IMG/VR virus record: IMGVR_UViG_3300040856_003274
Span: 64,001-128,000 of that record
Strand: one strand, 5' to 3'
DNA length: 64,000 bases
Origin: a virus
A program made the position numbers and the translations under genes. Numbering within the stretch: the stretch's first letter is position 1; the number at the start of each line of letters is the position of its first letter. Shown one piece after another: positions 1 to 64,000 of this stretch. Below the pieces are notes generated by a model. The model was not told the origin of the DNA and searched no databases. It saw only the letters and a program-made list of their open reading frames with translations.

Positions 1-1
1 C

Positions 2-598
2 TGTGACGAGATGGGCTTTTCTGAGAAAGCCTCTTGTCGTCCATATAAGAACTGCTATACCCCTAAAAGTACCTCTAAGAGGTCACATATTGACTCTAGC
101 AACTTAAGGAAGCGCCTTGAACATGACTCAAGAGATGTTACTAGCCCACGTCCCTCACATCGTCAACCCTCAGCAAGAACCGCCGCCTTTAGCGACTTTA
201 CCAAGACAGCGAGCGCGGAGGTGGTTCAGCTTCAACAGAGTCTTGAGCAGAGGTTTGAGGGACTCACCCTCTGGCTCACCCACTTCTCAGACTCCAACAT
301 CCTAAGGATTAACGCGATCAGCTTCCCTAAGGATAAAAGAAAGCAAGGATCGGGCAGTCAAGTCATGGCAGAGATTGTCGCATGGGCAGACTCCCACAAC
401 GCGATCTTGTCGCTGACTCCGAGCAAAGACTTCGGCGCGTCTTCAGTGAAGAGGCTTGAGAGGTTTTATCGACGCTTCGGTTTTAAGCCTAACAAGGGGC
501 GCAACAAGGACTTTCGCACTAGAGACTCCATGCTGAGATATCCTGCCACAACAAAGATCGCCAGCCTTATGGACAGATACAGGAGACGTAAACCATGA
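2..598 (+). CDS. Probably 5'-truncated protein with C-terminal GNAT acetyltransferase-like domain
   Basis: The frame is open from the window edge (..CDEMGFSEKASCRPYKNCY). It has a GNAT motif A-like RKQGSGSQVM and the C-terminal LERFYRRFGF. It also contains KTAS and KIAS linkers. Confidence 0.65.
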   Translation, partial: CDEMGFSEKASCRPYKNCYTPKSTSKRSHIDSSNLRKRLEHDSRDVTSPRPSHRQPSARTAAFSDFTKTASAEVVQLQQSLEQRFEGLTLWLTHFSDSNILRINAISFPKDKRKQGSGSQVMAEIVAWADSHNAILSLTPSKDFGASSVKRLERFYRRFGFKPNKGRNKDFRTRDSMLRYPATTKIASLMDRYRRRKP

Positions 599-1386
599 GA
601 GCCTTAATCTTTCTTCTAATATTAGCCCCTACGTTAGCTTACGCTCAGGTCAACACTGAGGTGCTCAGGAGAGGAGGCCCGAAAGGCCACACAGGCTTTT
701 CGAGCAGGTCATCCATAAAGGGCGACTACTCCACAGGCAACGTGGACTCTTCAGCTTTGGGGGCGAAGCTGAGGTTTGACTATCAGCTAGGCGACCACCA
801 CTTCTTTTCTTATTCAGAGGGCGAGTACGGCTCGTCTGACAAGGGCGTGTTTAAAGAGAGTGGGTTTAGTCACTTGAGGTGGTCAGCCTTATGGTATGAC
901 GATATGGGGACAGACCTTTTCGTCCAAGGTCAGTATGACCGCTTCCGTAATCTTAAGCTCAGAGCATTAGCGGGCGGGGGCTTCCGCATGGTAGGCTCAG
1001 CTCGTAAAGATTACCCTCAGCGCCCAGGTGCTCTTGGTACAGACACGGCTTACATTTGGGCTGTCGGTGTCGGTGCGATGGCGGAGTACGAAGAGCTGAG
1101 AGATGGTGATGGGGACGGGTTAGTGTTGAGGAGCACTAACTACGCTACGTTAGTGGTGGACTTAGATGAGGGACATAGCTTTACGGCTACCGCGTATTAC
1201 CAGCCCAAGTTTCAAGAAATCTCTGACTACCGCGTAACATTAGACATCACTTTAGAGTCTACTCTGTTCGGTATAGACTACCTGTTAGCTGGCCCTGTGT
1301 TCACTTACCGCTATGACTCAAGACCACCTGCGGGTGTCGAGCGTCAAGACACCGTGTTAAAGTACGCCCTGACCTTCCGCTACTAA
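595..1386 (+). CDS. DUF481/YdiY-like outer-membrane beta-barrel protein
   Basis: Signal peptide (MRALIFLLILAPTLAYA), alternating amphipathic beta-strands, YDSRPP near the end and a C-terminal aromatic residue (YALTFRY). Start overlaps the previous stop (ATGA). Confidence 0.75.
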   Translation: MRALIFLLILAPTLAYAQVNTEVLRRGGPKGHTGFSSRSSIKGDYSTGNVDSSALGAKLRFDYQLGDHHFFSYSEGEYGSSDKGVFKESGFSHLRWSALWYDDMGTDLFVQGQYDRFRNLKLRALAGGGFRMVGSARKDYPQRPGALGTDTAYIWAVGVGAMAEYEELRDGDGDGLVLRSTNYATLVVDLDEGHSFTATAYYQPKFQEISDYRVTLDITLESTLFGIDYLLAGPVFTYRYDSRPPAGVERQDTVLKYALTFRY

Positions 1387-1476
1387 GATTTTTTAGCGAA
1401 AAAAGGGCGTATAGAATTGTGCGAACGATATGCGTGCGCGGGAGCGTGCGTACACGCGTGCGTGAGCACTAGGCTG

Positions 1477-1507
1477 AATGTCGGGGGAAAAAAGTAATCC
1501 GTAGTGT
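1477..1507 (+). promoter_or_regulatory. Conserved promoter-like motif copy 1 (AATGTCGGGGGAAAAAAGTAATCCG-TAGTGT)
   Basis: The motif occurs 6 times in the window, always ~60-200 bp upstream of a co-oriented accessory gene, and always ends in TAnnnT. Confidence 0.75.
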
Positions 1508-1580
1508 TATCAGAGGGGGGCGGTCGCTCCCCTGTTACTTCAATAGCTCACAGTGAGCTACTCTATGAAAGGTTAATGCG

Positions 1581-1961
1581 ATGTCTACGCATACCAACAC
1601 TACTACAGACTCTATCCGAATTGCACCTGCTGGCGAGTACCTCCGCTACTCAGGCATCGACGAGGCGCGTAAGGCGCTTCGCGAGGGTGAAGAGCTTTTG
1701 ATCGGCGGGTTCCCTAAGCACATCGTGACTGTGTGGGTGAACCCTAATGCGACTGACTCTACCCCCTCTGAGTTGCTCAACTTCGGTTTGGCAGAGGATG
1801 AGGTACAGGCCCAAGTTGTTAAGACTGATATGAGCCTCGCTCAGCTCGTTGAGCAGTTTGGTACTCTTGAGGCTAAGGCTAAGCTCGCAGAGATCGACCG
1901 CGATCTGAACCGCGTTTGCTTCAACCTCCACCTCATTGGAAAGCTCGGCTTCAACCTCTGA
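1581..1961 (+). CDS. Hypothetical protein (probable early gene)
   Basis: 126 aa ORF with GAAAGG RBS, downstream of the promoter motif and followed by a hairpin element. Confidence 0.8.
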   Translation: MSTHTNTTTDSIRIAPAGEYLRYSGIDEARKALREGEELLIGGFPKHIVTVWVNPNATDSTPSELLNFGLAEDEVQAQVVKTDMSLAQLVEQFGTLEAKAKLAEIDRDLNRVCFNLHLIGKLGFNL

Positions 1962-2020
1962 GACTGAGCGAGCGAGACTGAGCGAAGCGCCTCACCTTGT
2001 GAGAGCGCGTCTGTGGTGAT

Positions 2021-2087
2021 ACAGAAACCCCTCACCCCCCAACCTGACTAGCAGGATGGGCGGTGGGGGGTTTTCTGTCGGGAGTAA
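2021..2087 (+). terminator. Long imperfect hairpin + TTTTC-TGTCGGGAGTAA element
   Basis: ACAGAAACCCCTCACC...GGTGGGGGGTTTTCTGT stem. Related elements at 8.8, 12.7, 29.1, 29.9, 31.0 and 31.5 kb. Confidence 0.7.
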
Positions 2088-2099
2088 ACCTGCGCGGTG

Positions 2100-2972
2100 T
2101 TAGCCCTGTAAGATTAGGGTGCGCCTCTCGTCTCTCACCTTGATCAACTCCTCTAGCTCAGCTTGAGCCTGCTCAACCTCCTCAGCTCTCATGAGGATTT
2201 CTTCTGTCAGCTCTGTCATAGGCATATCGTCAGAGGTGGCTTGAGACTCATAGTGCTCATAATGCTTAGAGGCATACTGACACGCGATAGGTGTGGAGTA
2301 GATGCCGTGTGTAGCGACCTCTTCCCAACTGTCGAGAGCATTGCTGAGGTGGTAAGCTACTCTCCTCCGAGTCTTAGTGTCTTGAGGCATTGAAGGTAGG
2401 GTCTGATCTGTCTTATAGCAGTAGTCTCTAACCTTATTCCTGACGGTCAAGGGCGAGAGCCCGCTAAACTCAGAGATCACCTTCCAACCTAAGCCACCTT
2501 TACGCGCCTCAAACATCTCTTCCTCTGTAGTGATCCAAGACTCCTTCTCTTTTGAAGCTACACCGTAATCAATCAAGAGACTTGGCATACTCAGTACGTA
2601 CTCTAATACACCGAAGTAGGATGCCAGCTCCTTCCATGTAAGGCTTGGCTCAACCCTCTTAATCTCTTCAGCGAGGGGCGGATAATTTTTGTAGCTTGTC
2701 TGCTCCAAAAGCTTCTGCCCTTTCTTCTTAGTGTAATACTCAGAAGAGTAGCTGTCCTTAATCTGATAGGTGCTGTAGAGGTCGTGTCTCTCTGCACTCA
2801 CCAAAACCGCCTTGATCCAACAGCGTAAGCGGAGAGGGTCTGTGAGCCGAGCGGAGACGGTATAACGCTCAACTGCTTGGCGAACCTGTGTTGTAGGTGA
2901 TTGGGTAATCTTAGCAAGGGTTTTGTAGGTCGCCCCCTTGACGATATGGTCGTATAGTCTCTTGCTGTTCAT
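2100..2972 (-). CDS. Hypothetical protein with repeated HTH-like segments
   Basis: Segments GATYKTLAKIT, LTWKELASYFGV, LGWKVISEFSGLSPLTVRNKV and DSWEEVA resemble tandem helix-turn-helix units. Confidence 0.6.
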   Translation of the reverse strand: MNSKRLYDHIVKGATYKTLAKITQSPTTQVRQAVERYTVSARLTDPLRLRCWIKAVLVSAERHDLYSTYQIKDSYSSEYYTKKKGQKLLEQTSYKNYPPLAEEIKRVEPSLTWKELASYFGVLEYVLSMPSLLIDYGVASKEKESWITTEEEMFEARKGGLGWKVISEFSGLSPLTVRNKVRDYCYKTDQTLPSMPQDTKTRRRVAYHLSNALDSWEEVATHGIYSTPIACQYASKHYEHYESQATSDDMPMTELTEEILMRAEEVEQAQAELEELIKVRDERRTLILQG

Positions 2973-2976
2973 TAAC

Positions 2977-3078
2977 TTACCTCTTCGAGTAGACTTGGGT
3001 GATGTGCTTCAGGTCTTTATTGTTTTTTTTGCGGTTGTCGTTAAGTAGAGAACCGACTGCACACTTGCGCTTGCTCAT
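2977..3078 (-). CDS. Small basic hypothetical protein (33 aa, MSKRKCAVG...)
   Basis: GAAAGG RBS before the ATG at 3078; fills the gap between co-oriented genes. Confidence 0.45.
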   Translation of the reverse strand: MSKRKCAVGSLLNDNRKKNNKDLKHITQVYSKR

Positions 3079-3091
3079 TGGGTAGCCTTTC

Positions 3092-3583
3092 TTAGGTATT
3101 GAGATCGTCTGATCGGAGGCTGACTCTTGGTTTGCTCTCGCGAACGTCAAGATGAGAGAGCACCTCGCGATAAAGGTCATGGTTTTCTTTTAGCTTCTCA
3201 AGGGCTCCTCTCTTCAGATTGTACTTGGTGTCTACGAAAGAGTTAAAAGACGCGCCTAATATCCTTCTGAGAGGCTCTACGTCGTTGATTAGGTAGTTAG
3301 CCCGTTGTTTGCTGACTTTAATCCAGCCTCCGTTGGTGTTGTATACCCACTCGCCTTCATCGCGTAAGAAAGGTGTCGCGGTCTGTCGTGCGATCTCCTT
3401 GGTAGGCTCTACAGCCTTTGCGAGCTTTTGGCTCATGTCCCAAAGGAAGATCGCCAAGTCTGTCTTCATTGAGAAGGGTGTATCAGCATCGTTAAGCGTA
3501 TCGACCATCTCCTCTACGATGTCTTTGAGAGTCTCTTGGTCTTCTCGGTACGTCTTCATTGAGATGTCATCTGTGCCGTACAT
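3092..3583 (-). CDS. Hypothetical protein
   Basis: The ORF track starts at 3718, but the more likely start is the ATG at 3583 (MYGTDD...), which has a purine-rich leader. Confidence 0.7.
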   Translation of the reverse strand: MYGTDDISMKTYREDQETLKDIVEEMVDTLNDADTPFSMKTDLAIFLWDMSQKLAKAVEPTKEIARQTATPFLRDEGEWVYNTNGGWIKVSKQRANYLINDVEPLRRILGASFNSFVDTKYNLKRGALEKLKENHDLYREVLSHLDVRESKPRVSLRSDDLNT

Positions 3584-3806
3584 GGGCTTTCTCTTTTCTG
3601 AGGAGAGTCTCCTCGGTGTGTAGCTGGCGAGTGTTTCCGCCTTCACAAACTTTACACTTGCGAGGCTAAAAGATGACCAAAAAAGTAAGCTCTGACTTTT
3701 CTTATCTAACAAAATCAAGCGGTTAGCCGTTTTACTGTTTTGAGGAGGCTTGACAGTTTTGCGGATAGTGTAGAAGATTTAAGTATAGCGCAAGTGAGGA
3801 GTGCCT

Positions 3807-3932
3807 ATGAGAGATCGTTACCCTAAGGCGTATGAAGAGCGTCCGTACCTTGAAATCCCACCTCCACCTCCACCACCTAAACAAGAAAACAAACCAAAAG
3901 AGCGGAAAAGGGTTATTATTATAGACCTTTAA
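3807..3932 (+). CDS. Small proline-rich protein (41 aa, MRDRYPKAYEERPYLEIPPPPPPP...RVIIIDL), not in the ORF track
   Basis: Strong GAGGAG RBS; ATG at 3807, TAA at 3930-3932; directly precedes the RBS of the next gene. Confidence 0.7.
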   Translation: MRDRYPKAYEERPYLEIPPPPPPPKQENKPKERKRVIIIDL

Positions 3933-3947
3933 TCACAGGAGACAGAC

Positions 3948-4268
3948 ATGACCGCCGTTGTATTTACTCAAGACATGCCCAAATACGTAAAGGTTCAAGA
4001 CTTCGAGGAGCTTTTAGACAACCACATCCTAGGCAAGAGCTTCGAGGTAACCGTAGGTAAGCCTCCGCCAGCTAAAAAACCTTACTACTTCCCTGACTCG
4101 GTAGCCGCCGCTTTAAGGGGCGGTAAGGATTTGCTCGCTGTCGTAGACTCGCACCTGTACGAGGATTATACTGTACGGGTAGAGTGGGTTAAGAAACGTG
4201 AGCATAATCAGAGAGTTATGAGACGGTTTAAAAAAATTGGGGAGCGCGAGCGCCGCTTTAGTGTATAG
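3948..4268 (+). CDS. Hypothetical protein
   Basis: 106 aa ORF with CAGGAG RBS. Confidence 0.75.
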   Translation: MTAVVFTQDMPKYVKVQDFEELLDNHILGKSFEVTVGKPPPAKKPYYFPDSVAAALRGGKDLLAVVDSHLYEDYTVRVEWVKKREHNQRVMRRFKKIGERERRFSV

Positions 4269-4317
4269 GGGATGTGGATGACCACACCCAACCCTAACAG
4301 ATGGAGCACACCAAAAA

Positions 4318-4788
4318 ATGGTCGTATACCAACTGATACACAATCTCTCGACGCAGACTTGTGGAGAGATTGACATTCTCCCCTTTACCCAGGCTTTCGC
4401 TACTAAAGCAGAGGCTGAGAAGAGAAGGCGCGAAATCTTGTCCTCGCTAAAGGCGCTCGCAAACGCTAACAAAGCGACCGTAAAAGAAAACTTCGAGTGT
4501 ACCCCTGCTGAGTACATGAAGTACGCTGGATTTCGTGTCTCTATCGTGAAGCATAAGGTCACGAAAGAGGAGCTGCTCTCTTTTATTTCATCTATCCCTT
4601 GTGGGGAGTACCAGTCGAGTATTCAATATGTAAGAAACCACGATGCGGCAGTCGTTGCGGTATGGGATGATATTCCTAAAGATGACCCTCTCGCACACAG
4701 TGACTTGTCGTGGACGCTTTATAATGACAACATACAACAGATTACCGTTGAGCCCCGTGAAGATGAGGCTGAGGAGTCGGTATTGTAA
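4318..4788 (+). CDS. Hypothetical protein
   Basis: 156 aa ORF with GGAG RBS; TAATG-coupled to the next gene. Confidence 0.75.
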   Translation: MVVYQLIHNLSTQTCGEIDILPFTQAFATKAEAEKRRREILSSLKALANANKATVKENFECTPAEYMKYAGFRVSIVKHKVTKEELLSFISSIPCGEYQSSIQYVRNHDAAVVAVWDDIPKDDPLAHSDLSWTLYNDNIQQITVEPREDEAEESVL

Positions 4789-5027
4789 TGTACACCATAT
4801 CGCTAATGTCGAACCCTGATGAGAGTGGCTTTAGCCACGGAGTTACCCTCTCTAAACACCGCAAAAAAGAGCGGGCAGAGGAGAACCTGAAGAAATACCA
4901 GGCGATCTACGCAAGCGATGAAGATAAGAGTGTTGTGATGAGCCACACCATCTCTAAGTCAGCTCAGAGGAGAGCACGACAAGGTGCTTGCCCTGAGCTA
5001 AGAAAGCTGTTCGCGCCGTTCCTCTGA
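4788..5027 (+). CDS. Hypothetical protein
   Basis: 79 aa ORF with GAGGAG RBS, translationally coupled to the previous gene. Confidence 0.7.
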   Translation: MYTISLMSNPDESGFSHGVTLSKHRKKERAEENLKKYQAIYASDEDKSVVMSHTISKSAQRRARQGACPELRKLFAPFL

Positions 5028-5281
5028 AGGCAAATGAACGGGTAGTGGTTTACTGATAGCCACACCTGATCCTCTGAGACGATAAGCACCCCGTCAACCT
5101 CAAGCCTAAGCGCACAGAGGTCTGACAGGGTGCTTTTGCTATTATGGGATAAATGGGCGGTGCTCAAGTAGACGTTGCCCATGCACAAGTAGCGTAGCGG
5201 AGAGGCCACTTTACGGGCTAAATTGTAGTAGCTACTGCCGCGCTTCACGTAAACCTCAAGTGTGAGCACTAGCTCTTTCAT
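4964..5281 (-). CDS. Hypothetical protein
   Basis: Starts 1 nt after the SOD stop; its 3' end overlaps the convergent gene by 64 bp. Confidence 0.45.
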   Translation of the reverse strand: MKELVLTLEVYVKRGSSYYNLARKVASPLRYLCMGNVYLSTAHLSHNSKSTLSDLCALRLEVDGVLIVSEDQVWLSVNHYPFICLQRNGANSFLSSGQAPCRALL

Positions 5282-5282
5282 C

Positions 5283-5882
5283 TTAAGCGAACCGCCAGCT
5301 CAACAGGTTGTCGATGACCTCCTCAAGAAACTCCTCCCTCCCGTTGTCGTAGTCCTTGTAATAAGCGTGCTCCCAAAGGTCTATCGTGAGGATAGGTTTG
5401 TGACCTCTCATCATAGGTGTGTTCTGATTGAGCGTTGAGTAGACCCTCAGCTCTCCCTCTTGAGTCTCCGCGAGCCACACCCACCCTGAACCGAAGTGGC
5501 TTGTGCCTTTCTTTAGCAGCTCTCTGCGGAGCTCCGCGTACCCTCCGAAGGTTTGCCTGACTTTATTTTGGAAGGTGCGGGGAGTCTCTTCGTAGGGAAG
5601 GGGAGTAGGTGAGAGGCAGAGCCAATAAAAGGAGTGGTTCCATGCTCCGCCACCGAAGTCAATCACGGACTGCTTAATCTCTTGAGGCAACCATTTAGGG
5701 TTAGAGATTAGCTCATACAGAGAGCCCACACTTTTAAGCAGACCTGGACAGTCTTCGAGGGTTTTGTTGAGTTTGTCGATGTATCCCTTTTGGTGCGACA
5801 GGTGATGGAGCCTCATCGCCTCTTCAGAGATAAACGGCTCTAGAGCGCCGTAAGAATAGGGTAGCGGTTGTAATGTTAGCAT
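5283..5882 (-). CDS. sod: Fe/Mn superoxide dismutase
   Basis: LPYSYGALEPFIS, HHLSHQ, WNH, FGSGWVWL and DLWEHAYY motifs. True start is the ATG at 5882 with GAGGA RBS (199 aa). Confidence 0.95.
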   Translation of the reverse strand: MLTLQPLPYSYGALEPFISEEAMRLHHLSHQKGYIDKLNKTLEDCPGLLKSVGSLYELISNPKWLPQEIKQSVIDFGGGAWNHSFYWLCLSPTPLPYEETPRTFQNKVRQTFGGYAELRRELLKKGTSHFGSGWVWLAETQEGELRVYSTLNQNTPMMRGHKPILTIDLWEHAYYKDYDNGREEFLEEVIDNLLSWRFA

Positions 5883-5976
5883 GGTGAGTCCTCTTTCGGT
5901 TAGGTTTAGGTTAGCATAATCTCTCTTTACCTGAGAGAGGTTGTGTAGACGGCTTATCAAGGAGAGAAGGTAGCCC

Positions 5977-7314
5977 ATGCAAACCATAGTAATAGACACT
6001 TCGGTGTTCATCCACGATCCAAACGCGGTAGACAACTATCAAGGCCACAGGGTCGCTGTCCCCATCTACGTCATTATGGAGCTTGATGACTTAAAAGACG
6101 CTAAGAAAGGTGAGGTGTCACAGCTTGCTCGTAAAGCCTCTAACAAGATCCTAATGTACCTCAACGAGGACTCGTTCGACGGTGAGCTAGAGGTCATCGG
6201 TTTAACGGAAGCTGATTTAGGTGTGGACACGCTCGACAAGTCTTTTATGGACACCAACCGTAAGATGGACACTCTCATCTTACAGAGTGCGATTGGTCAA
6301 AAGCGAGCTGGACATGAAGTGCTGCTACTAACCAAGGATATTAATCTTAGGATACTCGCGCTCTCTGAGGGCTTGCAGGCTGAAGATTACGACATCGACC
6401 ATGTGTCTATGAACGAGATATGGAGAGGCTCTCAAAAGATTAACACTGACCAGCTTTCTTCTGACGCTTTCGCTGACGTGGTGGAGTCTTATTGGAAGGG
6501 CGCGGTTAACCTAGACACAGTTAGAGAGCACCTCAGAGCTGACCCTATCCAAAACGAGTTTATCGTCTTTGATGAGGGCGGTAAAACTCACTTGTTTAGG
6601 CACGACAAGGGCAAGTGCGTACCTATCGACAAGAAGGAGACGCATTGTAATCTTAAGGCGCGTAATCTTGAGCAGACAATGGCGCTTAATCTGCTAGGAC
6701 GTAGCGACATCGAGCTCTGCTGTATCATCGGCAAAGCGGGGACGGGCAAGACGATACTTGCTTTGGGCTCAGCCCTAGCTCAGCTCGGCAACGGCGCGGG
6801 TTATTACGACCGTATAATCTTAACCAAGCCCGTTGTAGATGTGGGGCGCGGTATCGGTTTTCTTCCAGGGGGCATCGGTGAGAAGATGGAGCCTTGGATG
6901 CAGAGCTTCTTCGACAACCTCGACCAGCTCCTCCCTCCTACAGGGTCTGATAAAGAGAAGGGGGCGCATAAGGCTGAGAGCACATGGCTACCACTCCTTG
7001 AGAGCGGTGTGATTGAGATACAGCCTATCAACACAATTCGAGGGCGCTCTCTGAGTAGGTCATTCATGATCATTGACGAGGCGCAGAACCTCACTAAGCA
7101 TGAGGTCAAGTCTATCATTACGAGAGCCGCAGAAGGCACTAAGGTAATCTTAATGGGTGATCCCTACCAAGTAGACAACCCTTACCTTGACAAAAACAAT
7201 AACGGGCTCGTCTATGTCGTGGAGCGCATGAAAGGTCAGGACTGCTTCGGCGCTACGATGCTCAAGCGGTCTGAGAGATCAAGACTGTCAGACCTCGCGG
7301 CTGATCTCCTCTAA
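5977..7314 (+). CDS. phoH: PhoH2-type protein (PIN domain + PhoH ATPase)
   Basis: N-terminal PIN (IDTSVF, ELDDLK, TKDINLRI), Walker A GKAGTGKT, GFLPG, RGRSL, IIDEAQN, GDPYQVD. Confidence 0.93.
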   Translation: MQTIVIDTSVFIHDPNAVDNYQGHRVAVPIYVIMELDDLKDAKKGEVSQLARKASNKILMYLNEDSFDGELEVIGLTEADLGVDTLDKSFMDTNRKMDTLILQSAIGQKRAGHEVLLLTKDINLRILALSEGLQAEDYDIDHVSMNEIWRGSQKINTDQLSSDAFADVVESYWKGAVNLDTVREHLRADPIQNEFIVFDEGGKTHLFRHDKGKCVPIDKKETHCNLKARNLEQTMALNLLGRSDIELCCIIGKAGTGKTILALGSALAQLGNGAGYYDRIILTKPVVDVGRGIGFLPGGIGEKMEPWMQSFFDNLDQLLPPTGSDKEKGAHKAESTWLPLLESGVIEIQPINTIRGRSLSRSFMIIDEAQNLTKHEVKSIITRAAEGTKVILMGDPYQVDNPYLDKNNNGLVYVVERMKGQDCFGATMLKRSERSRLSDLAADLL

Positions 7315-7382
7315 AAAAAATGGCTACGTCAGGGCTTTCTTAGTGTATAAAAAGCAAACCTAATACACTAAGGGAGGTCGTT

Positions 7383-7457
7383 TTGATCCCAGCTCTTATC
7401 GCAGGCTTCCTTGAGGTCGCCTTGATCCTCTACATTGTGGAGGTGTACCGCAGATGA
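7383..7457 (+). CDS. Putative 24-aa hydrophobic peptide
   Basis: GGGAGG RBS, TTG start, one TM-like segment; stop overlaps the next ATG (ATGA). Confidence 0.4.
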   Translation: MIPALIAGFLEVALILYIVEVYRR

Positions 7458-7684
7458 CTAGCTATGATGAGCGAGAGCGCCAAGCTCTCAGTAGAGGCTA
7501 CTACTCTCTCAAAGAGGGTGAGTCCACCTCTGTAAAACCTACTAAGGTTGTTGCCTACATGGTGACTGAGGAGGACGCGGAGACGTTCTCAGTAGGGGAC
7601 GTTTTCACCGCCCGAAATGGGCAGTGGTACATCAAAATCGCCACCAACGATTACCGCCCTTGGGTGTGGGTATCTAACTCTTAA
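7454..7684 (+). CDS. Hypothetical protein
   Basis: 76 aa ORF with GGAGG RBS. Confidence 0.7.
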   Translation: MTSYDERERQALSRGYYSLKEGESTSVKPTKVVAYMVTEEDAETFSVGDVFTARNGQWYIKIATNDYRPWVWVSNS

Positions 7685-7700
7685 AAAAGTGAGATAAGAA

Positions 7701-7856
7701 ATGTCTGTACTGTATAAAAACTGGACTGTCCACAACCTGATCGCTCACCCTTTGAGCGAGATCATTTGGCTCATCACCTTTGGCAAGGGTGAGAAGCTCT
7801 CTAACTATGTTCACGACGTAACCCTGCCCGCTAACCATGAGAACGGAAGAGGCTAA
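7701..7856 (+). CDS. Small hypothetical protein (51 aa, WTVHNLIAHPLSE...HDVTLP), not in the ORF track
   Basis: ATG at 7701, TAA at 7854-7856; fills an operon gap; His-containing motif. Confidence 0.65.
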   Translation: MSVLYKNWTVHNLIAHPLSEIIWLITFGKGEKLSNYVHDVTLPANHENGRG

Positions 7857-7861
7857 TCAGC

Positions 7862-8329
7862 ATGAAGATTAACGACCTAAAACAAGGCTTCGCTCAGCGC
7901 GTAAAGTCACACATTAATAATCTAGATGACCTGCTCTCTGATGCTTCAGTGAAAGGCGACCATCGCGAGGTCGCGAGACTGTTTCATGAGAGCGTCGTTG
8001 CAGAGAACCTTCTAGAGTGTCTAGAGGGGGAAGACTTGAACAAAGACCATGTGAAGGTCATCGTCTATCCCTCTGACGCTAAGTCTACACCCTCTGTCCG
8101 TAAGGTGAAGACAAGACATGAGATTGGCCTCATTGTGGGAGGTAGCTTAGAGCTTGCCAAGTTTAACGCGAACAGCTTCAGCGTCATCATCAACGGAGAC
8201 GCTAAGAAATCTGTAAAGTTGAAAGGATTAGGTTTGTCCTATACCGCTCACCCCAACCCCTACTTGCCCCCCTATCGAGGCACTGTCGTGATGGTGTCTA
8301 ACGATTGGGAGAAACTACCTTTAAAATGA
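7862..8329 (+). CDS. Hypothetical protein
   Basis: 155 aa ORF with GAGG RBS. Confidence 0.75.
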   Translation: MKINDLKQGFAQRVKSHINNLDDLLSDASVKGDHREVARLFHESVVAENLLECLEGEDLNKDHVKVIVYPSDAKSTPSVRKVKTRHEIGLIVGGSLELAKFNANSFSVIINGDAKKSVKLKGLGLSYTAHPNPYLPPYRGTVVMVSNDWEKLPLK

Positions 8330-8766
8330 GCCTCTCTCAAGGTGAACGTAATCTCGTTCACCTAGCGTTACAAGGAGGGATACCTTCTTTTAACATCGAG
8401 CTCCCCGAAGACGTGACTTTTTGGCACTACGCTAGCTCTCTTGAAGTGCGTCGTCACGGTGAGCGGGTGCTCACGGTACGTGATTTTGATGAAGCGCACT
8501 TGATGCTAATCTTACAAGGTAGAGCATGGAAGGATGCTACGCTCGGAGTTTTAGACCTCGCACAAATCTTCGCCCAAGGCTTCTCCCTCTCTCTGAAGAG
8601 AACAGCAGAAGGGACTGCCCTTGGAGTCTCAGCTCCTCCTCCATTAAAAGGCACTGCTCCCCCTTTGAAGAAGAGCGTCCTCTTGTCTCATGTAGAGAGT
8701 GAGGGCTACTCTCTCCTTGTACGTAAGCGAACCCTCGCGAGTCTCCTCACCCGCACCTGCCAATAA
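8326..8766 (+). CDS. Hypothetical protein
   Basis: Likely start is the ATG at 8326 overlapping the previous stop (ATGA). Confidence 0.65.
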   Translation: MSLSQGERNLVHLALQGGIPSFNIELPEDVTFWHYASSLEVRRHGERVLTVRDFDEAHLMLILQGRAWKDATLGVLDLAQIFAQGFSLSLKRTAEGTALGVSAPPPLKGTAPPLKKSVLLSHVESEGYSLLVRKRTLASLLTRTCQ

Positions 8767-8793
8767 GAAAAGCCCGGGCGCTCGCCTGTAATA

Positions 8794-8857
8794 TTACTCC
8801 CGACAGAAAACCCCCTCACCGCCCAACCCGTCTAGGACAGGTGGGAGGTGAGGGGGT
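8794..8857 (-). terminator. Hairpin + TTTTC-TGTCGGGAGTAA element downstream of the vWA gene
   Basis: Its reverse complement closely matches the element at 2021-2087. Confidence 0.7.
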
Positions 8858-8909
8858 CATCAAACCAAGAGCAGGTTGTCGTCGTCAGCGCGTCAGCGCG
8901 TCTCAAGTC

Positions 8910-11006
8910 TCAGAGACGCGACTTGATCAGTGCGATGAGCACCTTAGCAAAACCCTCAAAGGGCAACGCGAGGCTGTCATCACCGAAGAGGTTCTGAAGT
9001 GTCGAGAGGGCGATGCCTGAGCCTAAGCCGACACCTACCACAATAACACCCTTTTCCCTCGCCCTTCTGACCATATAGCGCGTGGGTGCTTGGTGGTCAC
9101 CGTTTGCGGCTCCATCTGTTAGCACCAACAACACTTTGTGTGTCGCGTCTTGGGCGTAGAGCCCATTATTCGCTTCACCGTATAGTGCATAGTAGATGCC
9201 ATCAGCCGTGGGAGTGCCACCGTTCGCATACACCTCAGAGCAACGGCGCTTTGAGGTGAGGTCCCATTTTTCACTGAACCGCTTGTGGTAGCGGATAGTG
9301 GCCTCACAACGGCGCGTGTAATGATCACGCGTGCCGTAAAATGATCCACACATGAACGCGAGAGCCTCAGTACGCGCACCTATTGCGCTGAACGCATCCA
9401 TCAGTGCATACAGTCCTGAAGCGGTTGGCGAGGTGTGACCATCCATACTAGATGAACCGTCCACAACCACGCTAAGCGCGATGTTTGGCTTGATGATGTC
9501 AACGTCTTTTCGCATAGGGCGCGTAGGAACGACACCTTGGCTAAGCTCAACCTTCGACGGTACGAGTCTCCGGGTCGATAACTTCCCGCGCTTCGTACCA
9601 TGCCTAGTCTCACGGCGGAAGCCGAGAAACAATCGGTTGAGCTCCCGCTTCGCTGACCCGCTCTCTGCGCTCGCACGCTGAGATACTTGACACTGAATAA
9701 AAGTGGGCGCGACGTGCGCGTCACGCACGTCATCATCCTCATACGAGAAAGGTTGATATTGCTCCTCGTCAGCTTTCAACTCCGCTTGAGCTTCGTTGAT
9801 TTTTGAGTCAACAACATCTGTCCAATCAGGCTGAGAGATGTCCCAATCGTCCTCAAAGGGGCGAGGTTGTGGGTCATCAGACCCTCCCCCTATCCCCCCT
9901 TCAGAGTCAGAGTCACTGTCAGAGTCAGAGTCACTGTCAGAGTCACTGTCAGAGTCACCCTTTGAGTCACTGTCAGAGTCAGAGTCACTGTCAGAGTCAC
10001 TGTCAGAGTCACTGTCAGAGTCACCCTTTGAGTCACCCTTTGAGTCACCCTTTGAGTCACCCTTTGAGTCACCCTTTGTTGAGTCATCGTCGCTAGGTTG
10101 TGGATCACCTCCGCCTTGTTGATCAGACTCTTCACCTCCACCGCCACCACCTCCACCGCCACCCGTAGGAGGCTTAGGGGGGGGAGTCAGCGCGAGGTCA
10201 CGAGCGAGATCAAGCGCGATAATCCAAGGCATCCACTGATCACGCTCAGTCTTACCTCCGAGTGCATGGCAACGCGCCACGTACTCGTCAAGTTTAGGCC
10301 AAGCGTGTACCAACGGGTGATACTCAGTCAGCGCCTTAACTTGCTTAGGTGTCTGATAACCGAACCCTTTGTCTCTGATGAGGAAAAAGATGCTCTGCAC
10401 AAAAGCAGTGCGGTCATTCTCAGTCTCGATCTTCTGATAATGGGAAGACCGAGCGGTCGTTTCCATATCATACAATGAGTCTGCGAGCGCCTCAAGAGTG
10501 AGTCGCGCCCCTGGGAAGGTGGCGCATCCGAACCGCTCGATCCTAATGTCCTCGATGATGTTAGTCATCGACTGTAGCTGACTCTCAAGGCCAACATAGT
10601 TAAAGCCTTTCATCTTAGCCTCTGTCTCAGCTACGACCCAATCGGGTACGGAGCCGAGAGCAGAGAGCAGACTATGAAGCGCCTCATGTGTCGCTCCTCC
10701 GCGTAGGTAGAGCTCCACCTGAGCATTAACCTCTTCAGGAGTCGAAGCGATTGTCACCATCGGTGACACAGAGCCAATGCGACTATCCGCGTAGAGCTTA
10801 GCATCGGTAACCGACGCTTTGCGTGTGCAGATCGCATGAGTGAAAAATCGCATTGTCCAAGCATTCCTGTTGGAGTAGGACGAACCTTGACTCCTGATGG
10901 TCGGTGTGATCGCGTCTGAGTTATGCAAAATACTGATCAGGGTCTGTCGATGCGCTTGGCGCACAACAAACCCGCTTTTGGTTTTGTTTCGAGTTATCGC
11001 TTTCAT
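8910..11006 (-). CDS. CobT-like von Willebrand factor A (vWA) domain protein with Gly and Asp-Ser low-complexity linker
   Basis: MIDAS residues VVDGSSSM, GGTP and LTDG; N-terminal IIEDIRIE motif typical of CobT/vWA partners. Start moved to the ATG at 11006 (AAGGGA RBS), downstream of the promoter motif. Confidence 0.85.
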   Translation of the reverse strand: MKAITRNKTKSGFVVRQAHRQTLISILHNSDAITPTIRSQGSSYSNRNAWTMRFFTHAICTRKASVTDAKLYADSRIGSVSPMVTIASTPEEVNAQVELYLRGGATHEALHSLLSALGSVPDWVVAETEAKMKGFNYVGLESQLQSMTNIIEDIRIERFGCATFPGARLTLEALADSLYDMETTARSSHYQKIETENDRTAFVQSIFFLIRDKGFGYQTPKQVKALTEYHPLVHAWPKLDEYVARCHALGGKTERDQWMPWIIALDLARDLALTPPPKPPTGGGGGGGGGGEESDQQGGGDPQPSDDDSTKGDSKGDSKGDSKGDSKGDSDSDSDSDSDSDSDSDSDSKGDSDSDSDSDSDSDSDSDSEGGIGGGSDDPQPRPFEDDWDISQPDWTDVVDSKINEAQAELKADEEQYQPFSYEDDDVRDAHVAPTFIQCQVSQRASAESGSAKRELNRLFLGFRRETRHGTKRGKLSTRRLVPSKVELSQGVVPTRPMRKDVDIIKPNIALSVVVDGSSSMDGHTSPTASGLYALMDAFSAIGARTEALAFMCGSFYGTRDHYTRRCEATIRYHKRFSEKWDLTSKRRCSEVYANGGTPTADGIYYALYGEANNGLYAQDATHKVLLVLTDGAANGDHQAPTRYMVRRAREKGVIVVGVGLGSGIALSTLQNLFGDDSLALPFEGFAKVLIALIKSRL
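9900..10078 (-). repeat. Coding tandem repeats (6-mers encoding DS; 12-mer encoding DSKG)
   Basis: TCAGAG/TCACTG hexamers and GAGTCACCCTTT about 5 times on the + strand. Confidence 0.9.
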
Positions 11007-11076
11007 GCGGATATCCCTTTGGTCAAAAGGCTCAGAGAGCCTGTTAAAACATGGGGAGCGAGCGCCCCCCTTACCT

Positions 11077-11107
11077 ACACTACGGATTACTTTTTTCCCC
11101 CGACATT
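11077..11107 (-). promoter_or_regulatory. Conserved promoter-like motif copy 2 (drives the vWA gene)
   Basis: Reverse complement reads AATGTCGGGGGAAAAAAGTAATCCG-TAGTGT. Confidence 0.75.
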
Positions 11108-11167
11108 TGACTCTATAAGGTCGCCTGCGCCTAGCGTTATACGCGGGCGCTTGCGCCCGTGTAGGGA

Positions 11168-11210
11168 CGTATAGAATTGGCAATGGGATTTGGTGTCTGA
11201 ATTCTATACG
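11168..11210. promoter_or_regulatory. Inverted repeat CGTATAGAATT-N21-AATTCTATACG between divergent promoters
   Basis: The same arms and 21-bp spacer recur at 30541-30583; a half site lies at 1408-1418. Confidence 0.65.
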
Positions 11211-11352
11211 TGGTGGGAGGGGTCGGGCTCGCGTGTGTGGGTGTAATGTGCGGGTAATGTTACGCGCTATGCGAGCTCGCGAGCTCGCGCTACCTTAGGC
11301 GCTGGCTCGCGAGTCTGTATGCGAGCCCGTAATGTTACACCTACACACGGCT

Positions 11353-11383
11353 AATGTCGGGGGAAAAAAGTAATCCGTAATGT
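11353..11383 (+). promoter_or_regulatory. Conserved promoter-like motif copy 3
   Basis: AATGTCGGGGGAAAAAAGTAATCCG-TAATGT. Confidence 0.75.
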
Positions 11384-11459
11384 TAGTAAAGGGAGCGGGT
11401 AGCTGACCTACCGCTAACAAGGCGTTTGTGCTAGTCTTAGGGCTAACATTAGCGTTACG

Positions 11460-11489
11460 TTGTCGGGGGAAAAAAGTAATCCGTAACCT
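11460..11489 (+). promoter_or_regulatory. Conserved promoter-like motif copy 4
   Basis: TTGTCGGGGGAAAAAAGTAATCCG-TAACCT; in tandem with copy 3, upstream of the AAA gene. Confidence 0.75.
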
Positions 11490-11567
11490 TATCAGATGGG
11501 AGGCACTACGCTTCCCTTGTTTCACTGTGCTCTCTCAGAGAGAGCCCTTAAACTTTAAGGAGTATAC

Positions 11568-12617
11568 ATGAGTAAGCATGTATGTCCGTTCTGTAACTCT
11601 CGCGTCAACACTACCCGCAACTGTTGCGATAGCATGAAAGCTGTCCGTGACAGCATGGTTGAAGGAATCAAGAGAGCGCCTCTTCAAGAGGCGCTTTTTG
11701 GCGTTCCTTTGAGCGTCAACCAAACGGCCTACTCCCAAGAGGAGTTGCTCCCGTTCGATCCGCACTTTCAGCTTCCCCGTCAAGGGACACCCGCGTGGAC
11801 TTCTATGCGGAGGGTCGTAAAGGCTTGGGAGTCTAACAAGCCCTTCGTCGTAACGGGAGGCATGGGGCGCAGTAAAGACGCGATCCTCGGATTGCTCAGT
11901 AACCTCACCAATAGGCCGTGTCTTCTCATTAGCTGTGCTCGCTCAACCGATATTGAGGGATTCCTCTATACTCTCGGCTTCAACGCAGAGGGTACTAGCT
12001 ACTCTTATGGGGCTTTATGGAAGGCCCTCACAGAGGGGCATCCCCGAACGGGGGAGCCAATGGTGATCGTCTTAACAGATTTCGACAGGATGAGCCCTGA
12101 TCAGCTCGAAAGGTTTCGCATGATCCTTGATACGACCGCAGGGCGCATTAATGCTCCCGATGGTCGCATCGTGCCTATCAAGCCAGGTACTCTCATTTGC
12201 GCTACCGCTAACTCGGTTGGTAGTGGCGCGGAAGGGTATGTTTGCGAGGTCATTGATGAGTCTATGAAAGACCGCTTTGCGCGGTTCATCGAGGCTGAAG
12301 CGATGGACTCCACAGACAGGGCGCGTATATGCTGTGAGCGTTACTCAGCGCCCACAGAGTGGGTTGAGCCTATCGCAAACTGTCTCAGTGCTCTTGAGTC
12401 TAGTATAGCTCAAGAGGCGCTAGAGTCATTCAATGACTTCAGCTTCCGCGCAACCTCAGCATGGGTCGAGAGCGCTATGCAGGAGCTTGAGCTAGGGAGT
12501 GGGCAACCGCTCCGTGACGCGCTTTTCGATGTCCTCGACAAGCGCGAGCCCGAAGTGAAGCAAAAGATCGAAAACTTATTCGATCCTCACCTCCCTCGCG
12601 ATCCCGCAGGGAGCTGA
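11568..12617 (+). CDS. CobS/MoxR-like AAA+ ATPase with divergent Walker motifs
   Basis: Walker A-like GGMGRSKD, YGALWKAL, Walker B-like IVLTDFDR, sensor ATAN, arginine finger MKDRF, FSFR. N-terminal CxxC..CC; AAGGAG RBS. Confidence 0.85.
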   Translation: MSKHVCPFCNSRVNTTRNCCDSMKAVRDSMVEGIKRAPLQEALFGVPLSVNQTAYSQEELLPFDPHFQLPRQGTPAWTSMRRVVKAWESNKPFVVTGGMGRSKDAILGLLSNLTNRPCLLISCARSTDIEGFLYTLGFNAEGTSYSYGALWKALTEGHPRTGEPMVIVLTDFDRMSPDQLERFRMILDTTAGRINAPDGRIVPIKPGTLICATANSVGSGAEGYVCEVIDESMKDRFARFIEAEAMDSTDRARICCERYSAPTEWVEPIANCLSALESSIAQEALESFNDFSFRATSAWVESAMQELELGSGQPLRDALFDVLDKREPEVKQKIENLFDPHLPRDPAGS

Positions 12618-12663
12618 GACGCTGACTGAGACGCTGACTGAGACGCTGACTGAGACGCTGAGA
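12615..12663 (+). repeat. 12-bp tandem repeat TGAGACGCTGAC, about 4 copies
   Basis: Directly visible after the AAA stop codon. Confidence 0.85.
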
Positions 12664-12676
12664 TTACAGAACGGTT

Positions 12677-12734
12677 GAGAGCCCCCCTTCCTGCGCTTGC
12701 GTAGGTCGGGGGGCTTCTCTGTCGGGAGTAATCC
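12677..12734 (+). terminator. Hairpin + TGTCGGGAGTAATCC element
   Basis: GAGAGCCCCCC...GGGGGGCTTCTC stem followed by the conserved tail. Confidence 0.65.
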
Positions 12735-12788
12735 CCTAACCTTAAGCCCTAACCTTAAGCCCTAACCTTAAGCCCTAACCTTAAGCCC
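12734..12788 (+). repeat. 13-bp tandem repeat CCCTAACCTTAAG x4
   Basis: Directly visible. Confidence 0.85.
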
Positions 12789-12826
12789 CTTGCTCGCCTC
12801 CTCTGTGGAGGTCAGCAAGGGGCTTT
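12783..12826 (+). terminator. Second hairpin (AAGCCCCTTGCT...AGCAAGGGGCTTT)
   Basis: 12-bp inverted repeat with an inner stem. Confidence 0.55.
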
Positions 12827-13032
12827 CCTATACGGACTACTACCTAAAATCTGTATGAGGGTCGGGTCTGAGGTGGCTAGGTGAGGTGTGCGATTGCCTA
12901 GCCACTATGAGCACTTAGCCCCTAGAGCTTTTTGTGCTTATTTGCAAGCGAGGCGAACGAAACATGAGGGCTAGTGTGTATAGGAGATAGCAGGTGGCAA
13001 TCAGGCCACCGCTTCGACACAGGAGACAGCCC

Positions 13033-13647
13033 ATGAAGGCTACCCTAACTAAGTGCGAGCGTTTCGGCGCTGACCATAAGATGATTGATCACGGCTTCAG
13101 TAAGTACGCGATGCCAAGGCTCGGCACAGATGAGCAAGGTTCGCCCGTGGTGGTCTTACAGGTGTGGGATTACGATAACCCTATCCGTGAAGAGCAGATA
13201 CACCTCACACATCATGAGGTCGAGAGCGTGTCTCTCAGCAAGGGCCACGGCTCTTACTCAGAGGAGGGAGTCACGGCACACTATGCAGAGTGGACGTACA
13301 CGCTGACACTCACAGAAGAGGCGGGCTATGTTGTCTTAAAGGGAGTGGGTGATGAGATGGTGTTCATCTCTTGGACTGCGCTTTATGGAGACGGTCAGCG
13401 GAGCTTCCAAGACCAAGAGGGCAACGCGGTTATGTGGAGCGCGGGAGGCTTTCATGAAGAGCTCCCCTCGGTGGAGGATGAGGCTAGGGCGCTGGCGCGT
13501 CGGCTTAACCCGCTCACCGATCTTGACCTCATCTCTAGCCTCCGTGGTCTTTGGGAGCGCAAGCAAGGGTTGCGTCACCAAGCCTGCGACATACTACGCA
13601 AGGGGACTGCTAAGCTCCTCTTTGATGGTAAGCCACCTGAGGTCTAA
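13033..13647 (+). CDS. Hypothetical protein
   Basis: CAGGAG RBS before the ATG at 13033 (MKATLTK...); 204 aa. Confidence 0.75.
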   Translation: MKATLTKCERFGADHKMIDHGFSKYAMPRLGTDEQGSPVVVLQVWDYDNPIREEQIHLTHHEVESVSLSKGHGSYSEEGVTAHYAEWTYTLTLTEEAGYVVLKGVGDEMVFISWTALYGDGQRSFQDQEGNAVMWSAGGFHEELPSVEDEARALARRLNPLTDLDLISSLRGLWERKQGLRHQACDILRKGTAKLLFDGKPPEV

Positions 13648-13648
13648 T

Positions 13649-13792
13649 CTCTCGGAGCGTCAGCTCTCGGAGCGTCAGCTCTCGGAGCGTCAGCTCTCGG
13701 AGCGCCTGCTCTCGGAGCGTCAGCTCTCGGAGCGTCAGCTCTCGGAGCGCCTGCTCTCGGAGCGCCTGCTCTCGGAGCGTCAGCTCTCGGAG
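13649..13792 (+). repeat. 15-bp tandem repeat CTCTCGGAGCG(TCAG/CCTG), 9 full copies plus a partial
   Basis: Directly visible; marks the left edge of the non-coding array. Confidence 0.9.
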
Positions 13793-13799
13793 GATTTCT

Positions 13800-16700
13800 T
13801 ACTGTCTAAAATCTGTATGGGGGGTCGCGGGTGCAGGTACGGGGGAGGAGGTTGGAGGTACTCATACACTCGCGAGGCTGAGGAGGTCTTGAGGTTGAAG
13901 GCGCTCATACACTCGCGAGGCTAGACCGCTTGAGGCTTGGGAGTGTTCATACAAGTAGAGAGTGTGGCTACCTTGTGGAGGTGCTCATACAGAGGTGGCG
14001 GGTGGCGGGTGGAGCTAGACTGTGAGAGTGTTCATACAGAGAGGGAAGAGGAGGAGGGGAAGATGGAGGCACTCATACAGAGAAGGTGAGGGGAGGGGGA
14101 AGGTGGAGGCACTCATACAGAGAGGGAAGAGGAGGAGGGGAAGATGGAGGCACTCATACAGAGAGGGAAGAGGAGGGGGAAGGTGGAGGCACTCATACAG
14201 AGAGGGTGAGGGGAGGCTTCGGTGAGGGTGTTCATACAGAGGCGGTGGGCGAGGGTGAGGTTGGGTGAGGTTGGGTGAGAGTGTTCATACATTACTCTCT
14301 TCAGTCCTCCAAGACGTGTGGGTGCTCATACAGAGTAGAGGAGGACGAGCTACCCGCTGACCTTAGGGAACAGGGGAGAGGGAGGAGGGGGAGAGGGGGT
14401 CGCGTATGTGAGGTGTAGGTGTTCATACTCGCACGCGTACAACGCTCAACGCTCAACGGTTGACCTTAGGGAACAGGGGAGGTGGTGCAACCCTCAACGC
14501 TCAACGGTTGACCTTAGGGAACACACCCAATAACGCTCAACGGTCGCAACGCTCAACGGTATGTGTTGACGCTAGGGAATGAGCACAACCTCCAACGCTA
14601 ACATTAGATGTGGGTGTTCATACATACGCGAAGCCGTGGCTCTGTATGAGTTGACCTTAGGGAACAGCAGAGAAGCTAGAGGCGCGTTGACCCTGTAGCA
14701 TTAGGTGTGGGTGTTCATACAGAGGCTGGCTAAAATCTGTAACGCGTGCGCGTATGCGCCATGTGCGCCTGACCCTCAACGCTATAAGTTGACCTTAGGG
14801 AACAGGTGACCGCCTGAGTAGTTGAGCTAGAGGTCAGGTGAGGACTCGGCCCTGTAATATTAGATGTGAGCGTTCATACAGGGTGGGGGGGCTGTGGTGA
14901 TCTCGCATAGCCTTGTGTGACGTTAGGGAATGGAGAGGGCTCAACCCTAACATTAGATGTGGGCGTTCATACAAGGTGGGGGGCTAGGCGCGTGAGCCAG
15001 CTTGACATTAGGGAATGGGAGGAGGTGAGAGGGCCTCTCAATCAATCAACGACAAAGCCCTCTCATGTACAGGTTCTAGCCAGGCAGGTTTTCCAACACC
15101 GCGCTTAACGAGTCTTTAGAACCTGTATAGCGCACAAGAGAGGCTCGGTCGCCTCTCAAAATCGGCTGAGCTAGAGTAGTTTAAGTGGGGACATTCATAC
15201 ACGCGTGTGTCTCAAAAGCCCCATTTTACGGCACTTAGGAAGTTGCCGATTTTGATAGGATGAGCGAGGCGAGGGCTAGAGAGGCTCAAAAGGGGCTCAG
15301 AGAAGGCTCTAATGTTATGTAGGTGTTCATATAACGAGGGGTGGGCGGGTGCGGTGAGTGAGGCGCGAGTGGAGGTGGCGCGAGGGTAACCCTAATAACC
15401 TACTTAGAACCTGTACAGGCTGTGGTGGGGTGTAGCTGAGCTGAGCCGAGACACGCTGACGTTAGGGAACAGGTTATGGCTTACTGAGCCTGTGGAGGCT
15501 GACATTAGATGTGGGCGTTCATACAGACAGGGTGTTTAGAACCTGTAGCGCGGAGGCGAGCTCTCGCCTCTTACTGACTCGCTCAACACTATGAGCTGAC
15601 GTTAGGGAATGGGTAGCGGGCTTGAGCTGAGCTTGGGCCTAACTGAGTCTGACATTAGGGAACAGTTGGGCGGGAGGGGTCGGTGGCGACCCTAACGTTA
15701 GATGTGGGCGTTCATACTACTCTTTATCTAAAATCTGTATTAGGGGGTTCGGGCGCATCTGTAGAGGCGGGCTCTCGTATGTGTTGACGTTAGGGAACAT
15801 CTAGACAGGGGGCAGAGCTGAGAGCAGACACGCTCAGCCCAACTCGCAATATTAGATGTGGGCGTTCATATAATGAGCGGTGGGCTGGTTGGGCTCACTC
15901 CTTGTACACTTGACGTTAGGGAACAGCTCGCTTGTCTTGAGCGCCCCGCGCCACCTCTCGCTCCTATGTGATGTGGGCGTTCATACAGACAGGCGGGGCT
16001 CGCCCTTAAGACACGCTCCTTGACATTAGGGAACAGGGAGACAGGTTGCGCTCTCTCCTGTCACGCTCTGAGACACCTTGACTCGTTCGCTCAAGGCTAC
16101 TAGAACCCGTATAGTTAGAACCTGTATAGGTCGCGCTCAGCCTCTCTGCTTGAGCCTTGAGCAGGGCTCTAGTGGGTGGATGATGGGGACATTCATACAC
16201 GCGTGGGGGGCTCAAAAGCCCCAAAATAGGGCTCAAAATGGTTGCCGTCTTTGATAGAGAGGCGTTTTGCCCCCTCTGAGCCTCTCTCTGAGCCCTCTAG
16301 CGGTAGCTGTTATAGGTATTCATATAAGAGTGGTGGCTGTGAGGCTGAGCGAGCTTGCGCAGGCTCGCGTGGAGTCTCCTAGTGCTTCCGCGAGCTGTCG
16401 AGAGAGACGCGAGGGTGACCCACCCGTTGGCTTGACGTTAGGGAATGGGCAGAGGCTATTTAGAACCTGTATGATGAGCAAGCACCCGCCCTCTGACATG
16501 ATGTCGGTATTCATATAATGAGCGGTGAGCCCCGCCTCGCCTCCCTAACCTTAGTTTGACATTAGGGAACAGTGGGCGAGGGTGGGCGAGGCGGCACAGC
16601 ACCCCTAATGTCATGTCGGCGTTCATATAGCGAGCGGTGGGCTGTCTCCTTCAAGGCAAGCTGGCTTGACGTTAGGGAATGGTAACGGGAGCTGACCTTG

Positions 16701-19700
16701 ACCCTCACCTGCTGTGGCTTGACATTAGGGAACAGTGGACGAGCTCTCCTGAAGCTAGGCTAGAACCTGTATAATCTAAAATCTGTATTAGGGGGCTCGG
16801 AGGGCTACCGACCCCTCCCGTAATATTAGATGTAGGCGTTCATATAAAGACGATCTCGCCTTGCCCCTCTAGACTGGTAGACGCTAGGGAATAACTAGCC
16901 CTATCTAAAATCTGTATTAGGGGGCTCGGAGGGGCTATCGCACCCTCTACGGTCTGATGAGAGCGTTCATACAAGGTCGGTGCTGAAGCAAGGCTCTCGT
17001 ATGTGTTGACGTTAGGGAACAACAGGTCGGCTCGAAATCTCCCTGTGGCGAGCGCCCCTTTACAGGTTCTAGCTAGCCTTGTACGGCTGAGGGCGGGTCG
17101 AGTAGCTCAAGCAGCACCCCACAGGCTAAGTTGACATTAGGGAACATTACAGCGGCCTTAGCGTCAGCGTCTCTAACATTAGCCTAATATCATGTCGGCG
17201 TTCATATAAGGGCTGAGCCGAGATCGTCCTAGCTCGTATCTGCCGTGGCTTGACGTTAGGGAACAGGCGGGCAGAGGTGAGCCAACCTAAGAGATAAAAT
17301 GTAAACATTCATACAAGGAGCTAGGGCTACGCTCAGATGACCCAATATACCTGACGTTAGGGAATAGCTCAGCCTGACAGGTAGCCCTTTTGCCTCGCTT
17401 GATGTTAGGGAACATCAGGGCTACCCTCGCGCTTGTCTGAAGTCGGCTTGAGATACGCGGAGCGCCCCTCTCACGTTCGGATGTAAACCGCGCCCACACG
17501 CTAAGCTCTACTAGAACCTGTATAGAGCCCGACTCAGAGTGCTTTGTTGGGGACATTCATACCCGTAGAGAGGGCCAAAACACCCTCCAAGAGGGCTATT
17601 TTTGTTGGCGACTTTGATAGGATGGGGCTCAAACCCCCGAAAATACGGTACTTTTTGTTGGCGACTTTGATAGACCTATTTTTCGTGGGATCATTCATAG
17701 CGTGTGCGGGTGAGAGCGGCTTTTTGGCTCGCCTTTTGGAGAGACTAGAACCTGTATAAACTAGAACCTGTATGGTACTAGAACCTGTATAATACTAGAA
17801 CCTGTATGGTACTAGAACCTGTATAATCTCTCTTATGTGGGACCATTCATAGCGTGTGCGGGTGAGGGTGGCCTTTTGGCTCGCCTTTTGGAGAGACTAG
17901 AACCTGTATAATACTAGAACCTGTATAATACTAGAACCTGTATGGTACTAGAACCTGTATGGTACTAGAACCTGTATAATACTAGAACCCGTATAATCTC
18001 TCTTATGTGGGATCGTTCATAGCGTGCGTATGTGAGAGGACGCGCTCCCCCTCCTAGACGATGTAGGCGTTCATACATACTTAGAACCTGTATGGTACTA
18101 GAACCTGTATAATACTAGAACCTGTATGGTACTAGAACCTGTATGGTACTAGAACCTGTATAATACTAGAACCTGTATGACCTGAGCCTCCCCCTAGGTG
18201 ATGTAGGTATTCATACAGGGGGGGCTGACCCCCCCCCTCCCCTGTGAGTTGACCTTAGGGAACAGCAGACAAGCCTAGAACCTGTATAATATTAGAACCT
18301 GTATAATACTAGAACCTGTATAATACTAGAACCTGTATGACCTGAGCCTCCCCCTTGTCCCTTGTGTTGACGTTAGGGAACAGGGGGGGTGAGCCTCCCC
18401 CTAGAGGATGTCGGTATTCATACAAGGAGGGCGAGCCCCTTTTAGTTGAAGGTTAGGGAACAGTAAAACGTCTCAGATCGCTCTCTGAGGCGCTTTAGCT
18501 CTCAAGCCTGCTCTACCCCTAGCTTAAGGACTCTAAAGAGCACACGAGCGAATTTAGAGCCCTCCCTCGAAGGCTTTAAGCTGGTTATGCGACCCGCCAA
18601 AAGACCCCCTAGATGATGTAGGTATTCATACAGGGCGGGCTGAGGGTGGCTCAGGGCAACCCCTTGTGTTGAGGTTAGGGAATGGGAGAGGCTGTTTAGA
18701 ACCTGTATAATATTAGAACCTGTATGACCTGACCCGACCCTGCCCCTTGTGTTGACGTTAGGGAACAGGTGGCCTGAGCCTCCCCCTAGATGGTGTCGGT
18801 ATTCATACAGGGCGGGCTGAGCCTCCTCCTCCCTTGTTGAGGTTAGGGAATGGAAGGAGCTGTTTAGAACCTGTATGGTACTAGAACCTGTATGACCTGA
18901 CCCGACCCTGCCCCTTGTTGACATTAGGGAACAGGTAGCCTGACCCTCCCCCTAGATGGTGTCGGTATTCATACAGGGCGGGCTGAGCCTCCTCCTCCCT
19001 TGTTGAGGTTAGGGAATGGAAGGAGCTGTTTAGAACCTGTATGGTACTAGAACCTGTATGGTACTAGAACCTGTATGACCTGACCCGACCCTGCCCCTTG
19101 TTGACATTAGGGAACAGGAGGCTAGGCTGACCCCCTAGAGGATGTAGGTATTCATACAAGGCTCCCCCTAGGCGCTCCCCCTCCCTTGTTGAGGTTAGGG
19201 AATGGGAGAGGCTGTTTAGAACCTGTATGGTACTAGAACCTGTATGACCTGACCCCCCCCCTCCCCTTGTTGACATTAGGGAACAGGAGGGCTAGGCTGA
19301 CCCCCTAGAGGATGTAGGTATTCATACAGGAGGGCTGAGCCTCCCTCTAGGCGCACCCTCTTGTTGACATTAGGGAATGGGAGGAGCTGTTTAGAACCTG
19401 TGTAATATTAGAACCTGTATGACCTGACCCCCCTCCCCTTGTGTTGACATTAGGGAACAGGAGGCTAGGCTGACCCCCTAGACGATGTAGGTATTCATAC
19501 AGGGTGGGCTGGGGGTGGCTCAGGACGCACCCTCTTGTTGACACTAGGGAACAGGGGGCTGTTTAGAACCTGTATAATATTAGAACCTGTATAGCATGGG
19601 CTCCCCCTAGGCGCTCCCCCTTGTGTTGAGGTTAGGGAACAGGAGGGCTAGGCTGACCCCCTAGATGGTGTCGGTATTCATACAGGGCTCCCCCTAGGCG

Positions 19701-20960
19701 CTTCCCTTGTGTTGAGGTTAGGGAATGGGAGAGGCTGTTTAGAACCTGTATGGTACTAGAACCTGTATGACCTGACCCCCCCTCCCCTTGTGTTGACGTT
19801 AGGGAACAGGAGGGCTAGGCTGGCCCCCTAGACGATGTAGGTATTCATACAGGGTGGGCTGGGCCTCCCCCTAGGCGCACCCTGTGAGTTGACATTAGGG
19901 AATGGGAGGAGCTGTTTAGAACCTGTATGACCTGAGCCTCCCCTCCCCTTTGTTGACGTTAGGGAACAGGCGGCTAGGCTGACCTCCTAGATGGTGTCGG
20001 TATTCATACAGGGTGGGCTGGGGTGGCTCAGGACGCACCCTGTGAGTTGACATTAGGGAATAGGAGAGGCTGTTTAGAACCCGTATGACCTGAGCCTCCT
20101 CCTCCCCTTGTTGACGTTAGGGAACAGGTGGCCTGACCCTCCCCCTAGGCGCTCCCCTGTGAGTTGACGTTAGGGAACAGGTGGCTAGGCTGACCCCCTA
20201 GATGGTGTTGGTATTCATACAGGTGGCCTGAGCCTCTCAGGACAGCCCCTCCCTTGTTGACATTAGGGAATGGGAGGAGCTGTTTAGAACCTGTATGACC
20301 TGAGCCTCCTCCTCCCCTTGTTGACGTTAGGGAACAGGCGGCCTGAGCCTCCCCCTAGAGGGTGTCGGTATTCATACAGGTGGCCTGAGCCTCCCTCTCC
20401 CCTGTGAGTTGACATTAGGGAACAGGTGGTCTGACCCTCCCCCTAGGCGCTCCCCCTTGTTGACATTAGGGAACAGGTGGTCTGACCCTCCCCCTAGAGG
20501 GTGTCGGTATTCATACAGGTGGGCTGGGGGTGGCTCAGGACAGCCCCCCTTGTTGACGTTAGGGAACAGGAGGGCTAGGCTGACCCCCTAGAGGATGTAG
20601 GTATTCATACAGGGGGGGTGGGCCTCCCTCTAGGCGCTCCCCTTGTTGACGTTAGGGAACAGGGGGGGTGGGCCTCCCCCTAGGCGCTCCCCTTGTTGAC
20701 GTTAGGGAACAGGGGGGTGGGCCTCCCTCTAGGCGCTCCCCTTGTTGACGTTAGGGAACAGGGGGGTGGGCCTCCCTCTAGGCGCTCCCCTTGTTGACAT
20801 TAGGGAACAGGGGGGGTGAGCCCCTGTGGAGCCTCCCCCTTGTTGACGTTAGGGAACAGGGGGGGTGAGCCTCCCCCTAGAGGATGTCGGTATTCATACA
20901 GGGGGTGAGCCCCTGTGGAGCCTCCCCCTTGTTGACATTAGGGAACAGGGGGGGTGAGGC
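13800..20960 (+). repeat. ~7 kb non-coding array of co-oriented motifs: A TTGAC(G/A/C)TTAGGGAA(C/T), B GATGT(A/C/G)GG(T/C)(A/G)TTCATAC, C TAGAACCTGTAT / TAAAATCTGTAT
   Basis: More than 50 copies of motif A counted by eye and dozens each of B and C; no credible ORF in the region. Confidence 0.92.
17745..18340 (+). repeat. Blocks of 17-bp tandem repeat TAGAACCTGTAT(AA/GG)TAC
   Basis: Four runs of 4-6 direct copies, separated by motif B/A segments. Confidence 0.9.
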
Positions 20961-21364
20961 CGATTGGAACACGCGGGGCGCTCCCCAGCCCCCCCCAAAT
21001 AGCCATATTAAACCTGCATGGAAAATGACAACCTTAATTTGAAACCCTCTTTAAGAAAGGTATTTCCTCTCAGAGAAGGGGGTCAAATGCAGGCGCATGG
21101 GACTTTCTCGCGGAGGGAAGGGGGGTATGCTTATATATTATTGGGTTTTGAGCGCGGAGGTATGGACTTATTAAAGGGGTTTGTCTCAGGGAGGGGGGTC
21201 ATATAGGGGGGCTTTTTGGTTTTGGTTTTACGGGGAAGTGGATCTTAAATTTCTTTTGGCTAATTTTTTTTGAGGTTGTTTTTGAAAAGGGGTGTGTGGG
21301 TGTTAGAGCTCCTATAACGTGACTAAGGTAAAACCTTCATTAAGACGAGAGGTAAGGTTACGCT

Positions 21365-22387
21365 ATGAGTGCTAAACATAAGAGAGACGTGGAGTTGCTT
21401 TTGTCTTATATGCCTGACAATGGTTTCTTACAGGGCTTATCAAACAGACTAAGGACAGGTATGAGCTTGACACCTAAGCAGGTGAGCGCCTTGGAGGGTA
21501 TTAAAGCTCGAATGTCGTCTAAGCAAGCTAAGATTAAGCGAGACAAGGCGAGGGTATCAGAGGCTCTAAGGGTATATTCAGAGAACCCTTTCTTGCAGAG
21601 TCTCTTGGAGCATTTAAGTGACGGCAAGTCTATGAGCGCGAAGCAAGACGAGGCGTTAACGGCAATCGAGGAGAGAGCCGCTCGTAGATTAGCGAATATG
21701 GAGAGGCGGTCTGCTGGAGTTAAGCGTGAGATGTTGAGTGTCTTGAGGGGTTTATCTAGAGTGTCTGACTTGAGCCCTGAGGAGAGTGAGTTTGTGAGGC
21801 GCATGATGAGTCTAGTGGAGGGCGACCTTAAGATTAGCGTGAGGCAGAAGAGTTACATTAGGGGTTTATGTAGTAGGCATTTGGACTCGGCGCGTGGTCG
21901 TAGCTCTGCGGATAAGTTTGGTGCTAAGGTGAAGAAGCATTTTGGTGGGAGGGGTAAGAAAGCGTCGGTGAGTCGTGCTTGGGATTATGACAGGGGGGAG
22001 TGGGCATATCGTGTGGGTGGTGGTAAGATTAAGTATGCGAGTGAGGAGGTCTTAGATTACAAGGTTGAGTGGGGTGATCCGCCGAAGCCTAATGCGTGGA
22101 GAGCAATACTTAAAGGTAGGATGTCAGATGGTCGTATTGAGGTCACTTCGCCTTTGATTGTGGGGAGGATTATGTTCAACATCTTCCCTCATGAGATAGA
22201 TGTTTCTTACAGACGTAAGGGTTACTCTGCTGTTGACCTTGGGACGATCAGGAGGCATGGCGACATGGACAGTATTTTCAGTCATGCGACGTACACTAAG
22301 TATATTAAGCCTGCGATTTTGAGTGGTGCGCTTGAGCTGGGGAGTCAGGGGAAGAAGATCGCTTCAGGAGAGGGGTTTGAGGGATGA
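21365..22387 (+). CDS. Protein with three N-terminal F..(S/G)......(L/M/I)(S/T).(K/R)Q helical repeats and one C-terminal WGDPPKPN module
   Basis: GAGG RBS; KKAS, KYAS and KIAS linkers; module 1 starts at ~22070. Confidence 0.85.
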   Translation: MSAKHKRDVELLLSYMPDNGFLQGLSNRLRTGMSLTPKQVSALEGIKARMSSKQAKIKRDKARVSEALRVYSENPFLQSLLEHLSDGKSMSAKQDEALTAIEERAARRLANMERRSAGVKREMLSVLRGLSRVSDLSPEESEFVRRMMSLVEGDLKISVRQKSYIRGLCSRHLDSARGRSSADKFGAKVKKHFGGRGKKASVSRAWDYDRGEWAYRVGGGKIKYASEEVLDYKVEWGDPPKPNAWRAILKGRMSDGRIEVTSPLIVGRIMFNIFPHEIDVSYRRKGYSAVDLGTIRRHGDMDSIFSHATYTKYIKPAILSGALELGSQGKKIASGEGFEG

Positions 22388-24144
22388 GCACTTATAGTCT
22401 TAAAGCTCAATGGGGAGCACCCCCGAAGCCTAACTTGTGGAAGGTAGAGCACAGTGAAGACCATCAAGGTCATAATAAATGGACGGTCACGTCCCCTGCG
22501 ATGGCAGGCGCTGTAATGCTAATTCACTCTAAGAAAGCCTATCCTGAATGGTGGGTAAACTACTATAGGGATAGGAAAGAGACGCATAGTAGGTCTACTA
22601 ACTATAAACGGATTTATAGTTATTTTGCCCACGCAAATGGAGAAATGACGGACGCTGAATGTTTCAAGCATTTTTTTAGTGAGGGGTTTTACAGGGAAGT
22701 AATCACAGGTTTTATTAAAAACGGTTTGATTGAGCTCAAAGTGCCTAAGGTAGCTTCTTCTAACCTTGAGGCTCAATGGGGCGACCCTCCTAAACCTAAT
22801 GTGTGGAAAGTAGAGTACGATAAGGCTTTTACTCAGTACACGATCAAGTCGCCTGTGTTAGAGGGTCATTTCGTTGTGAAGATGTACCCACCTAGCTCGG
22901 CGGAGATAAAATTCTTTGACGCTACAAGAGGAGTGACTTGGGCGAGGTATCTCAGCCCTGTAACGATAGAGGATATCTTGTCTCGTCAATTCTATCTTGA
23001 GAGCATTAAACCTGCGATTTATTTGACGCAGGAGATAAGACTTAAGAAAGGCTTAAAAGTGGCTTCTTCAGAGATTAAACTTCAATGGGGCGACCCTCCT
23101 AAACCTAATGTGTGGAAGGTAAAAGAGAGGCCAGGGAGAGGTGTTAAACACCGTGGTTACATCTTCGACATCTCTACACCTTTAGACCCTTATCTAGGGA
23201 TAACGATCCATCAAAGTCCATCTAACTGGGGAACAAGAAAAGCCTATAGGACAGCCGTGTATTACGGGTCTAGCTGTCTTATTGAGAATGCGGCTGGCTT
23301 TCTTGTCTCTGAAGGTGCTCATCCCGCAGATACTTTCAGCACTCAGTCTTTTTGGGATCGCATAAAAGATGAGATTAGAGATAAGACACCTACTTCTATG
23401 AAGGTAGCTTCTTCTAACCCTCAAGCTCAATGGGGCGACCCACCTAAGCCTAACATATGGAAGGTGGAGACGCTTCAACGCTCTAAGATGGTCGCGCTAA
23501 CTCGCGTAACTTCACCTGTCTTACAGGGCTCAATATGGCTTGGCGTATATGGGGCGGTTTTTTACTGCCCACATGACAAGATGCCCTCACCTCTTACAGA
23601 AGAAAAGATGGTAGAGTTTGAGAACAATCTTGATCCGACGAAAGACCATGTTGATATTACAAGGATCATGGGGATCAATCCAAAGAGACTTTTCCTCTCT
23701 AATAAGTTTTATTTAGAGCACTTAGCGCCTAAGATTGCAGGCGGGATCATTAGGTTAAACGGTAATGTTAAGGTTGCTTCAGGAGAGGCTCTCAAAGCGA
23801 TGTGGGGCGACCCCCCTAAACCTAACGTATGGTCGGTTGAGGAGGTTAGATATGGCTGGGAGCCAATGTATCGAGTGTTCTCACCTTTGATGGAGGGTGA
23901 GGTATGGTTAAGCGACTCGCTTCTCGTTTACTACTTCCCCAAGGGCTTAGGTCTTCCTCAAAGAAAACTAGGGCCTGACTGTGACCTGCGAAGCCTATCG
24001 TTAGTAGACGGTAACTACCCGTTGCAGAGGTTAAAAAGCGCCAAGAGCAAAGAGCACTTCTTGTCTCAAGCGTTTTGGTTAGAGCACCTTAAGAGCAATA
24101 TACATCTTAAAACAAGTAAGCTGGCTTCTAAGAGAGGTAAATAA
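22384..24144 (+). CDS. Five-module WGxPPKPN repeat protein (putative polyprotein)
   Basis: Modules at 22411, 22777, 23086, 23431 and 23803, each ending in K(V/L)AS. Confidence 0.88.
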   Translation: MSTYSLKAQWGAPPKPNLWKVEHSEDHQGHNKWTVTSPAMAGAVMLIHSKKAYPEWWVNYYRDRKETHSRSTNYKRIYSYFAHANGEMTDAECFKHFFSEGFYREVITGFIKNGLIELKVPKVASSNLEAQWGDPPKPNVWKVEYDKAFTQYTIKSPVLEGHFVVKMYPPSSAEIKFFDATRGVTWARYLSPVTIEDILSRQFYLESIKPAIYLTQEIRLKKGLKVASSEIKLQWGDPPKPNVWKVKERPGRGVKHRGYIFDISTPLDPYLGITIHQSPSNWGTRKAYRTAVYYGSSCLIENAAGFLVSEGAHPADTFSTQSFWDRIKDEIRDKTPTSMKVASSNPQAQWGDPPKPNIWKVETLQRSKMVALTRVTSPVLQGSIWLGVYGAVFYCPHDKMPSPLTEEKMVEFENNLDPTKDHVDITRIMGINPKRLFLSNKFYLEHLAPKIAGGIIRLNGNVKVASGEALKAMWGDPPKPNVWSVEEVRYGWEPMYRVFSPLMEGEVWLSDSLLVYYFPKGLGLPQRKLGPDCDLRSLSLVDGNYPLQRLKSAKSKEHFLSQAFWLEHLKSNIHLKTSKLASKRGK

Positions 24145-24145
24145 A

Positions 24146-26332
24146 ATGAGCATTCAGTTAAGAGTTATGTGGGGCGATCCTCCCAAGCCTAATGTGTGGC
24201 AGATTAAGCATACTCCTGCAATCCCTGCTAGGAAGAAGTCTGAGAGTTGGGTCATTCAGTCGCCTTTGCTCCTTACTAGCTTCACTGTCTACAAGAGAAA
24301 GCAGACAGGCAGGTTTGTTGTTTACTACGGCGAAGGTCTTAATACAGGTAAGGTTTCAGGTAATAACGGAGATTGGTATTTAGAGTACATCTTGTCTAAT
24401 GAGTGGTACATGGAATACATAAAGCCTCTTATAGAGAGCGGATATATTAGGAAGCGAGATGATAACCTCAAGATCGCGAGTGAGATGAAGGACGCAGAGG
24501 TCATGTGGGGCGATCCTCCTAAGCCTAATGCGTGGAAAGTCTTCTTTGAAGACGGCTACGGCGCTAGAAATGACCGATGGAGGGTAGTGTCGCCTCTTAT
24601 TGTGGGACGTATTTTGATAGTGGAAGACGGCCCTTACTTCCGCTTTTCTTATGTCGTCAGCCTCAAAAATTATGTTACTATGTTTAGTGTGCCTAAGAAT
24701 AAAGTGAAAGGTAATACGCTCGGCAAGGCGCTGTTTAGTCACGCGATGTGGGAGAAGATAAGACCTTATGTTACGGACGGGACGATTGTCCTCAACGTAC
24801 CCAAGATTGCTTCAGAGCAACTTCCAGGTAATCTCGAAGCTCATTGGGGGACTCCTGCTAAGAAGAACATATGGAAGGTAAGAAACATCTTCAACAACCC
24901 TGATATGGTTGAGGTCACGTCACCTTTTATGGAGGGTGCGATTGAGGTGCATACTAACCAAGGTTATTCTAACGGGATTTACTACCCTGATTTGAATAGC
25001 ATTGAGGGTAAAGTGGCGCTTTGGAAAATAGAGAGGGGAGATTTAAGCTACGTCTTGAGCTCAGAAGGTTACAAGAACCTTATAAAGAAGCATATCGACA
25101 TGGGAGTTATTAAGATTAAGAGAGGCTCTAAGGTAGCGTCCTCAGAGATTAAGCTCCAATGGGGTGACCCCCCTAAGCCTAATATGTGGAAAGCAGAGCG
25201 GATAAAAGGGAGCACTCAATCTCGTTTAACGTACTTAATAACCTCACCTCTATTTAGGAGGACAATAGACGGTGATCGGTTTGCGCTAAAGGTACAAATC
25301 GACCCGTGGGCTAACGAGGCTATCATCAACCTATTTTACCAATATAACGCTAGAACAGGGATGCCTTTAGGTACTTATCAACTGTCAGAAGACTACTTCC
25401 ACAACATCGACCATTTACTTGCTCATTCTTCTACATGGGCGCTTGCGATAAAGCCAGCTTTAGCTCGCGCTGAGAGAGAATGGAGTCAGTCGATATTAAC
25501 AAGTAAAGTAGCGTCTACTGCTGTTAAACTCCAATGGGGTGATCCCCCCAAGCCTAATATGTGGAAGGTTAGACGCTATTTGGGTCAAAACAACTTTATT
25601 ATCACATCGCCTTTATTTAGTGATGTTTATAACTACGGTGGCGACGTTACGGCGCTAAGGGTAAGCATATCAAGAAGCACCAACCCCAATCGCGGCACGT
25701 TTATACCCAAAGCATCTTTCAGCTTCGGGTTGTTGGAAGAAAACGGCAACTTTATAAATAAGGTTAGCGGAGGTGAGAAGTTTGATAAAGACTTTGAGCT
25801 AGAGGTGGTCAATAATCGAGTCCTTCTAAACTCTGAAGAAGTGTTGAAATCACATAGCTTTTGGAAAAATGCCGTAAAACCTGCATTAGAGAACATAAGC
25901 ACAGGATGGTCATACGGAGAGGTTTTCAAAAGTAGAGTAGCCTCCCTCCGCACTAACTGGTTTCCTGACCATGTAACAAGTAACCCCCAAGTTAAGCTAA
26001 ATTGGGGGAGCCCTGCGAAGCCTAACATTTGGAAGGCTTGGAGAGGCGATAGCGGAGACTCTTTCTTTTACTACATAGAGTCACCTTTGTTGAAAGACAC
26101 TTGCATAGAGATCCGTGTAGACCAAAGGAGCACTGTGGCAGAGGTTTTCTTCTATGATGACAATGATGGGGACATGCGAAAAGTTAAGCATATAAGTCTT
26201 GCTTCTAGAGGGACTGACCCCTTTGAGTTAGATGAGGATGTTCGATCAGAGGAGTTTTGGAATTTTGTGGTTAGCCCTCAGCTTAAGGGACACGGGCATC
26301 TCAACAATGTTAGGATCGCCTCTGAGTTTTAA
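24146..26332 (+). CDS. Six-module WGxPxKxN repeat protein (putative polyprotein)
   Basis: Modules at 24170, 24506, 24845, 25160, 25535 and 26003, each ending in (K/R)(V/I)AS. Confidence 0.88.
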   Translation: MSIQLRVMWGDPPKPNVWQIKHTPAIPARKKSESWVIQSPLLLTSFTVYKRKQTGRFVVYYGEGLNTGKVSGNNGDWYLEYILSNEWYMEYIKPLIESGYIRKRDDNLKIASEMKDAEVMWGDPPKPNAWKVFFEDGYGARNDRWRVVSPLIVGRILIVEDGPYFRFSYVVSLKNYVTMFSVPKNKVKGNTLGKALFSHAMWEKIRPYVTDGTIVLNVPKIASEQLPGNLEAHWGTPAKKNIWKVRNIFNNPDMVEVTSPFMEGAIEVHTNQGYSNGIYYPDLNSIEGKVALWKIERGDLSYVLSSEGYKNLIKKHIDMGVIKIKRGSKVASSEIKLQWGDPPKPNMWKAERIKGSTQSRLTYLITSPLFRRTIDGDRFALKVQIDPWANEAIINLFYQYNARTGMPLGTYQLSEDYFHNIDHLLAHSSTWALAIKPALARAEREWSQSILTSKVASTAVKLQWGDPPKPNMWKVRRYLGQNNFIITSPLFSDVYNYGGDVTALRVSISRSTNPNRGTFIPKASFSFGLLEENGNFINKVSGGEKFDKDFELEVVNNRVLLNSEEVLKSHSFWKNAVKPALENISTGWSYGEVFKSRVASLRTNWFPDHVTSNPQVKLNWGSPAKPNIWKAWRGDSGDSFFYYIESPLLKDTCIEIRVDQRSTVAEVFFYDDNDGDMRKVKHISLASRGTDPFELDEDVRSEEFWNFVVSPQLKGHGHLNNVRIASEF

Positions 26333-27891
26333 GGGAGAAACTTGGCGAAGTTTTCGCTAAACAACCTTGAGAGCTTCTCTGCCTCACAAATATATTCTTC
26401 TCTGCTAGCCCATGCTTTAACTGGGTCTAATGTTAGGGAAACTCCCTCAATGTTTAACGGGTAGTTAAGACTAAACACAGGGTCTGCCCCTGTCTCACAG
26501 TCTCTAAGAGCCCCTGCTAGGATCGCGCTGATAATCTTTCTTGTCTCTCTCAGAGAGATGCGCTCCGCGCCACTAGAAGCACTTGCGCCCGACCATCCCG
26601 TATTAACCAAGTAAGCCTGAGCGCCGTGTGTCTCTAACTTTTGTTTGAGAAGCTCAGCATACCTTAACGGGTGCAGAGGTAAGAAAGGCCCTCCGAAGCA
26701 AGGAGAGAAAGTAGCTTTGGGCTCTGTTACACCCAACTCCGTACCTGCGATCTTAGCGGTGTAGCCACTGATGAAATGATACATCGCTTGCTCAGGAGAC
26801 AACACGCTTACAGGAGGCAGGACACCAAAAGCGTCACAGGTTAAGAAAATGACCGCTTCAGGATGCCCTGCCATGCTTGGCAAGCCTCTCGACGCTAGAG
26901 AGCTTTCAATAAACTCGATGGGGTAAGAAACACGCGTGTTCTGTGTCTTAGAGGTGTCTCTGTAATCTACCTCTCTTGAAGCCTCATCAAGCACGACGTT
27001 TTCAAGCTGAGCGCCGAAGCGGATCGCGTTATAAATGAGAGGCTCATCTTCTGCGCTGAGGTCAATCACTTTAGCATAACAGCCCCCCTCAAAGTTAAAC
27101 ACACCCTCATCACTCCAACCGTGTTCGTCATCGCCCACTAAAAGCCTCTCAGGGTCATTTGAGAGGGTAGTCTTGCCTGTACCACTCAAACCAAAGAAAA
27201 GGGCGCTAGAGCCTGTTTTGAGGTCTACATTACAGGAGCTGTGCATGGGGAGCACTCCCTTGAGGGGGAGCAGGTAGTTTAAGACTGAGAAAATCCCTTT
27301 CTTCATCTCACCGCCATACTCCGTACCTCCGATGAGCGCCACGCTTTTTCCTAGATGGAAAGCGACGAATGTCTCTGAGTGCATCCCTGACGCTTTGTAG
27401 TTAGCGTTCTTCACTGCTGAGGCATTAACGATGGTGAAGTCGGGCTCAAACCCTTCAAGCTCTTCAGAGGTAGCTTGGATGAACATATTAGAGACAAAGT
27501 GAGCTTGCCACGCGAGTTTTGCGATCACCCTAACCTTAATGCGGTGTTTTGGGTCAGCTCCTGCGAACCCTTCAAAAACGTATGTCGGTTTGCTTGTAGT
27601 AGCGTCATATTCAGAGCAGACGAGATCGTAAAGCTCCTTGAAAGTTTCTTCAGAGATCGGCTGGTTTACCTCGCCCCACCATATCTCGTCTTTTGATCCA
27701 TGCTCTTCGACAAAGTATTTATCTTTAGGGGAGCGTCCCGTGTATTTACCCGTATCAACTGCGATTGCCCCTGACTTCGTAAGTACACCTTTCTTCTCTG
27801 AGAGGTTTGCTTCTACTAGAAGAGGGGTACTCAAGTTGTACCGAGTCTCGCTTCCAAGATTAACACGATGGATATACTCATTAGGGGTCAT
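26329..27891 (-). CDS. pckA: Phosphoenolpyruvate carboxykinase (ATP)
   Basis: TGRSPKDK, YGGEMKKG, MHSSCN, FFGLSGTGKTTLS, GDDEHGW, NFEGGCYAK and NTRVSYP motifs; start at the ATG 27891 with AAGGAG RBS. Confidence 0.96.
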   Translation of the reverse strand: MTPNEYIHRVNLGSETRYNLSTPLLVEANLSEKKGVLTKSGAIAVDTGKYTGRSPKDKYFVEEHGSKDEIWWGEVNQPISEETFKELYDLVCSEYDATTSKPTYVFEGFAGADPKHRIKVRVIAKLAWQAHFVSNMFIQATSEELEGFEPDFTIVNASAVKNANYKASGMHSETFVAFHLGKSVALIGGTEYGGEMKKGIFSVLNYLLPLKGVLPMHSSCNVDLKTGSSALFFGLSGTGKTTLSNDPERLLVGDDEHGWSDEGVFNFEGGCYAKVIDLSAEDEPLIYNAIRFGAQLENVVLDEASREVDYRDTSKTQNTRVSYPIEFIESSLASRGLPSMAGHPEAVIFLTCDAFGVLPPVSVLSPEQAMYHFISGYTAKIAGTELGVTEPKATFSPCFGGPFLPLHPLRYAELLKQKLETHGAQAYLVNTGWSGASASSGAERISLRETRKIISAILAGALRDCETGADPVFSLNYPLNIEGVSLTLDPVKAWASREEYICEAEKLSRLFSENFAKFLP

Positions 27892-28063
27892 AACGTCTCC
27901 TTTATTTATTAAATACTTACAGAGCATATCGAAGGATATGCTGCGCTTCGTTATGTAAAAAAACAACAGTATTATGGCTACCTTTTCTCTCTCGTAGTGT
28001 AGAGGTTTTGCAGGAGCTTTTCTTGCACTACACTACCTATTTTCCGAATGGAGGGAAAATAAT

Positions 28064-29065
28064 ATGGCTACAATGAGTTTTGGTGAGAACAACGCGGCAC
28101 ACGGTAAGTGGAATGTGTTCACAACTATGTTGAGCGTCGAGGACTTGATCGAGTTACTTTCTAAGAATGTCTCCCCTAACGAAGAGATTTGGAAGACTGA
28201 CTTTTACAGCGGTAATAAGAAAGCAGGAGTGACCGCGCTTCAACGCGAACCAACAGCATCTCGTATTGACCCTCTCAAGCGTTATATCGAGAGCAATATC
28301 GTGGATGACAATGCTGTGTTTGCAGGGGCGCTCCCTGCGCTATCCGTGGCTGTGATGGGTGATCTTAAGCCTTCTCCTAACGGCGGTATTATCGTTAAGT
28401 GGGATAACGACTTTAAGGCTGTCCTCGTTGACGGTATGGGGCGCTATTCTTCACTCTCGGCGCTCTTCGCGAGTGATCGTAAGAAATATAACATTAACGT
28501 ACCTGTAACCTTTTACACGATGGAGGGTCTTGAAGAGGACGGGTGTCGTCAAATCCTGCATGACTTTAACCGTTATGCGACAACCATGCGCCCTGTGTCT
28601 GCGTCTCAGTTTGATAGCAACGACATCTTGCGCCCCTTTGCAGATAGCTTGTATGAGAAGCTCACGCAAGCAGGTTTCCGTGTCTCTAAAGGACACATGG
28701 CGAACGCGTCTTATATGTTTTATACATCGACAGACCGCTTCTACTCCGCGACTAAGGAGACAAAGAACAGGAAGCACCTGTTAACGGCTGAAGTCGTCAA
28801 TGACAAGGGCGATGTAGATACAATCGCTCAGTGGGTTGTCGATTGCATCAATATCCCTTCTGCCAAGAAGAATAAGCTCAAGGCGACAACTGTGCAGAAC
28901 CTCTTGCATGGGTTAAGCCAGGTGCGTGGGGTTTCCGCTAGCGATGTTCGGGTAGACTTCACAAAGCCTTTCGTGAGCACTTTAGGGTGGAATGACTCGC
29001 TCCGCGTTAAAGATCAGTTTGACCGTAACCAACGTCTGCTCAATCTCCGCACTTTCGCACCCTAA
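28064..29065 (+). CDS. DGQHR/DndB-like (ParB/Srx superfamily) protein with variant motif
   Basis: LQRE...RI...YI, PALSVAV, LVDGMGR (where DGQHR is expected), VPVTFY, QILHDFN; GGAGG RBS. Confidence 0.65.
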   Translation: MATMSFGENNAAHGKWNVFTTMLSVEDLIELLSKNVSPNEEIWKTDFYSGNKKAGVTALQREPTASRIDPLKRYIESNIVDDNAVFAGALPALSVAVMGDLKPSPNGGIIVKWDNDFKAVLVDGMGRYSSLSALFASDRKKYNINVPVTFYTMEGLEEDGCRQILHDFNRYATTMRPVSASQFDSNDILRPFADSLYEKLTQAGFRVSKGHMANASYMFYTSTDRFYSATKETKNRKHLLTAEVVNDKGDVDTIAQWVVDCINIPSAKKNKLKATTVQNLLHGLSQVRGVSASDVRVDFTKPFVSTLGWNDSLRVKDQFDRNQRLLNLRTFAP

Positions 29066-29080
29066 TAAGAAAAGCTGGAA

Positions 29081-29145
29081 GTCCCGACAGAAAAGCCCCC
29101 ACCGCCCAACCTGTTAAAAGCAGGTTAGAACGGCGGGGGCTTTTG
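29081..29145 (-). terminator. Hairpin + TTTTC-TGTCGGGA element (probably bidirectional terminator)
   Basis: AAAAGCCCCC...GGGGGCTTTT between convergent genes; same family as the element at 2021. Confidence 0.7.
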
Positions 29146-29230
29146 CTTAGTCTCTACCATCCGATCTGCACTAGGGCATCTCAGAGGGTAGAGGCTTAAG
29201 GTTTACAACATCAGCTTTTCGGGTGTGCTA

Positions 29231-29815
29231 CTACAGGATTACGACCGCATGAGGGTCGTCAATCTTGTAGGTTCTGTATTGCTCGGTGAGGAGCTTTCCG
29301 CGTGTTCGGATCACGCTCTTGAGCGCGTCTTTGACATACGTCAGACGACGCTTATTTGGAGCGGGCGGGTCTTGATCCTTAACGACAATCGAGCTTGAGA
29401 GCTTCCTACCTCTCAGGTAGAAGGACCCGTTGTGCTCTGTGAAGTTAATCCCGTTGATGATAACACTATTGCCCCATGTTACTTGGGGTTGAAGGTCGTT
29501 TGCGGTGAGCACAAGGCTCTCTAGCACACCTTTAGTGCGAACCTTGGAGGCGCGGTCGCCAATGAAGGCTACCGCCCACTCCTCATCGCTACAAGGCGCG
29601 TGACCCTGTGCGACGAGGATCGCGTCTGTCTCAGCGCGTACTGCTACAGCATCTGCTTGGATGCTTTGCAGATGCGCTAAGTCTTTCTCAGCGTCACCCT
29701 TGTAATCGGGTGAGAGATCTAGACTAACCTTAACGACGTGCTGTCCATATCGGACTTTAGAGCCCGCCTTACCGCGCTCGACTCCCTTTAGCTGTGTTTG
29801 AAAAGTCACGATCAT
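29231..29815 (-). CDS. Hypothetical protein
   Basis: 194 aa ORF with CAGGAG RBS inside the conserved intergenic module. Confidence 0.8.
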   Translation of the reverse strand: MIVTFQTQLKGVERGKAGSKVRYGQHVVKVSLDLSPDYKGDAEKDLAHLQSIQADAVAVRAETDAILVAQGHAPCSDEEWAVAFIGDRASKVRTKGVLESLVLTANDLQPQVTWGNSVIINGINFTEHNGSFYLRGRKLSSSIVVKDQDPPAPNKRRLTYVKDALKSVIRTRGKLLTEQYRTYKIDDPHAVVIL

Positions 29816-29952
29816 GTGACAACTCCTGTAATGTTAAGGGGCTCGTAATGAGCCTCTGTTTAAGATTAAGGAAGTCTCAGAGACTCCCGACACCTCAAGC
29901 CCTCACCTCCTAAACTGCTTAGAGCAGAATAGGTGGTGAGGGTTAAGGTGTT
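29816..29952 (-). other. Conserved structured intergenic module (long hairpin, TGTCGGGAG hairpin, GGCTCATTACGAG hairpin, RBS)
   Basis: Highly similar to 31016-31148 on the opposite strand. Confidence 0.75.
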
Positions 29953-29962
29953 GGCCTTATTA

Positions 29963-30337
29963 TTAGCGGTAAAGATCGACCATAGCGAGCACAACAAAGA
30001 TGTAGAGCGCCTGATAAGCGTCCTTGTCGCTAAGAGCGCTGAGACGCTCAGCGTGCTCAGGGGTCACGTCGCTATACTCGCCATCAAGTCCTCCGAGCCA
30101 CTCGATAAGCGTGTCTTGAGGATAGTGTCTTGTATCCATAGACATGATCTCGTTTACGCAATCATAGACCACATAATCGTTACCGTACCAATCTATGCCC
30201 ACAAGAGCCTCCCACTGCTCGTAAGGTGGAGGTGCGGTCTTGCTCTTCATTTCGTGTATGAGGCGCAGGTTGATGTTGCCGACTTTGGTCTTAAGACCTT
30301 GAAGCGCGTACTTGCGCTGTCCGTTGTGTGTAGCCAT
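29963..30337 (-). CDS. Hypothetical protein
   Basis: 124 aa ORF with GGAG RBS, downstream of promoter motif copy 5. Confidence 0.8.
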   Translation of the reverse strand: MATHNGQRKYALQGLKTKVGNINLRLIHEMKSKTAPPPYEQWEALVGIDWYGNDYVVYDCVNEIMSMDTRHYPQDTLIEWLGGLDGEYSDVTPEHAERLSALSDKDAYQALYIFVVLAMVDLYR

Positions 30338-30390
30338 TGGTTATCTCCAAGTGTGGCTGTTATGGGGAACGGTATTGCCCCCCTATACCT

Positions 30391-30421
30391 ACTCTACGGA
30401 TTACTTTTTTCCCCCGACATT
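30391..30421 (-). promoter_or_regulatory. Conserved promoter-like motif copy 5
   Basis: Reverse complement reads AATGTCGGGGGAAAAAAGTAATCCG-TAGAGT. Confidence 0.75.
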
Positions 30422-30440
30422 TAGGCCGAGAGCGCACTGG

Positions 30441-30530
30441 CGTGTGCGCGTACCCATGCGCGTGTGCGCGTACCCATGCGCGTATGCGCGTACCCATGCG
30501 CGTATGCGCGTACCCATGCGCGTATGCGCG
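30441..30530. repeat. 20-bp tandem repeat CGT(G/A)TGCGCGTACCCATGCG, about 4.5 copies
   Basis: Directly visible; largely alternating purine/pyrimidine. Confidence 0.88.
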
Positions 30531-30540
30531 GTAATATTAA

Positions 30541-30583
30541 CGTATAGAATTGAGACATTTAATCGGTTTGTTAATTCTATATG
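30541..30583. promoter_or_regulatory. Inverted repeat CGTATAGAATT-N21-AATTCTATATG
   Basis: Same architecture as 11168-11210. Confidence 0.65.
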
Positions 30584-30621
30584 TGTGCTATGCGGGCGCG
30601 TGCGTATCGAGCGTGAGCCTT

Positions 30622-30652
30622 AATGTCGGGGGAAAAAAGTAATCCGTAATGT
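30622..30652 (+). promoter_or_regulatory. Conserved promoter-like motif copy 6
   Basis: AATGTCGGGGGAAAAAAGTAATCCG-TAATGT. Confidence 0.75.
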
Positions 30653-30719
30653 TATTAGAGAGGGGGGACAATCTTCCCTAACATTAACCGACCTAGGGTC
30701 GTTACATGAGGAGCTACGC

Positions 30720-30998
30720 ATGAAAGCGCAACTCAAAACACTTGCTACACTTTTCCTGATGGTTGTTTCAGCAACAACCATTATCGTGCATAAATATCGG
30801 GAGTACGCCGACAGTGACGCGCACACTTGTGTTGAAGCGTACCGCACTAGCGGTCACGCCCACATCAAGTTTAAAAGTGTTTCGCACCATTACAATTGGT
30901 GCGACTTGCACATTAACGATTGGTATGAGTTATCAGTACCAATCGTCCAGATCAAAGCTGACGAGATCCGAGCCCGTAAGGGATATGTGAGCAAGTAA
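30720..30998 (+). CDS. Hypothetical protein with N-terminal TM/signal segment
   Basis: GAGGAG RBS; hydrophobic N-terminus; two Cys. Confidence 0.75.
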   Translation: MKAQLKTLATLFLMVVSATTIIVHKYREYADSDAHTCVEAYRTSGHAHIKFKSVSHHYNWCDLHINDWYELSVPIVQIKADEIRARKGYVSK

Positions 30999-31015
30999 AC
31001 CTAAACCTTAACCCT

Positions 31016-31148
31016 CACCTTAACCCTCACCCTCTGAGATGCCCTAGTGCAGATCAGAAGGTGAGGGCTTGAGGTGTCGGGAGTCCTCGCGACTCCCTTA
31101 ACCTTAAACGTGGGCTCATTACGAGTCCTAACCTTACAGGAGAGTAGC
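31016..31148 (+). other. Conserved structured intergenic module (second copy)
   Basis: GGTGAGGGCTTGAGGTGTCGGGAGTC...CCTTAACCTTAAAC..GGCTCATTACGAG...TTACAGGAG matches the reverse complement of 29816-29952. Confidence 0.75.
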
Positions 31149-31505
31149 ATGAGCGCGACCTTCGATAAGCCAAATGATCCTCATCGTGTCGTCTTAGACG
31201 ACGAGGGCAATCCCCTCTCGGAGGACACTATCGTATATGTGTCTCTGTATACTACAGTGCGCCTCTATGGAGGCCCTGAAGAGGGTGGTTGGTGGTATAA
31301 CCACCACGATTTATCTCTTACAATCCCTGTGCGCAACCGCGCTGAGGAGATCGCAAAGCTCCACGATTATATGGAGCAATACGCTACTGAGCAGGAGTTG
31401 TTCGGTGGCGATATATACTCCGTTTGCGGAGGGCAAGAGGCGTGGAGTTGCGTGGAGGCCCGCCCAGGGGAGTCTCAAACTACAGAGCGCCCACGATACG
31501 AGTGA
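31149..31505 (+). CDS. Phage hypothetical protein with YGGPEEGGWWY motif
   Basis: Start moved to the ATG at 31149 (CAGGAG RBS); ends with RPRYE. Confidence 0.8.
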   Translation: MSATFDKPNDPHRVVLDDEGNPLSEDTIVYVSLYTTVRLYGGPEEGGWWYNHHDLSLTIPVRNRAEEIAKLHDYMEQYATEQELFGGDIYSVCGGQEAWSCVEARPGESQTTERPRYE

Positions 31506-31528
31506 TCAACAACCCTTCATCAAGGCTT

Positions 31529-31598
31529 AACACCTCAAACCCTCACCTTCTGATCTGCTTTAAGCAGTTTAGACGGTGGGGGTTTAAGTGTCGGGAGT
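31529..31598 (+). terminator. Hairpin + TGTCGGGAG element
   Basis: AAACCCTCACC...GGTGGGGGTTT stem, similar to the elements at 29882-29952 and 31016-31085. Confidence 0.65.
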
Positions 31599-31644
31599 TT
31601 AAATATTTCTTTTGTAATCTTACTCACACAGAGGAGGTGCTACC

Positions 31645-32124
31645 ATGTTAGACCCGAAACACCTAGTAGACTTATACTTAACCAAGACCGCAGGCAAGAA
31701 ACCTAAGCGAGCTGTGCCTAGTAAGTACACGAAAGGCTTACCTAAGAGCGTAAAAGAGAAGCGCGAGGGTCAGATTAGAAATAGATTAAAAGGCAAGGCT
31801 AAGGACATATATAAACCTTTAGCAGGTGATAATGTTAAGACGAAACCTTCTCAATACAGTAAAACTAAGTTTGCTGAGAAGGTGCGCGAGGAGATGACAA
31901 GCAACACGAAAGACGGTTTCTTATCAGCCGCGAGTAAAGTCTCAGGTATCTCTAAAGCGATATTGACTCAAGTGCATGAGCGAGGCTCAAAGGCATGGGC
32001 AACAAGCGGTCACAAACCTGGAGCTACTCAAGTCGCATGGGCGAGAGCGCGTGTGTATTCTTTCTGCACAGGGGGCAAGACTACAAAAACAGGGGACAAA
32101 GACCTCTTTGAGAAGTTAGGGTAA
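31645..32124 (+). CDS. Basic protein resembling DUF5824
   Basis: KTKPSQYS, ILTQVHERGSKAWATSGHKPGAT, WARARVYSF, GK...GDKDL; N-terminal YLTKTA; GGAGG RBS. Confidence 0.7.
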   Translation: MLDPKHLVDLYLTKTAGKKPKRAVPSKYTKGLPKSVKEKREGQIRNRLKGKAKDIYKPLAGDNVKTKPSQYSKTKFAEKVREEMTSNTKDGFLSAASKVSGISKAILTQVHERGSKAWATSGHKPGATQVAWARARVYSFCTGGKTTKTGDKDLFEKLG

Positions 32125-32197
32125 TCTTATGTCGTGTTACTACTCAGAAGAGCTTTTAATGTGCATCTGTGAATACTTTGAGCTACTATTAGTGTAA

Positions 32198-32524
32198 TCA
32201 CCCGCTATGTGCGATAAGAGCTGCGAGAGCGCACAATAAGAGCGCCACGATACCACGCCAATTAAAGCCATAGTAGGCTGTGTTAAGGATTAGGTCTATT
32301 GTGAGGCTACACAAGCCCCATGTGACTCCTGCTTTCCATACGTCACCGACCTCTACCAGCCTCCACCAAGCATGAAGAGTGATGTAGTTGGTGAAGAGGC
32401 TAGTGTAGAGCCACCACTTAAAGGGAGTCCAGTCAAAACCGTAGATTTCTTTAGCGTTGCCCTTATACCAAAAGATTATGTTGGCAAAGCAAAGCCCTAA
32501 TGCAGGGAGGATATATGGGTTCAT
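32198..32524 (-). CDS. Small multi-pass membrane protein
   Basis: 108 aa with about 4 hydrophobic segments; starts 1 nt after the glmS stop. Confidence 0.7.
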   Translation of the reverse strand: MNPYILPALGLCFANIIFWYKGNAKEIYGFDWTPFKWWLYTSLFTNYITLHAWWRLVEVGDVWKAGVTWGLCSLTIDLILNTAYYGFNWRGIVALLLCALAALIAHSG

Positions 32525-32525
32525 A

Positions 32526-34244
32526 TCATTCCGTTGTAACGCTTTTAGCGAGGTTTCGTGGGCGGTCTACGTTCACGCCGAGTATTGTAGCGATGTGGTA
32601 GTTGATGATCTGACCGCAAATAGTAAAGAGAATGGGGTTAAGGAAGGTAAAGTTTGAGCAAGGTATCTCGACGTAATAATCAAAAACTGACTTAGTTTCT
32701 TTAGAGCACTTCTCATCTACAACACCGTATACGAGCCCGCTCCGCGCCTTAATCTCTTGTATGTTAGACACTGTTTTACTCTCGCTCTCTTTGTCCACGA
32801 AAGCAAGCGTCGGTGTGCGCTCGTCTATAAGGGCTAGAGGGCCGTGTTTAAACTCGCTCGCGCTCATACCTTCAGCGTGTATGTAGCATATCTCTTTAAT
32901 CTTAAGGGCAGTCTCTAATGCGCTAGAGATAAGAGTACCCCTAGCTACTACCATTAGGTTCTTAGCGGTGCTTATCTCTTTAGCGAGAACACTTAGTTTG
33001 TGGGAAGCTAAGAAAACTTCTCTTAAGGGGAAAGTCTCTGCGTAATCTCTAAGGTCATACGCTAAGGACAAGAGCGCGATAGCTTGATGTGTAACAGCCT
33101 TAGTAGACGCTACGCTAATCTCTTGTCCTGCTTCAATATAGAGGGAAGCATCGCAAGACCTGTCCAGGCTTGACCCTTTTGTATTATGAATAGCGAGTGA
33201 GGTGAGGCCGAGTTTCTTTACACATCGGAGAGTGTCTGCTGTCTCTCCTGATTGAGATACCGCGATGAGCAAGGTCTTCTCACCTACTGCGATGTGCTTG
33301 TCGTACTGAAGCTCTCCCGCGCTTAAGACTCTTACAGGTATTTTGTAGCGTGCTTCAAGAGCACTCGAAGCCATATGAGAAGCATATAGAGCACTACCAC
33401 AACCAGTAATGATAACTTGGTCTTTACCTTTGAAAAGCTCTCTTATATAGCAAGGATGCCTTGCGCTCATAAACATAGGGATGGAGGTTTCTTGCGAAGC
33501 AATCTCCTTGGACATGTAGTCTTTGTAACCATCTAGCCTATAGCTGTTATCTGTGTGTTCAAAAGGTCGGAACACTACACCTTTAACCTGATCCCCTGCT
33601 GAAATCTCTACCGCACAACACTCAGGTAGGTCAGCGTATAAGAAAGTATCTTCAGGTAAGCTGTTCTTATCTGAGGAGATGTAATAGCTTAAGGTTTGAG
33701 TAGCGCCTAATACGAGCGGGCTTCCCTTCTTAGCGACAAACAGGTTAAGAGGCTGGTGCGTAAAGAAACACACGATAGCGAAAGAGCCTTCTAAGAGCGC
33801 AATCGTGTCCTCAATCGCTTTGAGAGGACTACCCGACAGCTTGTACTCTCTCTCAATAAGGTTGGGGATAACCTCTGTATCTGTCTCAGAGTAAAAGTGG
33901 TGGCCCTCTTTTGAAAGTTGCTCTTTAAGGGCAAGGTGGTTTTCAATGATCCCGTTGTGAACAAGGAACACCTTACCGTTCATAGACATATGTGGGTGAG
34001 CGTTTTGCTCTGAAGGTTTTCCATGTGTCGCCCATCGGTTATGTCCTATAGCGGATTGGGTAGATGAGCCTTCTTCAGGAAGGTTCTCAGGATGCCCTAT
34101 GGTCTTCTCTAAAACTACCGCTGAGGTCGAAGTTGAGCTGGCTATCCCTGCGCTATCGTAGCCCCTATATGCGAGCTTTAAGAGCCCTTCTCTAACGACT
34201 TTATACGAGTCTTTGTGTCCTGTTGATCCAAATATACCACACAT
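32526..34244 (-). CDS. glmS: Glutamine-fructose-6-phosphate aminotransferase (isomerizing)
   Basis: N-terminal nucleophile MCGIFG (ATG 34244), YRGYDSAG, GHNRWATHG, HNGIIEN, SQSGETADT, VASTK, EFKHGP, PRNLAKSVT. Confidence 0.96.
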   Translation of the reverse strand: MCGIFGSTGHKDSYKVVREGLLKLAYRGYDSAGIASSTSTSAVVLEKTIGHPENLPEEGSSTQSAIGHNRWATHGKPSEQNAHPHMSMNGKVFLVHNGIIENHLALKEQLSKEGHHFYSETDTEVIPNLIEREYKLSGSPLKAIEDTIALLEGSFAIVCFFTHQPLNLFVAKKGSPLVLGATQTLSYYISSDKNSLPEDTFLYADLPECCAVEISAGDQVKGVVFRPFEHTDNSYRLDGYKDYMSKEIASQETSIPMFMSARHPCYIRELFKGKDQVIITGCGSALYASHMASSALEARYKIPVRVLSAGELQYDKHIAVGEKTLLIAVSQSGETADTLRCVKKLGLTSLAIHNTKGSSLDRSCDASLYIEAGQEISVASTKAVTHQAIALLSLAYDLRDYAETFPLREVFLASHKLSVLAKEISTAKNLMVVARGTLISSALETALKIKEICYIHAEGMSASEFKHGPLALIDERTPTLAFVDKESESKTVSNIQEIKARSGLVYGVVDEKCSKETKSVFDYYVEIPCSNFTFLNPILFTICGQIINYHIATILGVNVDRPRNLAKSVTTE

Positions 34245-34258
34245 AAGTTTTCTTTCCT

Positions 34259-35119
34259 TTACAGAGCAGACCAATGTTCAGGGTAAGTCCCGTCATCTTG
34301 CTCTATATTATCTAGTAATGAGTAATAAGGGCGAGGAGAGAGCTTATCGTAGCCTGGCTCGCGGGGATCAGGAAGTAGCCCGTCTTCGTAAAAGTTTTTA
34401 TCTATCACTTTAAGATTACGGGCTACGGAGAAATCTAGGTCTTTATCCTCGAAAGTCTCAGCGGTGACGATGTTAGGGGAGTCCCCTAAACGCCTTAAGA
34501 TCAAGTCCTTTTCTTGTTCGAGCTGTTCGTATAGGTCACAGAGTTTGATAATACGCGCCTCTAGCTCGTTGCGTCTAATCTTAATCTCTTGAGGGAACAC
34601 TTCTCTAATCTGAGAAACTGAGATCATCACCTCTTTGGCTTGATCCCAATAATGACCTCTCCGCCCTGTCTTGTTTTGATGGTATTTGTGGAAAGGTAGC
34701 GTGCCTTTTAAGTCTAAGGTTTGCTTTGTAGGGTCTTTTGATTGTGGAGAAGCTACTCCCCCGTAGGGATACCTTTGATAGTAAACTGTTTTACCTGAGT
34801 CCTCGTCTTTTAGAGGTACAGTGCTGTCAGGCCCTAAGAACATTGAGATGTCGAAAGGGTTACCGCCGACTGCGACATAAGCCTGTATGAGCTTATGGAT
34901 AGAAGACCCGCTATCCACTACAAGACCTAAACGGCGCTCTGTTTTCTTTGTAGGATCGGTAGGGAGGTCTTCGTAAAGGACAATCACTTCCCCTATCCTC
35001 TTTTGCTCAACGTCGATTGAGGCTAGTCTTCTAGCGGCATCTCGTCTTGCTTCGCCCACAAACTTTCGGAAAGCTCTCCATGAGCCCTCTCGGAATGTAC
35101 CTAAAAAGTTAAAGCTCAT
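34259..35119 (-). CDS. Hypothetical virion-operon protein
   Basis: Start likely the ATG at 35119 (MSFNFLG); tightly packed at the end of the structural operon. Confidence 0.75.
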   Translation of the reverse strand: MSFNFLGTFREGSWRAFRKFVGEARRDAARRLASIDVEQKRIGEVIVLYEDLPTDPTKKTERRLGLVVDSGSSIHKLIQAYVAVGGNPFDISMFLGPDSTVPLKDEDSGKTVYYQRYPYGGVASPQSKDPTKQTLDLKGTLPFHKYHQNKTGRRGHYWDQAKEVMISVSQIREVFPQEIKIRRNELEARIIKLCDLYEQLEQEKDLILRRLGDSPNIVTAETFEDKDLDFSVARNLKVIDKNFYEDGLLPDPREPGYDKLSPRPYYSLLDNIEQDDGTYPEHWSAL

Positions 35120-35120
35120 C

Positions 35121-37298
35121 TTAAAACTCCAATCCGTCAGGCAACGAGGGTAGCTCTTCGGTGTCGCTCCCTTGCTCCCCTTCACTAACGACGTTTTCTT
35201 TAATAAACTTGAAGGTGTCGATTAGGAGTGTAGGCACACCGCCAAAGACAAGCCCTACACCAGCGGAGAGATCCCTCACGTCGTCAGCAGGTTTGTTGTC
35301 AGCATTTAAGAAGTTAGTCATTAAGCCCTGACCGCCTTTTGCTTCTACAAGCAGGACATTAAAACTACTTACTGAGCCTATTCTGACTAAAAGAGCGTTT
35401 AAGAGCGCCGTTATCCTTAAGATGAAGTTTTGAAGCTCAGCGATACGGCTCTGTATAGCTTCGATGTAACCTATAATCTTCTCTACGATCCCTTTAAACC
35501 CTTTTAGGAGAGTCTCGAAGAAATCGTTAACTTGCTGGAGGATGTCCTCTACATCAGGGAATACTCTAGGGAACACTCGATAGGCTTCCCATGCGCTCTC
35601 AGGGACTGTGGAAGAGCTAACCACACTTAAGACTTTTTCAGCAGCCTCCAGCGCCGTTACCCCTAGAGCACCTTGAGTTAAAACCTCATAGACGGGCTTT
35701 TGCTCTTCATATCTACTATTAAACCTTCCGTAAAATACAGCAACGCCTGTATTTTTGCTACCCTGCCTGAGCAAGAATAACGGAGAACGGGTTTTTGCGA
35801 GCTTCTCCCCGTTCTTATATAGAGCACCTGACGGTACAAGTGTTAACTTTCCTCCCGCCGACATTTCTGATTTTCCAAAAAGGACACTTATAAATGAGCT
35901 TAGGGCAGTGCCGTACCTTTCGATAAAGTCATCACGAAAAGTCTTAGGGAGCGTAGTAAACTTCCCTAAAAGTTCTTTTGACAGGTCTGAGCTAATCTTA
36001 TCTAAGGAGTTTTCATAATACTCCAGATCAGTAATGTCGTTGAGCCCTCTAAAAGAAACCTCGTAAGTCTTTAGTATTACTTTAATACTCTGAGAACCGT
36101 ATTTACCTCCTAAAGGTGTGTTTTTACACACCATAGCAATGATCAAACTATGTTTGATGAGCTGAGTAAAGCCAGTGATGTCTACAGGCTTTTTGATCTC
36201 TAGAGGTTTTGAGATAGCGTTAAAGTTTTGCCATTCCGCATAAGAGCTTTTGATAAGCCCTGTGCGTATTCGGACATAAAAAACTCCCCTGTTGAAAACT
36301 TTTGTAGGCAAGTCTTTAAACTCAAGCGTGAGAGACACGTAATCACTCAGAGAGAACCCGTTAAAGCTACTAGATAAGTCTATTTCTTTAGTGATTTGGT
36401 AATCTTTTATGTCACGGTACTCAATCCCAGGCTTGTCTATCTGAGTGAAAAGTTGTACCTCGCTTTCAGGTAGTCCTTCTAGCTTATGTTCCCCATAAAG
36501 CACTATCTGCTTGCCCTTTGTATCTACGCAAGGGGTGACAATACCTTCTCGACTAGTCGAATGGGGAGGCCCTGCCGTGACTTTTAAAGGCATTAAGCCG
36601 TCTTTGTAGGCTGAGATGTCTACGAAAGCCTTTTCAGGTACGGGTGCGCCCTCAGGGTATTGCCAACTGATCTTAACCGCGTCAGCAGGTACACCACTGT
36701 CAGTGACACCTGCGCTACTCTTAATATTAGAGAAGCGATCCCCTACCTTTTGCAGATAAGAAAAGCTGAGGTCTGTCGCTAGCGCCGTGATCTCAGGAGC
36801 TTTTGAGCCCAAGAAGTAAGAGTCTATCTCATTAACGGTCTTTACGAATTTATGCACTAGGCTGGCGGGCGCACTGTAGTAAAAAAACAGCGCAAATACC
36901 TTCGTACTCTCGCTAAACAAGAACACGGGGTTGTTCGGGTCTGAGCTGTTAAGCATTGCCCCCGTTAAGCGTCCCTCGAACCCCTCGTACCCTCCTTCGA
37001 GTCTCTCTTGAAGAAATACTTTAGAGACATTAGTGGGGATGTCTTTATATACGTAAACACCCAAGTTACGGAGATCATTAAGTAAAGACTTAACTAAGCC
37101 GAGAAGCTCTTTAATGATGAGGTTAATCGGATTAGCGAAGTCGAAGACGAAGTTTTTAATGAGGTCTAACACGTCGTTGGCGATGTTTAGTACCTTCAGC
37201 AAAAACTCCGCTGCTTCGTTTACGCCATCTCTAACATCTTTAAGGAAGTCAGGGACGATAAGATCAGCTTTGCCCCACTCGTTTAACTGCTCCGCCAT
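35121..37298 (-). CDS. Hypothetical virion-operon protein with helical N- and C-terminal regions
   Basis: 725 aa ORF, TAATG-coupled. Confidence 0.8.
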   Translation of the reverse strand: MAEQLNEWGKADLIVPDFLKDVRDGVNEAAEFLLKVLNIANDVLDLIKNFVFDFANPINLIIKELLGLVKSLLNDLRNLGVYVYKDIPTNVSKVFLQERLEGGYEGFEGRLTGAMLNSSDPNNPVFLFSESTKVFALFFYYSAPASLVHKFVKTVNEIDSYFLGSKAPEITALATDLSFSYLQKVGDRFSNIKSSAGVTDSGVPADAVKISWQYPEGAPVPEKAFVDISAYKDGLMPLKVTAGPPHSTSREGIVTPCVDTKGKQIVLYGEHKLEGLPESEVQLFTQIDKPGIEYRDIKDYQITKEIDLSSSFNGFSLSDYVSLTLEFKDLPTKVFNRGVFYVRIRTGLIKSSYAEWQNFNAISKPLEIKKPVDITGFTQLIKHSLIIAMVCKNTPLGGKYGSQSIKVILKTYEVSFRGLNDITDLEYYENSLDKISSDLSKELLGKFTTLPKTFRDDFIERYGTALSSFISVLFGKSEMSAGGKLTLVPSGALYKNGEKLAKTRSPLFLLRQGSKNTGVAVFYGRFNSRYEEQKPVYEVLTQGALGVTALEAAEKVLSVVSSSTVPESAWEAYRVFPRVFPDVEDILQQVNDFFETLLKGFKGIVEKIIGYIEAIQSRIAELQNFILRITALLNALLVRIGSVSSFNVLLVEAKGGQGLMTNFLNADNKPADDVRDLSAGVGLVFGGVPTLLIDTFKFIKENVVSEGEQGSDTEELPSLPDGLEF

Positions 37299-37495
37299 TA
37301 CTTACCTCCACCGTTTTTTATTTTGTGGATTTGGATTTTCGCGTTGATCAGCTTTTGCTTCTCAATCTCTACCTGTCCTTCAAAAAACTTCTTAAGCTGT
37401 AAGAGGCGCTCGTAATATTCTTTGCCCGCAGGGAGATCTTTTAACTGAAGGTCTTTGTCTAGCTTGCCCCATGAGTCCTTATCGTTTCCTGACAT
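37298..37495 (-). CDS. Small coiled-coil protein
   Basis: 65 aa ORF with GGAGG RBS, coupled on both sides. Confidence 0.7.
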   Translation of the reverse strand: MSGNDKDSWGKLDKDLQLKDLPAGKEYYERLLQLKKFFEGQVEIEKQKLINAKIQIHKIKNGGGK

Positions 37496-37498
37496 AAT

Positions 37499-40400
37499 CT
37501 AGTCCTCCAAGTTAGTAGCGAGCCTCTTGGCTCGGTTTATCGCTTCCTTTTGCCGACGCGGAAGCTCAAAAATATCGTATCTGAGAAGCTCTTGGAAACT
37601 CCCGTCTTTACGATTAACTCTGTAATCTAGCCAAGAATATCGAGACTCTAACAAGTCTTCCCCTTGGTTTAGAAGCTCACTAATTCTCGTAAGCATCGAG
37701 GGCTGGTTGAAGTCATCCTCGAAAAGAGTATACGGCTCAGCAGACCCTGTAGGAGTTTCATTGTCAAGGTCGGAGTCTTCAATAAATACGCGCCTGTCTA
37801 GGATACTTAAGCAGTCTGAGTCATTAACGTAAGGGGCGATGCTCACTTGACCTCTCACATCCTCAACGAGAACATTCAAAGCCACTCCTAAACCTATTGT
37901 AGGATCGACGTTAGACCCTACATCTTGAGCGTGTGCCTCTTCTTGAAAGTCTCGGTATGTTCCGTACTTCTTATTCGCATACAGAGTCCTGATCTGATCC
38001 ACAAGCGATAACGTGCGCTCTCTAAGCAATAGGATTTGACCTACCGCATTTTCGGAGAGTAACCCTGTAGGCTTGATGATCTTGTAGGAGTACGGCGCTA
38101 CTGAGAGGTAGTTGCCTCCAAAAGAAAGCGTGTTCGGGTCAGCATACTCTGTAGGTCTTAAATCCATTTGACCCTCTAGCCCATTGTCTGACAAAAGGCT
38201 ACCGTTGACGGTAGGGTACACTGTAAAAGCGCGTTGATTATCGTCACTGTCTTCAATCACGTCCCCAAACGCGGAGTTACCTACAACACCTGTAAGAGAA
38301 GTAACTGTTAACTCCGTAGGACTCACGCTTAATACTTTGTAAAAGCCTCGGTTGTCATCGTAAGGGCTAGGAGAGCCCGCTTGATGTACAAGATTGCCAA
38401 GAGAGTCTAAGCGACCTGGCACTCCAATGTCTCCGAAAGGTCGAGCCCCTTGCTCCCCTAAATCGTTTAGAACACCCGCAGGGTCAATAATCACAATATC
38501 GCCCTCTTCGACACCTTCATCGACATAGTTAAGGTAAAGGGGGTCTGACACATCCCGATCCGTGTTATTGTCCTTTAAGAAATTGATAGAGTCCTCATAG
38601 TTTGTGCGCCAAGGGGTATACCCTCCAAAGCCAGCCTCTGCCGTCATGGTGACTCTAACAGTGTCTGTGATTGCGTCTAAAAGCTCTTCACAAGACTGCT
38701 GGTGAGGTATGGGGGCTTGTTTTAATAAAACTACCGCTTCATCGTATGTGTGATCTGCGTCGAGCTCCCAATCTAGCTCTAAATAAAGGCGCTCTGCTTC
38801 TACTTTTGTAATCTTAGACTGGAAAACGGTGACTCCTCTACGTTTTACCTTTAACTCGTCCCCTGCATTAATATTAACGCGGGAGTATGTAAAGAGTCCT
38901 AGTTGAGTGCCTCCGTTAGACTCGAAAACTGTTTTTAATCCGTTAGCGCCATCAGCAAAGGAGATGCTGTTAGCTCTTCTCATCTCGTAGATGTAAGAAA
39001 GCTCAGAAGCATCCGTTTTAATAGAATTGTTCGCTTCGTGGAAGCGCCTAATATGAGACACCTCAAAGTTGACATATTCTTTCTCTGTGGGGATAGCCGC
39101 AGGGACAAAACTCGATAAAGACCTTAGCCCTAGTTTAAGATTAAGGTTCAGAGGGTTATTAGTGTTTTGCTCGTCAATCACTCTCTGAGCCGTCCCTTCA
39201 CCTAAGTCTTGAACGGGCTGAGGTATTGTAGGCTCAAGATAGATACCTGCGGTTGCTCGGTAAGTAGCAGTGAAAGTGTCAAACGGGCTTAAACACCGCA
39301 AGGCGCTCTCGGCAGGGTTCGTGATTAACACTCCTCTAGGGTTATTTAACGTGAGCCATTGCGCATCCGTAAGATAGCTGAGGTTAAAGCTACTTGGAGT
39401 ATTGTTATAAAGGTAAGGCCCTGAGTACCTCTTTCGCCATTCTTCCAAGACTACATTAGTGAAGGGCTGGACGGCTAACTCGCCTGCTAAAATACCGAAG
39501 CTACCGCCTGTCGCATCCACAGGTCTGCCTACAGAGAAATCAAGAGTGTCTCCATTTATGGTATTAAATGCCATTTCTTCGACACCGTAAATGGAGCTCG
39601 CTGGGTCATGGTAGCCCTGTGGAGTGAAGCCCTCAGCATAATCAAAGTCAAGAGGTAGAGAGGTCATCCCCGATATGTAAGCACCTCGCAGATTGGTCAA
39701 AAGGTCTGCGAAGTCGTTAGCAGGTATCACATTGCCCAAGGCATCCCTAAAGTTTGAGAGTGTTTTAAACGTAATATTATGCTCAATGAGCGCATAGTCT
39801 GCGCAAATGATCGCGTAGCGGAGATCAGTAGAGCTTCCTGAGTAGAGCTGTCTAAAGTTTGTGATAATGTGGACACGTCCACTTACTACAGGGAAGAAAT
39901 ACCGATACGATTGCGGGTCGTTGATAGGCTCTTGTACCGTAATCGAGTATGTGCCTCCTGATGAAGTAATCTCTTTGAAGAGTGGGAAGGCAGATATTAC
40001 GGGCAGGTCTTTCTCAAAAGTACCGTAATCTAAGCCCGCGTCAGCAGGGACAACGCCTCTAATCAAGTAAGAACCCGCTTTTGTGGTGCAAGGGTAGCCA
40101 GCCACCGCAGAGCTTTTAATCTTAAGCACATCGCTCTTCTCAATGCCGTCGAGAGCACCTGAAGAAAGAGTCACGTCCTTGAGGATAAAGTCCGAGTCTG
40201 AGCTAGCGAGGTCTTCTGCTAAGACAGTGCCAACCACCACAGGTTCTGAGCTAGGGATCACAGACACACTTAGAGTTTCATTAGAAGCCTCTAAGATATC
40301 CTTAACGGGCTGGTTACCCGAACCCTCCCAACCGTGAGCCCTCAAACCCCACCTTGCGCTGGTAGCGTCATAGATGCCTACACCGAGGTGGTCAAGTGTC

Positions 40401-43400
40401 CTTCTCTTAAAGGTAAGAGGGTCGCCTCCGTTAATCTCTAGGGCAGAGTTTACTGAGCTATCAGGGTTTCCTGTAAGCCCTGTCTCAACTTGCTCTACAT
40501 CAAGCGTTGCTTCTAAAGAAAGACCGCTTATAGAGTGCATACGCCCGCGCTCGCCCGCGTGAGAGAGAGGGTACACCTCTGTAAAGGTGAGTCTGTCTTC
40601 TTCAATATTAGCGGTACGGGAGCTAGCTCTAATGTTAACGCTGAAGTCTAAGTGACCTTCGCTGTCGTTAGGATTAGAGACGAAGAAGTTAGCGCCCGAA
40701 GTCACTTTATGGAAGTAATGACTAGGGTCAATAAGAGGAGAGCCCAAAGTAGTGGTGGTAATGACAAGGTTTGTTTGAAACGAGAAGCTACCAAACAACA
40801 GTGCGAAACTCGCACTGACTGTTCCGTCTGCGCTTATTCTTTGTACACTGCCTGTGACACTGCCTGACGGTGTAGTTTTAGTGAGCCTAATCGTATCAAC
40901 GACCTCGCCCTCGTTTACCGCTACGAAAGGGTCTATGTCTCGTTTATAGAGATTAATCTCGATAATCGTACCGAACTCTGCGTTAAACCATAAGTCTTCA
41001 AACGGCGTAAGGTCTAAGCCTCCTATAGACTCGACTTTGAAGGTATACACATAAATATTCAACACAGCGTCATAGACGCGACGTACCGCTACCCCTGAGA
41101 AGTGGCCTGGGTCTTCGTAAGCAAGCGCGTTATTTAAAACGTAAGAAATCTTATTGCCGATCTCTGTGTGGCTTACATATCTAGGCGGCTCAACGCTATT
41201 AGAGTCTACTCTGCCTACCGAAAGGAAGCCTCTACTACCTAACGTAGAACCCTCTAATGTCTCTGAGAGCATTAGATCATAAGGCTCTGCGTCTGCGACA
41301 CCGCTTTTAGGCGTGTAAGCCCCTGCGTCCGTCACAGGGAGCAATGATCTTGAAAAATCTAAGATACCCATGTCGTCAGGTACAGCGGAACGCTCAACGA
41401 TCTCGTCAGGGTAATCTGACTGAGTAACCGTAGCGTTATCTTGGTCTAAAACCGTTTGGAGCTTCTTTTGGAGTGCTCTCAACCTAATCTTCTCTACAGA
41501 AGGACTTGAGAGGTAAGGTACGGGGTAGTCCCCACTATCAGACTTATCTTCACTAAAGAGCGCAGGTAATCTTAAGGGCTCGATATCGCTATACGAAAAA
41601 GAGATATCCGCGTCATAGAACATTCCAGGTGTAGGAGGAGTTTGACCTAACATTTCTTTTAGAGGAAAAGGCACTGTGTCTTCTAGGCTTGGTAAAGATC
41701 GGTCTGCGATCTCCCCGTTAGAGCGGAGCGTGAAGTCAGAACCTGCTCTGTAAGTATCCGAGAAAGAGGAGACGAGAACCATCTCTTCTATCGTAGGGCT
41801 AATACCTGCATCGCTAGAAGGCTGTGTTGCTTCCGCGAAGAGGGTATCGCCCTCGGAGATGACAGCCCCCTCTCTAAGGCTAGAGATGTCTTGAACGCGC
41901 CTAACGGGGTCTGACTCGTCGCTCTTTAAGTCGATTACGCATCCAGCATAGATATTTCTTACCGATACTTTGGCGTATACGGGCTCGTCTTGTATCTCGA
42001 CGTATTTAACATCTCTAAGGTTAATGATTTGCCCGTTCGCATACCCTACGTTTAGAGTATCGCCTACCTTAAACGCTGGAGTAGATAGTTCTACATCCCC
42101 TGTCGTCAAATCACTTAAAGAGCCTCCGTTAGAGATGAGTTTGGTAAGGTCAGGTAGCTCGTTCTCGTCTAGGGGGAAGTCTTTGATTAGGAGAGGAGTG
42201 GCTAAGATTGCAGGTCTAGGAGTCACTGAGAAAGACTCCGCGCCGACAAGCCCTAATGATGTGTCTAACTCAGGAAACCCGTGAGGTGAGTAACTTACAA
42301 CACGCGCTCTCGGAAACCGCTTTCTTAGAGTAGCGTCTGTAACCGCGCTCACTTCTCCTATTACGTTGTTTTGAAGCTGACCGATTACATTCCCATTTGT
42401 ATCTGCCCACCCATAATCAAAAACACCGCGCCCTGTCTCAACGACTCGACCTGCGGTAAAGATACCATCGTTAGGGTACTCGTCTGAAACGTGGCCTTTG
42501 TAGATTTGACCGTATCCTTGAGCTCTTTGAGGGAAGAGTCTTGAGAGCTTATGGAGCTCACCTAGCCTCTTATAGACTCCCCTAAGAGTGTTTTTCTTAT
42601 CGCCGTTGATTTTTATTGTTTTTTTACGAGTGCCTACAAGCACAATGTCATCAACATCGTTCTCTACGTAACGCTTCTGATCATTCGTAAGTCTTTTAAT
42701 CTCGCTAGAGGTCATGTCTTGGTCGTCAAACACAACACCATCAATCAGAGAGGGTGTAATGTGCGGGCGCAAGAGCGGGTCACTGCTAATAGGAATGTAA
42801 GGCGAGTTAGACACCGCTGAGAAAGCCTCTCGGAAGAGTATTCTTGGCGTGTAAGAGCCCTCGATCAGGTTCTCGAAGCCAGGTGTCTCGGTTACGCGGT
42901 CTTCTCGCCTAATATTAAACTTGAGCTTACCGTCTCGGTCACCAATGAAGACACCCTCTGAAGTCTCTACCATCTGCTCAAGAGAACACACTACATTATG
43001 GTAGAAGCTCAGGAAAGATCGAGCTACGCGCTCCTTATTTTTAATCCTTGTGCGGGTCGAGAGTATGCCTGATACACCTTTATCGTTACTCTCGTCAGGC
43101 GCTGAGGCGAGAAAAGAGCCGAAGGTGTTAAGGTTCTTTTCTCGGTCTTCGCTTAAGACCTCTTTCGCAAACTCCTTGAGCGGTAAAGCGCGGAAATAAA
43201 ACCCGTCAGGGTCTACGTACTCGTACTTGCCTTTTAAGATGAACCCATTGTTCTCTTCAGGAGATACGAGTTTAATGTAAGAGATGCCTAGTAAGGGGCT
43301 TACAAGCACTCCGTCTCGGAAATACGGAGAGGGCGCTTTGATTAAGCTGAACGCTCCGAATAGCTCGTCTCCAGCATCGAAGCCTTTAAAGTGGTTAGAG

Positions 43401-46400
43401 TCAAAAGCCATATCCCCTGTGGAGGGATTTATGGTGAAGTCGAGGTCTTGGCGCAGAGCTTCACCGATACCCTCACTGTTTAAGCGTATGAGGGTGTAAG
43501 GGTTTGATGTTAGATAAGCACCCTTGCCTACAACGATGGGGGTATTCTTTTGGTATATAGGTGTCTTGCTAATCTTAAGGGAGTCCGAGCTGGAGTACCC
43601 TTTCTGAAAGATGTCCGTCAACTCTATCGTGGTTTGGTTGCCGTCTTCAGAAACAGTTGCTGAAGCGATGATAAAGGAGTCTCCGCCTACCTCAAGTACA
43701 TTCCCCGTAATCGCGTACTCTAGGAAGTTACCGAAAAGAGTAAGGTTCTTCGCGCCCCTAGACACGGGCGCGAACACGGGAGGGTTGCTGAGGTTGAAGG
43801 CTTCCTCAAAAGGCACTAGGAAAGACTCTGTGACGGAACGGTCTGTGATGAGCATCAACTCAGGGTTACTTGCAGAGCGGGAGCCGAGCTCTTTTGTAGG
43901 AGTAGGGGTGATCTCAACGGAAGTCTCATTTGCGTCAGCGTCGTAAACGCTAGAAGTCACATAAAGAGTAGACGCTCCTAATCTTAAGAGCTTACCTGCG
44001 CTAATCTCAGTCCTATCTCCCTTGAGCTTAAAGAGCCTTTGATCAACCGCTAAGAAGAAAGGCTCATGATAGTAAGGCTCTCCTAGCGTGAATATAATCT
44101 CTCCACCCTGAGCTGAGAAAACCGCATATGTGACGGTTACAGGTCTGCCGTCTGTTATAGAGCGGTTGAAGTCTAGCCTCCCCTCGCTAATCGTAACCGT
44201 CTGAGCGCCTCTATAGTTTTCGAGATTAGCCTCTACGTAAACGACAGGCTCAAAGCTCGTATCTAGAGGCAAGCCGTTAAGATTAAACTCATAAGTGTAC
44301 TGAGAGCTTCTTTGGGCGCTTTCGCTTTTAATGAAGAAGGGGAGCTTCTTAGTAATCCGATCTTCCGAAGTGGCTCTACCGTCTATATCACCAGGTTGAT
44401 ACGTAACCTCTATCTCTTGGTCTTTCACAAGAGGCTTTGAGAGCTGGAAGCTCCCTGCGAGAGAGTTAGCTTTAAAGTCTGCACCCTCAATCAGCACCTC
44501 AACAAGGTAAGCAGAGGTCGCCTGCGTATTAACCACACCGTTGTGAGGGTCTAGCTCTAAGACATCAGCAGAGAAAGACTCGCTGTAATATACCACGCTG
44601 TCAGCGAGGCTTGTTACGATCTCTAAGCCTACTCTCAACTCTCCTGTGGGTAGATACTCAATGATCGCTTCGTTATCTGTGAACGCTTCAACTCGAATAA
44701 GAGTGCCTAAAAACTTATTAAACTCCCTACTTCCGATATTCAAGATGAAGTCTGAGAGGGTTTCTTTATCCGCGTTCAAGCCAGGTAGGGCGAGGTTGTC
44801 TGCTACATCACCAAGAGCCACACCTTTATTGAGGATATACGGAGTCTGATCCGCTTCATCTATACGGATGAATATCTGCCTACCCTTCGTAAGGGACTCG
44901 AAAGGTGACGTGATCTTATCTTCAGGTATGGGTGTCAGTTTTCTGACAATGAGAGGCTCTTCATTAAGATGGTTGAAGGGCTCGTAAAAGACCTCCGCGA
45001 ACAAGCTATCGCGGTTAGTGTCATCCTTAAGGATCGTGCAGAAGACATTATCTTCTTCAACCTTAAGGTTAGTCTCTACGATCCCGTTTTGCCTATTATA
45101 GTTGACGCGCACATAACGAATACCTGAGCTGAGGGCGAGCTTTAGGACTTGACCCTCTACAACATCTGCAAAGAAACTAACAGACGTGCTCTCTATGTTT
45201 CCAAAAGAGTCGCAAGACACAAGACCCGTAGCCAGCGAGTTGCGGAAAGACTCGATGAGAGTGACCTGTCCTTGAGGCTCACTGACCACGTAATCTAACC
45301 CTAATGTCAAATATTCATAGTCGTTAACACCGTCTGAATATTTGACGAAGCCTCTAAGCTCAGGTGCGGTGCTCCCGCTCAGTATTTGAGTGTCACCCAA
45401 AGAGATATTGACGGTAGGTCTTTGGATAGGGATCGTCTTCGCGACCCTCTCAACCCACTTAAACTGATTGTCCTCGAAGTTGTAGGCGATATCTTCAAAC
45501 GGATAGAGTATCTTTTGCCGTATCCCGCTGTCGTATTTAAAAAATGCGCTCTCGGTATAGCCGAGGCCGTCTTCTAGGGGATTAAAGTCTAAGAAATGGA
45601 AAGGACTCCGAGAGATTGTTCCGATAGGTATATCGTTAATGATTGACGTAGACTTAAAGTCAGAAACTTGCCTAGACAGGTCTAAGTTAACGGGGGATCG
45701 GTACACTCCAAGCGCGACACCTGACTCAATACTCCATGTGTGGTCGGAGTGGTAAAAGACAGGTAATCCGAAGGCTTCAATCGCAGAGGTGTCTTTGTTG
45801 CCATTATCGTCGTAAGGGCTTAACTCTAAGATTGTCCCCACCTCTACTCTAATGACAAGGTATCGGTTAATCAGACTTACGCTGACACCTTGTCCTAAAA
45901 CGCTATTAAGGCTACCTATAAGATTACTGCCTACATAGCGCCAGCGCACATAAGCGCCGTCTTTATGGAAGTGGAGGCTGTCTCCCTCTTTAAGCTCAAA
46001 TAGGGATCTTTTCTTAGAGACAAGCTCTCTTCCTCCAACGTAACGGCTCGGCACTAGCTCGCTCTGTCTAAATAAAATGCGCCCACCTTGATTAGACTTT
46101 TGCCATGTCGAAGGGGCATGAGTAGGCAGACCTACACCGTCTGCCTCTAGCGCAACAAAAGCAGAGCTTTCTTTTATCTCCTTACGCTTAGGAAGATCGC
46201 TTACTCTATCGACCACCTTAACTCGCTCTAAACAAGCATTCTCCGTGTAAATAAAGAAGTCTCCTACACCTTGAGCAGATGTTACGAGCCCGCACCCGTT
46301 AGGTCTAAAGGTAGGTGTGTCAGAGCTGTTAGGTTTTGTACCTGTTTTATCGGGATCACCGAGATACCCGCTTGTGAGGTAACCGTCTTCAGACAGTGTT

Positions 46401-47851
46401 GAGGGAGGTATTCTTAGTTTTGTGCTCTTGGCAAGGTTGTTGACCTCTTGCCCGTTTTCGTTCCTTAACGTCACAGGGTATTTTACGGGCAAAGGCTCTT
46501 TATTCAGGGCGATGCCGTTATAGAGGACTTGAGCGCCTACATACAACCTATTAAAGGAGTTGCTAGTGATGTCAACCTTGGCTAGATCAATCTCGCTAAA
46601 CTTGAGCTTTCCCGTAGAGAGCGCGACTCCTACGTGACCCTCTAACAGAGTAAGCCCGCTTAAAAGAGTCTCTGTATCTACTAGAGTAACGGAGAGAGGT
46701 CTGCGGTTGCCGATGTGGAGCATAGGTCGGCTTTGAGGGGGAGGGGGAGGGCTGATATAAAGGTCTTCACCGAACGTGCCGACAACACCATCGTTTTCTT
46801 CATTAAGGTTTAAGGTTGAGTACCAAAGGGTTGAACCGTAATAAGCCTCTACGAAAGTCGGATTGAATAGAATTTGACCACTCTCGACAGACAACAACCC
46901 TGAGAGAGGTGGGTTGTAGTCATCGAAGGCGATTTCTTTGTTATCGAGCTGTGTTTGAGATACTGCAAGGACACCTGAATACTCCTTGCCCATAGAAGCT
47001 ACGGGTACGGACGCTTCATTAGGGACATCCCCTAATCTTAATGTAGCATAGAGATCATTTGACTCGCCATCGAGAAACTCACCTTGTCTTATCCATGTTG
47101 GCAGGGGGCTCAGTGTAAAGGACTCTGAGGTGAGCTGTCCTAGATTGACAGGCTTGGAACCTTTAATGAGAGTCCAGTTACGAGTTGCACCATCCCATTT
47201 AAAGCGCGACTGATTAGGATCATTCTTAGTCCACCAAAAGCGAGCGTCTTCTACGGTATAGGTAGCGCCCGTGATCGTGTCTCCCCTATCTTGTGAGAGA
47301 GCGGCTTGGTTCGCACCGCTCTCAGTAAGGTTTCTCGTCTCGGTAGTGTTCTTTAGCGTAACCTTACCGCTGGTCGAGTTAAAGTCGAAATGGAGACTAG
47401 TAAACTCTACAGGGTCGCCATTGATTAAGACAGTGAGGGACAGGAGCGTATCTACTTTGAGCCCTTGCAAATCGTGGACAAGAAACTCGTTAGTTGCGTC
47501 ATAGTAAGGATCGGCTAGTCCCTGTCTAATCGTAAGATTAAGATACCTGAAGGTTACTTCAGCGTTGTCTAACACTTTTGTGGGGTCAAGGGCGAGGTTG
47601 GAAGAGTTAGCCGCCCATACAAAGTATTCTTCTAGTTGCTCCTCAGAGAGGTTTGCGCTTCGGTAAATCTCAGCACGCAGGTCAATAAAGTCGGGCAGTG
47701 TGTTAAGGAAGTTTGCGGAAAACCCGCTGAATAAATCGCCCTTCTGCTTAAAGTCTCTAACGACTTTAATCTCCGCCTCGTTTGTGGTGCTCGCGTTCGA
47801 GTCTGCGCTCTTTACGCCTTCTAATACAACACCTTTGAAAAGCTCACTCAT
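37499..47851 (-). CDS. Giant (3450 aa) probable baseplate/tail-associated structural protein
   Basis: Uninterrupted 10.3 kb ORF, beta-rich and acidic, with recurring (D/E)G.DY/F..-type segments; lies downstream of the hub and spike genes. Confidence 0.7.
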   Translation of the reverse strand: MSELFKGVVLEGVKSADSNASTTNEAEIKVVRDFKQKGDLFSGFSANFLNTLPDFIDLRAEIYRSANLSEEQLEEYFVWAANSSNLALDPTKVLDNAEVTFRYLNLTIRQGLADPYYDATNEFLVHDLQGLKVDTLLSLTVLINGDPVEFTSLHFDFNSTSGKVTLKNTTETRNLTESGANQAALSQDRGDTITGATYTVEDARFWWTKNDPNQSRFKWDGATRNWTLIKGSKPVNLGQLTSESFTLSPLPTWIRQGEFLDGESNDLYATLRLGDVPNEASVPVASMGKEYSGVLAVSQTQLDNKEIAFDDYNPPLSGLLSVESGQILFNPTFVEAYYGSTLWYSTLNLNEENDGVVGTFGEDLYISPPPPPQSRPMLHIGNRRPLSVTLVDTETLLSGLTLLEGHVGVALSTGKLKFSEIDLAKVDITSNSFNRLYVGAQVLYNGIALNKEPLPVKYPVTLRNENGQEVNNLAKSTKLRIPPSTLSEDGYLTSGYLGDPDKTGTKPNSSDTPTFRPNGCGLVTSAQGVGDFFIYTENACLERVKVVDRVSDLPKRKEIKESSAFVALEADGVGLPTHAPSTWQKSNQGGRILFRQSELVPSRYVGGRELVSKKRSLFELKEGDSLHFHKDGAYVRWRYVGSNLIGSLNSVLGQGVSVSLINRYLVIRVEVGTILELSPYDDNGNKDTSAIEAFGLPVFYHSDHTWSIESGVALGVYRSPVNLDLSRQVSDFKSTSIINDIPIGTISRSPFHFLDFNPLEDGLGYTESAFFKYDSGIRQKILYPFEDIAYNFEDNQFKWVERVAKTIPIQRPTVNISLGDTQILSGSTAPELRGFVKYSDGVNDYEYLTLGLDYVVSEPQGQVTLIESFRNSLATGLVSCDSFGNIESTSVSFFADVVEGQVLKLALSSGIRYVRVNYNRQNGIVETNLKVEEDNVFCTILKDDTNRDSLFAEVFYEPFNHLNEEPLIVRKLTPIPEDKITSPFESLTKGRQIFIRIDEADQTPYILNKGVALGDVADNLALPGLNADKETLSDFILNIGSREFNKFLGTLIRVEAFTDNEAIIEYLPTGELRVGLEIVTSLADSVVYYSESFSADVLELDPHNGVVNTQATSAYLVEVLIEGADFKANSLAGSFQLSKPLVKDQEIEVTYQPGDIDGRATSEDRITKKLPFFIKSESAQRSSQYTYEFNLNGLPLDTSFEPVVYVEANLENYRGAQTVTISEGRLDFNRSITDGRPVTVTYAVFSAQGGEIIFTLGEPYYHEPFFLAVDQRLFKLKGDRTEISAGKLLRLGASTLYVTSSVYDADANETSVEITPTPTKELGSRSASNPELMLITDRSVTESFLVPFEEAFNLSNPPVFAPVSRGAKNLTLFGNFLEYAITGNVLEVGGDSFIIASATVSEDGNQTTIELTDIFQKGYSSSDSLKISKTPIYQKNTPIVVGKGAYLTSNPYTLIRLNSEGIGEALRQDLDFTINPSTGDMAFDSNHFKGFDAGDELFGAFSLIKAPSPYFRDGVLVSPLLGISYIKLVSPEENNGFILKGKYEYVDPDGFYFRALPLKEFAKEVLSEDREKNLNTFGSFLASAPDESNDKGVSGILSTRTRIKNKERVARSFLSFYHNVVCSLEQMVETSEGVFIGDRDGKLKFNIRREDRVTETPGFENLIEGSYTPRILFREAFSAVSNSPYIPISSDPLLRPHITPSLIDGVVFDDQDMTSSEIKRLTNDQKRYVENDVDDIVLVGTRKKTIKINGDKKNTLRGVYKRLGELHKLSRLFPQRAQGYGQIYKGHVSDEYPNDGIFTAGRVVETGRGVFDYGWADTNGNVIGQLQNNVIGEVSAVTDATLRKRFPRARVVSYSPHGFPELDTSLGLVGAESFSVTPRPAILATPLLIKDFPLDENELPDLTKLISNGGSLSDLTTGDVELSTPAFKVGDTLNVGYANGQIINLRDVKYVEIQDEPVYAKVSVRNIYAGCVIDLKSDESDPVRRVQDISSLREGAVISEGDTLFAEATQPSSDAGISPTIEEMVLVSSFSDTYRAGSDFTLRSNGEIADRSLPSLEDTVPFPLKEMLGQTPPTPGMFYDADISFSYSDIEPLRLPALFSEDKSDSGDYPVPYLSSPSVEKIRLRALQKKLQTVLDQDNATVTQSDYPDEIVERSAVPDDMGILDFSRSLLPVTDAGAYTPKSGVADAEPYDLMLSETLEGSTLGSRGFLSVGRVDSNSVEPPRYVSHTEIGNKISYVLNNALAYEDPGHFSGVAVRRVYDAVLNIYVYTFKVESIGGLDLTPFEDLWFNAEFGTIIEINLYKRDIDPFVAVNEGEVVDTIRLTKTTPSGSVTGSVQRISADGTVSASFALLFGSFSFQTNLVITTTTLGSPLIDPSHYFHKVTSGANFFVSNPNDSEGHLDFSVNIRASSRTANIEEDRLTFTEVYPLSHAGERGRMHSISGLSLEATLDVEQVETGLTGNPDSSVNSALEINGGDPLTFKRRTLDHLGVGIYDATSARWGLRAHGWEGSGNQPVKDILEASNETLSVSVIPSSEPVVVGTVLAEDLASSDSDFILKDVTLSSGALDGIEKSDVLKIKSSAVAGYPCTTKAGSYLIRGVVPADAGLDYGTFEKDLPVISAFPLFKEITSSGGTYSITVQEPINDPQSYRYFFPVVSGRVHIITNFRQLYSGSSTDLRYAIICADYALIEHNITFKTLSNFRDALGNVIPANDFADLLTNLRGAYISGMTSLPLDFDYAEGFTPQGYHDPASSIYGVEEMAFNTINGDTLDFSVGRPVDATGGSFGILAGELAVQPFTNVVLEEWRKRYSGPYLYNNTPSSFNLSYLTDAQWLTLNNPRGVLITNPAESALRCLSPFDTFTATYRATAGIYLEPTIPQPVQDLGEGTAQRVIDEQNTNNPLNLNLKLGLRSLSSFVPAAIPTEKEYVNFEVSHIRRFHEANNSIKTDASELSYIYEMRRANSISFADGANGLKTVFESNGGTQLGLFTYSRVNINAGDELKVKRRGVTVFQSKITKVEAERLYLELDWELDADHTYDEAVVLLKQAPIPHQQSCEELLDAITDTVRVTMTAEAGFGGYTPWRTNYEDSINFLKDNNTDRDVSDPLYLNYVDEGVEEGDIVIIDPAGVLNDLGEQGARPFGDIGVPGRLDSLGNLVHQAGSPSPYDDNRGFYKVLSVSPTELTVTSLTGVVGNSAFGDVIEDSDDNQRAFTVYPTVNGSLLSDNGLEGQMDLRPTEYADPNTLSFGGNYLSVAPYSYKIIKPTGLLSENAVGQILLLRERTLSLVDQIRTLYANKKYGTYRDFQEEAHAQDVGSNVDPTIGLGVALNVLVEDVRGQVSIAPYVNDSDCLSILDRRVFIEDSDLDNETPTGSAEPYTLFEDDFNQPSMLTRISELLNQGEDLLESRYSWLDYRVNRKDGSFQELLRYDIFELPRRQKEAINRAKRLATNLED

Positions 47852-47860
47852 GTCTTAACC

Positions 47861-48463
47861 TTATCCGATTATGCTAAAAGTAGGCGCAGAGCCGATTAAA
47901 ACGGACACGGCGGCTGGCGGGACGGGGGTTACTGCACCAACGCCAAATCCTAATAGGGTTTGTTGCCCTAAAGCTACACTAATACCTTTAGATAATAAAG
48001 ATTGATTAAGCTGAGGAGAGCCTCCACTTGAAACAAAAGCTGACTTGATCGCGCTAAGCAAAGAAGCCTCTAATGTAGGCACGTTAGCGGCGATTACTTT
48101 TGTGGAGTCAACCCCTGCGACAACACCTGACGACTGTCCTTTGTATACGATGCCACTCATAGAAGAAGCGCACGCGAGCCCTACTGCTTTATAGAGCTCT
48201 AAAGCGATAGGCCCCTTTAGATCGCTCGCTTTAGTGGCGGTGGCGACAAAGCTCGGAGAAGGAGGGAACGTAGTCACTCCGTTAACTTCCCCTTTTCCTC
48301 CCACAGAGCCTGTTGCAGTACCTTGGAATGTAATATTAGAGGGCGTGTTTACCCATGTTGCGATCCCTGTCGAAATGGCGGAAGCTAGGATGCTCCAGCT
48401 TAATCCTTTGAAAGTGCTATTAGAGAGGATTTCTTGATTTAGTGTGGCGGGTGTCAGTTTCAT
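47861..48463 (-). CDS. Small Gly/Ala/Ser-rich baseplate-region protein
   Basis: 200 aa ORF immediately after the spike-like gene. Confidence 0.6.
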   Translation of the reverse strand: MKLTPATLNQEILSNSTFKGLSWSILASAISTGIATWVNTPSNITFQGTATGSVGGKGEVNGVTTFPPSPSFVATATKASDLKGPIALELYKAVGLACASSMSGIVYKGQSSGVVAGVDSTKVIAANVPTLEASLLSAIKSAFVSSGGSPQLNQSLLSKGISVALGQQTLLGFGVGAVTPVPPAAVSVLIGSAPTFSIIG

Positions 48464-48473
48464 TAAACTTTTC

Positions 48474-50795
48474 TTATGGAGAGAGTCTTACAGTCGAGCT
48501 TCCCATATTATAAGTTGATAATGGCTTGCCTGACAACGGGTCTAAATCCGTTGAGCTGACTACTCCTCCGCCTAGAGCCCCCGTGACGAGACTGATTGAG
48601 TTAGCGGATACGGTTGCTTTGGCAGAGGAGGTAATGTTAACAGCACCCCCTGCCGTCATAGAGAGGGTAGCTGTGACATTAACCGCCATCTTTTGAGGTG
48701 TGTTAACCGTTATCCCTGTAGCGGAGTCAAAGGAAGCTGAAGAGAGCCCTGCTCCAAGCTCAGATTGGCCTAAAGTTGTTGTGTAAATCTGTCTCCCTAC
48801 CTCAACCGTTGTACTGTGTTCTCCAGCAACGAGCGTTTCTTCGCGGTTACCAAAAGTGTTGAGGTAGCTGTCAGCCTTCGGGTTTGTCGGAAGGTTCGTA
48901 ATGTTAACCTGACGGCTCGCACCACTCGTAGGTAGGTTGGAGCTAATATTAAGAGAGTGTCCGTTCGTGTAGTTTTCAGACCCGTTCTCCGCAGAGATCG
49001 CGTATCCTCCAGCAGAAGAAACCTGATATGCGCCCCCCGTATTGATCTCAATATTCTGAGTGTCAGATAGATCAAATGTCTGCGCCGAGATTTTAACCTT
49101 GTTAGCGGCTTTAAGCTGTATAAGACCTCTGCCTTCAATCAGCACATCAGGTGCGTTCTCGACAGCTTGGGCAGTGGTTACTTTACCTCCACCGAAGATG
49201 CTTACCGCGCCTCCCTCAGATCTAATGTTAACGCCAACATTACCTGTTAAGCCACCCTCTTTAGAGATGAGCTCGATTTCTTTGTCTGCCGTGAGCTTAT
49301 AGCCTTCACCTGTACCAAGCCTCATGCCCCCTAAGGAGTAAAGCTCGAAAGCGTTGTCTGCTCTGCTACCAACAAAGCTCGCTAAAAACTTACCTTCCTT
49401 TGTGACGGTGATGAAAGAGCTTTCCCTAAACGCTCCTCTACCTCTCACATCAACAGGAGGTGTCACGATTAAGCTAAAAGCAGACTGATCGTTGAGCGGG
49501 CGGTCTGTGCCTATTACGAAATCCTTAACGAGGTTATCTCCGTCAAAGACAATCGGCACAAGAGGCGCTCCGTACTTTTCTTTGCCTGCTTCTGTGAACG
49601 GGTCATTACCGACAAGCGTGCCTAACACCATCTCTACAAAGTTGGGGGTAGGGTCTGACTCGCCGTTGTCAGGATAGTTATCAGCATCAAACCCGTCAGT
49701 TTGCTCCGTAACAGGGAGTGTTCCGTTAGAGGTGTGCTTTAGCTCTATGCGGTATTCTGTCAGGGAGTTTTCACTTAAGGGGCTTGAGGTATAGCTGTTT
49801 TCGTAGTTAACAGAGCTATCTCCAACTCTATAGAAGACTTTACCTCCGTAAGAGGAATAGTCTTCAAGGTTTTCGTCTAACCTGAAGCCGTCTGAGTCGA
49901 TGAAGAGCCCCCACTGTAAAAACTCATAAGGGTTTAAGTCCTTCGCAAACGTAATACCGCCTGATCTCTCAAACGCTGTTTCACCGCTGTAGTTTTCTTC
50001 TTCTCCTATGGGAGGATAGAAGAGGTAGGACGGTGTGAGGAAGTCGTCGTCAAACAACCCTTCCTCTATGTTTTCATAAGAGTGACCCCAATCAAGCCCA
50101 TCAGAGAACATTTGAGTCGGTAAGAGCCTAGCGTCTCGTTGCACCATGCCTGCGTACACGCGTGCGCCCGCGAGACTATGGAACTGTTGCAATGAGCGCG
50201 TGACCAAAGCCTGATCTTGATCTCTAAGAATAATCTCGTTAGCTCTACGGTTCGTGATCGTCACGCTCTCGTCTAGATGGAGGTCAGCGCCTTGCCTTGA
50301 AGAGATAAGAGCCTCACCTTCTTCAAGGTGGCGCATCTTAAAACGTATACGAGAAGCAAACCCTTTGAGATCGTCCCGATCAGCCCCTGTTTCCATTTGA
50401 CCTTCTTCAGGAGAGAAGTCTTGCCCTACAACCCAATCTCTCGCGAGCCATGATGGAGGCGGGAAATAAGAGACGATGACAGGCTGTCGAGCTGAAGCTC
50501 TACCATCACTTTCTTTAGGGGCAAAGGCGACGACAGCGTAATCTCCGCTACAAGGCATCATCCCAAAGAAACTACGGCGACCGCCTCCAGGGAATGTTAT
50601 TGGCGCTTTAAACTCAAAAGTTTCGGACTCTTTAGTCTTCGAGTGTAAATGGACATACCCTTCTTCAAAGTTGACGTGGGTAATCTTAAAGATTGCCAAA
50701 CCCCACTGACCCCAACCTCGGCTACCACTTTCATTGGCGATGTTAAGAGGGGTAGTGCTGTTGATGTAAGTTGTTTCTGCGCCTTGTGGTATCAT
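48474..50795 (-). CDS. Probable baseplate central spike (gp5/gpV/VgrG-like)
   Basis: N-terminal OB-fold-like segment (ITHVNFEEG..MPCSGDYAVVAF), C-terminal Thr/Ser/Gly beta-repeat region; located after the hub gene. Confidence 0.6.
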   Translation of the reverse strand: MIPQGAETTYINSTTPLNIANESGSRGWGQWGLAIFKITHVNFEEGYVHLHSKTKESETFEFKAPITFPGGGRRSFFGMMPCSGDYAVVAFAPKESDGRASARQPVIVSYFPPPSWLARDWVVGQDFSPEEGQMETGADRDDLKGFASRIRFKMRHLEEGEALISSRQGADLHLDESVTITNRRANEIILRDQDQALVTRSLQQFHSLAGARVYAGMVQRDARLLPTQMFSDGLDWGHSYENIEEGLFDDDFLTPSYLFYPPIGEEENYSGETAFERSGGITFAKDLNPYEFLQWGLFIDSDGFRLDENLEDYSSYGGKVFYRVGDSSVNYENSYTSSPLSENSLTEYRIELKHTSNGTLPVTEQTDGFDADNYPDNGESDPTPNFVEMVLGTLVGNDPFTEAGKEKYGAPLVPIVFDGDNLVKDFVIGTDRPLNDQSAFSLIVTPPVDVRGRGAFRESSFITVTKEGKFLASFVGSRADNAFELYSLGGMRLGTGEGYKLTADKEIELISKEGGLTGNVGVNIRSEGGAVSIFGGGKVTTAQAVENAPDVLIEGRGLIQLKAANKVKISAQTFDLSDTQNIEINTGGAYQVSSAGGYAISAENGSENYTNGHSLNISSNLPTSGASRQVNITNLPTNPKADSYLNTFGNREETLVAGEHSTTVEVGRQIYTTTLGQSELGAGLSSASFDSATGITVNTPQKMAVNVTATLSMTAGGAVNITSSAKATVSANSISLVTGALGGGVVSSTDLDPLSGKPLSTYNMGSSTVRLSP

Positions 50796-53700
50796 TCGTC
50801 CTCCCCGAAAAGGTCAGAGATATTATCAGCTCGGTTATTCGCGTTATCGACAGCTTGATTAAAGCCATTGATGACAGCCTGTATTGGGTTTTCTTTATCA
50901 GGCCGATTACCACCTATTGAAGTCCCCCTAAGGAGGTCTTGACGCTCCTTCCAACGGCCTGATACTTGAGCGACTTGATCCTTAGACCATGCCGTGATTT
51001 GATCGACACCCTCAATGGCGATGAAGTTTTCTCCGTTAAAAGCCTCGATCTCAAACAACTCTTCAGCGGCTCGGAAAGAGCTCGGAGCTCTCAAGTCATG
51101 TAAAGGCTGTATATCTGTTAACCTCAACGCGTTGTTGGCAGGGCTAATCTTTGTCGGAGCATTGCGTCGATCTACGACTAAGTTTCTTAAGCCCTGAACG
51201 ATTTGCTCGTCTCTAGTAAGACTGCCGTCTGTGCGGGAGCCTAACTCTGCGAGAAAGTCTGAGACTTTAGATGCCTTTGTGCCTGCTTCAGCACTCGTAA
51301 GACCGCTTTTCAAGCGCACCTCTAAGTCTGACTGAGCATCGCCTTTGGAGGAAGTATAGACGGCTTTGATTAAGCCATCTACAATCTCAGGGTCTGCGTT
51401 ACTGAGAGGGTCATAGTCATAGCCCCCCGCGAGCTTAGACCAGTTAGCCCCAGGCTCTATGGAGAGCCCTCTACCGTAAGGGAAAGAGCCTATAACCTCA
51501 TAACCCCCATTGTCGGATACAGGAAAAACAGGAGTTTGTACGTCCACCTTTTCCGTCTCCTCAGTTTTTTCTTTTCGGGTTAAAGTTTTGAAGAGGGTGT
51601 TTAAAATCTTCCCGCTTGTAATGTTAAACACTGCTGCGCCTTTTCTGATAATATGTATATGGGTTGAGTTTCGTTTCAACCTCTGTTCCTTAGTTAGAGT
51701 TTGGCCCTCATTAGGAGCGAACTCAACAAGGTTAGGGTTTTCTATCGTCTCTATTATCCAAACTTGAGCCCACTTTGCGCTGTAATACTTTGCCATGTAC
51801 TTCGCAAGGTAACTCAGGAATGAGCGGAAGTGCTTTAAGCCTGTTGCTTTGAAAGCCTCTCCCACAGTGAGGCTAGTCAAGTCTACCCCCTTGCGGAACA
51901 CTTCTATCTCTTCTTCAGTACCGATTAGAGCATCTCTGTCATAGTTATCGGTGTTATTTTCGAGGTTTGATAAGCTGGAGGTATCTTCGTAATCTTCTAG
52001 TAACTCTTCATCAAAAACCCCTAACAGAGCGGTGCTTAGAGGCTCCTCGCTATCTTTCCTCAGCTTTTTCCTGTAGAGCGCCGTCAAAGACCGCGTTAAG
52101 GCGCTTTGAGCCCGAACGCTGTCAAAGACCCTCTTATTTTTTATACTTATCTGCTTAGACTTGTAGCTCATATTGTGATCTTGGAAAGAGATCGCTCTTA
52201 TGTCGTGAGTCGGTGTCTCTTCCTTTTTCTTACCTGCCTTTAAGATTACGAGCCCTCTCTTCACGGAGCTACCTGCGAGCTCGATCTCACCATAGTTTTT
52301 AGTGTCGATCCCAACGCTCTCGAAAGGGTTAATGAGGTTTGGAGTGGACTTAAACTGCTTCGGCGCAACAACACCAATAAGATTAGCCTCTTTGACGAAA
52401 CCTTCTCTAATGTCTACACCATCAGAACTTGTCTCTCCTTCCATGCCCATTCCTGGCGTGTTACGAACAGGGGAGACTCCTTGTTGCTCAGGGTTAGGGT
52501 GCGCAGAGGAGTAATATCGGTAAGAGCCAGCTATAGAGTCGTTTGTAAACTGAGATTTCATATCCGAGAGCACTTCAAGCAGAGTCGCAGAGCGGTCTAC
52601 ATCTTCACCGCCTCTAACTTGAGAGGACACTTGCTCAAACAGCTCAAAGAAGCCGAACCCTTGACTCGCCTGTGAGCCCTGTCTCTGTTGCTTTAGCTCT
52701 GTGTCAAGGCTGAGGATTTTCTCGTCTATTCGTGCGAGCTTAGCTTTGAGCTTTGTTAGCTTCGCGCTCGCTTTTCTAATTTTAGCCTGTTCCTTACTAG
52801 AGTCTAGGCTGTCTATGTTAGCCTGCTCCCTAAAGATTTGACCCTCAAGCGTAGCCTTTTGCTCTACAAGACCTTCTTTCCTTCGCTTGCGCCTTTTGCT
52901 TTTAGGTATCCCATAAAGCTCTTGGTCGGTTCGCTCTAAGGTTGTTCCGTACTCTTTCGCCTGAGTAACGATTTCTTGGACATTAAACATAACATCCTGC
53001 TCATCGTCATAAGAGACTTTATAGTAGTTGTAGATGTCTTTGTCGTAGATGCCTGATGGCACTACAGGGCTGATAATATTAAGGCTCTCCGCTTTCCTTA
53101 TAAGATTAAGGACAACATTACGGTCTTTATAATCTGTCCCGTCATCGGTAACGTAAAACAAAGGATTAACAAGAGTCGGGTCGAGCGCCATTACTACGTT
53201 CGGGAAGCCTACTTCTTTAGGGTGGTTATCCTTTGAGGTGATGATAGGCGTTGGGGGAAGGTCTAATCTCGACAAGTCCACAGTATCTACCGCAGAGGCT
53301 CCTCGCGAAGCCTCTCTCGTATTTCGAGGTGCGTGAAACTTTCTTCTCCGCGCTGTGAGTTGTAAGGAGGTCGTACATTGACCTCCATAAGAGAAGCTGT
53401 GGCTGAGGCTCTCTACGTAATAAAAAGTGTCTATGTGTGAAATATAAACAGGGTAGCCAGCTCTAAGCTCAGGTCTAAAAGGTATTGTGAGGCTCGCGGT
53501 ATTCATCTTCGAGTTAGCAACAGCCATTTTCGCAACTGCCGCGAAGAAAGCTGACTTAGGAGTGTTGTAATAGTGAGTCTCAAAGTCGCCCTGTCGCCAG
53601 CCATATTGGGCGACAAGTCGGTAGTCTACATAGCGCCCTGAGACACCCCATTCGCCTTCCATCCCTAAGCCCTGTATCTGTTGCCAATGTCCTGCCCTCA

Positions 53701-54970
53701 CTACGTAGTAAGTCGCTTCGGGCTCGTTTTCGGTGAAGCTGAGGTTAATGATGTCTTCAGGCTCTATGCGATATACTCTACTCGCTGAGGTGTCTAAGTT
53801 GTAAAACGGAGGTTTGAATACTAAGTCTCCGTCCATATCTTGATAAAACTCGAAGTCCGTCATCTCCTTAATCTTATTCGCCATGTCCATCTTAGACTCG
53901 TAAGTGGACTCAAAGAAGTTAACACTACCCCATGCGCTCACGTCATCTACATAAGCTGAGATTTCAACAGGTGACACAGTAAAGCTAGGTAGCACCGCCG
54001 CGATTTGATCAGCGCCTCCTACAATCTTACCTGTCTCAGGGTTTACTCTAATCAAACCCAAGTCGTAAGCGGCTCGGAGCACAGAGCTGGCTTCCATATA
54101 TTTAAACTCTGTGCCTACGCGAGAGTTTTTAATAAGGTTCTTAGCTTGGCTTCGGTTAAGCCCTGAGAGGAAGGCTTGTTGGGTCGCGGAGTAGAGCTGA
54201 CCCGACGCGCCGTACATCCTTAAGCCGTAAAGCCGAGTAGAGAACCTGCGTTTCCAATACTCTAAGTTGATTGAGTAAAGGTCTTGGTTTTGGAATGTCG
54301 CGTTAATGTTAGTCTTTTGAGAGAAAGTCCAAGAGACACCGTGTGCCGCGCCTTGGAAATCGCGATACAGGGTATACAAAACCTCGTAGGCATTCTTGTT
54401 AGCGAAGTTATGCCCTCTCAAGGTAGTGCGGATACCTGAGTTTGTAGGCCGAGCGCCGAAGACCGACCCGCTCGTAGAGATATATTGATAGCTCCAAAAG
54501 TGTAGCATAGAGCTACAGCTTAGAGACGCGGAGTAGTTACCTCCGCTGTAGTCAAAAGAAACGCTCGTCACCACACCGTGGAAGATGTGGTAGTAGGGAT
54601 ACTGAGGTAACTCTTCGCTCTGTTTTAGCCCTTCTACTTTAACGAGCCCTTTTGTGGGGAAATAGCCTCTAGCATAGATATGTACCTCCATGCCTGTATG
54701 AAAGATGATCCCTCCGTCTTTGTATATCTTAGCACTCTCAAAGCGCGGGATTGAGAGCGTAAGGGAAGCTGAGGTCGCACCGCTCTCTACTCCGCCGTCT
54801 ACACTGATTTGGGTGACATACTTTTGAATGTCGAACCTAATATTACCGCCGTCTGCTCCAGGTAGCTCTGCCATACCGTTAAGGTAAACTAGAGCGTCAG
54901 GGGTGTAGCTGACTATTTTCTTGCTGTTGGGTCGCCATGTACCCGAATACGGCCTATTAGCGTTAGACAT
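50792..54970 (-). CDS. Probable baseplate hub protein (gp27/gp44-like) with large insertion
   Basis: IFHGVVTSVSFDY, FEFYQDMDGDLVFKPPFYN, ASLTIPFRPELRAGYPV, YYVESLSHSF..G..TTSLQL. Confidence 0.75.
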   Translation of the reverse strand: MSNANRPYSGTWRPNSKKIVSYTPDALVYLNGMAELPGADGGNIRFDIQKYVTQISVDGGVESGATSASLTLSIPRFESAKIYKDGGIIFHTGMEVHIYARGYFPTKGLVKVEGLKQSEELPQYPYYHIFHGVVTSVSFDYSGGNYSASLSCSSMLHFWSYQYISTSGSVFGARPTNSGIRTTLRGHNFANKNAYEVLYTLYRDFQGAAHGVSWTFSQKTNINATFQNQDLYSINLEYWKRRFSTRLYGLRMYGASGQLYSATQQAFLSGLNRSQAKNLIKNSRVGTEFKYMEASSVLRAAYDLGLIRVNPETGKIVGGADQIAAVLPSFTVSPVEISAYVDDVSAWGSVNFFESTYESKMDMANKIKEMTDFEFYQDMDGDLVFKPPFYNLDTSASRVYRIEPEDIINLSFTENEPEATYYVVRAGHWQQIQGLGMEGEWGVSGRYVDYRLVAQYGWRQGDFETHYYNTPKSAFFAAVAKMAVANSKMNTASLTIPFRPELRAGYPVYISHIDTFYYVESLSHSFSYGGQCTTSLQLTARRRKFHAPRNTREASRGASAVDTVDLSRLDLPPTPIITSKDNHPKEVGFPNVVMALDPTLVNPLFYVTDDGTDYKDRNVVLNLIRKAESLNIISPVVPSGIYDKDIYNYYKVSYDDEQDVMFNVQEIVTQAKEYGTTLERTDQELYGIPKSKRRKRRKEGLVEQKATLEGQIFREQANIDSLDSSKEQAKIRKASAKLTKLKAKLARIDEKILSLDTELKQQRQGSQASQGFGFFELFEQVSSQVRGGEDVDRSATLLEVLSDMKSQFTNDSIAGSYRYYSSAHPNPEQQGVSPVRNTPGMGMEGETSSDGVDIREGFVKEANLIGVVAPKQFKSTPNLINPFESVGIDTKNYGEIELAGSSVKRGLVILKAGKKKEETPTHDIRAISFQDHNMSYKSKQISIKNKRVFDSVRAQSALTRSLTALYRKKLRKDSEEPLSTALLGVFDEELLEDYEDTSSLSNLENNTDNYDRDALIGTEEEIEVFRKGVDLTSLTVGEAFKATGLKHFRSFLSYLAKYMAKYYSAKWAQVWIIETIENPNLVEFAPNEGQTLTKEQRLKRNSTHIHIIRKGAAVFNITSGKILNTLFKTLTRKEKTEETEKVDVQTPVFPVSDNGGYEVIGSFPYGRGLSIEPGANWSKLAGGYDYDPLSNADPEIVDGLIKAVYTSSKGDAQSDLEVRLKSGLTSAEAGTKASKVSDFLAELGSRTDGSLTRDEQIVQGLRNLVVDRRNAPTKISPANNALRLTDIQPLHDLRAPSSFRAAEELFEIEAFNGENFIAIEGVDQITAWSKDQVAQVSGRWKERQDLLRGTSIGGNRPDKENPIQAVINGFNQAVDNANNRADNISDLFGEDE

Positions 54971-54983
54971 TTGTTAAGCTCTC

Positions 54984-56267
54984 TTAAGTGTTAAGGACGA
55001 AACCCGTACCGCCAGGTACATCTTCTTCTTCCTCTTCAGCAGGTGCAGAGGTGAAGAGCGCCCCTGATGTTTGGAAACCACTGTCAACGACAGGATTAGG
55101 AGGCGGAGTAGCTGAAACAGGGTTACTTAAAATCCTCTTCGCCTGTGCTGACTTATACCTAGAGACTGAAGCGGTGTCTGAAGAGAAGTCCAGCATTTTT
55201 TTCACCTCAAACTCAAAGCTAAACTCTAAGCCTCCCATTTGCTTCTCTTCGGAAAACCCGTAAGAAAAGCTCTTCATTGTCCCTAGATAAGCGATCTGAT
55301 CGTACTCAAGCACGACTTTGCCTGCCATAAGATTAGCCTTGGAGCGCCCTATCGTGTCTCTTATCAGAGCCCCGTTGTTGTAAATATTAAGCAACGTGAT
55401 GAGTTGCTGGTAAGCCGCTGAGTGGTTGCGAGAAGCATACTGAACACCTGACGGCACGCGAGTTTCTGTTTCTCTAACACCGCTTCCTAAAGACGTAAGA
55501 TTAGGCGGTAAGATTGCCACCTCGTCTGCGGTAATCCCTTGAGTAGTGTTTCTTACTCCTGACGCAAAAGCTCCAATCACACCTGAGATAGATAGCGTCG
55601 GCAACCCTTCTCCCCATGCTTGATAAACAAAACCTGTTCTCGTAGCTTCGGAGTAGTTTTGTATGCGCTGATATTGAAGCTGAAAGCTGTTAGGGTTGAT
55701 TAACATTAATAACGGAGGTGTATCCGCCATTTTTTTAATTTGACGGAGAGTCTCTATCACCATCCTTTGATCTATAAAACCTGCTTGCTTCGAGGCGAGC
55801 CCCGTAGACTCGCGCTGGTAGCTCTCTTCAACTGAAGAAACTCTACGGTAAGCATTAGAGGCGATCCCCGACATTACGGTAGCATCGGCCTGCTCAAGAG
55901 CATAGTAGGTCAAGTCACTTGTAATAGAGCCTTGTCCCCTACCTGAGTTTAGGTAATCGTTTTTTGCGACTTTAGTCACTGAGCTGAAAGCGACACCTGA
56001 AGACCTAAATGAAGGGCTACCTCCAAAGTCGTAATCTTCTACTAATCTTAAGTTTTCTTGTAGATACCCATCATCAAGACCTCCCGAAGCGACTACACCG
56101 TCTAGTATTGTAGGGAGAGCCAAAGAAACCGTGAAGGGTGAATACTTCCTCAGTCTCTCAATGGAGCTGTCTATGGGCATTGAGTTAGGGTCTGACTCGT
56201 AAACTTGTCGGTATGAGGGGTCTTGCGCTAGCCCTTCAAATAAGCCCATATGTTGTACGCTGTTCAT
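54984..56267 (-). CDS. Tube-like baseplate/tail initiator protein
   Basis: LMLINPNSFQLQY..., WGE..PTLSISG, YLGTMKSFSY, FSFEFEV; paralog of the adjacent gene. Confidence 0.6.
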   Translation of the reverse strand: MNSVQHMGLFEGLAQDPSYRQVYESDPNSMPIDSSIERLRKYSPFTVSLALPTILDGVVASGGLDDGYLQENLRLVEDYDFGGSPSFRSSGVAFSSVTKVAKNDYLNSGRGQGSITSDLTYYALEQADATVMSGIASNAYRRVSSVEESYQRESTGLASKQAGFIDQRMVIETLRQIKKMADTPPLLMLINPNSFQLQYQRIQNYSEATRTGFVYQAWGEGLPTLSISGVIGAFASGVRNTTQGITADEVAILPPNLTSLGSGVRETETRVPSGVQYASRNHSAAYQQLITLLNIYNNGALIRDTIGRSKANLMAGKVVLEYDQIAYLGTMKSFSYGFSEEKQMGGLEFSFEFEVKKMLDFSSDTASVSRYKSAQAKRILSNPVSATPPPNPVVDSGFQTSGALFTSAPAEEEEEDVPGGTGFVLNT

Positions 56268-56905
56268 CGACCTTGCCCCCCTACATTAAGCGTGCGTCTG
56301 TGCTCTTCTCTGTAGACTTGAAAAGACATGCTGTACTCGAAGCTGTAAGGTTTATCCGCGCTCTCGGTAACGCTAAAGTTTTCAAACCAGCCGTAATAGT
56401 CAGACCCGTCAAATGACAGCTTGACATACCCTTGAAAAGCGATTTGACCATTCTTAGAGTAGATCGCTCCGTTGTTATGGAACAGTGCTAAGAGGTCTAA
56501 AAACTTGTCGTAGGCGATGGTGTCTCTTCTTGAGCCCCCTAAATCAATCCCTTTTATAGAATCGGGAAGCCTCGCGTTGCTAGGCCCTAATCCTGTAACA
56601 GAAGTGATCCCTGTGTAGGCTCTCATAAAGCCTCCCGTAGAGCCTTGTATGTCTATTGAGGCAGGCTGGTTGCCCCAGTGTTGTTCTATGAAGCCTCCAA
56701 GGGTCTGTATCGCTTCAGATTGTCTTGTGTAGCTAATACTGAGGCTACTAGGGTTGACGTGGAGGACGAGCTTAAGATTATCAGGTAATAAGCTCGTCAA
56801 GCCGTCAGGCGATATGAGGTCAAAGATGACGGGACGTATGCCTCTACCTGAGTATTGATCAGAAGGGCTATTAAAAGCACTCTTGATTGCGTAAGACTCA
56901 GCCAT
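56264..56905 (-). CDS. Tube-like baseplate/tail initiator protein
   Basis: LHVNPSSLSISY, QHWG...IDIQGSTG, YYGWFENFSVTESA..P..FEYSMSF. Confidence 0.65.
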   Translation of the reverse strand: MAESYAIKSAFNSPSDQYSGRGIRPVIFDLISPDGLTSLLPDNLKLVLHVNPSSLSISYTRQSEAIQTLGGFIEQHWGNQPASIDIQGSTGGFMRAYTGITSVTGLGPSNARLPDSIKGIDLGGSRRDTIAYDKFLDLLALFHNNGAIYSKNGQIAFQGYVKLSFDGSDYYGWFENFSVTESADKPYSFEYSMSFQVYREEHRRTLNVGGQGR

Positions 56906-56924
56906 AGGTTACTCCCTTTGTTAT

Positions 56925-59900
56925 TTATGAGTAGAGTGAAGAGGTTCGACCGCCTCCACCAAGACCTCTCGATTTCTCAGCCGCGAGGACTTTTCTTACG
57001 GTACGGGTAACCGTAATAGGGTCACCCATAATATTTATTATAACATTAGAGTTTCCACCCCTACCGCCAGCGCCACCGAAACGACCTGCCCTATCAAACA
57101 CACCGTTAGGCTTACCGTACACGACACCCATAGCGCGGTCGAACGAGTTAATCGGAGTAACAACACCGTTACCATAGCCGTCACCTTGGTAAACAAAATC
57201 ACCTGCGCTTGGCTTTACTTTAGGATCTCCTACATTGGAGGCTGTGGGTAATGTACTACCTGGGGTAGCCAAGTTAGTGAAACGCTTAGCCGCTTCTCGG
57301 TGTTCATAGTAATGGTCAAATCCTTGACCAAAACCTTTTGTTTCTTTTACGCGCTTCAATATTTTCATCGCTTCTTCCCCGCTATAGCCTTCACTAACTA
57401 ACCTTTCAAACGCCCTCTCTACTTGTTCGTCATCTTTAATGTCTTTTAAAAGCTCCTTCATCTCTTTGTTAACAGTTAATCCTTCCTTTGCTACCTTCCC
57501 CTGTTTTTCCGCTTCCTTTACTTGGTTGTTTATTTGTGTTTCTAAATATGGGATGTTAGTCTCTATCGTATTACCCCAACCTTGGTTTAAATCTTCTATT
57601 GTCGCCTCATGTTTAGTCGCGATCTTTTCTCTGAGGTCATCTTTACCCGCCCTGACTTTTGCGAGCCCCTCATCAAGTTTTTCTCGTTTCCCCCTAATCG
57701 CGGCTATCCTTTTTTCCCTCTCTTCAGGGTGTAAGTCCTTGTCTTTTGCGACCTCGGACTCTTCTTTCCGAGTCTCCTCAATCTGCTTCTCTAAAGTTTT
57801 AATAGCTCTGTCGTAAGCACCGTAAAGCTCTTGCGCTCTCTTTTTCCCTGTACTATCGAGATTACCTCCAACAAAGAAATTTAAGATTGAGTCAAGGGTG
57901 CTGTATATCCCCTGTAGGAAATATGTGACTCCCATCTCAATACGTTGAGCGATATCTACTGTATTGTTGGCGATCTGCTCAGAGAGCTCTAAGTTTCTGT
58001 CTCTTTGCTCAGTAGCTTTAGTTAACACTCCTTCATTAAGGCGCATGAAAGCATCGAAGCTGGCTTTACCTAAATCTTTCTCCCCCACTATTTTGCCCGT
58101 ATCTTTATTATATTGGGCTTGTATCAGTTTCCCTTGTTTATCTATGTAAGCGCCATACTTTTCTATTTGAGCTATTTTTTTGTCAGTAGTGTCGGCTTTG
58201 CCCTCTCTTTGGAGGAGGTCAAAGTCTCCCCTTAAGCCGTCAATAGCCGCAATAAAAGAGTCCGTCTGTTCTCCGCTATATCCCATCTGCTCTTCTAAGA
58301 AAGATCGGTACACGATAGATGCTTGGCTGTCTGTGTTGAGCTGTCTTACATCAGTAAGCCCGAACCGCTTCATCATCGCTTGCTGTGCTTTGAGGAAACC
58401 TGTCATACCGAGAGCACCTGCCGACACCGCCCCACCTGATCTACCCTGCGTACCCACATGAAGCTGTAAGATTTGACCGATCTCCTTAGCTAAACCGACA
58501 GCCATGTCGCTCCCTCCGTCTTGTTGACGGATCGCGGCTAAGAGTCTAGAGCGTTCTTCGACGCTTACGCTCCTGAGAGCTTTTGACAGAGCCTTTTCAT
58601 TAGAGGTGTCAACTTCACCTAAACCTGCGGTTTTGAAAGCCTCTGCTAAAAGTTTGCCTTGATCCTTAGAGCGGCTAACATTACCGACCCTCGCCCCATA
58701 CTCTTGAGAGAAGATTTCTTTACGAGCTTTATCTCCCATCATCATCATCGCTTTGTAGTTTTCCTTAACTCCCTGACCCTTGAAGCCCTGAGCTAGCTTC
58801 TTGAGCAAGCCACTCTCTTCAAGACCACGCGCCCCTAATATCTTTCCTAATCTCGTCGCAAAGAAAGCGGCTTCCTCGATGCGAGTGTTATAAACTCCCA
58901 TACCAGTAGTCGCTTGTAAGACCATAGAGTAGAAGCGTTTAACTCCAAAACCGCTTTGCATAGCCTGATCGGTAATCGCGGCAAATCTTACGGCAATATC
59001 TTCGAGGCTGTAACCATAACGCTCTGTAATAGAAGCAACGTCTTCTACAGAAGCACCTAGTATACGTTGCTGGGCGGTCATGTGTTGGATAACTTTAACG
59101 TAAGCCGCTTCTGAGTCTTTAGCGTCGGTCATCGCCCCTTTCATTTCTTTAAGGGTAATACCTGCCGCCTGGAACTCTGCTACCATACCCATAGCCGCCT
59201 CTGCGGTAACCCCTAAGCCTTGGCTAAGGTAGAGGTCATTAACTCCCTCTCTAATGTCACGGAGGCTAGCATTAAGGCTTACAGACTCATCCCCTAAAGT
59301 ATTAACGAGAGCATCAGCACCGCTCGCTGATTCTAAGAAAGCCTTGTTGAGTTGCTTCCCTGCTGACTCGATATCTATAATGAAAGAGATAACATTAGCG
59401 AAGCCTTTAGCGAGTGCTCCGAATATTCTTAAGGCAGGGCCGAAAGACTTGAGCAACTTACCTATCATGCCGAAAACCTTAGCACTCGCTCCTGCACCCT
59501 TTTGAGTACCTCTGCCCTCTAATGTTCTGCCGAAGTCTCCAGCTTTGCTCAAGCTCTCCCCTATACCTTTTAGGTCACGGTTTTTGAGCTTAGATAGGAA
59601 GTCTCCTAAACCTCCCGTCATCATATCAGCGGCAGTGGCTATGTTTTCAGAGGCATCTGCGAGAGGGTTCTTACCACCTCTTTGATTAAACTGCTTATTG
59701 AGCTCCGCAACAGCTTCAGCTTCTTTCTTGTATATCTTTAAGCGGTCATCAACCTCTTGCTTAGCCTCTTCGGTAATACCCTGCATAAGCTCAAGAGACT
59801 TTTTAGCCCTCTCTCTCTCTAATCTCGCTCCGTTCTTATAAAATTCCTGATCTGCTTTATTTTTAGCCTTGTTTGACTCCTCTAATAAGAATTCTGCTGA

Positions 59901-60341
59901 CTCAAGGTGTCGATAATAGTTCTGCCTATGATCTTCTGCCATACGCATTTTTCGCTTGTATGCCCAGCTCAAGTCCACGATCTCATTTCTGTGTAGCTCT
60001 TTCGATTTTTCGTAAGCCACTTTCAGACTCGCTAAGTAGTCTCCCCCAAAGTCTACTTTTGAATGAGCCGCGCTGAGCTCCCTCATCATCCTGCTTTGAT
60101 ATTCTGCAAACTCTCTTAGGTTTGCCCCTGCTTTAGTAAAAGCCTCTTTAAAGGTATCCGAAAATTGCTTAAGCACTTGTTTATTTTTAAGCGCCCAGTT
60201 TTCTTCTGCTCGGCTCATCGTTTTGAGCCTACCGACATAATCCTTATAAAGCGCCTCCATATTACGCTTAAACTCAGCAGTAGATTTCTTTTGGTGTTCT
60301 TCGGTAAATCTCTCGCCTGCTTCAATCACTTGATTTGGCAT
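56925..60341 (-). CDS. Tape measure protein
   Basis: 1138 aa, Ala/Gly/Lys-rich and alpha-helical, C-terminal NVIINI segment; canonical position after the tube and chaperone genes. Confidence 0.8.
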   Translation of the reverse strand: MPNQVIEAGERFTEEHQKKSTAEFKRNMEALYKDYVGRLKTMSRAEENWALKNKQVLKQFSDTFKEAFTKAGANLREFAEYQSRMMRELSAAHSKVDFGGDYLASLKVAYEKSKELHRNEIVDLSWAYKRKMRMAEDHRQNYYRHLESAEFLLEESNKAKNKADQEFYKNGARLERERAKKSLELMQGITEEAKQEVDDRLKIYKKEAEAVAELNKQFNQRGGKNPLADASENIATAADMMTGGLGDFLSKLKNRDLKGIGESLSKAGDFGRTLEGRGTQKGAGASAKVFGMIGKLLKSFGPALRIFGALAKGFANVISFIIDIESAGKQLNKAFLESASGADALVNTLGDESVSLNASLRDIREGVNDLYLSQGLGVTAEAAMGMVAEFQAAGITLKEMKGAMTDAKDSEAAYVKVIQHMTAQQRILGASVEDVASITERYGYSLEDIAVRFAAITDQAMQSGFGVKRFYSMVLQATTGMGVYNTRIEEAAFFATRLGKILGARGLEESGLLKKLAQGFKGQGVKENYKAMMMMGDKARKEIFSQEYGARVGNVSRSKDQGKLLAEAFKTAGLGEVDTSNEKALSKALRSVSVEERSRLLAAIRQQDGGSDMAVGLAKEIGQILQLHVGTQGRSGGAVSAGALGMTGFLKAQQAMMKRFGLTDVRQLNTDSQASIVYRSFLEEQMGYSGEQTDSFIAAIDGLRGDFDLLQREGKADTTDKKIAQIEKYGAYIDKQGKLIQAQYNKDTGKIVGEKDLGKASFDAFMRLNEGVLTKATEQRDRNLELSEQIANNTVDIAQRIEMGVTYFLQGIYSTLDSILNFFVGGNLDSTGKKRAQELYGAYDRAIKTLEKQIEETRKEESEVAKDKDLHPEEREKRIAAIRGKREKLDEGLAKVRAGKDDLREKIATKHEATIEDLNQGWGNTIETNIPYLETQINNQVKEAEKQGKVAKEGLTVNKEMKELLKDIKDDEQVERAFERLVSEGYSGEEAMKILKRVKETKGFGQGFDHYYEHREAAKRFTNLATPGSTLPTASNVGDPKVKPSAGDFVYQGDGYGNGVVTPINSFDRAMGVVYGKPNGVFDRAGRFGGAGGRGGNSNVIINIMGDPITVTRTVRKVLAAEKSRGLGGGGRTSSLYS

Positions 60342-60352
60342 AAGGATATCCC

Positions 60353-61546
60353 CTAATCATTGTCGTCTAAGATAACCCGCCTCTCTGACAAGCCCATTAA
60401 ATCTTGAGAGACGTTTGAAGAGGGCTCACTACCTTCTTTATATAGGCTCTTAAACTCTTTAGGTGCTTCATACCCTGCGTTGAACCAACGGTCGTAGACA
60501 GGGTTGACCGTCTTAGGTGCAGATATCCTATGCACTTTAGAGGTCTTCTTAATCTTAGAGGGGTCAACCGCTTCCAGCTTCGTCGCGTAGCTTTGCTCCT
60601 CTTCTGCGAGCCTAGCCTCTTCCTGAGCCTTGAGCATTTCTTGATGCCTACGGGCAAACTCCTTATCCGCGTTGCTCTTAATCTCTTCCTTGAAGTTACG
60701 GACAACCTTATCGTGTAAGTCCTCCTCGCCTGTAACCCAGCGCCTAAACTCTTCTGCTAACTCGTCAGCAGACTTAGGTTGGAATATCTTCTCCCCGTTG
60801 ACCTCTAAGACATTACCAATACCACCACTCTTGAGGAAGTCTGACTTATCCGTCTCCCCTATAAAGCGGTAGTAAGCAATATCATGCGTCCTTTGATGGT
60901 TAGCTTCATCCTCGCTAAGTTTCTTCTTATCTGCGTCTGTAATCTTTTGAACCGCTTTAGGGTTTTGAGACGACATAACCGCCTTAGTTAACTCCCACTC
61001 GCCCATGTACTGAACCCTGCTGTCTTCATGTTGATTATAAGACAGCCACACCTCTTGTATTGGGTTAAGGCTCATCTTTTCAGTGCCAGGCAGTCCTGTC
61101 ACATGACTAAGATTAGGGTAGCCTTTACCGATATCACTCCACATCTTGCGAGAGATCGTCTCGTAAAGAAAGCTCTCGATGTAAACAAAGCATTCGTTTT
61201 GCTTGGAGAAAAGCTCTAACAGTGCGTGATATATTTTGTTTATAAACGGTTGGGGCATATCCTGTAGAGTCTTGTATATCTCATAAGAGTGAGACACGCT
61301 GTCCTCTAGCAGGTATTGTCCGTCAAATAACCACACGCTATGCGCGATAGCCCACAGATACCAGTTTGAGGCGCTAGGGCTGTAACGCTCTTGTATGAGA
61401 AACAAGTCAGAGTCGTTAAGGGTACGGAGGGAAATCTGTACCCCGTTAACTAGGACTTTCTTAGTGAGGAACCCTCTCTCGATCATGGGGATGATATCTT
61501 CGTAGATCGCCTCACGTTGTTTTGAGGTAGAGGGCTCTATGATCAT
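60353..61546 (-). CDS. Probable tail assembly chaperone
   Basis: Lies between tube and tape measure; its N-terminus (VNGVQISLRTL) resembles the adjacent gene (VNGTKITLRVL). Confidence 0.55.
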   Translation of the reverse strand: MIIEPSTSKQREAIYEDIIPMIERGFLTKKVLVNGVQISLRTLNDSDLFLIQERYSPSASNWYLWAIAHSVWLFDGQYLLEDSVSHSYEIYKTLQDMPQPFINKIYHALLELFSKQNECFVYIESFLYETISRKMWSDIGKGYPNLSHVTGLPGTEKMSLNPIQEVWLSYNQHEDSRVQYMGEWELTKAVMSSQNPKAVQKITDADKKKLSEDEANHQRTHDIAYYRFIGETDKSDFLKSGGIGNVLEVNGEKIFQPKSADELAEEFRRWVTGEEDLHDKVVRNFKEEIKSNADKEFARRHQEMLKAQEEARLAEEEQSYATKLEAVDPSKIKKTSKVHRISAPKTVNPVYDRWFNAGYEAPKEFKSLYKEGSEPSSNVSQDLMGLSERRVILDDND

Positions 61547-62535
61547 TAGTTGCTCATCTTAAAGTTGGGATTAGACGGCGCTGAATGATTAGGGTTAAGG
61601 GTAGCATTAGGCTTCGATTTATCGGCGCTAGGGGCGCGGTTATCAAGCGTCTGTGTAGGCATACGGTATACTTCCACACCGCCGATGGACTCAGGCTTTG
61701 CAGGAGGAGGTGGTTGCTGGGCTTCCTGCTCTTGGCGCTCTTTAAGTAGACGGAGGTTTTCTTCGTTTACTTCTCGCTGATACTCTTCATCAAGGTTAGG
61801 GTGGTAGCTCCCATCGCTTGCGCGTGCGGGCGTGGGCGCGGGAGACTCTTCCTTCTTAGGAGGAGGAGGTGGTGCTACATTAGGGATAGCAGACTCTCTC
61901 TTTATGGGGAGTCCTTTCTCTGCGAGCACGTTTTCAGGGGTGATGTCTACCTTCTCGGCTTCTTCACTGTTTGCCATATCGAGAGATTTAGAGAACGCGG
62001 TGTCTTCTTTCCCGTCTCCGCGTTTTGCCTTAAGCTCTTTCAGGCGCTCTTCAAGTCGCTCAATTTCTTTATCGAGGACTTCGGGCTCATAAACGATACT
62101 CTCTTCGACTTGAGCTTCAACAAACTCTGTTAGCTCACCAAACTTCTTAAATACGGATGAGAGCATATCGCGCCCCCATTCGGAGACTAAGCTCTCTAAG
62201 GCTTCGTGTTTAGGGATTTTGATTGAGACACCGTTAGCTAGGGTTTCCCCAGTCTCGATGTGCTTAACATTACGGAGATCGAGGCTATCAATAGCGACGA
62301 TAGCATACGAGAGTGTGGCTATACGGAAGCGTTGCAAGTAATCAGCGGCAGTGACTTGGTTAGTCTCGCCGTCTTCTGAGAGAGCTTCCATAGCTTTCTT
62401 TTGGACTTCAATCTCCTCATTAGGTCTTAAAACCCTTAAGGTGATCTTAGTGCCGTTGACCTCGAAAGATCGCTCTTGATTACCTAAATCAGCGACCTTA
62501 GAGAGCGCCGACTTCAAATCCTTTAAATTGACCAT
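61546..62535 (-). CDS. Probable tail assembly chaperone with disordered Pro/Glu-rich C-terminus
   Basis: ITLRVLRPNEE..TLSYAIVAID; directly follows the tube gene. Confidence 0.6.
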   Translation of the reverse strand: MVNLKDLKSALSKVADLGNQERSFEVNGTKITLRVLRPNEEIEVQKKAMEALSEDGETNQVTAADYLQRFRIATLSYAIVAIDSLDLRNVKHIETGETLANGVSIKIPKHEALESLVSEWGRDMLSSVFKKFGELTEFVEAQVEESIVYEPEVLDKEIERLEERLKELKAKRGDGKEDTAFSKSLDMANSEEAEKVDITPENVLAEKGLPIKRESAIPNVAPPPPPKKEESPAPTPARASDGSYHPNLDEEYQREVNEENLRLLKERQEQEAQQPPPPAKPESIGGVEVYRMPTQTLDNRAPSADKSKPNATLNPNHSAPSNPNFKMSN

Positions 62536-62547
62536 ATTTACCTCAAG

Positions 62548-62597
62548 AAAAGCCTGTGGGATTGTTGGCTTAGACTAGCTTATACCCACAGGCTTTT
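62548..62597 (-). terminator. Hairpin/terminator after the tail tube gene
   Basis: 13-bp inverted repeat AAAAGCCTGTGGG...CCCACAGGCTTTT followed by a T-run on the minus strand. Confidence 0.6.
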
Positions 62598-62607
62598 CAA
62601 GAAGCTA

Positions 62608-63360
62608 TTATTGGCTAAAACGGACAGACCCTACCTGACCAATTGTAGGATCATTACCCGTAGCCATAAACTCGCCGTAGACACTAGCACCGTCATGGAC
62701 ATCTGAGATCATCGCCTCAGACTCTTCCATAACAATGCCTGTGTCTTTCTCGAAGCTGTTGCTGTACGAGGTGAGCCAACAAGCCTCAAAGAAAGTGATC
62801 ATGGCAGAGTGACCCGCGTTGTCTGCGTGCTGACCTCCGATAGTCACAGGGTTAGGCCCGATGCCACCGTCATTAAACTGCATTTGACGGATACCTGCCT
62901 GCTCACCCTGACCTGCTAAGCCGACATTAGGCGCGTTTAAGTCATTGTCTACGAGCGTAGAGAATACGAGCTGTTGCTCAATGTCAAAAGGCCAACGATG
63001 GTGCGCAAGGCTTCTTACGGGGCCATCTACGCCTGCCGCATAACCCATCGCCTGCCAAATATTGCTCAGATAAAGCATGGTACGGCTAAGGGAAGCTGTG
63101 GGTGGTTCGGTGACTGAGGGGACAAGCTCTGCGACCTGATCCCCAAAACCGATACCTCTCACGGGCTCTACAGAACGTGAGTTAGAGAAACTGATAGAGG
63201 CAAGGACACCTACTTGGTTTCTTTGGTTTTGCCCGTAAGCAGGGGTGAGCACACGTAGTTTTTGTGATACTACGGTGCGTGTGTTAGGTGTTGTGCCGTA
63301 TTTATACAGGTACGAGCTACCCTGCGCCCCGCGTACCGCGTTTAAGTCTTGATTAGGCAT
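62608..63360 (-). CDS. Probable tail tube protein
   Basis: VGVLASISF..SRSVEPVRGIG.G..VAELVP, WPFDIEQ, FEACWLTSYS; AAGGAG RBS; followed by a terminator. Confidence 0.7.
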   Translation of the reverse strand: MPNQDLNAVRGAQGSSYLYKYGTTPNTRTVVSQKLRVLTPAYGQNQRNQVGVLASISFSNSRSVEPVRGIGFGDQVAELVPSVTEPPTASLSRTMLYLSNIWQAMGYAAGVDGPVRSLAHHRWPFDIEQQLVFSTLVDNDLNAPNVGLAGQGEQAGIRQMQFNDGGIGPNPVTIGGQHADNAGHSAMITFFEACWLTSYSNSFEKDTGIVMEESEAMISDVHDGASVYGEFMATGNDPTIGQVGSVRFSQ

Positions 63361-63404
63361 GAGAGAGTCTCCTTAAGGTTAGACGTGTTTATATATCAGA
63401 TACA

Positions 63405-64000
63405 TTATTCAATCATTATGAACTCTACACCGCCGACACCATTTTCTTTATCGACTCTGTAGAGTGCTACTTGCCTACGATTTCCGACATAGCCTTTAAG
63501 TCTGTGCCAGCGATCCGTCCCACTTAAACTAGGCATCGTCCACACACGGCAACCGTTAAACTCATCGGCTCTAACCTTATGACCATGCCAGTGTCCCGTA
63601 AACCATTCCCAACCGCCTTTACACTCACCCCAATCCCCTGCGCGGTCTATCGCCATAACTGAAGGTAGGTCGCTCGCTTTTGTCCCGTCTCCGTGGTGAA
63701 AGCCCAAGAGTGAGTTACCGTGGCGAGTGTAAGAAAAGCCGTCCTTCGCGATGTCAATCTCCACGGAGCTAATGTCATGGTAGCGAGCTTTTAACATTAA
63801 GCCGACACTTAAGCCTAAAACCCTATCGTGATTACCTGGGATCGCCACGACTTTTACAGGAGCAACTTTCCTGAGCCCTTCGATGATCTGCTCTAGTGCC
63901 ATAAACGCAGTAGACAGCATATCAATGGGATCGCCGTCTACGTCTTGAGGCGTGCCTTGCGTAGTGGTGTTTTGGTAGTTGTCGATATGGATCATATCGC
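63405..64000 (-). CDS. Calcineurin-like metallophosphoesterase (5' part outside the window)
   Basis: PGNHD, HHGD and TGHWH motifs. Confidence 0.8.
   Translation of the reverse strand, partial: DMIHIDNYQNTTTQGTPQDVDGDPIDMLSTAFMALEQIIEGLRKVAPVKVVAIPGNHDRVLGLSVGLMLKARYHDISSVEIDIAKDGFSYTRHGNSLLGFHHGDGTKASDLPSVMAIDRAGDWGECKGGWEWFTGHWHGHKVRADEFNGCRVWTMPSLSGTDRWHRLKGYVGNRRQVALYRVDKENGVGGVEFIMIE

Follow-up and report, generated by a model that had tools for sequence, protein, structure and literature searches.

Iteron arrays such as P1 oriR/incA, RK2 oriV, F oriS/incC, and the Vibrio cholerae chromosome 2 origin (12-mers and 39-mers) hold 4–15 sites in ≤1 kb, together with an adjacent Rep gene, DnaA boxes, and an AT-rich unwinding element. 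Direct-repeat centromeres include R1 parC (10 x 11 bp), F sopC (12 x 43 bp), and tubC of pBtoxis and phage c-st, and P1 parS has two box types that are read by one protein. Viral episome maintenance uses the family of repeats of EBV oriP (20 x 30 bp). At mapped phage DNA ends, the short-repeat arrays of T7 adjoin the terminal repetition, and T5 carries repeats at the injection-stop and terminal-repeat junction; these end regions span 0.2–2 kb. Phage origins, centromeres, pac sites, and injection-stop regions are 5–50 times smaller than the array analyzed here. Closest in scale are the tandem maintenance/enhancer repeats of herpesviruses and baculoviruses, not a known phage origin, centromere, or pac site. 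We know of no phage cis element of comparable size and complexity, and our literature searches did not turn up any report of an array like this one. With phage genomes packed so tightly, keeping 7 kb of non-coding DNA conserved represents a large investment.

The array occupies 13.8–20.96 kb of the window, the 64,000-nucleotide stretch that was analyzed, and contains no conserved ORF; the longest ORF within it encodes 140 aa on the − strand of the tandem zone. The source record (168,266 bp) is a fragment of a huge phage genome, about 40% by CheckV. Three kinds of motif give a total of ~150 sites. Motif A, TTGACRTTAGGGAAY, is bipartite, with TTG, five variable bases, and TAGGGAAY. Motif B has the core TGTnGGnnTTCATACA. 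Motif C, TAGAACCTGTAT, often stands in a 17-bp tandem, and a C variant, TAAAATCTGTA, has 5–6 copies in the array. All 57 A copies and all ~47–49 B copies are on the + strand, as are the 47–49 C copies except two. Scans of the window were compared with 100 dinucleotide-preserving shuffles per motif. They returned 61 matches to A against 1.7 expected (≤3 mismatches; 57 inside the array), 54 to the B core against 5.1 (≤2 mismatches; ~47 inside), and 58 to C against 5.6 (≤2 mismatches; 47 on the + and 2 on the − strand of the array). A scan of the whole record shows that A, B, and C are confined essentially to this locus. The sequence-only reading had described a non-coding array of ~7 kb written in three co-oriented motifs; the counts bear this out, and each of the five zones it distinguished is present (Table 1).

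The repeat-rich locus begins left of the array, with tandem repeats at 12614, 12734, and 13649, and is prolonged on the right by a conserved non-coding leader. The reverse complement of the 13-mer repeats contains AGGTTAGGG, the A core, so the left edge carries sites that resemble the A core but face the other way. Motifs in the array are separated by gaps of 4–182 nt. The G+C content of the array is 54–61% compared to ~47% elsewhere, and the lowest 100-bp values between 12.5 and 21.4 kb (35–38%) fall within the C tandems and the leader. The B-type sites of zone 1 lie ~40 bp apart (13.86–14.33 kb) with purine-rich spacers. In zone 4 the gaps are fixed, at 14 nt from A' to C, 6 nt from C to C, and 25 nt from C to A, with ~37 nt from A to B and ~32–35 nt from B to A'.

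Table 1. Coordinates of the repeat locus and its neighbors in the window.
Feature	Position	Strand	Description
12-mer tandem repeat CTGAGACGCTGA	12614..12661	+	4 copies, directly after the CobS-like gene; copy number differs among relatives
13-mer tandem repeat CCCTAACCTTAAG	12734..12788	−	4.2 copies; 2–6 in relatives
Hairpin	12783–12825		Precedes the first C-variant copy
First C-variant copy CTAAAATCTGTAT	12845..12857	+	~190 nt upstream of the 204-aa gene; kept in relatives
204-aa orphan gene	13033..13647	+	Within the repeat locus; product acidic, pI 5.2
15-mer tandem repeat CTCTCGGAGCGTCAG	13649..13792	+	9.6 copies; copy number variable in relatives
Zone 1	13807..14332	+	One C-variant copy, then 12 B-type sites (..TG...G...TCATACA)
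Zone 2	14357..17523	+	A/B/C mixed, spacers unique
Reverse-oriented C copies	15067–15078 and 17060–17071	−	Both inside zone 2
D element, copy 1	15186..15262	+	GGGGACATTCATAC, short GC hairpin, GTTGCCGAYTTTGATAG
D element, other copies	~16184–16262, 17548–17625; partial 17630–17700		
Zone 3	17685..18338	+	C blocks in 17-bp tandem (5, 6, 6, 4 copies; 17.74–18.34 kb), B-like elements between
Zone 4	18600..20360	+	Homogenized higher-order repeat B - A'(..GGGAAT) - C(C) - A(..GGGAAC), ~160–185 bp
Zone 5	20409..20946	+	A units predominate, 49–50 bp period (20.6–20.95 kb); few B sites
Conserved non-coding leader	20958..21364	+	Boundary boxes plus G-run/T-run tracts
Boundary box CCGATTGGAAMACG	20960–20973		Sits in the G-run/C-run stem of the leader
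Leader box CATATTAAACCTGCATGGAAAAT	21004–21026		
Two leader boxes TCTCAGRGARGGGGGT	21068 and 21184		
340-aa gene	21365..22387	+	Downstream of array and leader in every lineage found
DndB-like (DGQHR) gene	28064..29065	+	Downstream neighbor of the array

An independent 96-kb ENA contig, L163, covers the whole array with an almost identical motif order, and the gene calls of its collection list none in the orthologous 6.9 kb. Partial arrays are present in L160, L161, L171–L174, and L187, and the carriers include JGI, ENA, and Logan contigs, with ENA ERZ27275810, JGI 3300028126, and Logan DRR337555 among the sources. In the tandem zones, copy number and unit order turn over between lineages while the motifs are retained; zone 1 has 9 B copies in L163 versus 12 in the window, and the zone 3 copy numbers of L163 and L187 are unlike that of the window. 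Zone 2 is collinear unit by unit in 7 relatives. Distant lineages, in which the adjacent protein is 43–52% identical, keep TTG-N5-TAGGGAAY, ATGTCGGTGTTCATACA, and the right-boundary boxes between unrelated spacers, and they retain only the TTG of the TTGAC start of A.

The conservation of motifs and spacers was compared across the orthologous zone 2, pooled over the 7 relatives. Spacers diverge at 1187 of 11,514 sites (10.3%), whereas divergence is 32/1292 (2.5%) in A cores (Fisher p 2e-25), 20/774 (2.6%) in B cores (p 1e-15), and 3/737 (0.4%) in C (p 3e-29). The motif cores are thus 4 to 25 times better conserved than the spacers, and no constraint is seen in the 9 nt that precede the B core (9.9%). 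The spacers look neutral because their divergence between the window and L163 (~5%) matches that of fourfold-degenerate sites in the downstream genes (3–6%). Gene conversion is unlikely to have caused the motif conservation because the flanks in zone 2 are unique. Purifying selection holds the motifs, and the spacers change at an approximately neutral rate. In these comparisons, selection preserves the three short words and the order they take locally, and the intervening DNA is not its target. These data identify the array as a real functional element of unusual size.

The sequence-only reading named mis-assembly and poor motif conservation in related phages as outcomes that would speak against it. 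The array was assembled independently, with one contig (L163) spanning all of it, and the motifs are conserved. A neutral satellite DNA or an assembly artifact, either of which would lack function, could explain why tandem copy number varies among relatives, as by slippage and unequal exchange, and why an N gap interrupts the array in one scaffold. However, unit order agrees in assemblies from at least 10 different samples, the cores are better conserved than the spacers where the flanks are unique, and the motifs persist in lineages at 43% protein identity. This explanation is extremely improbable and is already contradicted.

The explanation that we favor, with a probability of roughly 0.45, is that the array is a cis-acting platform of ~150 putative duplex-DNA sites for sequence-specific proteins, maintained by selection. 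The A, B, and C sites are most likely double-stranded DNA binding sites, and the proteins that would bind them are probably phage-encoded. With their fixed local syntax, the sites could organize a kilobase-scale nucleoprotein structure directly upstream of the conserved G-run/T-run leader and a conserved gene. The two invariant parts of A are spaced approximately one helical turn apart with a free middle, the geometry that would be expected of a protein contacting one face of duplex DNA. The sequence-only reading had proposed selected protein-binding sites rather than slippage. Selection on binding-type motifs is strongly supported by the conservation of the cores; protein binding, and with it the role of the complex, is what we infer. 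The array may represent an undescribed class of kilobase-scale cis element in huge marine phages, multi-motif and syntax-governed, with ~150 sites, a large nucleoprotein body, and new binding proteins, a proposal that we make tentatively. If phage proteins bind the sites, the array would provide a handle on the replication, organization, or protection of ~400-kb huge-phage genomes, and the motif definitions are precise enough to design pull-down or DAP-seq experiments.

The platform could act in replication control or in iteron-type titration, although we consider this specific role unlikely. The array presents multiple direct repeats in non-coding DNA, here in three families and in far higher copy number than is known from any origin. 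Like iteron arrays, it has co-oriented direct repeats of 12–22 bp with conserved cores and free spacers, and it adjoins a conserved gene and a distinct non-coding tract; iteron arrays can also have more than one site class, and extra sites can titrate. It differs in having ~150 sites over 7 kb and in its surroundings. No DnaA box (≤1 mismatch) or IHF consensus was found in 12.5–21.4 kb, no AT-rich tract was found at the array, and no Rep-like match was obtained for the gene products beside it. The sequence-only reading had listed an origin among its candidates, with cumulative GC skew as a check. On the 40% fragment, cumulative skew keeps rising through the array with no inflection and tracks gene orientation. 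A DnaB-like helicase gene is located 70 kb from the array.

A role of the platform in genome tethering, segregation, or organization has similarly low odds. The array shares with the direct-repeat centromeres and the EBV repeats tandem co-oriented sites, which form one large complex in the known systems, and a variable copy number. In contrast, it is ~10 times longer and has three motifs with a syntax. Searches of the 168-kb record, which lacks ~60% of the genome, gave no AAA_31 (ParA), tubulin/TubZ, or ParB_N match, and a StbA (ParM) search run without a positive control gave none either. The only hint of segregation is the conserved DndB-like neighbor, since we take DndB to be grouped with ParB-like domains. 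Its gene is conserved downstream of the array in all 4 lineages with known downstream context, and we treat the product, of which the structural model is poor (pLDDT 55.9), as a lead to a site-binding protein and no more.

The immediate neighbors were examined as possible partners. The 340-aa protein is 43–95% identical across lineages; its N-terminal domain is made of helical repeats, and it carries a single module of the WGDPPKPN family, which the phage has in multiple copies. It has no family match and no PDB sequence match, and the Atlas search returned only unnamed viral clusters. Its AlphaFold model (pLDDT 72.5; ~90 in the N-terminal half) has no Foldseek PDB match at E≤0.001, and no DNA-binding or Rep-like fold was matched; the protein may be a novel initiator. 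The 204-aa protein is 87–94% identical in close relatives and 39% identical in L162, with no family or PDB match. That neither neighbor matches a DNA-binding fold or family weighs against a platform. Partner proteins may be missing because the record covers only ~40% of the genome. Besides the two neighbors and the DndB-like product, candidate binders are a 480-aa multi-HTH protein encoded on the − strand from position 63405 of the window and a triple-HTH protein of 130 aa in the relative L183.

The leader boxes and tracts occur at a single locus in the genome and are kept even where the neighboring protein is only 43% identical. Every reading frame in the leader is broken by G-run length polymorphisms. 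A small ORF at 21018–21206 matches a called ORF in L183 (tblastn); we do not regard it as coding, since the frames called differ among relatives and changes in G-run length cause frameshifts.

The main rival to the DNA platform is that the array acts as a transcribed RNA. A long, poorly structured, G-rich transcript would be read rightward with the flanking genes or from the C sites that contain TAAAAT/TATAAT, and its repeated motifs would sequester or scaffold an RNA-binding protein or serve in R-loop priming at the G-run/T-run leader. We regard this as somewhat unlikely. The motifs share their orientation with the flanking + strand genes, and the + strand of the array has a G>C skew resembling that of the sense strand of this phage's genes; both properties would fit a transcribed element too. 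There is no terminator-like site at the array entrance, and there are 3 within the array compared to 7.1 expected. Inverted repeats are few to nearly absent, and 6 of the 7 canonical G-quadruplex motifs of the record fall on the array + strand. TATAAT or TAAAAT is found within C and its variant, and a copy of the variant upstream of the 204-aa gene is promoter-like in its position.

Other data argue against an RNA. An Rfam search gave no match at E≤1. Folding of the tandem units and of a D element gave z-scores of −1.1 to −1.6, which are not significant, and covariation was not found (the term is ~0 in the leader alignment). The reverse C copy at 17060–17071 shows no change in 5 relatives, against 8–18% divergence in its flanks (about two independent lineages, roughly p 0.04), and the left edge of the locus retains A-core repeats in reverse orientation. 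Such conservation is not required of an RNA motif. Duplex-DNA recognition fits better than RNA recognition because the constraint on the motifs is orientation-independent.

Promoter activity was considered in the same context. The motifs are not general promoters because they are absent upstream of all other genes, which also speaks against the RNA explanation. Sigma-70-type promoters, defined by −35 and −10 hexamers spaced 16–18 bp, are not enriched in the array (3 versus 4.8 expected in shuffles). A TAnnnT hexamer (TAGGCT, 3 of 6) lies at promoter spacing in 9 of the 57 A copies; eight of these nine derive from one homogenized unit, and one is outside it. A search of the record for a T7-type RNA polymerase, run without a positive control, was negative.

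The array might instead be a physical landmark of the linear virion DNA, such as a packaging recognition site, a terminal-repeat junction, or an injection pause. The locus is unique, non-coding, repeat-dense, and strongly polar, and known phage end regions, those of T7 and T5 among them, likewise carry several families of short repeats, dense and co-oriented. Across the locus there is an abrupt change in divergence, from 47% of fourfold sites in the CobS-like gene to 3–6% downstream of the array, and this would fit a recombination-prone end. However, in both long contigs (168 kb and 96 kb) the array has an interior position, no terminase gene was recognized nearby among the ORFs scanned, and 7 kb with ~150 sites is an order of magnitude above the T7/T5 precedents. 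We consider a landmark quite unlikely.

Titration of a host DNA-binding factor by the platform is a doubtful possibility. As a decoy proper, the array would consist of sites that mimic the targets of a host regulator, a nucleoid protein, or a defense sensor, with titration rising as the phage genome replicates. The very many sites, multiplied by genome copies, would suit such a function, as would strong motif selection in the absence of a linked recognizable phage binder and the −35-like TTGAC with which A starts. Against this, the A-to-B composite pattern and the leader box are absent from 185,579 prokaryote species genomes, and an array with so strict a syntax, and with its boundary and leader conserved, resembles an assembled structure rather than a plain sink. 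We consider a decoy very unlikely. Either a decoy or an RNA role would make the array a large phage-encoded sponge of a new kind.

Zone 2 resembles a CRISPR array in that short conserved repeats alternate with unique spacers in one orientation. The array differs in having three repeats of 12–22 bp instead of one of 23–47 bp and spacers of 4–182 nt instead of a uniform length, and its spacers are orthologous in relatives and slowly drifting, not acquired. No cas genes were found among the ORFs scanned. GAAC/GTTC, which we take to be the phosphorothioation consensus, occurs in A, B, and C; it is lost in common variants (GGGAAT, TATTCATACA, CTCATACA), and for this reason we rejected it as the feature under selection.

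No DNA similarity to known phages was detected in 50,697 phage records. The sole protein-level relative among known phage genomes is LR745208.1 (485 kb), from which the flanking genes and any similar array are both absent. Exact-motif scans of IMG/VR returned chance single matches only, and a tRNA search was empty. The leader boxes together with the motifs recognized every member found of this marine phage lineage and provide a practical marker for it.

Motif and tandem-repeat mapping showed that the five zones described in the sequence-only reading are all real: B-only; mixed A/B/C with unique spacers; C 17-bp tandems; homogenised B-A'-C(C)-A units, A' being an A copy that ends in AAT; and mostly A. 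The array holds 57 copies of motif A (TTGACRTTAGGGAAY) and ~49 of motif B (core TTCATACA after TGTnGGnn), all on the + strand, with 47 copies of motif C (TAGAACCTGTAT) on + and 2 on -, bearing out the >50 A copies and the nearly exclusive use of one strand noted earlier; within these totals the homogenised-zone numbers come from short-read assemblies, may be collapsed and are minimum estimates, because short-read assemblers evidently struggle here (the scaffold of one relative, L187, has an N gap). A C variant (TAAAATCTGTA) occurs five times within the array and a sixth time to its left. The A, B and C counts are each 10-35x the expectation from shuffled sequence, and the proposed whole-genome scan found only isolated near-matches outside the array in the whole 168 kb. 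Conserved cores in the diverged zone are 13-14 nt (A), ~17 nt (B) and 11-12 nt (C), and information content is zero just outside them. There is no ORF >140 aa between the flanking 204-aa and 340-aa genes. Of seven canonical G-quadruplex motifs in the record, six are on the array + strand, and GATC is ~2.6-fold rarer than expected in 12.5-21.4 kb.

Coordinates of the repeat locus and associated features (window positions unless marked genome or with a contig name)
Feature	Position	Remarks
Mosaic divergence, left segment	11568-12617	compared with L163
Tandem repeat, 12 nt	12614-12661	perfect or near-perfect
Tandem repeat, 13 nt	12734-12788	perfect or near-perfect; reverse-oriented A-core
C variant, sixth copy	12845	
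204-aa gene	13033-13647	
Tandem repeat, 15 nt	13649-13792	perfect or near-perfect
Array	13800-20960	
D element	15186-15262, 16184-16262, 17548-17700	repeated element
Reverse C	17060-17071	
Leader	20958-21364	L163:9575-10005, L165:64-485, L168:420-880, L183:130-545
340-aa gene	21365-22387	
Mosaic divergence, right segment	21365-27966	compared with L163
Matches to L183 358-aa protein	21365-26332; genome 36.4-39.6, 49.6-52.2, 160-164 kb	tblastn, 22-31% identity
DndB-like gene	28064-29065	
480-aa protein	63405-64000, on to genome 128847	- strand; HTH at residues 2-35, 112-139
Topoisomerase IB	genome 46597-48168 (L178:8597-10168)	- strand; outside window
N gap in ENA scaffold	L187:1690-1789	100 N, inside tandem part of array
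130-aa protein	L183:3470-3862	

Contigs of relatives (ENA, JGI, Logan) were reached via homologues of the CobS-like protein (81-90% identity) and the 340-aa protein (43-95%). One of these, L163, part of a 96-kb ENA contig, spans the whole locus with 6.9 kb free of called genes. Its motif string nearly equals that of the window, and this independent contig contradicts the mis-assembly considered earlier. The two differ mainly in tandem-zone copy numbers (9 versus 12 in the B-only zone, shorter C blocks in L163, which has 51 A, 43 B and 36 C overall). Collinear array portions are present in L160, L161, L171-L174 and L187. The higher-order unit of L187 is A'-C-B, unlike that of the window; hence there is turnover in the tandem part, with motifs and local gaps preserved. 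Conservation extends to L168 and L183, in which the neighbouring protein has just 43-52% identity: both keep TTG-N5-TAGGGAAY and ATGTCGGTGTTCATACA among unrelated, G/C-rich spacers, along with the boundary box CCGATTGGAAMACG and the box CATATTAAACCTGCATGGAAAAT.

Zone 2 (14200-17820) was aligned to seven relatives and differences were compared by site class. Spacers differ at 1187/11514 positions (10.3%, rising to 17-21% in L171 and L173), compared with 32/1292 in the A core (2.5%, Fisher p 2e-25), 20/774 in the B core (2.6%, p 1e-15) and 3/737 in C (0.4%, p 3e-29); these p values overstate independence, since the window lineage enters each comparison and some of the relatives are mutually close. 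The stretch of 9 nt before the B core (85/861, 9.9%) does not differ significantly from spacers. The motifs diverge less than the spacers in all pairs but one, the short L161 alignment, in which this holds for A and C only. The spacers look neutral because their divergence between the window and L163 (~5%) equals that at fourfold sites of the downstream genes (3-6%). These data uphold the earlier claim that motifs are conserved while spacers drift. That the whole array is neutral satellite DNA is scarcely credible.

The order of sites is non-random. The gap is 14 nt from an AAT-ending A to C, 6 nt from one C to the next (a 17-bp period), 25 nt from C to an AAC-ending A, ~37 nt from that A to B, and 32-35 nt from B to A. 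A fourth repeated element, D, consists of GGGGACATTCATAC, a short GC hairpin and GTTGCCGAYTTTGATAG, and is kept in relatives. Its third copy has a compensatory change in the hairpin, and its first is flanked by a 15-nt inverted repeat.

Our favoured reading of the array is a DNA-level platform to which proteins would bind, with a probability of about 0.45. Motif A is bipartite, because its middle five bases vary freely, and roughly one helical turn separates its two invariant parts. The reverse C is unchanged between flanks that differ by 8-18%, as seen in about two independent lineages (p roughly 0.04), and the reverse A-cores at the left edge are conserved. These features are evidence for what would be recognition of duplex DNA, and they favour the DNA-level platform over a role of the array as transcribed RNA. 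The RNA-level role is unlikely, even though the motifs share the orientation of the flanking genes and the + strand G>C skew is typical of this phage's sense strands. The array has no Rfam match, and its RNA fold z-scores reach only -1.1 to -1.6.

Iteron, centromere and terminal-repeat arrays likewise place co-oriented short protein sites among free spacers, but on the testable defining features the array does not qualify as either an iteron origin or a partition locus. A classical origin is not supported: DnaA sites, IHF sites and an AT-rich tract are absent, and cumulative GC skew, suggested earlier as an origin test, has no inflection at the array. A partition locus is not supported either, with ParA, ParM, TubZ and ParB_N missing from the 168-kb fragment (~40% of the genome), in which no T7-type RNAP was found either. 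CRISPR does not fit three motifs, irregular gaps and spacers orthologous between relatives. Motif A qualifies as a full promoter in one homogenised unit only, with a 3-of-6 -10 hexamer; sigma-70 promoters and terminators are not enriched in the array, and a palindromic element does not fit, just two inverted repeats >=14 nt within 200 nt having been found. A genome-end, packaging or injection landmark is improbable. We know of no phage or plasmid example that matches the scale and three-motif syntax, and the array could, tentatively, represent a new class of large phage cis element.

The left-edge tandem repeats surround the 204-aa gene, and each relative examined has its own copy numbers (for example 2-6 of the 13-mer and 3-18 units of CTCTCGG). 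The ~400-bp leader on the right is conserved blockwise even in L168, with blocks that match fully in lineages where the adjacent protein shares just 43% identity. The leader is non-coding, because changes in G-run length break every frame. Besides the two boxes retained in L168 and L183, it contains two TCTCAGRGARGGGGGT boxes and G-run/T-run tracts resembling the telomere repeats of ciliates; its boxes are unique within the genome. A G-run and a C-run flank the boundary box and have changed places in L168, a compensatory change that would fit a stem; overall covariation in the leader alignment is nil. Divergence between the window and L163 is sharply mosaic, with fourfold-site differences of 47% in the CobS-like gene on the left, 3-6% in genes to the right and 18% in the DndB-like gene. 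This pattern suggests that recombination breakpoints may lie at or near the repeat locus.

The window covers bases 64001-128000 of a 168,266-bp IMG/VR virus record. That record is linear by its classification and ~40% complete, with 60% of the genome absent, and is thus a fragment of a ~400-kb phage. The gene repertoire, consistent with a huge myovirus-like marine phage, includes a sheath-domain protein of 1894 aa, a baseplate J protein, a 1392-aa tail protein 44.7% identical to its counterpart in uncultured phage LR745208.1 (485 kb), a DnaB-like helicase, an SNF2 helicase, a type IB topoisomerase, and auxiliary genes for PEPCK, Fe/Mn-SOD, PhoH-PIN and a CobS-like plus VWA pair.

Three candidate partner proteins are offered, purely as leads. 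In all lineages found, the array is followed by the 340-aa gene; the N-terminal half of its modelled product is a confident helical repeat, and the model has no fold match. The genes after the array belong to a multi-copy, multi-module family (WGDPPKPN modules), since a 358-aa protein of L183 matches many places by tblastn. The DndB-like (DGQHR) gene lies downstream of the array as a neighbour conserved across the window, L163, L168 and L183. In L183 it adjoins the gene for a 130-aa three-HTH protein, which has no homologue in the 168-kb record and weakly resembles Cbp1 (E 6e-7, below the family cut-off), the binder of CRISPR DNA repeats in Sulfolobus. The array as a decoy for host factors is a long shot. 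A 480-aa protein beside structural genes has at least two separate HTH regions and is possibly another multi-site DNA binder. The topoisomerase IB is of the eukaryote/poxvirus type, and [CT]CCTT, which we take to be the target pentamer of the poxvirus enzyme, has 33 occurrences on the array + strand versus 7 on the -, and immediately precedes 27 of the 57 A copies, mostly in homogenised units.
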